Below, piece by piece: positions 1-42,263 of a stretch of DNA of 42,263 nt. The stretch spans positions 1 through 42,263 of the forward strand of contig JBIHZV010000001.1 of NCBI GenBank assembly GCA_044240275.1. Reading direction: 5' to 3'. The DNA comes from Ilumatobacteraceae bacterium (lineage in GTDB: Bacteria; Actinomycetota; Acidimicrobiia; Acidimicrobiales; Ilumatobacteraceae). The number at the start of each line of letters is the position of its first letter. The stretch's first letter is position 1. A model generated the notes under the pieces. That model was not told where the DNA came from. It did no database searches and saw only the letters and a program-made list of their open reading frames with translations. The position numbers and the translations under genes were made by a program.

Positions 1-53
1 ACTCGTCTGCACTTGCAACTCTTGCCTTCCAAACTCAAAAGTAGGTAGACACG

Positions 54-1091
54 ATGCACGCAGTCGTGCTTGTCGGAGGGTTCGGAACAAGACTTCGACC
101 ACTGACTTACAGCATTCCAAAGCCGTTGCTGCCAGTAGCGCACACGTCAATGCTTGAGCGCTTAATGAGTTCTCTTGCACGCGGTGGTGTGACCCATGCA
201 GTGCTCGCACTTGGTTTTAAACCAGAGCCATTCATGGCAGCGTTTCCCAATGACATGTGTGGATCGGTGCAACTGTCGTACGCAGTGGAGGACACTCCTC
301 TTGACACCGCTGGTGCAATTGGTTTTGCAGCGCGTACAGCCGGCATCTCAGAAACATTTGTCGTTGCTAATGGAGATGTACTGACGGATTTAGATATTGC
401 ATCGTTGATTTCATTTCACCGACAACATGGTGCAGAGGGAACAATTTCGCTCACGCCCGTGAGCGACCCTTCTCAATATGGAATTGTTGAGACTGACGAA
501 AACGGGCGAGTGTTGCGATTTGTTGAAAAACCACAGCCAGGAATGACCACAAGCAATTTTGCGAGTGCGGGCACGTATGTACTTGAGCCATCTGCATTAG
601 CGCGTATGCCAGGCGACGAGAAACTCTCGATAGAACGAGTCGTTTTTCCTCAGATGGTTCTTGATCAGTCGTTGTTTGCAATGTGGTCCGATGATTACTG
701 GATTGATGCAGGGCGACCAGACACATTTATCGAAGCGAATGTGCACGTTTCAAAACGACTCGCACAAGCGACTGATGCGCCGATTCATCCCACAGCAACC
801 GTGTCTGCATCTGCAGTGATTATCGACAGCGTGATTGGTGAAAATGGAACCGTTTTGGATGGAGCTCGAATTCAGCACTCAGTGTTGCTACCTGGGGCCC
901 AAATTGGTCAAGGAGCAGTTGTGATTGACTCGCTGGTGATGGGAAAGGTTGGCGCAAATTCTCAGGTAAGCAACTCGATAATCGGGTCTACTGGTGTTGT
1001 GAGCGATAACGAGGTATGCAACAACGCGTCTGTGCCAGCACATGATCCTGCACAGGTTCCAGAAAAATCTCCGGAAAAATCTCCGGAGTAA
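54..1091 (+). CDS. manC: Mannose-1-phosphate guanylyltransferase (NDP-sugar pyrophosphorylase with C-terminal left-handed beta-helix)
   Basis: ATG ORF, 345 aa. It carries the [14 protein letters not shown] nucleotidyltransferase loop plus PKPLLPV, NGDVL, VEKP and YWIDAGRP motifs. It is collinear by eye with actinobacterial GDP-mannose pyrophosphorylase (M. tuberculosis Rv3264c type). The C-terminus is hexapeptide-repeat-like. Confidence 0.85.
1062..1085 (+). repeat. Perfect 12-bp tandem duplication (GAAAAATCTCCG x2) at the 3' end of manC, encoding EKSPEKSPE
   Basis: Read directly: 1062-1073 and 1074-1085 are identical. The stop codon follows 3 nt later. Confidence 0.9.
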
Positions 1092-1099
1092 CAAGCAAA

Positions 1100-2032
1100 A
1101 TGACCGTCACCCGAAAGTCGAAAGTATTCGTCTGCGGTGGTGCAGGGTTTATCGGTTCACATCTTGTAGAGCGGTTGCTTGCAGACGGACACTCAGTCGA
1201 TGTTGTTGATGACCTGTCAACGGGTTCACTCGCCAATTTGTCGGTTGCACGCACGCTTGGCGGAGCACTTAAATTCCATCATCTTGACATCTCGACGGTT
1301 GAATTTGCTGAGCTCGTAGGGTTGCGCCAACCCGATGTGATTTTTCACATGGCTCTCTTGCCTCCGAGTGCCACCGAGTCGGCCTCGGTGCTTCGAGCAG
1401 CACCAATGCTGTTGTCGGTTCTTGAAGCAGCGCGACGACACCGCGTAACAAAAGTTGTTGCTTGTTTGCCAGCGGTGCTGGTGTACGGCGAAGTTCCAGC
1501 CAAATATCTACCTGTAAAAGAAGGACGCAAAGCGGACGCGATTGGGGTGCCGCATGTGATGGCGCAGACAATTATCGATCTCCTGAGCGTGTATCGAGAG
1601 ATGCACGATATTGAATTCACTGCGTTGGCAATGACCAATGTGTACGGCCTACGTCAACGGCCAGAAGACGGCGTTGTGGCTGCATTTGCGTCGGGGGTGG
1701 TTCGTAATCAAGACCCAGATATTTATGGCAACGGAAAACAGACGCGAGATTTTCTCTATATCGACGACGCGGTTGACGTACTCGTGCGCACGATTTCTAA
1801 AGGCGGTGGTCTCGTACTTAATGCGGGAACTGGGGTGCAGACGACAATTGAAGAATTGTGGAAGATACTTGGTGCCGGCAGCACATTGCGCGCAAAGAAA
1901 CTGCCAGCACGACCAGGTGATGTGCAGAGGTTGGCCGTATCGACTGTGCGAACACGAATTCAACTGGGTTGGTCATCGTGGACGAGCCTTGCTGAAGGTT
2001 TGGAAACAGTACGCGAAAGTTTTACGCGCTAG
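1100..2032 (+). CDS. NAD-dependent epimerase/dehydratase family protein (extended SDR) with a non-canonical active site
   Basis: 310 aa, 8 nt after manC. The Rossmann motif [12 protein letters not shown] is intact and NVYGLRQ is present. The positions of the canonical Ser and YxxxK read [11 protein letters not shown] and VPHVMAQ. Confidence 0.75.
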
Positions 2033-2743
2033 TTATCTAAATAAATCTTCTTGAGCAGGGCGAACGATCTCGCTCATTGCTGAATCTCGCAACCATGTTG
2101 GGTCAACACCACGAATGACTGCAACTGGAATGCCCGATGATTTGCCCATTACCAGTTCGCCTGTGCTTGCGAGTTCGTCGGCTACACAAACTTCGGTGAC
2201 ATGCATCGTGCGACCAAGTGCATCTGGAGTGCCGCGCAAGTCGACGACACCCGCAATTCCGGCAACACCGATTGCTACGTCGGTAAGACCATTGCGCCAT
2301 GGTCGACCAAAAGTGTCGCTGACAATGATGCCAACTTCGACACCCAACTTGGCTTTGATGATGTCGCGGATGCGTCGAGCAGACCGATCGCTATCTAGCG
2401 GCAGGAGTGCAGCAAAACCGCGCTCGACATTTGATAAATCAATTCCACTATTTGCGCAAATAAAACCGTGCTTGGTCTCGGTAATGATTAAATCGCCGCG
2501 ACGCCGAACGATGCGAACGGCTTCGTCTTCGACGAGTTGCTTGTGGCTGACAGGGTCATCTGGGTCAATGGCGACGAGGCGCCCTTCGGCCTTCGAGACA
2601 ATCTTTTGCGTTACAACCAGCACATCACCATTGAGCAGCGGGCCGTTTGGTTCGGTGCGACAAGCCTCAACAATGATGTCTCCAAGTTGATCGCCGGGAA
2701 TTATCTCACCGATTCCAAGGACACTCCATGCGGTCATTTTCAT
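2033..2743 (-). CDS. cofE: Coenzyme F420-0:L-glutamate ligase, stand-alone CofE domain
   Basis: 236 aa. CofE-like motifs present: VVTQKIVSKAEGR, ICANSGIDLSN, VSDTFGRPWR, GVAG, DELA, MGK. There is a 4-nt overlap with cofD. No C-terminal nitroreductase-like domain. Confidence 0.8.
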   Translation of the reverse strand: MKMTAWSVLGIGEIIPGDQLGDIIVEACRTEPNGPLLNGDVLVVTQKIVSKAEGRLVAIDPDDPVSHKQLVEDEAVRIVRRRGDLIITETKHGFICANSGIDLSNVERGFAALLPLDSDRSARRIRDIIKAKLGVEVGIIVSDTFGRPWRNGLTDVAIGVAGIAGVVDLRGTPDALGRTMHVTEVCVADELASTGELVMGKSSGIPVAVIRGVDPTWLRDSAMSEIVRPAQEDLFR

Positions 2744-3708
2744 CTTGCGCTCTCCAGTGTGGTGCGGGCCAGATGTTGCGATTTTTCTGGTGTGCTCATC
2801 ACGGTATCAACAACGACACAACGCATACCCTCTGCTTCAACTTTAGGTGCAAGGTGCGCATCTGCGGTATCGATAATGAGTGTGCCGCAAATTGGTGCGT
2901 ACAGTTTTGCGATACCAACAACCGATGATTCGTGGCCGAGTTCGGTCATGAGTCGGTCGGCAGGACCCTTGAGCGCGGCACCCGCAATGATCGGAGAGAT
3001 TGCGACAACCGACTCGCGTCGCTTCGTGAGCGCAGCGTCAATGCCTTGCAATGCGCGCAACGGTGCAATTGAGACAAGCGGATTGGACGGTGCGATGACC
3101 ACGGTTTGTGCTGTTTTGAGTGTGTCGAGTCCAAGTGCAGATGCTGTTGAAGCTCCGTCAAATCGCACAGAGCTCACTGCTACCGAGTGTTGGTGTTTGA
3201 CAAAGTATTCCTGAAATGTAATTTCGGTGCCTTGTGGTCCTGCCGCACAATCGTTGGCAAGGGTGACGAAAGTGGAAACCCGGTCGTTAGACATAGGCAC
3301 AAGATGCACATCGACGCCAAAACTTTTACTGATCTCGGATGTGACCTGCGCAAGTGTTGCGCCCTCGCGTAGGCGAGCAGTGCGATAAAAGTGAGTTGCT
3401 AAATCCTTGTCGCCCAAATTGAACCATGTCGGTGCTGCAGATGAATCCTGTGGGCGTACGTTGACGAAGCGCGCGAGTGCAGACATTGCGGTCCAGGATT
3501 CGTTTTCGAGGCCCCAACCGCGCACGGGATCAATTGCATTTGCAAGTGTGTATGTAACGGTGTCGAGATCTGGCGAAATTGAGAGGCCATGTAAAACGGT
3601 GTCGTCGCCTGTGTTGACAATGGCTGTGATATCGCGAGCGGGAGCTACTTGCACGAGGCCACGAAGAAAACGAGCAGCCCCAACGCCGCCTGCAAGTACA
3701 CAGATCAC
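2740..3708 (-). CDS. cofD: 2-phospho-L-lactate (or EPPG) transferase CofD/FbiA
   Basis: N-terminal VLAGGVGAARFLRGL, then VNTGDD, PDLDT and APSNP motifs typical of CofD. The open frame extends to a TTG at 3756. The GTG at 3708 gives the homologue-like N-terminus MICVLAGGVG, so the start is uncertain. Confidence 0.8.
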   Translation of the reverse strand: MICVLAGGVGAARFLRGLVQVAPARDITAIVNTGDDTVLHGLSISPDLDTVTYTLANAIDPVRGWGLENESWTAMSALARFVNVRPQDSSAAPTWFNLGDKDLATHFYRTARLREGATLAQVTSEISKSFGVDVHLVPMSNDRVSTFVTLANDCAAGPQGTEITFQEYFVKHQHSVAVSSVRFDGASTASALGLDTLKTAQTVVIAPSNPLVSIAPLRALQGIDAALTKRRESVVAISPIIAGAALKGPADRLMTELGHESSVVGIAKLYAPICGTLIIDTADAHLAPKVEAEGMRCVVVDTVMSTPEKSQHLARTTLESAR

Positions 3709-3776
3709 GACGTTGAGCGTAACTATCTTGCATGGACTATTTATGACCAATAGCAACTGCTAGATTTGAACCCGTT

Positions 3777-4766
3777 ATGCGCAAAGCCTTTATCACCGGT
3801 ATTACCGGACAAGACGGACGTCATCTCGCAGAGTTCTTGCAGACCAAGGGATACAAGGTGTATGGCATGATGAAGGGCCAGCACAACCCACGTGCAGAAT
3901 TGTTGCGCGACGAGTTTCCAGACGTAGAGGTAGTACCTGGAGACTTGACCGACCTCACGAGCCTTGTGACTGCACTTGAATATGTGCAGCCTGATGAGTT
4001 TTACAATCTTGGAGCAATTTCATTCGTTGCGATGTCGTTTAACCAAGCCGAATTGACAGCCAATGTGACAGGTCTTGGCGTGTTGCGCGCTCTCGAAGCA
4101 GTGCGCATGGTGGGCGGTGCTCAAAATAATCCAATTCGTTTTTATCAGGCGTCATCATCCGAGATGTTTGGCAAAGTGCGCGAGACGCCTCAAACAGAAC
4201 TCACACCGTTTCACCCTCGATCGCCATATGGCGTTGCCAAGGTGTTTGGTCATGACATCACTGTCAACTATCGTGAGAGTTACGGAATGTATGCGTGCTC
4301 TGGCATTTTGTTTAATCACGAAGGGCCGCGACGTGGTCTCGAGTTTGTGACTCGCAAGATCACCAACACTGCAGCCCGCATCAAACTGGGTATTGATAAG
4401 GAGCTTGTGCTCGGCAATACCGATGCAAAGCGCGACTGGGGATATGCCGGCGACTACGTGAAGGCCATGTGGATGATGCTGCAGCAAGATGCACCAGATG
4501 ATTATGTGATTGCAACTGGCGAGACGCACAGTGTTGACGAATTCTTGACACTTGCATTTGAGAAAGCTGGTCTTGGCGACTTCCGTCAGTATGTGAAGCA
4601 CGATCCAAAATTTTTCCGACCTGCAGAAGTTGACCTATTGATCGGCGACCCATCGAAGGCAGAAAAGAAGTTGGGTTGGAAACGAGAAGTTGGATTTGAT
4701 CAACTAGTTGACATGATGGTGAAACACGACATTGCCTACGAAACGAACCGCCTCAAGAAAATTTGA
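3777..4766 (+). CDS. gmd: GDP-mannose 4,6-dehydratase
   Basis: 329 aa. Motifs: [26 protein letters not shown] (intact S/YxxxK), [20 protein letters not shown]. Confidence 0.9.
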
Positions 4767-6048
4767 GCATGCGGCTGCGCAACGCAAGCGCAAAACTGAT
4801 CAATGCAACTGCTGAACTGCCAACGAGGGCAATCTCAACTCGCAGATACAGATCATTGCTTGACCATGCCGCAAGGGCAACAAAACTTGCAAACCCAAGT
4901 GCCCAGCCAATGCCGGCAAGCGCGTGGCCGCGAAGGGCAATAGTTGCCTGAGCAAACGCAACAGCCACCATGTAGAGCGCACTTGAAAAAGCGAGCAACG
5001 TAAGAGTGCGGCGATCGATGTTGCCTTCGTAGACGAGCTTTAGAACAGCTGGCCCAATCGCAAAGGCGCCAATTGTGCCGACAACACCGACGCCAATAAC
5101 GAGCACGAGAAGTCTCCGCAGCGCACTGCGAAACTCATCGAGGTGACCCTGCGCTGCCAATCGCGCCAAGCGCGGCAACAGAGCTGCTTGCACAGCCTGA
5201 AACAAAAAAAGTGGAATGCGTGCGAAAATTACTGCGTTTCCAAACTGAGTAATGAGTTCGGGTTTGGCATCGGTGCCCAAGATGTCAACGGTGATTGGGC
5301 CTGCATTGACGAGTGCCGCTGCAAACAAAGAGCCAAGTAGCAGCCAGCCAAGATTTGGAGTTACTTCTGGCCAAGGTGCTGGTGGACCAACATCGGTGTG
5401 TAGCTTGCCAAAGAGTCCAACGCCAATAACACCGACAAGTGGTGACAGAGCGATCATGAGTGCAAAGGCACCGACGCTGTCGACTCCCAACGCCCAGAGA
5501 ACTGCAACTCCGATGACACGGGCAGCACCGTCTGCGCCAATGATGATGCCGTAAGCACCAAATCGTTGAGATCCTGAACAGATGCCGCGCGCGAGGTGCA
5601 TCGGTGCGTACGACACAAGCGTGAGCACAAGGCACATCACGACAACGCCATAACCATCAAACAGGTGTTTTGTTATATACGGAGCGGCGATAGCGATGGT
5701 TATGGCAAGAGCCACGAGCATGGTGAGCGCAAGCGGAATCATGCGGCGAATAATTGGTCGGCCACCTTGGTTGAGCGCTCGCCGATGAGAAAGAGCTCTG
5801 CCTACTTCTTGTTCGATCGGCAGGAAGAAGCCAGGTGCAAGCGAAAATGCAATGAACCACATGGCGACAATTGGTTTGAAGCCGTCTTGACCTAGTGCTT
5901 GTTGACCAATTTTAAAAAAGACAAAGGCCGAGATGCCTGCGATGAATAGGCCAACACCAACTGTCAGAGTGCCTTCGGGAAGGGGAATGCGACTGGTGTT
6001 CGTCGGCTGTGAAGCCGAAATCGTTGATGTTGGTTCAGTGAACGACAA
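4753..6048 (-). CDS. Polytopic membrane protein, putative MOP/Wzx-MurJ-like glycan flippase
   Basis: 431 aa, TTG start. Hydrophobic segments run along the whole length with no soluble domain. It lies inside the glycan cluster. The family call rests on architecture only. Confidence 0.5.
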
Positions 6049-6059
6049 GTAAGCCGATA

Positions 6060-6314
6060 TTACTTGTTGGCTTGGGTGCCGCGGCGCGAATTGAGAAGCG
6101 AAGTCATCACCATGGCGATGTTACTGACTGTCGTTTCTACTTGCTTTACAACGAACGCTTTGGCATGAGGGAATTCTTTGTCAATCTCTTCAGAAAGTTC
6201 TCGCCGCCGCACCTGCGCCTTTTGGAAGGTGAGAATACCGATGCCAACAGAGGTGTAGGCCAATTCTTTGGCTTTCATTTTCAAACAATCAAGATCAATA
6301 TTTTTTTCTGTCAC
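6060..6314 (-). CDS. Small hypothetical protein (84 aa) upstream of and co-directional with the flippase-like gene
   Basis: GTG start preceded by AAAGGA with a 5-nt spacer. It has one central hydrophobic stretch (YTSVGIGILTF) followed by a charged helix-like region (QKAQVRRRELSEEIDKE). It ends 11 nt before the next gene. Confidence 0.55.
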   Translation of the reverse strand: MTEKNIDLDCLKMKAKELAYTSVGIGILTFQKAQVRRRELSEEIDKEFPHAKAFVVKQVETTVSNIAMVMTSLLNSRRGTQANK

Positions 6315-6451
6315 AAAGATCCTTTGTAGTCCACAATGTCAAACCGAGGGTATCTAGGGGTACCTGCAAAAGCAAGTATAAGTAATGCTTAGAGCACGCT
6401 TGTTTTTGGCCACGGGGGAGCAAGGTTGGGCACAACTAAACTCTGTGCATC

Positions 6452-9400
6452 GTGACGAATCCAACCGATTTGAACAACTTGGGCGAACGCGTCCCCCCAG
6501 TGCAGGCCCCACCCGTGGTCGTGGCGATGGTGGTGCACCAACCGTGTCCTTGGCTCGATGAAGTATTGACTTCACTTGCAACGCAGGACTACCCAAACCT
6601 GCAAACTTTGTTTTTTATCACCGCAAATATTGCGCCAGCAGACAATGCAAGTGACCGCATTCTCCACCACTTGCCGTCAGCGGTCATTCGTCAGGTTGAG
6701 GGCAACCCTGGGTATGGACCGCTAATGAACGAAGTTGGTCGTTTGGTTGCAGGAGAAAGCGGTTTCTTTTGCTTTATGCATGATGACGTTGCATTAGAGA
6801 GCAATGCAATCTCGACCATGATCGAAGAAGTGTTTAGATCGAATGCGGGTGTCGTTGGACCAAAGTTGGTGATGTGGGATGACATCACGGTGTTGCAAAG
6901 TGTCGGGCTAGGCGCCGATCGAATTGGCGATATTGATTCGGTTGTTGCACAAGGCGAGAAAGACCAAGAACAACACGACGCAGTGCGCGATGTGTTTTTG
7001 TTGCCGTCTGCATGCATGATGGTGCGTGCCGACTTGTTTCGTGAGATCGGTGGTTTTTCCCCCGACATCCCGCTCTTTGGTGAAGACCTAGATTTTTGTT
7101 GGCGCACTCACCTGAGTGGTGCGCGTGTTTTGGTGGTGCCAGCTGCACGTGCAAGACATCGCCAAGAGATGAGTGTCTCTCGATCTGTCTCGACGATGAG
7201 TGCGCTCGAGGCACGTCATCGAGTGCGCACAGTGGCTACGTTGTCGAGCCGAATTCAGTTGCCCATTGTTTTGCTGCAATTGATTGTGATGGCGATTGCC
7301 CGTGTTGTGATCGGTGTATTTAATGGAACATTCAGACAAGCACAAGTTTCGTTGCGCGCATCAATCGCTGTAATTTTTGATGTTCGGTACATTGTTCGGC
7401 GACGTGCGGAGGTGCGACCATATCGACGGGTTTCAGCCGCCGAAATTCATGGCCTACAGAGTCGTGGAAGTGCTCGTTTGTGGGCTTTCATTCGTAAACG
7501 ACAAACCCGAGTGCAAGAGATTTCTGGATTAAGTACCAAGAGTCTGAGCTCTCCCAAGTCAAGGTTTGTGGGGGTTACTGCCCTCATCGTGATCGCACTG
7601 ATTGTTATTGGTAGTCGGGGATTGATCGGCGGAGGGGTTGCATCGGTTGGTGAATTCTTGCCGCTGCGGAGCGCAACCGAATCGCCAACAGCCTCAATCT
7701 CGTCTGTCGTGAGTGGTTGGTGGCAGGCGGGTTTTGGTCAGGCGAGTGCAAACCCAACAGGAATTGTTTTGCTTGCGATTGCTGGTGTTGGCGTGCTGGG
7801 CAGACTCGGAGCATTGCAAATGCTTTCGGTTGTTGGTGCGTTAGTGGTTGGCTGCGTGGGTATGTGGCAAGTAGCGAGTGGTTTTTTTAGTTCGCGAGCG
7901 CGCATTGTTGGGTTTTTGATCTATGCAGCAGTGCCAGCACCCTACGTAGCAATCGCTCAGGGACGTTTTGGGGTGTTGACTTGTTATGCGGCATTGCCAT
8001 GGCTGTTGCGATTGTTCGTGCGCGTTGGTCAGCGTCCGATCGGTGTTCAAAAAACCCAAGTGTGGGCATTGGCTGTTTTGTTTGGTGCTGTGGTCGCTGC
8101 ATTCGCGCCGATTTTTGTGATTGTCGCACTGTTTGCGAGCGCAGCCTGGATGACAGCAGATCTTGTTTCGCACGTGCGATGGCAGGCAATTGTTGCAGTG
8201 CTGCAGATGATGTTTGTGCTTGTTGTGGGAATCATTGTTCTCAACTTCCCATGGTCTGGTGGATTCATCGCATCGGATTGGTGGCAGCAGTTGGTCGGTG
8301 TGCAAACAATGCGAAGTGGTCATGTTGGTCTTGCGACTCTTGCGCGTATGGACAGTGGCGTGATTGCAATCTCTATTTTGTCGCTTGGTTTGTATGTGCC
8401 TGTCATTATTGGTCTGTTGATCGTGCGCGGCGACAAATTGGTGTGGGCTGCACGTTCCGCGTCGCTCGTACTCTTTTCGCTTATCGCTCTGGCATTGTCG
8501 GACGCAGGTTATGTGGATGTGGCGATGCCCGAATACGGAATTTTGTTCGTCGTGATTGCATGTGGTCTGTCATTGGCCGCAGCCGCTATGGCGAGTTTTA
8601 TTTTTGATGATCAAGCCATCAATAGCTATCGATGGTGGAAGCCACTCGCGAGCGTCGCGCTTGCAAGCATCGTGGTAGGTGTTTTGCCCGCGCTCGTACT
8701 TTCTTCCAACGGACGGTGGGGTCAGCCAAAAGTTTCACTCGCTCAGTTGGTGGCACAGCTGCCAACCGACCCAGCATCGGGCGACTACAACGTGGTCTAT
8801 GTGGGACGAAGCGAGGTGCTGCCGTTACCGGCAATGCGTCTTAATGGCCAAACCGCATTTGCTGTTGCGGACGATGGAGAGTTGACATTGCGCGATCATT
8901 GGTTGGCTCCGACTAATGCGCTCACCGATTCGGTTGCTCAAGCTCTGGAAGCAGCGATCTCCCAGGAGACAGTTCGTTGTGGGAGATTGCTGGCAAGTCT
9001 TGGTGTTCGTTATCTTGTCGTGCCAATTATTGATGGTGCGGCGTCAACTGTTGATCAACCACTGGAAGCACCGATTGGTCTGCTCGAAGGTCTGTCGTTA
9101 CAACTGGATTTTCGGCGCGTGTACACAGCAAATGATTTGGTGATCTTTGAAAACATGGCTTACACGCCTTCGTTGACAAAACTGGACGAGGCATCTGGGG
9201 TGCTGAGTCAGCAGGCGGGCACCGATGCCTTGCTGTCATCTCAGTTACAAGTCGCGCAGGTGCTTCCGCGTGTGGGTGACATTGCAAGTCGTCCAACACC
9301 AGTTGACGTAGGCACCATTCATTTGGTCGCACCCTTTAACGATCGCTTGGTGTTGCATGTTGATAACTCTGACGTAATTCCGCGAGTTGCCTTTGGTGGC

Positions 9401-9640
9401 ACAACGGCGTTTGATTCACCCGTGGCAGGAACTGCGACTCTTGACTTTAGGACACCGTGGAATCATGTTGTGCTGCTCTTGGCGCAATTGGTTTTGTGGG
9501 TCTTTGTGATTTCTGCAACGTTTAATCTGAAACGAATAAAGTCCCGAATGGGCGTGCGTCGCGAAGGGCCTCTTGTGCTTGACGAGTCAACTGATTCGGT
9601 GCTTACGTTTAACAAACAAGATGGTGCTGGCACACAATGA
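6452..9640 (+). CDS. Family-2 glycosyltransferase fused to a large polytopic membrane domain and a C-terminal extracytoplasmic domain
   Basis: 1062 aa, GTG start. The N-terminal GT2 signature comprises VVAMVVHQPCPWLDEVLTSLATQDYPN, FMHDDV and GEDLDFCWR. It is followed by many hydrophobic helices (roughly aa 270-760), a roughly 250-aa non-hydrophobic domain and a terminal TM segment (VVLLLAQLVLWVFVISATF). Confidence 0.8.
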   Translation: MTNPTDLNNLGERVPPVQAPPVVVAMVVHQPCPWLDEVLTSLATQDYPNLQTLFFITANIAPADNASDRILHHLPSAVIRQVEGNPGYGPLMNEVGRLVAGESGFFCFMHDDVALESNAISTMIEEVFRSNAGVVGPKLVMWDDITVLQSVGLGADRIGDIDSVVAQGEKDQEQHDAVRDVFLLPSACMMVRADLFREIGGFSPDIPLFGEDLDFCWRTHLSGARVLVVPAARARHRQEMSVSRSVSTMSALEARHRVRTVATLSSRIQLPIVLLQLIVMAIARVVIGVFNGTFRQAQVSLRASIAVIFDVRYIVRRRAEVRPYRRVSAAEIHGLQSRGSARLWAFIRKRQTRVQEISGLSTKSLSSPKSRFVGVTALIVIALIVIGSRGLIGGGVASVGEFLPLRSATESPTASISSVVSGWWQAGFGQASANPTGIVLLAIAGVGVLGRLGALQMLSVVGALVVGCVGMWQVASGFFSSRARIVGFLIYAAVPAPYVAIAQGRFGVLTCYAALPWLLRLFVRVGQRPIGVQKTQVWALAVLFGAVVAAFAPIFVIVALFASAAWMTADLVSHVRWQAIVAVLQMMFVLVVGIIVLNFPWSGGFIASDWWQQLVGVQTMRSGHVGLATLARMDSGVIAISILSLGLYVPVIIGLLIVRGDKLVWAARSASLVLFSLIALALSDAGYVDVAMPEYGILFVVIACGLSLAAAAMASFIFDDQAINSYRWWKPLASVALASIVVGVLPALVLSSNGRWGQPKVSLAQLVAQLPTDPASGDYNVVYVGRSEVLPLPAMRLNGQTAFAVADDGELTLRDHWLAPTNALTDSVAQALEAAISQETVRCGRLLASLGVRYLVVPIIDGAASTVDQPLEAPIGLLEGLSLQLDFRRVYTANDLVIFENMAYTPSLTKLDEASGVLSQQAGTDALLSSQLQVAQVLPRVGDIASRPTPVDVGTIHLVAPFNDRLVLHVDNSDVIPRVAFGGTTAFDSPVAGTATLDFRTPWNHVVLLLAQLVLWVFVISATFNLKRIKSRMGVRREGPLVLDESTDSVLTFNKQDGAGTQ

Positions 9641-11184
9641 AACTTGGTACAAATTTTTTTAGATCCGAAACGCCATCGCACATGACGGTGCGTCAATTGA
9701 TGATGGTTGCCATAGTGGTGGCCACTAGCGCGGCTCTCCTTGTCGTGAACAACAACGGCAATAGCAATAGCAATAGCAATGCAGATACTGACAACGCTGT
9801 GAATTTTGTGGCGGTGTCCTCACTTGCTGCAATGCCATTTATCTCAGATAACGATTCGATGACGACTAATTGGTTCTGTCCAGGTGTGCCCGCCAACGAT
9901 GAAACCATCTTGAGTAGTTTGGTGATCTCAAACTCTTCCGAAGCAGATATCACGGCAACGGTGACATTGCTGAGCAACGGTCAGACCCCAGTCGTCAACG
10001 CTGTATCCATTCCTGCAAGGTCGCACATCACGCTTGACGCTCGCGGCGGCATTACTGCGCCATTTGTGAGTGCAGTTGTAGAGATCGTGGGGTCCCAAGG
10101 GTCGGTGGAACAAATTGTGAGACACCCCGCTGGCGATGCGGTTGTCTTGTGTGCCACGCAGCCAGGAACCGATTGGTACTTTGCTGACGGTTTTACCGGA
10201 GCCGATTCAGTTGAGCAAATAGTGATGACCAATCCATATGTGGATGCGACCGTTGTCGACATCACTTTTGTTACTGCAGATGCAGAGCGCAGCCCAGAAC
10301 AGTTGCAGGGCTTTGTATTGCCTGCCAACTCGGTTGTTGCAATTTCAATGGACCAACAGGGCGCTCGCAATGAACCGATTTTGGCGGTGTCAATCCAAGC
10401 GTCGTCAGGGCGCTTGGTGGCTGGTCGCGTACAGCATTATTTAGGTCAGGGTCGCCTCGGTTTTTCAATGAGCCTTGGTGCTTCGGCAATGAGCACACAA
10501 TGGTGGTTTAGCAACGGTGAAAAGATTGGTGGCAACACAGAAAATCTTGTGATCTACAACCCGAGTAGTCGTGATCGTTCACTCAGCGTGGTGTTTGTGA
10601 ACGGAAGTGATTCGGCGAACAGCATCGAACCACTTCTCATCACTGCACCCGCGCATCGTGTGATCACGATTGATACGGGAACTATTCCGAGTCTTCCTGT
10701 TGGCAGATATGGGATCATCGTGTCGACCAATGACCAAGACATGGGTGATTCACTCGGCATCGTTGTCGAGCAGGTCATCAACCGTCGTGATGGCAACACG
10801 GTAGGAACTTCGATTGTTTTGGGCGCGCCACACAATTCTGGATCGACGACATGGAGCGCTCCGAGTGGTGTGACGCCTAGCGAAGACTCGTTGCAGGTGA
10901 TGAATACGACATCAATTGAGGCGACCGTGAGTGTGCTGCAAGTAGGGCCAGCTGGCGCAGTGGTGTTGGGTGGGCTCGAGTCGCTCGTCTTGCCACCGGG
11001 TGGAGTGCTGTCCATTGGCGTTCCTCCTGGACTTCCCGATGCGCAAATCATTGTGCAAGCGAGTGTGGCCGTAGTGGTGCAGCGGTTGTTGTTGCGAGGT
11101 CATGATCTCTTCGGTCGAAGTGCCGTTCTTGCACTACCTCACCTACCTTCTGCCAACAATCGTTTGAGTGAGTCGGCACCGTGA
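9637..11184 (+). CDS. DUF5719-like secreted/membrane-anchored protein built from four tandem repeats of about 100 aa
   Basis: 515 aa with an ATGA overlap with the GT2 gene. It has an N-terminal TM/signal anchor (LMMVAIVVATSAALLVV). Four repeats each open with a Trp motif (TNWFCPG, TDWYFADG, TQWWFSNG, TTWSAPSG). Confidence 0.7.
   Translation: MKLGTNFFRSETPSHMTVRQLMMVAIVVATSAALLVVNNNGNSNSNSNADTDNAVNFVAVSSLAAMPFISDNDSMTTNWFCPGVPANDETILSSLVISNSSEADITATVTLLSNGQTPVVNAVSIPARSHITLDARGGITAPFVSAVVEIVGSQGSVEQIVRHPAGDAVVLCATQPGTDWYFADGFTGADSVEQIVMTNPYVDATVVDITFVTADAERSPEQLQGFVLPANSVVAISMDQQGARNEPILAVSIQASSGRLVAGRVQHYLGQGRLGFSMSLGASAMSTQWWFSNGEKIGGNTENLVIYNPSSRDRSLSVVFVNGSDSANSIEPLLITAPAHRVITIDTGTIPSLPVGRYGIIVSTNDQDMGDSLGIVVEQVINRRDGNTVGTSIVLGAPHNSGSTTWSAPSGVTPSEDSLQVMNTTSIEATVSVLQVGPAGAVVLGGLESLVLPPGGVLSIGVPPGLPDAQIIVQASVAVVVQRLLLRGHDLFGRSAVLALPHLPSANNRLSESAP
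9758..9780 (+). repeat. Hexanucleotide microsatellite (GCAATA) x3.8 inside the DUF5719-like gene, encoding (NS)3N
   Basis: Read directly: ggc aat agc aat agc aat agc aat gca. Confidence 0.9.
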
Positions 11185-11600
11185 TTCGGTTCGTGATCGT
11201 TGGGGTAGTGGTTGTGGTTGCGTTGTTGGCTAACTTGTGGAAACGTAAGCGACAAGTTGATGCACCAACGCAAGGCGCGAGTGAAGTTCCGACCCAAATT
11301 GACCGGGCGGACTTTGTGCGACCAGACGCGCCGTGGATCGTTTTGGCCTTTACTTCTGCAACGTGCCAGACATGCTCTGATATTGAGCGCAAAGTACGAG
11401 TGCTCGAAACGAAAAGTGTCGCAATGCAGATTCTGGAATACACGGCAGAGCGCGAATTACATGAGCGCTACAAGATTGACGCTGTTCCTGCCGTGTTGAT
11501 GGCAGATGCAAACGGAGTGGTGCAAGCAAACTTTTTGGGACCAGTATCGGCTACTGATCTGTGGGCTGCGTTGGCGAGGGTGCGCGACTCAGTCGTGTAG
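11181..11600 (+). CDS. Membrane-anchored thioredoxin-fold protein (CxxC)
   Basis: 139 aa with a GTGA overlap with the preceding gene. It has an N-terminal TM helix (IVGVVVVVALLANL) and the motif WIVLAFTSATCQTCSDI (CQTC). Thioredoxin-like VPAVL follows downstream. Confidence 0.65.
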   Translation: MIRFVIVGVVVVVALLANLWKRKRQVDAPTQGASEVPTQIDRADFVRPDAPWIVLAFTSATCQTCSDIERKVRVLETKSVAMQILEYTAERELHERYKIDAVPAVLMADANGVVQANFLGPVSATDLWAALARVRDSVV

Positions 11601-13577
11601 TTGGGTCGGCGAATCGTGTGATGATTCGTTTTCGGTGCGGCGTGTTGGCTGACCGAGACCTTGTTGGACCAATCTCGAAACCATTGCACCGTCAATCGTT
11701 TCGTTATCAAGTAGCGACTGAGCAACAAGATCGAGGCCCGTGCGATGCTTTTCGAGCATCACGCGTGCGCGCTTTTCTTGCTCGAGCAGAATGCGACCGA
11801 TCTCTTCGTCAATTTTGCGTGCTGTCTCATCCGAATATTCCCGCCCGCTAGTCATCAAGTCTTCGCCGAGGAAAACTTGTTGCTGACCAGACCAGGCCAT
11901 TGGGCCAACTGCATCGCTCATGCCCCATTCGCGCACCATTCGGCGTGCAATGCCTGTGGCCTGCTCGAGATCATTTGCGGCGCCACTGTTGAGTGAACCG
12001 AATACCATCATCTCGGCAACTCGACCACCCATGGCTTTGCAGATCACGTCCTCAAAAAACTCACGTGAGTAGGTGTGTCGTTCTGCTGGCAATGTCCAGG
12101 TGACGCCGAGCGCCATACCGCGGGGGAGAATTGTCACTTTGTGCAGCGGGTCGCTGTGCGGCAAAACGGTTGCAAGAACTGCGTGCCCACCTTCGTGGTA
12201 TGCGGTAGCGCGTTTTTCTTCTGCGTTCAGCACAAGACTTTCACGGCTCGCGCCCAACACCACTCGATCACGTGCATTTTCGAAGTCAATGCGTTCGATG
12301 TGCGTCGAACCTCGGCGCACAGCAAAGAGTGCTGCTTCATTGACCAAGTTGGCCAAGTCGGCACCACTCATGCCAGGAGTTGCTTTGGCCATTGTGTCGA
12401 GATCGACATCTTGACCCATGCGCTTGCCGATTGAGTGCACTTTGAGAATGGCCAATCGTTCATCTGACTCTGGTAGCGGCACGATGATCTGACGATCAAA
12501 TCGACCTGGTCGCAATAGCGCAGCGTCCAAGATGTCTGGGCGATTGGTGGCAGCCAACACGACGATGCCCTCGGTGGCTTCGAAGCCGTCCATCTCGGCA
12601 AGCATTTGATTGAGTGTCTGCTCGCGCTCATCGTGTCCACCGCCAAGGCCTGCGCCGCGCTTGCGACCGATTGAGTCGATTTCGTCGACAAAAATAATTG
12701 CTCGACCCATCTTTGCTGCTTGTTGGAAGAGGTCGCGCACGCGGCTTGCTCCGACGCCAACAAACATCTCCATGAAGTCAGAGCCGGTGACTGACAAGAA
12801 TCCAACTCCAGCTTCGCCCGCAACCGCACGAGCAAACAGTGTCTTGCCGGTACCTGGAGGCCCAACGAGCAAGATGCCCTTGGGAACGCGTGCACCGATT
12901 TCTTTAAAGCGCTCTGGTGTGCGCAAGAAGTCAACAACTTCTTTGATCTCTTGCTTGACGCCTTCATAACCCGCAACATCAGCAAACGTAGTAACGGGTT
13001 TGTCGGCATTGAAATTCTTGGCACGGCTGCGTCCAATTGACATGATGCTTCCGGCTTGGCCCATGGCGCGACGCTGCATCCAGATAAAAAAGCCCATGAT
13101 CAACAAGAAGGGCAGCAAGATCGGAATCAGGCTCGTGAAAAAGTTGCCCTGCGGCGTTGAATAGTCGTAATCAACATTCTTTGACTTCAGCAATTGTTCG
13201 TCTGCATCGGAAAGTGTGACTGCACCTGTCGTCGTGAACGCGTCACCACTTGCCAACTCGCCGCTGATGATGTTGGAGAGGTTGTTGATTTTGACCGATG
13301 TGACTTGGCCATTGGAAACAGCCTCAAGGAATTCGGTATAAGTAAATTTTGTTGCCGATGTTGTAGGAATGAAACGCGGTCCAATTACGAGTGCTGCCGC
13401 TACTGCGATGAGGGCCCACACAGCCCACCTTGGCATCGATGGTTTGTCCTTGCCGTTTGGCGAAGTTCCATTTTTTTGCAACTTGCCCGGCATGCCTTTT
13501 CGTAACTGACGTTGTTGACGCGGCTTTGATGAACCAGGTTGATTGGATGGTGGAGGAGGAGGTGGCAATTTGCTCAT
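11589..13577 (-). CDS. ftsH: ATP-dependent zinc metalloprotease FtsH
   Basis: 662 aa. Features: Walker A GPPGTGKT, Walker [10 protein letters not shown], the SRH region, the zinc motif HEGGHA and two N-terminal TM helices. Confidence 0.95.
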
Positions 13578-13622
13578 GAGGCAATGATACGGGCACTTGT
13601 AGCAGTGTTAAACAGTCCACCA

Positions 13623-13634
13623 AACTGCGCAGTT
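13623..13634. promoter_or_regulatory. Perfect 12-nt palindrome AACTGCGCAGTT in the ftsH/DUF3499 divergent spacer (candidate operator)
   Basis: Read directly. It lies 20 nt upstream of the DUF3499 ATG. Confidence 0.25.
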
Positions 13635-13653
13635 GCACGATTATTGTGGGCAC

Positions 13654-13884
13654 ATGGCTCGTCACTGTTCTCGTTCTACATGTTCGCAATCTGCAGTAGT
13701 AACGCTTACATATCAATATGGACGCGCACTTGTGTGGCTCGATGACTTGGCAACAGATCGCGATCCACATGCCTATGACCTGTGTCTCCGTCACTCGCAG
13801 CGGTTTGTGGTGCCAACTGGTTGGCGTCTCGAAGACCGCCGTGACCGTTTCACGATGGTGATTCCAAATCGTCTAGCAGGATGA
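13654..13884 (+). CDS. DUF3499-family small protein
   Basis: The N-terminus MARHCSRSTCSQSAVVTLTYQY... followed by YDLCLRH...PTGWRLEDRR resembles the actinobacterial DUF3499 family (Rv3258c type). The open frame begins at a TTG at 13633, and the ATG at 13654 is preferred. Confidence 0.7.
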   Translation: MARHCSRSTCSQSAVVTLTYQYGRALVWLDDLATDRDPHAYDLCLRHSQRFVVPTGWRLEDRRDRFTMVIPNRLAG

Positions 13885-14615
13885 CTCAGGCACCTTGGCC
13901 GCCGCCAAGCGTTGAACACCAACATAAACGCTCGCTACTTTCAATATTGTTTCTATGGATTGGCTGCTATCTCACAGCAGTAGTTGTCAGCGTTGCTGTG
14001 ATGTCGATCAGCGGCACTAGCAGTAACGACGCAACCGATTCTCCGACTACGTGGGTCTTGACACTCTCGGCACTTGGGCTCTGGCTGCCCTTTGTCTTTA
14101 TGTTGCGATGGGTGGCTCGTCGCGCAGACACGGACTTCCGCCAATATTTTGGAATGAGGTTTGCAAAAACTGACTGGTTGGGAATTCCTTTCGGAATTTT
14201 TTGTCAAGTTGTACTGATGAATGTCGTAAATTGGCCGCTCAACAAGTGGTTCCCCAACACGTTCAATCCGCAGCGCATCGAAACTCGTGCGCGTGACATG
14301 GTTGACGCCGCGCATGGTGCATGGTTCATAGTGCTCTTTCTTATCGTCGTTGTTGGCGCGCCGCTGGTAGAGGAGTTGGTGTATCGCGGATTTATCCAAG
14401 GTGGATTACAGACTCAACTTGGGTCGACATGGGCGCTGATCATTGCGGCAGCATGGTTTACTGTCGTGCACCTTGAGCCAATTGAATTTCCTGGCCTGTT
14501 TGCTTTTGCCATCGTGTTGGGGCTTTGTTACAAACGCACACAACGAATTGGGCTTTCGGTAGTGACCCACTTGGCATTTAATGCAACGGGATTGTTGCTC
14601 GTAGCCCTCTCCTAA
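13881..14615 (+). CDS. CPBP (CAAX) family intramembrane glutamic endopeptidase
   Basis: 244 aa, polytopic. Motifs: EELVYRGF (EExxxR), FTVVHL (FxxxH) and THLAFN. ATGA overlap with the DUF3499 gene. Confidence 0.8.
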   Translation: MTQAPWPPPSVEHQHKRSLLSILFLWIGCYLTAVVVSVAVMSISGTSSNDATDSPTTWVLTLSALGLWLPFVFMLRWVARRADTDFRQYFGMRFAKTDWLGIPFGIFCQVVLMNVVNWPLNKWFPNTFNPQRIETRARDMVDAAHGAWFIVLFLIVVVGAPLVEELVYRGFIQGGLQTQLGSTWALIIAAAWFTVVHLEPIEFPGLFAFAIVLGLCYKRTQRIGLSVVTHLAFNATGLLLVALS

Positions 14616-14627
14616 GATATAAAAAGT

Positions 14628-17090
14628 ATGAATCACGACGACATGAGTGAACGCTCAACCGTGTTGCAGCGTTGGTCAAATCAATTTGAATCGAACTCCG
14701 ATTACTGGAAACGCCTGTCTGCAATCATCGTGGTGGGCGGAGCCACAATATTTTTGTTGCTCACATTGCATCCAGATCTGATATTTCGTAACAACACTCC
14801 AACGGGCGGCGACATGGGCGCGCACGTGTGGGGTCCCGCATTTTTGCGCGATCACTTGCTTAATCAATTTCGCTTAGCGGGGTGGAGCATGGACTGGTAT
14901 GCGGGATTGCCTGTGTATCGCTACTACATGGTGGTTCCTGCACTGTTCATCGTTGCACTCAATCTTGTTTTGCCGTACGGAATCGCAATCAAAATTGCTG
15001 CCGTCATTGGGATTTTGACGTTGCCATATTGTGCGTGGCTCTTTGGAAGGTTCGCTCGGTTCGCATATCCAATTCCTGAGATGTTGGCGATTGCGGCGAC
15101 GATTTTTTTGTATGACGAAAGCTTCACGATCTATGGCGGAAACATCGCATCAACAATGGCTGGTGAGTTTTCGTTCTCAATTGCACTCTCACTCAGCATT
15201 CTGGGTTTTGCATTGGTGGCTCGCGGCCTTGAGACTGGCAAATATTTGGCGGCCGGGTCAATTGTTGTTGCGTTATCAGCCTTAAGTCACGGCATTGTAT
15301 TGCTGTTTGTGTTTGGTGGAGTTGCGCTGATGGTGCTGTTTTGGATTCCGCGAAAAATTGATGGTCACAGAGACAACACGTCGCTTGTCTTCGGCGTCAA
15401 GGTCGTCATTTTTGCGGTGCTTCTGTCGGCATTTTGGGTCATTCCTTTTGTTACAAGTCATGCCTATATGACCGACATGAAATACGAGCCACGTCCAAGT
15501 GGTTCGAAGGATTCATTTTGGAGCATGTACTTTCCGCTGAGCACGCTGTGGGACATCATTATTATGTCGCTTGCATTGGTCGGTGCAGCGACTCAATTCG
15601 TTCGCCGACAGAAGATCGGCATGTGGGCGAGTGCGTTCTGCGCGATACTTGCCGCAGGGGTGTATTTCGCTCGCGGTGGGTTGCCGGTTATTGGCTTGTT
15701 GTGGAACCCACGGATTTTGCCGTTCTTTTACTTGCTGCGCTACTTTCTTTTTGCAATCGGTATCTACGAAGTTATTGCGTTTGCAGCACGTGTTTTGTCG
15801 TTCGAGCGTGTGGCGCGACAATCTTTGTCAAGGAGCGAGGACAATGGCACGTTGCAGATCGCCCAAATTTCGTCGTCGCGCAGCAGAGTTTCTTTTAACT
15901 TGGGCGTGTTAGTCGCATTTGCTGTCGCCACATTTTTGGTGATCGGATTTCGCTTTCAAGAATTGCCATTCGGGAGTGTGAAGACCGATGCGGCTGGCAA
16001 GTCCGAATATGTTTGGGGTCCAATTCGTGGTGCCGCATCCAACGATGGCTTTGTTGATGGTTGGGCTCGCTGGAACTTCACTGGCTATGAGGGCAAGTCG
16101 GCGTATGGCGAATACCACGATGTGGTCATGACGATGAAGTCGCTAGGTGCAGACCCATCTCAGGGATGTGGCAGGGCCGTCTGGGAAAACAATGGCGAAC
16201 TCAATAAATATGGAACAACAATGGGGTTGATGCTTCTGCCGTTTTGGACGGACGGGTGTATCGGCTCGATGGAAGGCTTGTTTTTCGAGGCTGCAGGCAC
16301 GACCCCCTATCACTTCATTACAGCAGCAGCGATGTCAAAGCAGAGCAGTAATCCAGTGCGTGAGTTGCGGTACGACAACAACGACGCAGCCAAGGGCGTT
16401 GCATACATGCGTGCGCTTGGTGTCAAATACTTCATGGGTTTTACGCCAGAGGCAGTTACAGCAGCATCTGCGCAACCAGGACTCGTGAAGGTTGCGCAAT
16501 CTGGTCCGTGGGTGATTTTCCGTGTCAGCGAAAGCGCTGTAGTTGTGCCGCTCAGCGTGCAACCTGTTGTTGTTTCGATGGAAGGTGGAGATCCGCGCGA
16601 GCGTTGGCTTGAAATTGGAACCAGTTGGTTTCAGCATGCCGACGAATGGGCTGCTCTACCAGCTGATGCTGGTCCAGAAAAGTGGCAACATATTGACGCA
16701 ACAATTGATCTGACTCGTCGTGAGGGCGAGCCTGGTGCATCCGGTCGGCGAGTAGACATCGTGACTCCAGCTCAAGCGATAGAACCTGTTGTGTTACCTC
16801 CGGTTGTGGTGAGCAATGTTGTGCAGGGTCAAAGCACTGTGTCGTTTGCCGTTGACAAAATCGGGGTGCCAGTGTTGGTGCGGGTGAGTTATTTTCCAAA
16901 CTGGAAAGTCGACGGAGCAAACGGTCCGTTCCGCGTAGCACCGAACATGATGGTGGTGATTCCCACGAGCAACACCGTCAAGTTGCATTACGGCTCGACA
17001 TCTCTCGATTACATGGCGTATCTATTGACATTCATTGGTATTGGGGTGCTCGTGCGTAGGCGACGCAAAATGAGAAGAGAATTTCAGTAG
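14628..17090 (+). CDS. Large polytopic membrane protein with an extracytoplasmic C-terminal domain, putative GT-C-type glycosyltransferase
   Basis: 820 aa. About 11 or more hydrophobic helices occupy the first roughly 450 aa. An acidic/His-containing first loop follows TM1 (TPTGGDMGAHVWGP). A roughly 330-aa soluble domain and a final TM anchor (YLLTFIGIGVLV + RRRRK) complete it. The function is inferred only from architecture and context. Confidence 0.45.
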   Translation: MNHDDMSERSTVLQRWSNQFESNSDYWKRLSAIIVVGGATIFLLLTLHPDLIFRNNTPTGGDMGAHVWGPAFLRDHLLNQFRLAGWSMDWYAGLPVYRYYMVVPALFIVALNLVLPYGIAIKIAAVIGILTLPYCAWLFGRFARFAYPIPEMLAIAATIFLYDESFTIYGGNIASTMAGEFSFSIALSLSILGFALVARGLETGKYLAAGSIVVALSALSHGIVLLFVFGGVALMVLFWIPRKIDGHRDNTSLVFGVKVVIFAVLLSAFWVIPFVTSHAYMTDMKYEPRPSGSKDSFWSMYFPLSTLWDIIIMSLALVGAATQFVRRQKIGMWASAFCAILAAGVYFARGGLPVIGLLWNPRILPFFYLLRYFLFAIGIYEVIAFAARVLSFERVARQSLSRSEDNGTLQIAQISSSRSRVSFNLGVLVAFAVATFLVIGFRFQELPFGSVKTDAAGKSEYVWGPIRGAASNDGFVDGWARWNFTGYEGKSAYGEYHDVVMTMKSLGADPSQGCGRAVWENNGELNKYGTTMGLMLLPFWTDGCIGSMEGLFFEAAGTTPYHFITAAAMSKQSSNPVRELRYDNNDAAKGVAYMRALGVKYFMGFTPEAVTAASAQPGLVKVAQSGPWVIFRVSESAVVVPLSVQPVVVSMEGGDPRERWLEIGTSWFQHADEWAALPADAGPEKWQHIDATIDLTRREGEPGASGRRVDIVTPAQAIEPVVLPPVVVSNVVQGQSTVSFAVDKIGVPVLVRVSYFPNWKVDGANGPFRVAPNMMVVIPTSNTVKLHYGSTSLDYMAYLLTFIGIGVLVRRRRKMRREFQ

Positions 17091-17101
17091 CCTTTCAACT
17101 C

Positions 17102-18454
17102 GTGCCAGATCTCAACGCAATTGTTAAGGCTTACGACATTCGAGGAATTGTGCCAGAGCAGTTGGATGCGTCGGCCGCCTACGCGTTTGGCGTGGCTTTT
17201 GCCAAATTTACTGGCGCCAGTGCCATCGTTGTTGCGCACGACATGCGACCAAGCGGTCCAGAACTCGTGGATGCATTTCAGAGGGGCGCACTTGCGCACG
17301 GCGTGGACGTCACCAATGTTGGTCTGGCCTCAAGTGACCTGTTGTATTACGCATCGGGCAAGTTCAACATGCCCGGTGCAATGTTTACCGCCTCGCACAA
17401 CCCTGCTCAGTACAACGGCATCAAGTGCTGTTTGGCCGGTGCCCGTTCAATCGGCATTGACAACGGCTTGCGCGACATGCTCGTGACCGCAACTGCAGTG
17501 CTCGATGGCAAGGAGCCAACACCTGCGGCGAAGGCTGGAACGTTGAACCACATCAACTTGCTTTCCGAGTTTGTCGACCATGTCGTCAAATTTATTCAGG
17601 CAGACACCTTGCGTCCGCTCAAAATTGTTGCCGACACTGCCAATGGAATGGGCGGACTTGTTGTACCAGCAGTTTTTGAACGGCTCAGTGCATTCGATCT
17701 TGAAGTGATGTATGGCGAACTAGACGGCACGTTTCCCAATCATCCAGCTGATCCGTTGCAACCTGCAAACCAGCGAGACTTGCAAGCCCGAGTGCTAGCA
17801 GGTGGATTCGACGTTGGTCTTGCGTTTGATGGCGATGCCGACAGAGTGTTTGTGGTGGATGAAAAAGGTCGAGGTATGTCGGGAAGCACAACGACTGCGC
17901 TACTTGCAACACGATTCTTACGTACACACCCTGGTGCAACTATTTTGTACAACCTCATCTGTTCGCGCGCTGTGCCGGAAGTGATTGCCGAACTTGGCGG
18001 AAAAGGTATTCGAACAAAAAACGGTCATAGCTTCATGAAGCAGATCATGGCCGAAACGGGTGCAGTGTTTGCGGGCGAACACTCTGGTCATTATTATTTC
18101 GCCGACAACTATCGTGCCGACAGCGGATTGATTGCAACGATGGGCGTGTTGGGCGAGATGTGCCACACCGGCAAGTCTCTTTCGCAAATGCGTGAGCCGC
18201 TTGAGCGCTACGCATCTAGTGGAGAGATCAACACAACTGTCAAAGACATTCATGCTGTTATTGAGCGAATTGCGCTTGATTACTCGTCGTACTCACAAGA
18301 TCGAGTAGATGGATTAACCGTTGATTGTGGTTCATGGTGGTTCAATGTGCGGGCGTCCAACACTGAGCCGCTGTTGCGACTCAATCTTGAGGCATCAACT
18401 CGTGATGAATGTGACACTTATGTGGTCGAGTTGCTCGCCAGCATTACGGCCTAG
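17102..18454 (+). CDS. manB: Phosphomannomutase/phosphoglucomutase
   Basis: 450 aa, GTG start. Motifs: YDIRG, phosphoserine loop TASHNP, metal loop FDGDADR and GEHSGH. Confidence 0.9.
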   Translation: MPDLNAIVKAYDIRGIVPEQLDASAAYAFGVAFAKFTGASAIVVAHDMRPSGPELVDAFQRGALAHGVDVTNVGLASSDLLYYASGKFNMPGAMFTASHNPAQYNGIKCCLAGARSIGIDNGLRDMLVTATAVLDGKEPTPAAKAGTLNHINLLSEFVDHVVKFIQADTLRPLKIVADTANGMGGLVVPAVFERLSAFDLEVMYGELDGTFPNHPADPLQPANQRDLQARVLAGGFDVGLAFDGDADRVFVVDEKGRGMSGSTTTALLATRFLRTHPGATILYNLICSRAVPEVIAELGGKGIRTKNGHSFMKQIMAETGAVFAGEHSGHYYFADNYRADSGLIATMGVLGEMCHTGKSLSQMREPLERYASSGEINTTVKDIHAVIERIALDYSSYSQDRVDGLTVDCGSWWFNVRASNTEPLLRLNLEASTRDECDTYVVELLASITA

Positions 18455-18469
18455 AAGCGGGGCAGTACA

Positions 18470-18712
18470 ATGAGCGCTATGTCACTTGATGCAAAATTGC
18501 TTCAGATCTTGGCCTGTCCACAAGACAAAGGATCGCTGTATTACTTTTCGTCTGACGCCTTTTTGTATAACCCACGGTTGCAACGTAAGTACAACATTGT
18601 CGATGGAATCCCTGTGATGTTGATTGATGAGGCAGCCAGTGTTGACTCTGTGGAACACGAGCGTTTGATGCAGCGCATTACGCAGGAGCACATTGCTCCA
18701 ACATTTGCCTAA
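18470..18712 (+). CDS. Trm112-family small protein
   Basis: 80 aa. LLQILACPQDKGSL ... IVDGIPVMLIDEA is typical of the Trm112/UPF0434 fold. Confidence 0.75.
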   Translation: MSAMSLDAKLLQILACPQDKGSLYYFSSDAFLYNPRLQRKYNIVDGIPVMLIDEAASVDSVEHERLMQRITQEHIAPTFA

Positions 18713-18819
18713 CTCGGGGGCGTTTGACTTAACCAGATCGCTGTTTTCGTCTAGTATGTCTGTTCTAGATGGGCCAAACTAATCCCGTGCCAGCTGGCCA
18801 GGGCTCATCGACTTTCACT

Positions 18820-18869
18820 CATGTACGCGTACAAGTACGTATACACATACACACATATAAACACACACA
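18820..18869 (+). repeat. Alternating purine-pyrimidine, CA/TA-rich tract of about 50 nt in the ahcY 5' leader
   Basis: Read directly. There are alternating runs of 14 nt (18820-18833), 25 nt (18835-18859) and 9 nt (18861-18869). Each is interrupted only by AA/AG steps. GTAC occurs three times. Confidence 0.9.
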
Positions 18870-18886
18870 AAATAAAAGGATTAAGT

Positions 18887-20335
18887 ATGACTTCATTTGC
18901 CCAACGTCGTGATTTCCGCGTCGCCGATCTCTCCCTCGCGCCATTTGGTCGCAAAGAGATTCACTTAGCCGAACACGAAATGCCAGGTCTACGCGCGTTG
19001 CGCAAAGAGTACGGCAAAACCAAACCACTCAAGGGCGCGCGCATTTCTGGCTCGTTGCACATGACGATTCAGACTGCAGTGCTGATCGAAACACTCACCG
19101 AACTTGGCGCAGAAGTGCGTTGGGCTAGTTGCAATATTTTTTCAACGCAAGATCACGCGGCTGCAGCAGTGGCGGTTGGACCAAACGGTTCGGTCGAAGA
19201 GCCAGATGGTGTTCCTGTGTTTGCATGGAAGGGCGAGACGCTCGAGGAGTACTGGTGGGCAACTGATCAGATGATGACATGGCCAGATGGCGACGGACCA
19301 AACATGATTCTGGACGACGGCGGCGATGCAACCATGTTGATGCACAAGGGTGTTGAGTATGAAGCAGCAGGCGCTGTTCCAGATCCAACGACTGCATCAA
19401 ACCCAGAGTTGGCAATTGTGCTCGGACTCTTGCAGCGCTCGCTCAAGTCCGAGCCAAAAAAGTGGACCAAGATGGCAAAAGGCATCAAGGGTGTCACCGA
19501 AGAAACAACAACCGGAGTAAAGCGTCTCTACAAGATGGCCGAGAAGGGCGAGTTGCTCTTTCCTGCAATCAACGTTAATGACAGTGTGACCAAATCAAAG
19601 TTTGACAACTTGTACGGATGTCGTCACTCGTTGATTGACGCAATCAACCGCGCGACTGACGTGATGTTGGCGGGCAAGTTGGCAGTGGTCTGTGGTTATG
19701 GCGACGTGGGTAAGGGCTGTGCGCAAAGTTTGCGCGGTCAAGGTGCGCGCGTTGTGGTAACCGAGATTGACCCAATCAATGCATTGCAAGCAGCGATGGA
19801 GGGCTACGAAGTCAACACACTTGAGGCTCTTGTTTCAACTGCAGATGTGTTTGTAACTGCAACGGGTAACGAAGCAATTGTGACTGTTGATCACATGGCG
19901 CGTATGAAGCACAACGCAATTGTTTGCAACATCGGCCACTTTGATAATGAAATTGACATGGCTGGTCTTGCTCGAAGCGGGGCAACTCGCGACGAACTGA
20001 AAGCCGGCACCGACTTGTGGACGTTTCAAGACGGCCACGCTGTGATTGTGTTGGCAGAAGGACGTCTTGTCAACTTGGGTTGTGCAACAGGACACCCGAG
20101 TTTCGTGATGAGTTGCTCATTCACAAACCAAGTCATTGCTCAGATGGAGCTATTTAACAACACCGACAAGTATCCGCTTGGCGTATATGTGTTGCCAAAG
20201 GCACTTGACGAAAAAGTTGCGACGCTGCATTTGGGCGCACTTGGCGCAGTGTTGACAAAACTTTCAGACGAGCAGTCTGACTACTTGGGCATTCCACACA
20301 ATGGCCCATTCAAGTCGGAGAACTATCGCTACTAG
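18887..20335 (+). CDS. ahcY: Adenosylhomocysteinase
   Basis: 482 aa from the ATG at 18887, with AAAGGA 7 nt upstream. The N-terminus [27 protein letters not shown] is followed by the NAD-binding loop GYGDVGKG, then GHFDNEID and a C-terminal PFKSENYRY. Confidence 0.95.
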
Positions 20336-20337
20336 TC

Positions 20338-20364
20338 AACTGGTGTGCAACACCAGTTTATTTT
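20338..20364 (+). terminator. Intrinsic terminator after ahcY
   Basis: Perfect 9-bp stem AACTGGTGT / ACACCAGTT with loop GCA, followed by TTATTTT. The right arm overlaps the stop codon of the convergent gene. Confidence 0.6.
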
Positions 20365-20987
20365 CCAGTTCGGATCTGTAGAAGCGGAAGCGTTTTCGCA
20401 ACTATCGGTCCGATCAAAACAGCAAACGCAATCGTGCCGATTCCGATCGAGCCGCCCAAAGCAACTCCGGCAAGTAATACTGATATTTCTACGCCTGTGC
20501 GCGCTTTGCCGATATTGATACCGCGTTTGGCAAGACCAACCATCAAGCCGTCCCGTGGGCCAGGTCCAAGACCAGCACCGATGTAAAAACCAGACCCGAT
20601 TCCGGTCACCACGATTCCACCGAGCATTAAAAATATTCGCAGCGGCATTGCAGTGTCATCGGTGGCTTGAGGAACGATCGAAAGAAAGATGCCGGCCGCA
20701 ACGCCAACCTCAATTGCGTTCAGAATTGTGCCGAGCCCTGGTGCTTGTCGAAGTGGAATCCAGAGCAACATGACGAACAAGCTTGTGAGCACGATAGTTG
20801 TGCCAAAAGGTAAGCCGATGATCTTGCTCACGCCATCATGAAACACGTCCCACGGTGGCAAACCCAGATTGCCGGCTTTTTGCATGCCAATTCCGGATCC
20901 GAAAAGTGCAAGTCCAAACACACATCTGGTTAGTCGCTCGATTGGGCGATCTTTGAGCGGTGCAAGAAAATAATTTGCCACGCGCAA
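20358..20987 (-). CDS. YczE/YitT-like integral membrane protein
   Basis: 209 aa with about 6 hydrophobic segments. N-terminus: RCVFGLALFGSGIGMQKAGNLGLPPWDVFHDG. TTG start, with an alternative GTG 6 nt downstream. Confidence 0.55.
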   Translation of the reverse strand: MRVANYFLAPLKDRPIERLTRCVFGLALFGSGIGMQKAGNLGLPPWDVFHDGVSKIIGLPFGTTIVLTSLFVMLLWIPLRQAPGLGTILNAIEVGVAAGIFLSIVPQATDDTAMPLRIFLMLGGIVVTGIGSGFYIGAGLGPGPRDGLMVGLAKRGINIGKARTGVEISVLLAGVALGGSIGIGTIAFAVLIGPIVAKTLPLLQIRTGK

Positions 20988-21010
20988 AGACTAATGCTGC
21001 GGAGGTGTGA

Positions 21011-21613
21011 ATGTTGTTCAGACAGCGGTGTGAAGCGTGTGGTGGTATCGCTCGCGTGCTGTGCGCCAAATGCCGTGCACGGCTGTTTGCAATGGTGCAA
21101 CCCGAATGCGATCTGGCGGTGGTTGCTGTTGCGTACGAGGGCATCGCGCGTCGATTGATTTTGAATCTCAAGTACCACAATCGCCGACAGGTGGTGACAG
21201 TGCTAGTTGACTTGCTGGCGCAGAAGGTCATGCAACAAGTACCAAACATCTCGGCAGATTGCGATGTGGTGACATGGGCGCCGACCGGCACGGCACGAGC
21301 TCGTCGACGGGGCCTCGACCAGTCCGAATTATTGGCGCGACGATTGGCCAGAGTGCTCGATGTGCCGTGTAGGCGACTTCTGATCAAGACCTCAACCAAC
21401 GTGCAAACCGGAGCATCGCGCGAACTGCGCTTGCGAGGTTCTGTATTTTCTGCGCGCAAACTGGGGGTTAACAGTCATGTACTGGTTGTTGATGACGTGG
21501 TCACAACTGGCACAACTCTGCGGTGTGCCGCAGATGCATTGCGCAAAGCGGGTGCTCGGCAAGTGACCTGTGTGGCGGTGGCAAGCGCTCTCAGGCACGG
21601 CCTCCGAAGGTAG
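21011..21613 (+). CDS. ComF-family phosphoribosyltransferase-domain protein
   Basis: 200 aa, with GGAGGTG 3 nt upstream of the ATG. It has an N-terminal Cys4 cluster (CEACGG...CAKC) and the PRPP loop VLVVDDVVTTGTT. Confidence 0.8.
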   Translation: MLFRQRCEACGGIARVLCAKCRARLFAMVQPECDLAVVAVAYEGIARRLILNLKYHNRRQVVTVLVDLLAQKVMQQVPNISADCDVVTWAPTGTARARRRGLDQSELLARRLARVLDVPCRRLLIKTSTNVQTGASRELRLRGSVFSARKLGVNSHVLVVDDVVTTGTTLRCAADALRKAGARQVTCVAVASALRHGLRR

Positions 21614-21626
21614 GATTCAGGGTCTT

Positions 21627-24392
21627 ATGGCCCTACTTAATCGCATTCTTCGCGCCGGTGAGGGCAAAAAGGTCAAGGCTTTAGCCGACATCATTCCCGA
21701 CATCAATGCTCAAGAGCCAGAGATACATGCATTGTCGGATCAGGCGCTCAAAGGCAAGACCGCTGAGTTTCGCTCGCGTATCGAGCGCGGCGAAGACACC
21801 GATGACTTATTGGTCGAAGCGTTTGCTGTGGTTCGTGAAGCATCACTGCGTGTTATTGGTCAGCGCCACTACGACGTGCAGATGATGGGTGGAGCTGCGC
21901 TGCATGCCGGCTGGATTTCCGAAATGCGCACAGGTGAAGGTAAGACTCTCGTTTCAACGCTGCCTGCGTATCTCAACGCGTTGCCCCAAAAAGGTGTGCA
22001 CTTGGTGACGACCAACGATTATCTTGCGCAACGCGACTCGGAGTGGATGGGTCGTATTCACCGCTGGCTGGGTCTTGAAGTTGGGCTCGTGATTCCTGGT
22101 CTGCGCACGTCGGCAGCAGAGAAGCGCATTGACTACATGGCCGACATTACCTACGGCACAAACAACGAATTTGGTTTTGATTATTTGCGCGACAACATGG
22201 CAGGCACAAAAGAAGAAAAAGTTCAGCGCGGTCATTACTTCGCGATCGTCGACGAAGTTGACTCAATCTTGATTGACGAGGCTCGTACTCCATTGATTAT
22301 TTCTGGACGCATTGCCGATGCAGCCAAGTCGTATTATCAATTTGCTTCAATCGTCAGGTCGCTCAAGCGAGACATAGATTATGAAGTCGAAGAAGACAAG
22401 CGCGTCGTAGTTCCGACCGAGGCTGGTATTGAAAAAGTAGAACAGCAACTTGGTATTGCCAACTTGTATGACGAAGTGCAACAAAACTTGGTGCACCAAT
22501 TGCAAGTAGCGCTCAAGGCTGCGGTGCTGTATCAGCGAGATAAGGACTACATCATCCAAGATGGTGAAGTAAAAATCGTCGACGAATTTACGGGTCGAAT
22601 TCTTGAAGGCCGTCGTTGGAGCGAAGGTATTCACCAGGCGGTTGAGGCCAAAGAGGGCGTCAAGATCAAGGAAGAAAACCAAACACTCGCAACCGTCACC
22701 TTGCAAAATTATTTCCGCATGTACGACAAACTCTCCGGCATGACCGGTACTGCGCAAACCGAAGCAGCCGAGTTGATGAATACCTATGGGCTGCAGGTTG
22801 TCCCTATCCCAACCAATCGTGAGATGGTGCGTATCGACCAAGCAGACCTGATTTTTAAGACCGAAGCCGCAAAGTTTAAGACTGTTGTTGCTGATATCGA
22901 AGAGAAGCATAAAAAGGGCCAACCAGTGTTGGTCGGTACTGTCAGCGTCGAGAAGAGCGAGTTGCTCTCACGCGAACTTGACAAGCATGGCATTAAACAC
23001 GAAGTGCTCAATGCCAAGCAGCACACACGTGAAGCTTCGATCGTCACACAGGCCGGACGCATAGGCAGCGTCACCGTTGCAACCAACATGGCTGGACGCG
23101 GAGTCGACATCATGCTCGGCGGAAACCCAGAGGGGCTTGCTCGCGCCAAAGTATTGCAAGAAGGCTTTGATCCACTAACACTGACGGACGAGTTTGCATT
23201 GGCTATGCCACTCGAGCAAATGTCCGATGAATACAAGCAATCTCGCGCAGCAGCACAAAAGCGCTACGCCGATTTATTGGTGGAGTTCACCGCTTCGTGC
23301 AAGATCGAGGGCGACAAAGTGCGTGGCATTGGTGGTCTCTATGTGCTCGGCACCGAGCGCCACGAGTCGCGACGTATTGACAATCAGTTGCGTGGTCGTT
23401 CTGGTCGTCAGGGTGATCCAGGTGAAAGCCGTTTTTACTTAAGCCTCGACGACGAACTGATGCGCTTGTTCGCAACTGGCGCCTTGAGCTGGGTGATGGG
23501 TCGTGCGCTTCCAGACGACGAAGCAATTGAAGCGAAGATGGTGACCAAGGCAATTGAGCGTGCTCAAACAACAGTCGAGCAACGCAACGGCGAGATTCGC
23601 AAAAACGTTCTCAAGTACGACGAAGTAATGAATGAGCAGCGCAAAATCATTTATCAGCGCCGCGACCAGATACTCCTGGGGCTTGATCTAAAAGTTGCGG
23701 CCATGGAGTATTTGGCAGAAGCTGTTGACTCATTGATCGACAGTCATTGTGTGTCGGATGCAAATGATGAATGGGACCTTGACGGCTTGGCTCGTGAACT
23801 CGTTTCATTTTGGCCATCAACGGTTACTAGCCATCGCCTTGAGCAGTGTGCAGATACCGACGAGATGTATGACCTCGTGATGTCGGACGCATCAATTTTT
23901 TACGCAGCCCGCGAAACAGAGATGGGCGAAGCAACAATGCGAGAGATCGAGCGACAAGTGATGCTCCGCATTATCGATCAGCGTTGGCGCGAACATCTTG
24001 AAGAGATGGATTATCTCCAAGAGGGCATCAACTTGCGCGCGATGGGTCAAAAAGATCCACTGACCGAATGGCAACGTGAGGGCTTCGAGATGTTTGGCAC
24101 CCTGATGAAGGGCATTGCTCAAGATTTTGTCAAGTACGTCATGCACGTGCAGGTTGTGAAAAATGAATCACCTGTGTTGCAGGTAAGCAATCTCCAGGAA
24201 TCGTCATTTGATACCGAGACCGATGGTGGTTTCGCTGCGATTGCCGCAGAAGAAACTGGCGTGCCGATTCAGTCCGAGCCAGCAGTGAAGACGATTGTCA
24301 AGTCGGCCGATGACTGGTCGACAACTCCGCGCAACGCGATGTGCCCGTGCGGTTCGGGCAAGAAGTACAAGTTGTGCCACGGGCGCAACTAA
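21627..24392 (+). CDS. secA: Preprotein translocase ATPase SecA
   Basis: The ATG at 21627 gives MALLNRILRAGEGKK. Motifs: Walker A MRTGEGKT, DEVDSILIDEARTPLIISG, TNMAGRGVDI, and a C-terminal zinc motif CPCGSGKKYKLCHG. The upstream open-frame extension overlaps comF and is not used. Confidence 0.95.
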   Translation: MALLNRILRAGEGKKVKALADIIPDINAQEPEIHALSDQALKGKTAEFRSRIERGEDTDDLLVEAFAVVREASLRVIGQRHYDVQMMGGAALHAGWISEMRTGEGKTLVSTLPAYLNALPQKGVHLVTTNDYLAQRDSEWMGRIHRWLGLEVGLVIPGLRTSAAEKRIDYMADITYGTNNEFGFDYLRDNMAGTKEEKVQRGHYFAIVDEVDSILIDEARTPLIISGRIADAAKSYYQFASIVRSLKRDIDYEVEEDKRVVVPTEAGIEKVEQQLGIANLYDEVQQNLVHQLQVALKAAVLYQRDKDYIIQDGEVKIVDEFTGRILEGRRWSEGIHQAVEAKEGVKIKEENQTLATVTLQNYFRMYDKLSGMTGTAQTEAAELMNTYGLQVVPIPTNREMVRIDQADLIFKTEAAKFKTVVADIEEKHKKGQPVLVGTVSVEKSELLSRELDKHGIKHEVLNAKQHTREASIVTQAGRIGSVTVATNMAGRGVDIMLGGNPEGLARAKVLQEGFDPLTLTDEFALAMPLEQMSDEYKQSRAAAQKRYADLLVEFTASCKIEGDKVRGIGGLYVLGTERHESRRIDNQLRGRSGRQGDPGESRFYLSLDDELMRLFATGALSWVMGRALPDDEAIEAKMVTKAIERAQTTVEQRNGEIRKNVLKYDEVMNEQRKIIYQRRDQILLGLDLKVAAMEYLAEAVDSLIDSHCVSDANDEWDLDGLARELVSFWPSTVTSHRLEQCADTDEMYDLVMSDASIFYAARETEMGEATMREIERQVMLRIIDQRWREHLEEMDYLQEGINLRAMGQKDPLTEWQREGFEMFGTLMKGIAQDFVKYVMHVQVVKNESPVLQVSNLQESSFDTETDGGFAAIAAEETGVPIQSEPAVKTIVKSADDWSTTPRNAMCPCGSGKKYKLCHGRN

Positions 24393-24408
24393 TTTACTTC
24401 TACTCACT

Positions 24409-25512
24409 ATGCGCGATTTTTCCAACGACCTCACCGAAATTCGGCGACGCGTTAGTGAAGCTTTTGTCTATCTCAAGGTAGAAGCTGGTGGCGAGCGAAT
24501 GAAGGTTCTCGAGATTGATGTTGCTCGCCCCGATTTGTGGGACGACCAAGACAACGCCAAAAAAGTGAACACCGAATACGTCAATCTCAAAGCTGATCTC
24601 GACGAATTTGCGCAGTTGTCTGGATCAGTAGACGACCTTGAGGTGCTGCACGAAATGGCGCGCGAAATTGATGATGCAAGCCAAGAGCCAGATCTTGAAA
24701 GTGGCATCGGTGGCGTGCGGTCAAAGCTTGACGCACTTGAGTTGCGCAGTTTGTTTACTGGCGTGCACGACGAGATGGACGCAATTGTGCAGATCAATGC
24801 CAAAGACGGCGGTGTTGATGCCCAGGACTGGAGCGAAATGCTCTTACGCATGTACACGCGATGGGCGGAGCGCAGCAGTTTTGCAATCGAGATCGGCGAT
24901 ATCTCGCTTGGCACTGAAGCAGGTATTTTGTCGGCCGACTTTACGGTGCGCGGCAGATATGCATACGGGCTACTTACATCCGAGCGCGGCACGCATCGTT
25001 TGGTGCGTATTAGCCCGTTCGACAATCAGGGTCGGCGCCAAACAAGTTTTGCCAGCGTGCAAGTGTGGCCAATTCTTGAAGAGGCTGACGTTGAAATTAA
25101 TGAGACCGATATTCGTATGGAAGTGTTTCGAGCATCAGGCGCTGGTGGCCAACATGTCAACAAGACATCTTCTGCGGTAAGACTTATTCATGAGCCAACA
25201 GGGCTCGTCGCGTCGTCGCAACAAGAGCGTTCGCAATTACAAAACCGTGAGAGCGCATTGAAGCGCCTCAAGACGATGGTCGCATCTCGTATTGAAGAAG
25301 AGCGTGATGCTGCAATGAAAAAAATTGCGGGCAAGCCATCGGCGATTGGCTGGGGTAGCCAGATTCGCTCGTATGTCATGCAGCCATATCAGATGGTGAA
25401 AGATGTGCGCACCGAAATTGAGAGCGGAAACATTGCTGGGGTTCTGGATGGAGATCTGAATCTCTTTATGGAGGGCTATCTGCGGTGGCGCCGTGCAAAC
25501 TCTGATTCATAA
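24409..25512 (+). CDS. prfB: Peptide chain release factor 2 (no programmed frameshift)
   Basis: 367 aa from the ATG at 24409. It has the SPF tripeptide (RISPFD) and the GGQ motif (SGAGGQHVN). The frame is uninterrupted. Confidence 0.9.
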   Translation: MRDFSNDLTEIRRRVSEAFVYLKVEAGGERMKVLEIDVARPDLWDDQDNAKKVNTEYVNLKADLDEFAQLSGSVDDLEVLHEMAREIDDASQEPDLESGIGGVRSKLDALELRSLFTGVHDEMDAIVQINAKDGGVDAQDWSEMLLRMYTRWAERSSFAIEIGDISLGTEAGILSADFTVRGRYAYGLLTSERGTHRLVRISPFDNQGRRQTSFASVQVWPILEEADVEINETDIRMEVFRASGAGGQHVNKTSSAVRLIHEPTGLVASSQQERSQLQNRESALKRLKTMVASRIEEERDAAMKKIAGKPSAIGWGSQIRSYVMQPYQMVKDVRTEIESGNIAGVLDGDLNLFMEGYLRWRRANSDS

Positions 25513-25547
25513 ACTAAACTGACTGTTTGTCGCCTGGAAGGGGCCCC

Positions 25548-26225
25548 ATGATCCGTTTGGAAAGTGTGACCAAGAGGTACGGCACCGAAACGGTGGCCGT
25601 TCGAGATGCAAGTTTCGATATCGCTAAAGGCGACTTCGTGTTCTTGGTTGGACCATCCGGATCTGGCAAGTCGACGTTGCTGCGACTCATCAACCGCCAA
25701 GAACAGCCTGAGCGTGGCGAGGTGTGGGTGGCTGGGCAAAACGTTAATGAGATGGCCGAGTCGCGTGTTCCATATTTACGCCGCAACATGGGCAACGTGT
25801 TTCAGGACTACAAGTTGTTGCCCAACAAGACAGTTTTTGAAAACGTTGCGTTTGCCCTCGAAGTGATTGGTAAGCCAAGACACGTCATCAATCGGCAGGT
25901 GCCAGTTGTTCTGGAGTTGGTTGGTCTTGCAGGCAAGGAAGATCGTTTCCCCGAGCAGTTGTCGGGCGGAGAGCAACAGCGTGTGTCGATCGCACGTGCG
26001 TTTGTCAATAGACCGCTGATCATGTTGGCCGACGAGCCAACCGGCAACCTCGACCCAGCAACGGGCGAGGGCATCATGTCGCTGTTGGAAGAAATCAATC
26101 GCACCGGCACCACAGTGGTGATGGCAACGCACGATCATCGCGTTGTTAATGCAATGCGTAAGCGCGTTATTCAACTTGACCGTGGTGTCATTGTGCGCGA
26201 CCAAGAACGTGGGGTGTACGAATGA
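25548..26225 (+). CDS. ftsE: Cell-division ABC ATPase FtsE
   Basis: The ATG at 25548 gives [12 protein letters not shown]. Features: Walker [10 protein letters not shown], signature LSGGEQQR, Walker [12 protein letters not shown]. Confidence 0.9.
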
Positions 26226-27127
26226 TCGCCCGTATTACATATGCATTTCGCGAAATGTGGGCAAGCTTTAGGCGCAACCTCACGCTGACTGTCGCGGCCA
26301 TTCTTACATCGGCTATTGCGCTGCTGTTGGTGGGCACAACATTTTTAATCCAGCGTGCGTTCGACAATTTGTTGGTTCAGTGGCGCGGAGATGTCGAGAT
26401 GATCGTGTTCGTGCGTAGTGATGCGACACCCGAGCAGATCTCGTTGATCGACCAGACAATTAAGGCTGCGCCAACCATCATTGATGTTGAGAGGTTGCTG
26501 TACCTAGATAAAACACAAAGTTATGAAGAAGCAAAGCGTATTTTTGTTGGCGACCCTGTCACCTTGAGCCTGTTGACCCCCGACAACATTCCGTCGCAGT
26601 TCAAAGTTGTGCCAATTACGCAAGACCCAGAGCTTGTGCGCAGTTTGAGTGAGCAATATCGATCTTTGCCTGGTGTGCAAGATGTGGCGCTCGCTGAAGA
26701 CGAGTTTCAAGTGATCTCAACGCTGTCTCGTTTTGTACGCACCGTTACGTTGGTAATGTCGCTTGTGCTGTTAGTCGTAGCAGTAGGGCTGATTTGGAAC
26801 ACGATTCGTACAGCAATGTTTGCGCGCAGGCGTGAAATAGAGGTAATGAAATTGGTCGGTGCAACCAACTGGTTTATCCGCGTGCCGTTTATGCTCGAAG
26901 GTCTATTGCATGGTTTGCTCGGCGGTATCGCATCTTGTGGTGGGCTATGGGTACTCAACTCTGCATGGACCAATGGCGTCGCTGGGTTTAAGCCCGGCAC
27001 CGGGATCAGTTCGCTTGTTGTTCCGTCTGGATATCTGACGGGTGTGATGCTGGTGATTCTTGCAATCGGTGCACTTGTTGGCGCTGTCGGATCAGCAATC
27101 GCGGCTTCACGATTCTTGGACGTGTAG
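26222..27127 (+). CDS. ftsX: Cell-division permease-like protein FtsX
   Basis: 301 aa with an ATGA overlap with ftsE. Topology is TM1, a roughly 130-aa extracytoplasmic domain, then 3 TM helices. Motif: [14 protein letters not shown]. Confidence 0.9.
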
Positions 27128-27138
27128 GCACTGGGCAC

Positions 27139-27996
27139 ATGTACACAGAAATTATCTACGAGGTGAGCAACAAAGTCGCTACGGTCACGTTGCATCGACC
27201 GGACAAGATGAATGCATTCACTGGCGTGATGATGAACGAGTTGTTGCAGGTATTCGACGAAATTGATGCCGACGACAACGTGCGCGCAGTGATTGTTACG
27301 GGCAGTGGTCGTGCATTCTGTGCTGGAGCCGACTTGTCGCACGGTGCAGACACATTTAGCGATGGCAAGTTAAGTGGTCAAACTTCAACATCGGTTCGTC
27401 GCGATGGTGGTGGCATGGTTGCTCTGCGCATGTTTAGGTGCAATAAACCAATCATTGGTGCGATTAACGGCGCAGCGGTTGGTATCGGCGCAACGATGAC
27501 GTTGCCAATGGATATTCGAATCGCTGCTGACACCGCAAAAATGGGCTTCGTGTTTGCTCGCCGAGGCATTGTGCCAGAGGCTTGTTCGTCGTGGTTTTTG
27601 CCGCGTCTAGTCGGTATCGCTCAAGCCCAAGAATGGGTGTTGACCGGACGGGTCTTTTTGGCAGACGAAGCATTGCGTGGTGGACTCGTGCGCAGTATTC
27701 ATCCGCAAGCCGAGCTACTTCAGGTTGCTCGTGACCTAGCACAAGAAATTGTGGACAACACGGCTCCAGTATCTGTGTCGCTAACCAGGCAGATGATGTG
27801 GCGAATGCTTGGGGCTTTGCACCCAATGGAGGCACACCGCGTTGACTCGCGTGGCATTCAAGAACGCGGTCGTTCGGCAGACACTCGCGAAGGTGTGATG
27901 AGCTTTTTGCAAAAGCGACCAGCGGTGTTTACCGACATGGTGAGCACAGACATGCCAGACATTTTTGTGGGCTGGGAAGAACCAGAGTTTTTCTAA
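27139..27996 (+). CDS. Enoyl-CoA hydratase/isomerase (crotonase) family protein
   Basis: 285 aa. Motifs: VATVTLHRPDKMNAF, TGSGRAFCAGADL, INGAAVGIGATM. Confidence 0.85.
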   Translation: MYTEIIYEVSNKVATVTLHRPDKMNAFTGVMMNELLQVFDEIDADDNVRAVIVTGSGRAFCAGADLSHGADTFSDGKLSGQTSTSVRRDGGGMVALRMFRCNKPIIGAINGAAVGIGATMTLPMDIRIAADTAKMGFVFARRGIVPEACSSWFLPRLVGIAQAQEWVLTGRVFLADEALRGGLVRSIHPQAELLQVARDLAQEIVDNTAPVSVSLTRQMMWRMLGALHPMEAHRVDSRGIQERGRSADTREGVMSFLQKRPAVFTDMVSTDMPDIFVGWEEPEFF

Positions 27997-27999
27997 TTC

Positions 28000-28383
28000 A
28001 TGAGTCTGTTTGAAGAAGTGGGCGGCTCACAATTTTTTGATCGATTGGTCGAGCGTTTTTATGAAGGTGTTGCAACAGATGATGTGTTGCTGCCGTTGTA
28101 CCCAGAGCAATCTGACTTGAGTGGGGCAAAAGAACGACTTACTTTGTTTCTGCAGCAATATTGGGGCGGCCCAACGACATACAGCGATGAACGTGGGCAT
28201 CCCAGGTTGCGACAAAGGCATTTTCCATTTGTAATTGGCGAACGGGAGCGAGATCGTTGGATGGTGCACATGATGGCAGCAGTCGATGAACTTTCACCCA
28301 ATGAAGCGGTTCATCAACAATTGATGGAATACATGGCGATGGCGTCTACAGCCATGATCAATTCGCCGAGCGAAACTATTTGA
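28000..28383 (+). CDS. glbO: Group II truncated haemoglobin (trHbO-like)
   Basis: 127 aa. Motifs: FFDRLVERFYEGV, LFLQQYWGGP, RGHPRLRQRHFPFVIG, RDRWMVHM. Confidence 0.8.
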   Translation: MSLFEEVGGSQFFDRLVERFYEGVATDDVLLPLYPEQSDLSGAKERLTLFLQQYWGGPTTYSDERGHPRLRQRHFPFVIGERERDRWMVHMMAAVDELSPNEAVHQQLMEYMAMASTAMINSPSETI

Positions 28384-29203
28384 GCGCGTAGCACGCAATC
28401 GCGGTAGCCGACGCAACATTAAGTGAATCGACGCCGACTGCCATGGGTATGTTGGTCAGAATTGTGCATGCATCAAGTGCATCTTTGCTCAGACCCTGGC
28501 GCTCTGATCCAAGCACTAATGCGCGGGGTTGCGAATTGGCAAGATTGATGTGATTCATTGGTATCACTTGCTTTGTCGGGTGGGTCAGTGTCATGCCCAC
28601 AACAGCAAAGCCGCGACTTGCGAGTTGATTCAACGTGGTTGAGATATCGGTAATTCGGGCGTAGGGCAGATGGAACGTGGTACCCATCGATACTCGCAAT
28701 GCACGGCGTGTAAGTGGATCAGATGATGTGGTGTCGAGCAGCATTGCATCCCATCCAAGGGCAACTGCGCTTCGTGCGATGGCGCCAACGTTGCTGGGGT
28801 TGTCGATGCAATCAAGGATTACGAGGCGTGTAGACGAATCTATTAGTGATTGTGCATCTCGCAATACTGGGCGGTGAAATACTCCGATTGCATCGAGCGG
28901 AACACCAAGACCAGTGACTTCGCGGCGAATGTCGGCTGAAGCGCTCAGTGTGATGCCGCCACGCTGAGTGATGTCAGCAACAAAGTCTTGTGCACATTTT
29001 GGGTCACACAAGACAACGGAAGGTTTGCATCCTGCATCAAGTGCTCGTCGAACAACGAGGTCGCCTTCTGCAACAAACATTCCAGTTGATTCGAGGTTGT
29101 TGACTTGCGCGGCCTTGCGTTGTGCGATGGTGTTGAGTTGTCGTTCGCGCCAGCGAAACGCATTCAGCCGTTCGTCAGATGCATCGTCGACTTCGATAAT
29201 CAC
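28376..29203 (-). CDS. TrmH/SpoU-family RNA 2'-O-methyltransferase
   Basis: 275 aa, GTG start. SpoU motifs: DNPSNVGAIARSA, LVLGSERQGLS, IPMAVGVDSLNVASA. Confidence 0.8.
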   Translation of the reverse strand: MIIEVDDASDERLNAFRWRERQLNTIAQRKAAQVNNLESTGMFVAEGDLVVRRALDAGCKPSVVLCDPKCAQDFVADITQRGGITLSASADIRREVTGLGVPLDAIGVFHRPVLRDAQSLIDSSTRLVILDCIDNPSNVGAIARSAVALGWDAMLLDTTSSDPLTRRALRVSMGTTFHLPYARITDISTTLNQLASRGFAVVGMTLTHPTKQVIPMNHINLANSQPRALVLGSERQGLSKDALDACTILTNIPMAVGVDSLNVASATAIACYALK

Positions 29204-29214
29204 GAAAAGCTATT

Positions 29215-30126
29215 TTAAAATTGCCATGGGAAGGCGTCCCAGTTTGGGTCACGCTTTTCAAGAAAAGCGTTGCGTCCTTCTTCTGCTTCATCTGTCATGT
29301 AGGCAAGTCGTGTGGCCTCTCCGGCAAACAACTGTTGACCAACGAGGCCATCATCGATCAAGTTGAACGAAAACTTGAGCATGCGCTGTGCGGTCGGGCT
29401 CTTTGAGTTGATCTCTTTGGCCCACTGCAGTGCTGTTGCCTCAAGTTCGGTGTGTGGCACAACGGCATTGACCATGCCCATGCGCTGAGCATCATCGGCT
29501 GAGTATTCGCGCCCAAGGAAAAAGATTTCCCTGGCAAACTTTTGGCCAACTTGTCGCGCGAGATATGCCGAACCATAGCCTCCATCAAAACTTGCAACAT
29601 CGGCATCGGTTTGCTTGAAGCGAGCGTGTTCTTTACTCGCCAATGTGAGGTCGGCAACTACGTGCAAACTGTGTCCGCCACCAGCAGCCCAACCAGGCAC
29701 CACGCAGATCACAATCTTGGGCATGAATCTGATTAAACGTTGCACCTCAAGAATGTGCAGTCGACCGGTGCGACCTTGATTGATCGTGCTTGAGGTTTCG
29801 CCGTCGGCATACTTGTAGCCGTCCTTGCCTCGAATGCGTTGGTCACCTCCGCTACAAAATGCCCAACCGCCATCCTTCGGAGATGGTCCGTTGCCAGTGA
29901 GTAGCACGCAGCCGATGTCGGTTGATTGGCGAGCGTGATCAAGAGCGACAAAAAGTTCGTCGACTGTTGCGGGACGAAATGCGTTGCGCACTTCGGGACG
30001 ATTAAATGCAATGCGTACTGTGCCGTGGGCGAGTGCGCGATGGTATGTGATGTCATTAAATGAGAAACCATCAACCTCGCGCCAAGCCGTTGGGTCGAAA
30101 ATGTCGGAAACCTGTTTGGCGTTCAC
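29215..30126 (-). CDS. menB: 1,4-dihydroxy-2-naphthoyl-CoA synthase
   Basis: 303 aa. Motifs: RIAFNRPEVRNAF, FCSGGDQ, GWAAGGGHSLHVVADL, DADVASFDGGYGSAYLAR. The C-terminus WDAFPWQF is typical of long actinobacterial MenB. Confidence 0.9.
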   Translation of the reverse strand: MNAKQVSDIFDPTAWREVDGFSFNDITYHRALAHGTVRIAFNRPEVRNAFRPATVDELFVALDHARQSTDIGCVLLTGNGPSPKDGGWAFCSGGDQRIRGKDGYKYADGETSSTINQGRTGRLHILEVQRLIRFMPKIVICVVPGWAAGGGHSLHVVADLTLASKEHARFKQTDADVASFDGGYGSAYLARQVGQKFAREIFFLGREYSADDAQRMGMVNAVVPHTELEATALQWAKEINSKSPTAQRMLKFSFNLIDDGLVGQQLFAGEATRLAYMTDEAEEGRNAFLEKRDPNWDAFPWQF

Positions 30127-30135
30127 CGTTCTATC

Positions 30136-30933
30136 TTACAAACTTGACACGTTGGCGCGGTGGGCGTGCTCGGGGTGCTCGAGCACGAACCTATCTGCCC
30201 ATTCCTTAGAGGTGGCATCAGATTGCTTCTTTGTTTGCGGGGCAGGCACCGTATCAACAGGTGAGTCAATGTGGTTCATCACCAGACGAACCGTTGCATC
30301 CATGTCACGAGTCAGTTGCTCGTAGGTGATGTCGAGTGGCACGATCTTGTTGTCGATGAAATATTTTTGCCACTGAGCATTTTCGTCGGCGATGCGCGCG
30401 AGGGCACCTACGATTGCACCGCCGTCATAGATGGGCTCACGTTGCACTTCCATGTTGCTGTTCCACGACTCACTTTGGGATGCACGGACAAATGAAATTG
30501 CTTGTCGAATCTCGTTTTGGCGCATGATGCGTACCCAGCGCACGGGAACTCCCCAATAGTCGACGTTCAGATCGAGATCAAGCATGTGGCGCTTGTACTG
30601 GTTCCAGTGCATTTTGATTCCGAACACTCCGTTTTGCGTGGTATTTATCTCGGCAAGACGATTGAGGTACGCCAGGTAAGAGCGGTGAGAAAAATACGAA
30701 ATATCACGCCATGCCGATTTGCCAAGCAGTTTGCGAAGCGCGCTCAGAGGCAGTCGGTTTGGGGTGATCGTTGGAACTCCATATTTGTCGCGGAAGCGCA
30801 CAAAGTTTTGGGTGTGGATGTTGAGGTATTCCACTGGGGTGCCAGCGGCCAACGTGCCACGCAGTATTGAACACAGCAGTGTGGATCCGGTGCGCTCGAC
30901 CGAGGCGACGACCAGCAATTTTTTGGTTTCCAC
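30136..30933 (-). CDS. Stf0-family (trehalose 2-sulfotransferase-like) PAPS-dependent sulfotransferase
   Basis: 265 aa, GTG start with AGGA upstream. It has the 5'-PSB-like loop ERTGSTLL, then NGVFGIKMHWNQ and RQNEIRQAISFVRASQSESW. It is collinear by eye with M. tuberculosis Stf0 (Rv0295c). Confidence 0.7.
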   Translation of the reverse strand: METKKLLVVASVERTGSTLLCSILRGTLAAGTPVEYLNIHTQNFVRFRDKYGVPTITPNRLPLSALRKLLGKSAWRDISYFSHRSYLAYLNRLAEINTTQNGVFGIKMHWNQYKRHMLDLDLNVDYWGVPVRWVRIMRQNEIRQAISFVRASQSESWNSNMEVQREPIYDGGAIVGALARIADENAQWQKYFIDNKIVPLDITYEQLTRDMDATVRLVMNHIDSPVDTVPAPQTKKQSDATSKEWADRFVLEHPEHAHRANVSSL

Positions 30934-31040
30934 GCTTCAGATCCTAGAAGAAAGGGCCATTGCTGATACCGTTTTGCCGCAGTTAGTAAGTCGCAACGTT
31001 TAATAGCCATTCCCCCAACTCATTGCAATGGAGACTCCCG

Positions 31041-32537
31041 ATGACAACCCAACTCACTCTTGCCGACTGGACAAAGCGCGCAGGTCAAAAAGTATCTCGA
31101 ACGCAATTGTTTATTGATGGCAAGTTTGTTGATGCCGCAAGCGGCAAGACATTTGAGTCGATCAATCCTCGCGATGGGAGCATCATCGCAAACATTGCAG
31201 AGGGCGATGCTGAGGATGTCAATCGTGCGGTTGCAGTAGCAAAGCGCACATTTGATGCCGGTATCTGGAGTGAGATGGCACCCCTTGATCGCAAGAATGT
31301 AATGCTCAGGTGGGCGCAGTTGATTCGTGATCATGCCGAAGAGTTGGCATTGCTCGAAACTATGAACTGCGGCAAACCAATCAGCGACTCGCTTAATGTC
31401 GACGTTGCGTCATGTGCCAACAACATTCAGTGGTACGCCGAAACTATTGACAAGTTGTATGGAGAAATCGCGCCAGTGCCACGTGACTCGATTGCTTTGA
31501 TTGAGCGCGAGCCAATGGGCGTTGTCGGAGCAGTGGTTCCATGGAACTACCCACTGATCATTAGCTCGTGGAAAGTTGGCGCCGCACTTGCGGGTGGCAA
31601 CTCGGTCATTTTGAAGCCTGCAGAGCAGTCGCCATTGTCGGCACTGTTGTTTGCCGAACTCGCAGTGCAGGCCGGTTTGCCTGCTGGCGTGTTCAACGTA
31701 GTTAACGGTTTTGGTCCAAGCTGCGGTGGCACGCTTGGTAAGCACATGGATGTCAACAAGTTGGCCTTCACTGGCTCGACTGAAGTTGGCAAGTATTTCT
31801 TGAAGTATTCCGCTGAAAGTAATGCAAAAGCGGTCTCACTCGAACTCGGTGGCAAGACGCCACACGTTGTGTTGAGTGACTGCCCAGATATCGATGCTGC
31901 GGCTTCGGCGATTGCGTGGGGTGTGTTTTACAACGCTGGCCAAACATGCCATGCCGGCACTCGCATGGTTGTCGACCAAAAGATTGAAGACGAGTTGTTG
32001 CAAAAGATTCAGGATGTCTCAAAGACAATCATGCCTGGCGACACCTACGACCCGAAGACCGCGATGGGGACGATTGTCGATCGCTCGCAGTTCGATCGCG
32101 TGAATGAGTACATCAACATTGGCAAGAGTGAGGGAGCAGTTGTGCACACGGGTGGCACTCCTGTCGAGCCAGTCAAGGGCGGCATTTTTATTCCGCCAAC
32201 CATCTTTAAGGGCGTGAAGCCGGGAATGCGGATTGAGCAAGAAGAGATATTTGGACCGGTACTTGGCTCAATTCGAGTAACCAACGACGAAGATGCAGTG
32301 CGCATCGCAAATGATTCGCAATATGGTCTTGGCGCTGCATTATGGACGCGAGATGTTTCGAAGGCTCACAAGATCGCACGTCAATTGCGTGCAGGAACTG
32401 TCTGGGTCAATACGTTTGATCGCAGTTCGATCACCACGCCATTCGGTGGATTTAAGCAATCGGGTACAGGACGAGATCGCTCGTTGCACTCGATTGAGGG
32501 CTACACCAACTTGAAGACAACTTGGATTCAGCTCTAA
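31041..32537 (+). CDS. NAD(P)-dependent aldehyde dehydrogenase, PuuC-like subfamily
   Basis: ATG at 31041 with GGAGA 7 nt upstream. Motifs: AEELALLET..GKPI, WYAETIDKLYGE, VVPWNYPL, ELGGK, catalytic GQTCHAGTR, EEIFGPV, ANDSQYGLGAALWT. It closely parallels E. coli PuuC by eye. Confidence 0.85.
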   Translation: MTTQLTLADWTKRAGQKVSRTQLFIDGKFVDAASGKTFESINPRDGSIIANIAEGDAEDVNRAVAVAKRTFDAGIWSEMAPLDRKNVMLRWAQLIRDHAEELALLETMNCGKPISDSLNVDVASCANNIQWYAETIDKLYGEIAPVPRDSIALIEREPMGVVGAVVPWNYPLIISSWKVGAALAGGNSVILKPAEQSPLSALLFAELAVQAGLPAGVFNVVNGFGPSCGGTLGKHMDVNKLAFTGSTEVGKYFLKYSAESNAKAVSLELGGKTPHVVLSDCPDIDAAASAIAWGVFYNAGQTCHAGTRMVVDQKIEDELLQKIQDVSKTIMPGDTYDPKTAMGTIVDRSQFDRVNEYINIGKSEGAVVHTGGTPVEPVKGGIFIPPTIFKGVKPGMRIEQEEIFGPVLGSIRVTNDEDAVRIANDSQYGLGAALWTRDVSKAHKIARQLRAGTVWVNTFDRSSITTPFGGFKQSGTGRDRSLHSIEGYTNLKTTWIQL

Positions 32538-32587
32538 CTCATCTCATTACAACTATCAATTTTTAAAATACAAGCAAAGGAGCACAT

Positions 32588-33505
32588 ATGCGTTGCGGAT
32601 TTATCGGTCTAGGACACATCGGCAAGTTTTTGGCAGGCAGTTTGGTGCGCAATGGTTTTGAGGTCACTGTGTACGACCTCAATGCCGACGCAGCAGCGCC
32701 ACTCGTTGCCAAAGGTGCAAAGTTGGCTGGCTCAATCAAAGAGTTATGTGATGCATCCGACACGGTATTCACATGCTTGCCGTCGCCGCGCGCGATCGAC
32801 GCCGTTGTTGCCGGTCCTGGTGGAGTGATCGAGTCTCTTGCCGGCCGTGCGACTCGCGCAACATGGATCGACATGAGCACCAATGACCAAGACGAAACGT
32901 TGCGGCTAGGTGAACTGTGTGAATCTAAGGGAATCAATGTGCTCGAGTCACCTGTGACGGGTGGTGTGCATAAAGCAGCACACGGAGATATCACTGTGCT
33001 CGTCGGTGGCAATGAAGCAGTATTTAAAGCACACGAAAAGGCTCTCAACGCGATGGGCCAACCAGTGTTGTACATCGGCAAGTTGGGAAGTGCTGCAGTG
33101 ATCAAAGTGATCACCAACATGCTTGCATTCATCCACTTGGTTGCTGCAGGCGAAGCGTTGATGCTGGCAAAGCGCGGCGGCCTCGACCTTGGCGTGGCCT
33201 TTGAGGCCATCAAGCAATCGTCGGGCAACAGCTTTGTTCACGAAACAGAAAGCCAAGTGATTCTCAACGGCAGTTACAACATCAATTTCACTATGGACTT
33301 GGCACTCAAAGACATGGGCTTTGCGCTCGGGTATGGCAAAGAGTTTGGTGTGCCACTCGCATTGGCGACTTTGACAAATGAGCAATTTGTATTGGCAAAG
33401 GCTGCCTACGGCGGTGAGGCTTGGTCATCGCAAGTAGTCAAGTTGCTCGAAGATGCAACTGGTTCAGATTTGCGTGCACCTGGTTTTCCTGCCGAACTGG
33501 AATAG
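32588..33505 (+). CDS. Beta-hydroxyacid dehydrogenase (3-hydroxyisobutyrate / tartronate-semialdehyde reductase family)
   Basis: 305 aa, with AAAGGAG upstream. Motifs: CGFIGLGHIG, DMSTN, SPVTGG and the catalytic-Lys region GSAAVIKVITN. Confidence 0.8.
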   Translation: MRCGFIGLGHIGKFLAGSLVRNGFEVTVYDLNADAAAPLVAKGAKLAGSIKELCDASDTVFTCLPSPRAIDAVVAGPGGVIESLAGRATRATWIDMSTNDQDETLRLGELCESKGINVLESPVTGGVHKAAHGDITVLVGGNEAVFKAHEKALNAMGQPVLYIGKLGSAAVIKVITNMLAFIHLVAAGEALMLAKRGGLDLGVAFEAIKQSSGNSFVHETESQVILNGSYNINFTMDLALKDMGFALGYGKEFGVPLALATLTNEQFVLAKAAYGGEAWSSQVVKLLEDATGSDLRAPGFPAELE

Positions 33506-33545
33506 AGTCATTCTCGTTAGACCAATTTGATTACTGGGGGCACGT

Positions 33546-34274
33546 GTGGCGCACAAGAGAACTCGCCGAGAGTTGGCAGCTGCATTCCGCTGGGCCGCCA
33601 GACTTGATTACCACGAAGGTATTGCAAACCATTTCAGCGCGGCAGTTAGCGCCGACGGACAAGAGTTTTTGATCAACACACGTGGCATGCACTTTTCTCG
33701 TGCACAAGCAAGTCGGTTGGCGTTGGTAACTACAGCTGATGGAGCATCTGACCCAGTTGCACAGAACGTAGATACAACAGCATGGATTTTGCATTCGTAT
33801 ATCCATCGCAATGTGCCAAGGGCGAGATGTATTTTGCACACGCATATGCCATATGCAACGGCACTTGCAAGTCTGAAAGATTTTGAGTTTTTGATGCTGG
33901 ACCAAAATGCTTGCCGTTTTTATGACCGTATTGCGTACGACCGCCACTATGCAGGCATGGCACTTGAACCTGCCGAGGGCGAGCGCGTTGCGTCACTTCT
34001 GGGCGATGGCAAAGACATCTTGTTCCTTGCCAACCACGGTGTGTTGGTAGTGGCGGACACGATTGCGCAAGCTTTTGACGAGTTGTACTACCTTGAAAAA
34101 GCTGCCCAATTGCAAGTGATTGCTCTTTCGACTGGCCGCGAACTCCAAATCGTCGATAATAAGACCGCAGCCCTTGCATGCAAGCAGTGGCGCGAGTATC
34201 CAGAGGCTGCCGAATTGCATTTTGCAGCTTTGATGGACATTCTTGATCTTGAGTCAGCCGACTACATTAAGTGA
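33546..34274 (+). CDS. Class II aldolase/adducin-family protein
   Basis: 242 aa, GTG start. It carries the His-rich metal-site motifs ILHSYIH and ILHTHMPY, plus LANHGVLVV. Confidence 0.75.
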   Translation: MAHKRTRRELAAAFRWAARLDYHEGIANHFSAAVSADGQEFLINTRGMHFSRAQASRLALVTTADGASDPVAQNVDTTAWILHSYIHRNVPRARCILHTHMPYATALASLKDFEFLMLDQNACRFYDRIAYDRHYAGMALEPAEGERVASLLGDGKDILFLANHGVLVVADTIAQAFDELYYLEKAAQLQVIALSTGRELQIVDNKTAALACKQWREYPEAAELHFAALMDILDLESADYIK

Positions 34275-34315
34275 GTCCGTTTAAACCCCCCAGAGCCAAA
34301 AGGTAGAACAATTCC

Positions 34316-35395
34316 ATGAAAGCAGCAGTATGTCGCGAGTTTGGTAAACCACTCGTCATCGAAGAAGTGCAACTTGCCGATGCAGGTCCTGGCGAAGTTC
34401 GCGTCAAGGTTTCGGCCGTCGCTATCTGTCATAGCGATATTTCGTACGCCGACGGAGCATGGGGCGGCACGTTGCCAGCCATTTATGGTCACGAGTGCGC
34501 TGGCGTTGTCGAAAAAGTTGGAGCTGATGTCACCACTGTCAAAGTGGGAGAGCACGTTGTTGTCACGTTGATTCGCTCGTGTGGACACTGCCATGGTTGC
34601 AGCATGGGCAACCCTGTTACATGCAGCACGCAGTTTCCTCTCGATGCCAAGTCGCCAATTACCGATGCAAAGGGCAATGCAGTTGTGCAGAGCATGCGCA
34701 CGGGCGGCTTTGCAGAGTTTGTGCTCGTGCACGAGTCGCAGTGCGTGGCAGTTCCAAAGACAATTCCGATGGCAAGCGCATCGCTGCTTGCGTGCGGTGT
34801 CATTACTGGATTTGGTGCAGTGACGAATACTGCAAAAGTTCCGGCTGGTAGTCACGTCGTTGTTATCGGCACCGGAGGCGTTGGTCTCAATGCAATTCAG
34901 GGTGCACGAGTGAGTGGCGCACGCACGGTCATTGCGATTGACATCGCCGACAACAAGATTGCCGCGGCAAAAGATTTTGGTGCAACACACGGCATCAACT
35001 CCAAAACCGAAAATGTTGCAGAGCGAGTACTCGAACTCACCGATGGTCGCGGTGCCGACTACGTGTTTGTGACTGTTGGTGTTAAGTCGGCATTCGACTC
35101 GTCATACGGCATGCTGGCCAAGAGCGGTTCGGTCGTTCTGGTAGGTATGCCAGCGAGCGGCGTGATGTCAGAAATTGATCCGGGCACGATGGCTGCTTAC
35201 AGCCAAAACATCTTGGGTTCAAAGATGGGTTCGGCTCGAATTCAGGTTGATATTCCAAACCTTGTCGGGTTGTACAACCAAGGACGTGTCAAGTTGGACG
35301 AACTCGTGACCAAGACATACCCGATCGAAGAAATCAATGAAGCAATCGACGCAGTAAAGCGTGGCGAAGCACTTCGCAACGTGATTGTGTTCTAG
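34316..35395 (+). CDS. Zinc-dependent alcohol dehydrogenase (MDR family)
   Basis: 359 aa. Features: catalytic zinc ligands CHSD and GHECAG, the structural zinc cluster CGHCHGCSMGNPVTC, and the NAD loop VIGTGGVGL. Confidence 0.85.
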   Translation: MKAAVCREFGKPLVIEEVQLADAGPGEVRVKVSAVAICHSDISYADGAWGGTLPAIYGHECAGVVEKVGADVTTVKVGEHVVVTLIRSCGHCHGCSMGNPVTCSTQFPLDAKSPITDAKGNAVVQSMRTGGFAEFVLVHESQCVAVPKTIPMASASLLACGVITGFGAVTNTAKVPAGSHVVVIGTGGVGLNAIQGARVSGARTVIAIDIADNKIAAAKDFGATHGINSKTENVAERVLELTDGRGADYVFVTVGVKSAFDSSYGMLAKSGSVVLVGMPASGVMSEIDPGTMAAYSQNILGSKMGSARIQVDIPNLVGLYNQGRVKLDELVTKTYPIEEINEAIDAVKRGEALRNVIVF

Positions 35396-35409
35396 GCGAC
35401 TGCTCTTTC

Positions 35410-36615
35410 ATGAAAATAGTCGATGTCAAAACATTTGTGGTGGGCAATCCACCTCCGCGTTTTGGCGGTCGCTACTTTATTTTTGTCAAACTCACCACCG
35501 ACTCTGGCGTTACAGGAATTGGTGAGGTGTATACAGCCACCTATTCGCCGCATCTTGTAGCCAAGATGATTGAAGAAGTTGCTCAACGGCACGTCATTGG
35601 CAGTGATCCGTTTCATATTGAGATGATGTGGCGCAATGTGTACGGTCGCGGGTATTCGTTGCGCCCCGACCTCACAACGGGTGGCATCGTGAGCGGTATC
35701 GAGATGGCCATGTGGGATATCTGTGGCAAAGAGACCGGCAAGCCCGTGTATGAATTGCTGGGCGGTCGAGTGCACGAAAAATTGCGCGCATATACGTATC
35801 TGTATCCACCCGTTGGCGTCGATGTCTATTCAGATGACCCGGTGTACACCGACCCCGATGCAGCGGCTGAGGCTGCGGTGCGTGAAGTTGAGCGCGGTTT
35901 TACTGGTGTCAAGTTTGATCCAGCCGGAAGGTATTCGGTGTTTGACGGTCGCCAACCTGCTCTTTGGGCAATTGATGTTTCGGTCAAGATGGTGCGAGCG
36001 GTGCGCGAAGCTATTGGTACTCGCGCCGACATCTTGTTTGGCACTCACGGTCAGTTCACTGCGTCGGGTGCAATTCGTCTTGCCAAGCAACTTGAAAAGT
36101 ACGACCCATTGTGGTTTGAAGAGCCAGTGCCGCCAGATTCACCAGAAGAAATTGCCAAGGTTGCTCGCGCGACCAGCATTCCTATTTCGGCAGGCGAGCG
36201 ATTGACAACGAAGTATGAGTTTCATCAATTGCTCAAAACTGGCGCAGCATCGATTTTGCAGCCAAACCTTGGGCGTTGCGGCGGATTGCTTGAAGGTAAA
36301 AAGATTGCATCAATGGCCGAGGTTTATCACGCGCAAATCGCACCGCACATGTATTGCGGACCAGTTGTTGCTGCTGCCAATATTCAACTCGCCACGTGCA
36401 CGCCAAACTTCCTGATTCTTGAAACAATTCAGGGGTGGCAGGGCTTTCATGCCGAACTTGTAAAAACGTCGATCAAATTTGAGGGCGGTTTCATCATCCC
36501 ACCGACTGAACCAGGCTTGGGTATTGAGCTGAACGAGAAGGTTGCTCTCGCCAATCCCTATACCGGTAGTGAGTTGCACCTCGAGATGAGTTCAGTACCA
36601 GCAACACTGCTGTAG
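35410..36615 (+). CDS. Enolase-superfamily acid-sugar dehydratase (mandelate racemase / galactonate dehydratase-like)
   Basis: 401 aa. The N-terminal capping domain reads FIFVKLTTDSGVTGIGE and IEMAMWDICGKETGKPVYELLGG. The barrel carries FEEP and GERL motifs. Confidence 0.8.
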   Translation: MKIVDVKTFVVGNPPPRFGGRYFIFVKLTTDSGVTGIGEVYTATYSPHLVAKMIEEVAQRHVIGSDPFHIEMMWRNVYGRGYSLRPDLTTGGIVSGIEMAMWDICGKETGKPVYELLGGRVHEKLRAYTYLYPPVGVDVYSDDPVYTDPDAAAEAAVREVERGFTGVKFDPAGRYSVFDGRQPALWAIDVSVKMVRAVREAIGTRADILFGTHGQFTASGAIRLAKQLEKYDPLWFEEPVPPDSPEEIAKVARATSIPISAGERLTTKYEFHQLLKTGAASILQPNLGRCGGLLEGKKIASMAEVYHAQIAPHMYCGPVVAAANIQLATCTPNFLILETIQGWQGFHAELVKTSIKFEGGFIIPPTEPGLGIELNEKVALANPYTGSELHLEMSSVPATLL

Positions 36616-36627
36616 TTTTTGGTCATC

Positions 36628-38022
36628 ATGACTCTTGGTCGCGCAATTCCGCTTTGGCAAGACGGCCTGCAGCTTGATGGAAACACTCGACGCAGTGCAG
36701 TTGGACGTAGTGCTGTAGATGGCGTTGTTGAATCCGATGTCGTCATTGTCGGTGGCGGTTACACAGGGTTGTGGACAGCTTTTTATCTCAAACAACTTGC
36801 TCCGCAATTGTCGGTATCGATTGTTGAGTCGCAATTCGTTGGCTTTGGGGGGAGCGGTCGTAACGGCGGTTGGTGCAGTGCATTTTTGCCAATGTCGCCA
36901 AGCGAGATGTCGGCTGAGCATGGCGCACAAGCAATGCGTTTTTTGCAAGATCAAATGTTTGCAACTGTGGATGAAATTGCTCGTGTTGCTCAAGTGAACA
37001 ATATTGTCTGCGATTTCCACAAAGGCGGCACTATTACATCGGCCTCTGACCCTGCGCATGTGGCTCGACTACATCACTACATCGATGATTGGCATGCTGC
37101 CGGCTTTAGTGATGTAGATATGACTTGGGAAAGTGCAGAACAGATTTCAAAGCGTATTCGTGTTTCATCCACTCTGGGAGGCATGTACAGCCCACATTGT
37201 GCTGTGGTGAATCCATGGAAGTTGGTGACTGGGTTAGCGCGAACGATAGAGAATCTTGGCGTTGTGATTTATGAAGATTCGCGTGCACTCAAGATCGAGC
37301 CGCGAAGGGTCGTACTCGAACGAGGTGAAGTTCGGGCCAAATGGGTTGTCAATGCACTTGAGTCCTTCACCTCACAACTTCCATCAGGTACGCGGAAAAT
37401 CGTTCCGTTGTATTCATTGATGGTGGCAACCGAACCGCTTTCAGAATCTGTATGGCGCTCTCTCGGTTGGGCTCATCGCGAGACGTTTGCCGATGGTCGC
37501 AATATGGTCACGTATGCACAACGCACAGCAGACGATCGCATTGCTTTTGGGGGCCGAGGCGCGCCGTATCACTTTGGGTCAAGTATCGCCGATCGTTATG
37601 ACCGCAATAAAACAATTCATGGTCGGCTCGAGCAAACTGTGCGGGAAATATTCCCTCAGATTGCTGAGGCGCGGTTTACGCATCATTGGGGTGGCCCAGT
37701 TGGTGCGCCACGAGATTGGCATGCGTTTGCCAATGTCGATGCCAAAACAGGTCTATGTGCAGGTGGCGGATATGTTGGCGATGGAGTTGCTCTATCCAAC
37801 TTGGTTGGTCGAACACTTGCGCATCAGATTGCGGACACCGGTGATGCGCTTACCCAGTCAGCGCTTGTCAGTCATCAGTCAAAAAAGTGGGAAATTGAGC
37901 CACTGCGTTGGCTGGGTGTCAATTCGTTGTTGGCGTTGACCGAATATGCCGACAAGGCAGAGCGTCGAACTCACCGACCAATGAAGCGGTTACTCGCACT
38001 ACGCGATGGCTTATTGGGATGA
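36628..38022 (+). CDS. FAD-dependent oxidoreductase (DAO family, PuuB-like amine oxidase)
   Basis: The dinucleotide fold reads DVVIVGGGYTGLWTA and GFGGSGRNGG. It parallels E. coli PuuB by eye. The open frame starts at a TTG at 36619 and the first ATG is at 36628. Confidence 0.75.
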   Translation: MTLGRAIPLWQDGLQLDGNTRRSAVGRSAVDGVVESDVVIVGGGYTGLWTAFYLKQLAPQLSVSIVESQFVGFGGSGRNGGWCSAFLPMSPSEMSAEHGAQAMRFLQDQMFATVDEIARVAQVNNIVCDFHKGGTITSASDPAHVARLHHYIDDWHAAGFSDVDMTWESAEQISKRIRVSSTLGGMYSPHCAVVNPWKLVTGLARTIENLGVVIYEDSRALKIEPRRVVLERGEVRAKWVVNALESFTSQLPSGTRKIVPLYSLMVATEPLSESVWRSLGWAHRETFADGRNMVTYAQRTADDRIAFGGRGAPYHFGSSIADRYDRNKTIHGRLEQTVREIFPQIAEARFTHHWGGPVGAPRDWHAFANVDAKTGLCAGGGYVGDGVALSNLVGRTLAHQIADTGDALTQSALVSHQSKKWEIEPLRWLGVNSLLALTEYADKAERRTHRPMKRLLALRDGLLG

Positions 38023-38024
38023 GG

Positions 38025-38053
38025 TTGGCATTTGTGCACACTCACCGTAGGGT
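38025..38053 (+). promoter_or_regulatory. Candidate promoter for the his leader (TTGGCA - 17 nt - TAGGGT)
   Basis: The -35-like hexamer is at 38025-30. The TAnnnT-type -10 is at 38048-53. The GTG at 38061 lies 7 nt after the -10, which would give a leaderless transcript. This is pattern match only. Confidence 0.3.
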
Positions 38054-38060
38054 GACGTAC

Positions 38061-38126
38061 GTGAAGTCTTTTGCACACAACTCCCATCATCACGTTCATC
38101 ACGTGTCACGTCGGGCTCTTGTGTAG
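38061..38126 (+). CDS. Histidine-rich leader peptide of the his operon
   Basis: From the GTG at 38061 the frame gives 21 aa, (M)KSFAHNSHHHVHHVSRRALV. An alternative ATG at 38019 overlaps the upstream stop (ATGA) and gives 35 aa. Codons 38076-38102 read CAC AAC TCC CAT CAT CAC GTT CAT CAC, which is 6 His in 9 codons. The stop TAG is at 38124-26. Confidence 0.6.
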   Translation: MKSFAHNSHHHVHHVSRRALV

Positions 38127-38163
38127 CGCATCCAAACTCTCACAAGTTTTTCACAGCCCGTCG
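38109..38163 (+). promoter_or_regulatory. Candidate antiterminator helix of the his attenuator
   Basis: CGUCGGGCU (38109-17) pairs with AGCCCGUCG (38155-63) at 8 of 9 positions. This stacks on CUUGUG (38118-23) paired with CACAAG (38141-46). The helix sequesters 7 nt of the terminator 5' arm. Its own 5' arm ends 1 nt before the leader stop codon. Confidence 0.45.
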
Positions 38164-38189
38164 GATTATCCGGCGGGTTTTTTGTTTTT
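38155..38189 (+). terminator. Intrinsic terminator (attenuator) upstream of hisI
   Basis: Stem CCCGUCGGA / UCCGGCGGG (38157-65 / 38169-77) has 8 Watson-Crick pairs and 1 G.U pair, with loop UUA. It is followed by TTTTTTGTTTTT (38178-89), 42 nt before the hisI ATG. Confidence 0.8.
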
Positions 38190-38231
38190 CTAGCACAAGT
38201 TTCAAACATTAAATCGAGAAAGAAGGCAGTG

Positions 38232-38681
38232 ATGAACAAAGCAGTAATGAACAGCGAAAACACAATCCAAGATCAATCAAAAACAATGACAGATTTGGAT
38301 TTTGGCAAACTCGATGGACTGCTAGCAGTTGTTATTCAAGACGCGGTGACGCAGCGGGTACTCATGGTTGGGTTTATGAATGCTGAGTCTTATGCGCGAA
38401 CACTCGAAACCGGATTTGTTGTCTTTTTTAGCCGCTCGCGCAACAAGCTGTGGATGAAGGGTGAAACGTCTGGACACACGCTGCAGGTTGTGTCGATGTC
38501 AACCGACTGTGATCGTGATGCTTTACTCATCACGGTAAAAGCAAATGGTCCTGGTGTTTGCCATGAAGGATTTGAAAGCTGCTTTTCGCGCACACGTGTC
38601 AACAACAACTGGATAGTTACCGACCCACAAACTTTTTCACCAACCGATGTATACAGCGACACGAAAGAGGTAGTCAAATGA
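38232..38681 (+). CDS. hisI: Phosphoribosyl-AMP cyclohydrolase (monofunctional HisI)
   Basis: ATG at 38232 with AAGG 5 nt upstream; the frame opens at a GTG at 38229. Motifs: [51 protein letters not shown]. No PRA-PH (HisE) domain. Confidence 0.9.
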
Positions 38682-39559
38682 GCAATGAATCAATTTTGAA
38701 ACTCGGAATACCAAAAGGAAGTTTGGAAAATGCAACGATCGATTTGTTTCGGCGTGCAGGTTTTCAGATCACCGTCAACAGTCGGTCGTACTTTCCAGCC
38801 ATAGATGATCCGAATATTGAGTGCATGTTGATTCGCGCTCAAGAAATGGCGCGTTATGTAGAAGACGGTGTACTGGATGCCGGGCTGACAGGGCTCGACT
38901 GGATTGCTGAAACCGGTGCGAACGTGCACCCGATTACCGACTTGGTGTATGCAAAGCAAAGCTTTGGTCGCGTTCGTTGGGTGCTCGCAGTACCTGAACA
39001 GTCGGAAGTGCGCAGTGTCAAAGACCTTGAGGGCAAGATCATTGCTACTGAACTTGTTGAAACAACAAAGCGATATCTGGCAGCAAATGGAGTTACTGCA
39101 AAAGTCGAATTCAGTTGGGGGGCGACCGAGGTGAAGCCACCAATTTTGGCAGACGCCATTGTGGAAGTAACAGAGACTGGATCATCGCTCCGTGCCAATA
39201 ATTTGCGCATTGTTGAAACGGTGCTCGAGTCGAACACGCAGTTCATAGCCAATACGACATCATGGCAAGACCCAGCCAAGCGTCAGCAGATGCAAGACAT
39301 TCGGATGCTGCTCGAAGGAGCAATTAACGCAATGGGCAAGGTTGGGTTGATGATGAATGTGGAGCGCTCTAGTTTGCAACAAGTACTAGACGTGTTGCCG
39401 GCGTTGAAGACACCAACAATTTCAACGTTGGCTGATGAAAATTGGTTGGCACTAAACACGATCTTGGATGAAAGTACTGTGCGCACAATCATTCCTCGGC
39501 TCAAGCAGGCGGGCGCGTCAGGCATTGTCGAGTATCCACTCAACAAGATTGTTAACTGA
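38678..39559 (+). CDS. hisG: ATP phosphoribosyltransferase, long form with C-terminal regulatory domain
   Basis: 293 aa with an ATGA overlap with hisI. Motifs: [31 protein letters not shown]. It has a C-terminal roughly 75-aa ACT-like extension. Confidence 0.9.
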
Positions 39560-40797
39560 TGCTGAGAATTCTTGATCAAGCAGGAGCAAATGCGTTTCTC
39601 AATCGCGCTACTCAGCGACTGGATAACGCACTTGAGATTGTCAAACCGATCGTTCAGGATGTACGCGATCGTGGAGACATAGCGGTTCGTGAATATGCGG
39701 GAAGACTTGATGGCTTCACGGGGGAGAGTTTTGTCATCGATTCCTGTGGCGAACTTGACCCCGCATTGTTGGAGGCGGTGACAATCGCAGCAAAAAATAT
39801 TCGTGACTTCGCACAGCAGCAACTTGTCAAGCCGTGGCAAACAACTACGAGCGACGGTCGAACACTTGGTCAAATTGTTCGTCCACTTGATTCGGTCGGT
39901 GTGTATGTGCCCGCTGGAAGGTATCCACTGCTTTCGACCATGTTGATGGCTGTCATTCCTGCACAAGTTGCTGGAGTCGGCACGATTACCGTCGTGTGCC
40001 CACAACCGAATACGCAGATTTTGGCGCTGGCAAAATGGCTTGGTCTCAAGTCCATCATTCAATTAGGTGGGGCACAAGCAATCGCTTCTCTTGCTTATGG
40101 CACTCAAAGCATCGCCAAAGTGCAAAGGATTGTTGGGCCTGGTAACTCGTATGTTGCCGCAGCAAAAAAGTTGGTTGCAGGCGATGTCGGAATCGATTTT
40201 GTTGCTGGACCTAGCGAGATCGTGCTTGTTGCAAACGCAGGAGATCCAACTTGGATCGCAGCCGACATGCTCGCACAGTGTGAGCATGACGTGGAAGCTC
40301 GGGCAATCCTGCTCACAACCTCAACAACTCTTGCCACAGAAGTTCAGGCACAAGTTGCACTGCAGTTGCTGACGTTGACCACGGCTGATGTTGCGTCATT
40401 GGCTGTTGCCAATAACAGCGCAATAATCGTGTGTCAAAGTGTTGAAGAGATCATTGAACTGGTTAACGAGATTGCTCCAGAGCACTTGGCGATACCAGAC
40501 GAATCTTTGTCAGTTGATTCGTTTGTTGACAAGATTGTTAATGCTGGGTCAATTTTTGTCGGAAGATTTAGTACCGAAGCTGCTGGCGATTATGCGAGTG
40601 GGCCAAACCATGTGCTGCCAACTTCGGGGGTCGCGGCCTTACGCGGTGGCTTATCGGTGAATGATTTTGTCAAAGTTATTACAACGCAATCGTTGAGCGA
40701 AGATGCCTTGCGGCAATTGACGCCAGCTGTGACCCAATTGGCCCGAGCCGAGGGCTTGGAAGCCCATGCAAGAAGTGTTGAAGTGAGGCAGGGATGA
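39559..40797 (+). CDS. hisD: Histidinol dehydrogenase
   Basis: 412 aa with a TGATG overlap with hisG. Motifs: GVYVPAG.YPL.ST.LM, IVGPGNSYVAAAK, AGPSE, QCEHD, EHL, GDYASGPNHVLPT. Confidence 0.95.
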   Translation: MLRILDQAGANAFLNRATQRLDNALEIVKPIVQDVRDRGDIAVREYAGRLDGFTGESFVIDSCGELDPALLEAVTIAAKNIRDFAQQQLVKPWQTTTSDGRTLGQIVRPLDSVGVYVPAGRYPLLSTMLMAVIPAQVAGVGTITVVCPQPNTQILALAKWLGLKSIIQLGGAQAIASLAYGTQSIAKVQRIVGPGNSYVAAAKKLVAGDVGIDFVAGPSEIVLVANAGDPTWIAADMLAQCEHDVEARAILLTTSTTLATEVQAQVALQLLTLTTADVASLAVANNSAIIVCQSVEEIIELVNEIAPEHLAIPDESLSVDSFVDKIVNAGSIFVGRFSTEAAGDYASGPNHVLPTSGVAALRGGLSVNDFVKVITTQSLSEDALRQLTPAVTQLARAEGLEAHARSVEVRQG

Positions 40798-41843
40798 TTA
40801 CTCCTAAACAAAGTGTGCGCAACATGCGCCCTTATTCGCCACCCACGCAGGGTCGGGGCGGCAAGATGCGTCTCGACTTCAACGAAAATACGGTGGGTTG
40901 CTCGCCGCGCGTGTTGGCTGCTGTGACTCAGGCTTTAACCGATGAAAACGTAGCGATGTACCCCGAATATTCAGAGGCGAGAACAGAGATCGCCAACTTT
41001 TTAGGTGTAGCGGACGACCAATTGACGTTCACCAACGGAACCGACGAGGCGATTCAACTTCTCATCAACACTTTCTTTGAACTTGGCGATGAGCTCGTGA
41101 TCCTCAGTCCTTCGTATGCGATGTATCGCTTTTATGCCGAAGTTGCTGGCGTTCGAGTGACCGAAGTTGCGTATCAGATCGAGGACAATCTGGTGTTTCC
41201 ACTTCAGTCATTGACTGAAAAGATTACGGACACAACTCGTGGCGTCTTTATTGCAAACCCAAATAACCCGACTGGTAGAGCTATTTCAGTTAATGACGTC
41301 ATCGCAATTCTTGAGCACTCACCGCAAACGATTGTCCTTATCGATGAGGCGTATGTTGAGTTTTCCCAGATTTCGGTATTGCCATTACTCAATCGTTATC
41401 CAAACTTGTTTATCAGCCGTACCTTTTCAAAGGCGTTTGGTATGGCTGGCTTGCGATGTGGATGTCTTGTTTCGTCGGCAGACAACATTGCTTGGGCTCG
41501 CCGAGCGCAGTCGCCATACAGCGTTAATGCTCTGGCAGTAGCGGCGGCTCGTGCCGCTGTTGGTGATATTGAATTTGTTGCAAACTATGTGCGCGAAGTT
41601 GTTAACTCTCGGCAGATGGTGCAAGATGCACTCACTCGTTTTGGTTTGCGATGGTTTCCAAGCGACGGCAACTTTTTGCTCTTTGATGCTGGATCGCGTA
41701 AGCAAAAAATACTTGATCAGATGAAGTCTGCAGGCATCTTGATTCGTGATCGAAGTCACGAAATAGACGGATGTGTTCGCGTCACGATCGGAACAATTGA
41801 CCAAATGAAACTATTTATTACAGAAATGGAAAAAGCAATATGA
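40794..41843 (+). CDS. hisC: Histidinol-phosphate aminotransferase
   Basis: 349 aa with an ATGA overlap with hisD. Motifs: [32 protein letters not shown]. The PLP-lysine motif is [15 protein letters not shown]. Confidence 0.9.
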
Positions 41844-42263
41844 AAAAGCCACCGTCGAATAAAACACTACGAAAAGCAACAGTCAAGCGTGTAAGTAAAG
41901 AAACGAGTATCTCTGCAACTTTGCTGATTGAGGGCACAGGCAAGTACGAGATTTCTACGGGTATCAGGTTTCTGGACCACATGCTTGAGCTTGTTGCCAA
42001 ACATGGAGGTTTTGACCTGACACTGAAGGCCACAGGAGATTTGGATATCGATCAGCATCACACCGTTGAAGACGTGGGCATTGTGTTGGGCGAGGTGTTC
42101 AAGAAAGCGTTAGGCAAAAAAATTGGAATTAATCGTGCGGGCTATTTCGTCTTGCCGATGGATGAAACTCTTGCGGTGGTTGCAGTTGACCTGAGTGGTC
42201 GTCCCGCCCTCGTGTATTCGGACATGATTAAGGCTCGACTGGTTGGCGATCTGCAAACTGAGT
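41840..42263 (+). CDS. hisB: Imidazoleglycerol-phosphate dehydratase (5' part, truncated by the window end)
   Basis: ATGA overlap with hisC. My own translation gives [85 protein letters not shown]..., which carries the IGPD motifs FLDHML and DxHHTVED. The frame stays open to the end of the window. Confidence 0.85.

Follow-up and report, generated by a model that had tools for sequence, protein, structure and literature searches.

What does the spacer between an FAD-oxidoreductase gene and hisI do in this Ilumatobacteraceae genome? A first-pass annotation of the window (the whole 42,263-nt stretch of DNA analyzed) had read the spacer as a histidine leader-peptide attenuator. The spacer has a His-rich mini-ORF, a terminator, an antiterminator that abuts the stop codon and excludes the terminator, and, in the predicted fold, a 1:2 helix. 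We consider it very likely that translating ribosomes sense charged tRNA-His here and thereby attenuate transcription of hisI-hisG-hisD-hisC-hisB. The actinobacterial origin of the genome was also guessed correctly, as the closest records are Ilumatobacteraceae MAGs (Acidimicrobiia).

A His-rich leader ORF and a terminator precede the his operon

The upstream FAD-oxidoreductase gene ends at TGA 38020–38022, and the following features lie downstream of it.

38061–38126, + strand: leader ORF, GTG followed by 20 further codons and TAG 38124–38126; peptide MKSFAHNSHHHVHHVSRRALV; predicted to be leaderless
38076–38102, + strand: candidate His-codon sensor H-N-S-H-H-H-V-H-H, 6 His in 9 codons
38155–38189, + strand: intrinsic terminator, 11-bp stem, 3-nt loop, and U6GU5 tract (38178–38189); −18.4 kcal/mol
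38232–38681, + strand: hisI, phosphoribosyl-AMP cyclohydrolase (Pfam PRA-CH, E 2e-32); first gene downstream of the attenuator
38678–39559, + strand: hisG, long-form ATP phosphoribosyltransferase (Pfam HisG and HisG_C)
39559–40797, + strand: hisD, histidinol dehydrogenase (Pfam Histidinol_dh, E 5e-140)
40794–41843, + strand: hisC, histidinol-phosphate aminotransferase (Pfam Aminotran_1_2); same position in 104 related loci
41843–42263, + strand: hisB, imidazoleglycerol-phosphate dehydratase (Pfam IGPD, E 1e-42); runs beyond the window end

The leader peptide is 21 aa long with 6 His, and its ORF lies 105 nt upstream of the hisI ATG; a longer version, 35 aa with 8 His, is possible from the in-frame ATG 38019. 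The coordinates and His counts that had been given for both versions were verified from the sequence. Across the six frames of the 42-kb window, 38076–38102 is the sole stretch with at least 6 His in 9 codons, where a dinucleotide shuffle gives 0.025 expected per window. The hisI start was placed at ATG 38232 because relatives carry a TAA just before that ATG.

The terminator hairpin core, CCCGUCGGA-UUA-UCCGGCGGG, occupies 38157–38177, and a scan lengthens it to 11 pairs (38155–38179). It lies 30 nt past the leader stop, and its U-tract ends 42 nt before hisI, so that the hairpin, the U-tract, and both spacings of the original terminator claim check out. A strong hairpin followed by a U-tract occurs only this once on the two strands of the window (0.03 expected).

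The terminator arm has two predicted alternative partners

Three segments of the leader take part in competing helices.

38072–38085, + strand: segment 1, forms a protector helix with segment 2 in the untranslated RNA (in silico)
38109–38123, + strand: segment 2, antiterminator 5′ strand; spans the final five sense codons (R-R-A-L-V) and ends directly at the stop; invariant in relatives
38141–38163, + strand: segment 3, 3′ strand of the antiterminator; CACAAG (38141–38146), an 8-nt bulge, and AGCCCGUCG (38155–38163)

The AGCCCGUCG element doubles as the 5′ arm of the terminator. In the antiterminator, 38109–38117 pairs with 38155–38163 at eight of nine positions, with one U.U, and is stacked on a fully paired helix of 38118–38123 with 38141–38146 (6/6). 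The first-pass annotation had described this pairing correctly and had left 1 nt between its 5′ half and the leader stop; that gap does not exist, and the 5′ half ends directly at the stop codon.

The two conformers have nearly equal computed energies (−17.8 kcal/mol for the antiterminator and −18.4 for the terminator). The fold of the 135-nt leader has a z of −4.4. In the minimum-free-energy fold of 38061–38195, nt 12–25 pair with nt 53–70 as the protector helix, and this predicted fold contains both the 1:2 pairing and the terminator. When nt 1–39 or 1–42 of the nascent RNA were masked, corresponding to a ribosome on the first two HHH codons, the antiterminator became the minimum-energy fold (−21.3), and it was still the minimum-energy nascent fold with an in silico ribosome on the third HHH codon (−20.0). 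With the ribosome placed at the stop codon, the antiterminator was lost and the terminator formed. A ribosome stalled at the last two His codons (13–14) would cover part of segment 2, which leaves signaling to the His codons before them.

The element is conserved in Ilumatobacteraceae and travels with hisI

Intermediate relatives were gathered by protein search and contig look-ups. The element is preserved almost base for base in relatives with HisI identity down to 81%, and these Ilumatobacteraceae keep the spacer together with the His run and the alternative pairing. All of the His codons are invariant while adjoining codons vary non-synonymously, and variation in the terminator is confined to the loop and one flanking base. 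No covariation could be obtained within this lineage, where the element is invariant. A metagenome HisI scan returned, among the matches listed, only acidobacterial-type loci and no further Ilumatobacteraceae. Many ENA samples contain the HisI cluster. The FAD-oxidoreductase gene upstream of the element is specific to the Ilumatobacteraceae lineage, which argues that the element moves together with hisI rather than with this neighbor.

A family of hisI leaders centered on Acidobacteriota

The layout of promoter, His mini-ORF, antiterminator, terminator, and hisI-hisG-hisD-hisC is shared by at least about 150 loci, mostly from Acidobacteriota, including Granulicella rosea DSM 18704 (L051) and Terracidiphilus gabretensis S55 (L068). 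Most of the 156 loci examined (L003–L160) carry a mini-ORF with 5–9 His in 9 codons upstream of hisI; the remainder mostly have 4 His or a shortened upstream region, and just four loci with 400 nt of upstream sequence had no His mini-ORF. The complete hisI-hisG-hisD-hisC order follows the leader in 104 loci, the others being cut by contig ends. A leader with at least 5 His in 9 codons is present in 147 loci. Of these, 140 come from lineages other than that of the window, and all but one of the 147 (146/147) have the terminator. In the family, this hairpin and U-run lie 14–38 nt past the leader stop.

We then looked at the pairing itself. Nascent-RNA folds paired at least 5 nt of the terminator 5′ arm with the ORF end in 144 of 146 family loci, a permissive test, since the arm still paired over ~ 6 nt with ORF ends that had been shuffled. 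For both helices, cognate strands bound better than non-cognate ones across 81 loci (0 of 5000 permutations). The core antiterminator and terminator helices were also register-specific in an 11-sequence alignment, with 79% and 94% of cells paired, respectively, versus 34–52% when slid. Covariation of the core helices in this alignment was no higher than in shuffle controls, owing to sequence conservation of the GCCCGCCG core. The inner-helix sequences differ among subfamilies and share no alignment columns in a 78-sequence MAFFT alignment, from which RNAalifold recovered just seven terminator pairs, at the terminator base.

A covariance model (R1) built without any sequence from the window's lineage gave one significant match in the window, 38061–38187 (36.2 bits, E 1.3e-7), which spans the full length of the model (positions 1–144) and aligns its position 1, the family AUG, to GTG 38061. 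The second-best match scored 10.6 bits and the rest did not exceed it, and we rejected the idea that the window has a further such element.

The window element and the Acidobacteriota family have in common a −10 box 7–9 nt before the start codon, a leader of 17–28 codons with a His run, an ORF end that pairs with the terminator 5′ arm, an inner helix that encloses the stop codon, the GCCCGNCG terminator, and the hisI-G-D-C order. The window differs in its GTG rather than ATG start, its fewer His codons, its host phylum, and its inner helix, CUUGUG/CACAAG, which is unique to it in this comparison. Unlike the family, it has a T in the terminator arm; this base forms a G.U pair when the terminator folds and the U.U mismatch when the antiterminator does.

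The element is thus not an actinobacterial invention but a member of a family centered on Acidobacteriota. HisG of the window is 78–82% identical to HisG of Bryobacterales/Terriglobia, from which we conclude that operon and attenuator probably moved together; the whole operon with its attenuator probably reached this freshwater Ilumatobacteraceae lineage by horizontal transfer. We rate a wider proposal about as likely as not, namely that the window element belongs to a large and maybe undescribed RNA family of leaderless His attenuators, which head hisIGDC(B) across Acidobacteriota and in a small number of Armatimonadota and Verrucomicrobiota bins, and that attenuator and operon entered freshwater Acidimicrobiia from another phylum as one unbroken cassette.

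Promoter-like boxes point to a leaderless leader ORF

Two promoter-like boxes lie upstream of GTG 38061.

38025–38030, + strand: −35-like hexamer TTGGCA, from the sequence; invariant in 6 Ilumatobacteraceae relatives, with variable flanks
38048–38053, + strand: −10-like hexamer TAGGGT, 17 nt from the −35 box and 7 nt before GTG 38061; invariant in relatives

TTGACA-like boxes are found at the same relative position in related loci, and the TAGGGT box is identical in locus L063. Promoter geometry was compared in 79 family members (78 other loci and the window): a TANNNT hexamer ends 7–9 nt upstream of the leader start codon in 59 of them, and a Shine–Dalgarno-like motif precedes the start in just 4. 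A stricter sigma-70 scan did not include the TTGGCA/TAGGGT promoter in its list for the + strand. The start codon itself is GTG in the window and ATG in one relative (L163). The initial guess that the leader ORF is leaderless is therefore backed by the family promoter geometry, by the GTG-to-ATG change in L163, and by the placement of the R1 AUG on 38061, and we infer that transcription starts at or next to GTG 38061 with leaderless initiation.

The same attenuator might instead use the 35-aa leader from ATG 38019, its translation being coupled on read-through transcripts of the upstream operon. This ATG is in frame with the leader, with no intervening stop in the window and five relatives, and it overlaps the FAD-oxidoreductase stop codon as ATGA, an arrangement that four relatives share and that is GTGA in L162. 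However, 38019–38060 looks like a promoter, with its two invariant hexamers, variable bases between them, and, in the Ilumatobacteraceae relatives, hypervariability of the 7 nt that separate the −10 box from the start codon. In Acidobacteriota the upstream gene is a different one, yet the leader still begins 7–9 nt past a −10-like box; R1 places the family AUG on 38061 and not on ATG 38019, and family leader peptides carry just 3–9 residues ahead of the His run. We regard initiation at ATG 38019 as unlikely, although the two routes could coexist.

Predicted attenuation and competing explanations

In the leaderless attenuator that we favor, transcription would begin ~ 7 nt past TAGGGT, at or next to GTG 38061, and the 21-codon ORF would be translated without a leader. 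When His-tRNA is plentiful, the ribosome would reach UAG 38124–38126 and cover segment 2 (38109–38123); segment 3 would then be free, the terminator (38155–38179) would form ahead of its U-tract, and RNA polymerase would stop before hisI. When His-tRNA is scarce, the ribosome would stall at codon 6 or at the HHH codons 9–11, masking segment 1 and exposing segment 2, which would pair with 38141–38146 and 38155–38163, take the terminator 5′ arm, and permit read-through. If the leader is not translated, segments 1 and 2 would pair and the terminator would form. The predicted response is to His-tRNA charging, and the logic is of the known hisL/trpL type, with a leader ORF that is here probably leaderless.

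Translation of the leader could in principle act on translation of hisI, by gating its ribosome-binding site or by feeding reinitiation, with termination not being the controlled step. Actinobacteria do have leaderless sensory uORFs that act on translation (bioRxiv 10.1101/834739), and ribosomes have been proposed to reinitiate downstream of leader genes (PMC4833913). Here, leader and hisI are separated by a canonical terminator whose U-rich tract spans 12 nt, and the 105 nt between the leader stop and the hisI ATG are far beyond the reinitiation distance, which peaks at 10–11 nt (PMC4833913). Sequestration of the Shine–Dalgarno site was rejected too, since the hisI Shine–Dalgarno region is unpaired with the leader in the fold of 38061–38260 (mean unpaired probability 0.49). 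We consider translational control highly unlikely.

The hairpin might also be a mere terminator of the upstream FAD-oxidoreductase operon next to a coincidental His-rich ORF. It lies 135 nt past the FAD-oxidoreductase stop, is the sole strong terminator nearby, and would inevitably halt read-through from upstream as well. Coincidence is nonetheless extremely improbable given how rarely a His run of this density is expected by chance, the joint conservation of run and terminator before hisI in at least about 150 loci with differing upstream genes, and an R1 match that covers the ORF as well as the terminator. We give still less credence to the mini-ORF encoding a His-rich micropeptide with a function of its own, such as metal binding: its His-rich composition is conserved, but the other residues vary freely between subfamilies, conservation of the C-terminal codons tracks RNA pairing with the terminator arm, and the ORF is always the immediate upstream neighbor of his biosynthesis genes, with the terminator following it. 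A T-box and a riboswitch were also considered for the spacer and dismissed.

Relation to known histidine regulators

Neither Rfam His_leader (RF00514) nor T-box (RF00230) matched at the gathering threshold, or within 37900–38350 at E values up to 10, and His_leader was likewise unmatched in 17 acidobacterial loci. At a permissive threshold, Rfam returned sroD, anti-hemB, and other sRNAs; these matches were sub-threshold and terminator-driven, and we judged them to be chance. The element is outside the enterobacterial Rfam His_leader family. In the full-text literature searched, no such leader was described for Acidobacteria or Acidimicrobiia, and some members of the family have possibly been predicted before, in Lopatovskaya et al (2010; Mol Biol 44:128) or in a 2015 ITaS conference paper on His leader peptides in Actinobacteria.

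Like enterobacterial hisL, as far as its model is outlined in Johnston et al (1980) and in the summary in PMC9413887, the element has a short His-rich leader ORF, predicted alternative 1:2, 2:3, and 3:4 helices, and an intrinsic terminator ahead of the structural genes, and the ribosome position would pick between terminator and antiterminator. Unlike hisL, which has seven His codons in a row and precedes hisG, the window element has 6 His in 9 codons with at most three consecutive and precedes hisI; its leader is without a Shine–Dalgarno motif and predicted to be leaderless, and its host is actinobacterial.

Outside Proteobacteria, His attenuators with a mini-ORF and terminator and antiterminator helices have been predicted in Firmicutes, in the Bacillus cereus group, Peptostreptococcaceae, and Erysipelotrichales (PMC9413887) and for hisZ/hisS paralogues in bacilli (PMC2965389), and joint transfer of operon and attenuator has been proposed there too (PMC9413887). 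Going by their descriptions, these differ from the present element in phylum, in first gene (hisZ, hisS, or hisG), and in having 3–5 His codons. The mycobacterial poly-Cys short ORFs are likewise actinobacterial, leaderless, amino acid-sensing uORFs that form the first cistron, but they sense Cys and sequester a downstream Shine–Dalgarno site (bioRxiv 10.1101/834739), whereas the window element is terminator-based and predicted to sense His.

Regulation of his genes in Actinobacteria has been described as T-boxes (Corynebacterium) or no RNA element (PMC1262725); in Corynebacterium glutamicum, hisDCB is under the control of a T-box (PMC3896937; PMC9413887). The predicted RNA-level response of an actinobacterial his operon to tRNA-His charging is common to the C. 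glutamicum T-box and the window element; the sensor would differ, being a translating ribosome here and direct tRNA binding in the T-box. For Acidobacteria, attenuators have been predicted with almost no assigned function (PMC2965389).

The locus reveals no new regulatory principle. It does indicate that the classical leader-peptide mechanism operates, or at least is encoded, in Actinobacteria and Acidobacteria, it documents an apparent cross-phylum transfer of an operon plus its cis-regulator, and it offers Rfam-style annotation a new family with ~ 150 seed sequences or more. If the leaderless reading is true, the transcript would begin with the sensing ORF, and the ribosome would load there without a Shine–Dalgarno site, a variant of the coupling between first ribosome and RNA polymerase in a terminator-based attenuator. 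The cultured hosts Granulicella and Terracidiphilus make such a leaderless terminator-based attenuator testable.

Other features of the window

A minus-strand stretch with 5 His in 9 codons at ~ 6535–6541 was rejected as a second element because it is antisense within a large ORF. A function on the strand opposite the leader was also rejected, as only short unsupported ORFs and no U-tract were found on the minus strand. Several gaps of 300–400 nt separate the larger ORFs of the window and may or may not contain small genes; the spacer before hisI is therefore only possibly the longest one, as the first-pass annotation had it, and the attenuator reading does not depend on this. Tandem Repeats Finder detected no tandem repeat at the hisI start of the window; one relative has a clear array of 15-nt repeats at its hisI start.

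A histidine-rich leader precedes hisI

The first-pass annotation had described, between an FAD-dependent oxidoreductase gene and hisI (38019-38231), a stop codon, promoter-like boxes, a short ORF, a hairpin, a U-tract and an alternative pairing. We confirmed this layout on the sequence.

Parts of the leader locus (window coordinates, all on the + strand)
TGA 38020-22, +: end of the FAD-dependent oxidoreductase gene (Pfam DAO)
38025-30 and 38048-53, +: promoter-like boxes TTGGCA and TAGGGT, 17 nt apart (sequence)
GTG 38061 to TAG 38124-26, +: leader ORF of 21 codons, peptide MKSFAHNSHHHVHHVSRRALV (sequence)
38076-38102, +: His-codon run, 6 His in 9 codons (sequence)
38109-17 with 38155-63, +: antiterminator outer helix, 8 of 9 positions paired, one U.U
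38118-23 with 38141-46, +: antiterminator inner helix, stacked on the outer one, 6 of 6 paired
38155-79, +: terminator hairpin, 11 pairs and a 3-nt loop, starting 30 nt past the leader stop (terminator scan)
38178-89, +: U-tract U6GU5 directly 3′ of the hairpin, its end 42 nt from the hisI ATG
ATG 38232, +: hisI start (sequence)

Apart from the leader run, no stretch in the six frames of the 42 kb reached 6 His in 9 codons without a stop (0.025 such stretches expected after dinucleotide-preserving shuffling), and the leader terminator was the only strong hairpin with a U-tract on either strand of the window (0.03 expected). The 135-nt leader folded with z = -4.4 relative to its own shuffles.

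Ribosome position and the choice of structure

In the predicted fold of the free leader RNA, a helix between segments 1 and 2 (nt 12-25 paired with nt 53-70, where nt 1 is 38061) coexists with the terminator. The two conformers envisaged in the first-pass annotation had computed stabilities of -18.4 kcal/mol for the terminator and -17.8 kcal/mol for the antiterminator. We then masked the nucleotides covered by a ribosome and folded the nascent transcript as far as the terminator loop. The antiterminator was the minimum-energy structure (-21.3 kcal/mol) when the A site lay at codons 9-10, the first two of the His triplet, and it still reached -20.0 kcal/mol at codon 11. At codons 13 and 14, the last two His codons, segment 2 (38109-23, the antiterminator 5′ strand) was partly covered and the antiterminator was weaker; with the ribosome at the stop codon, segment 2 was covered and the terminator formed. 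The proposed hisL-type attenuator is thus borne out in these models, with the antiterminator at early His codons and the terminator at the stop. We infer the whole regulatory behavior: the position of the ribosome, dependent on His-tRNA, would choose between antiterminator and terminator as in hisL. The leader did not sequester the hisI Shine-Dalgarno region in the folds, which argues for a transcriptional design.

The leader belongs to a family absent from Rfam

We scanned the window from end to end, with filtering disabled, using R1, a covariance model of the hisI-leader family trained on 78 leaders, none of the window's lineage. The sole significant match (38061-38187, + strand, 36.2 bits, E 1.3e-7) spanned model positions 1-144 and aligned the model AUG with GTG 38061; the second-best reached 10.6 bits. 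This second match (minus strand, 16937-16988) and a 4.5-bit match at 6434-6541, which overlaps a minus-strand stretch of 5 His in 9 codons (about 6535-6541), are sub-significant, lie antisense within large + strand ORFs and are probably due to chance.

Rfam 15 at the gathering threshold gave no match at the leader, and the His_leader and T-box models, to which the first-pass annotation had pointed, gave none even at E up to 10; the element is absent from Rfam 15. The leader would function like hisL yet lies outside the Rfam His_leader family, so that the likeness drawn earlier stands for the logic and not for family membership. Seventeen acidobacterial loci yielded nothing from Rfam apart from an unrelated cobalamin riboswitch (in L131, 1983-2171, minus strand, 101.7 bits, about 650 nt 5′ of the his leader and on the opposite strand). 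The window's leader is a member of a large, Acidobacteriota-centered family missing from Rfam.

Among the matches listed, the next-closest HisI proteins (50-67% identity) came from Acidobacteriota (Terriglobia, Bryobacterales, Acidobacteriaceae), and a few related bins were labeled Armatimonadota or Verrucomicrobia. Most of the 156 loci examined carried 5-9 His in 9 stop-free codons about 60-250 nt 5′ of hisI; those below the 5-of-9 threshold mostly had 4 His or an upstream sequence that was cut short. Where 400 nt 5′ of hisI was available, a His-rich mini-ORF was missing from just four hisI-hisG loci (L014, L019, L085 and L091), and these are either natural controls without a leader or operons in which a different regulator has taken its place. 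The family's leader peptides have 17-28 residues (e.g., MQSHRHHGHHHHHGTSMPADCHGLK, MNAHLHHRHHTLQQRALS and MTLVHVARHHHHTHAIVRRALS), the latter two having a C-terminal RRAL/RAL motif in common with the window's peptide.

A hairpin with a U-run followed the leader stop by 14-38 nt in 146 of 147 leader-bearing loci. In nascent-RNA folds, the ORF end paired with at least 5 nt of the terminator 5′ arm in 144 of 146 (median z -2.5 against shuffled ORF ends, a control that itself pairs about 6 nt). The architecture is that of the window, an outer helix between the last codons and the terminator arm and an inner helix around the stop codon. The inner helix varies in sequence with the subfamily: it reads CUUGUG/CACAAG in the window, UGGCC/GGCCA in Acidobacteriaceae, GUGCG/CGCAC in Granulicella, GUCC/GGAC in locus L087 and is of the CUCUCU/AGAGAG type in L007 and L013. 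For 81 non-redundant loci, cognate strands gave -19.2 versus -17.0 and -8.8 versus -7.5 kcal/mol for non-cognate ones; the advantage held for both helices, and none of 5000 permutations reached the observed means. Column-wise covariation was weak, RNAalifold recovering the terminator base alone. In an 11-sequence alignment, the core helices depended on register, with 79% and 94% of cells paired compared with 34-52% after sliding, and their covariation was no higher than in shuffle controls, since the GCCCGCCG core itself shows sequence conservation.

Close relatives and the leader start

A genome-collection scan with HisI recovered two close relatives, L001 (93% identity) and L002 (88%), both labeled as MAGs of Ilumatobacteraceae, a family within Acidimicrobiia, Actinomycetota; this agrees with the actinobacterial host suggested earlier from gene content. 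In a HisI protein search, over 100 clusters shared 81-96% identity, and the lineage is therefore abundant in the environment. We aligned the hisI-upstream regions, including those of the most divergent relatives (HisI 81-86% identity). From the start codon, which is ATG in L163, through the U-tract they were essentially invariant: the three non-synonymous leader changes all fell outside the His codons, the alternative-pairing strands were kept, and the terminator varied only in its loop and at one base 5′ of the stem. The His run, terminator and pairing thus persist in relatives as well as family-wide.

Both promoter-like hexamers were invariant in the relatives, whereas the 7-nt stretch from TAGGGT to the start codon was hypervariable, a pattern that would suit a promoter whose transcript starts at the start codon. 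A coding extension from ATG 38019 does not fit this pattern and is disfavored. In 79 loci (78 others and the window), a TANNNT hexamer ended 7-9 nt 5′ of the leader start codon in 59, with TTGACA-like boxes farther upstream in family members, and a Shine-Dalgarno-like motif was present in only 4. The window's geometry (TAGGGT, 7 nt, GTG) fits the family, and its leader ORF is probably leaderless, as the first-pass annotation had supposed. In the 50 nt 5′ of the leader ORFs of L003-L160, the related and mostly acidobacterial loci, TANNNT ends about 8 nt before the ATG. From the family sequences, leader peptides in Acidobacteriota are predicted to be translated from leaderless mRNAs; the literature searched contained no report of such mRNAs in this phylum. 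Mycobacteria have leaderless sensory uORFs, but these sense cysteine and act on translation (bioRxiv 10.1101/834739), whereas the present leader has His codons and a predicted transcriptional design.

At 38019-22, ATGA overlaps the oxidoreductase stop with an ATG in frame with the leader ORF (GTGA in L162); a 35-aa version could be made by coupled translation on read-through transcripts.

Operon context and distribution

The order leader-hisI-hisG-hisD-hisC was common to 104 loci, with further loci ending early at contig ends, and in the window the operon runs on into hisB. When hisG to hisC of the window (38678-41843) was compared with L003-L013, HisG shared 78-82% identity with its Bryobacterales/Terriglobia counterparts, a very high value across phyla; HisD and HisC reached 55-60% and 51-56%. 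Among the loci examined, an FAD-oxidoreductase gene preceded the leader in Ilumatobacteraceae only, and the attenuator therefore travels with the operon. The G+C content of the his region (0.485) was slightly below that of the rest of the window (0.50-0.54). The simplest reading of these sequences would be horizontal transfer of a leader-operon cassette between Acidobacteriota and Ilumatobacteraceae, in either direction.

Histidine leader-peptide attenuation is textbook knowledge for Gammaproteobacteria, and the mechanism is already known; any novelty would reside in the family itself, the organisms that carry it and its apparent transfer. Such attenuation has been predicted in some Firmicutes (PMC9413887; PMC2965389), Corynebacterium his control involves a T-box (PMC9413887), and a 2005 survey reported no RNA element 5′ of actinobacterial his operons (PMC1262725). 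Acidobacterial attenuators were almost without assigned functions in a 2010 survey (PMC2965389). We found no description of the hisI-leader family in the full-text literature searched, whose coverage of His leader peptides in Actinobacteria is incomplete.

The 5′ end of hisI contains a tandem unit of 15 nt, which takes in an in-frame ATG together with the nucleotides immediately 5′ of it (38226-38255: GCAGTGATGAACAAA, then GCAGTAATGAACAGC). L001 has 2.9 copies of GAAGTAATGAATAAA (267-309), and L161 has a 15-nt tandem unit at the same end (about 120-150). HisI homologues fall into length classes of 143, 148, 153, 158, 163 and 168 aa, which are one-unit steps; the copy number of this "start-codon cassette" therefore varies in the population.
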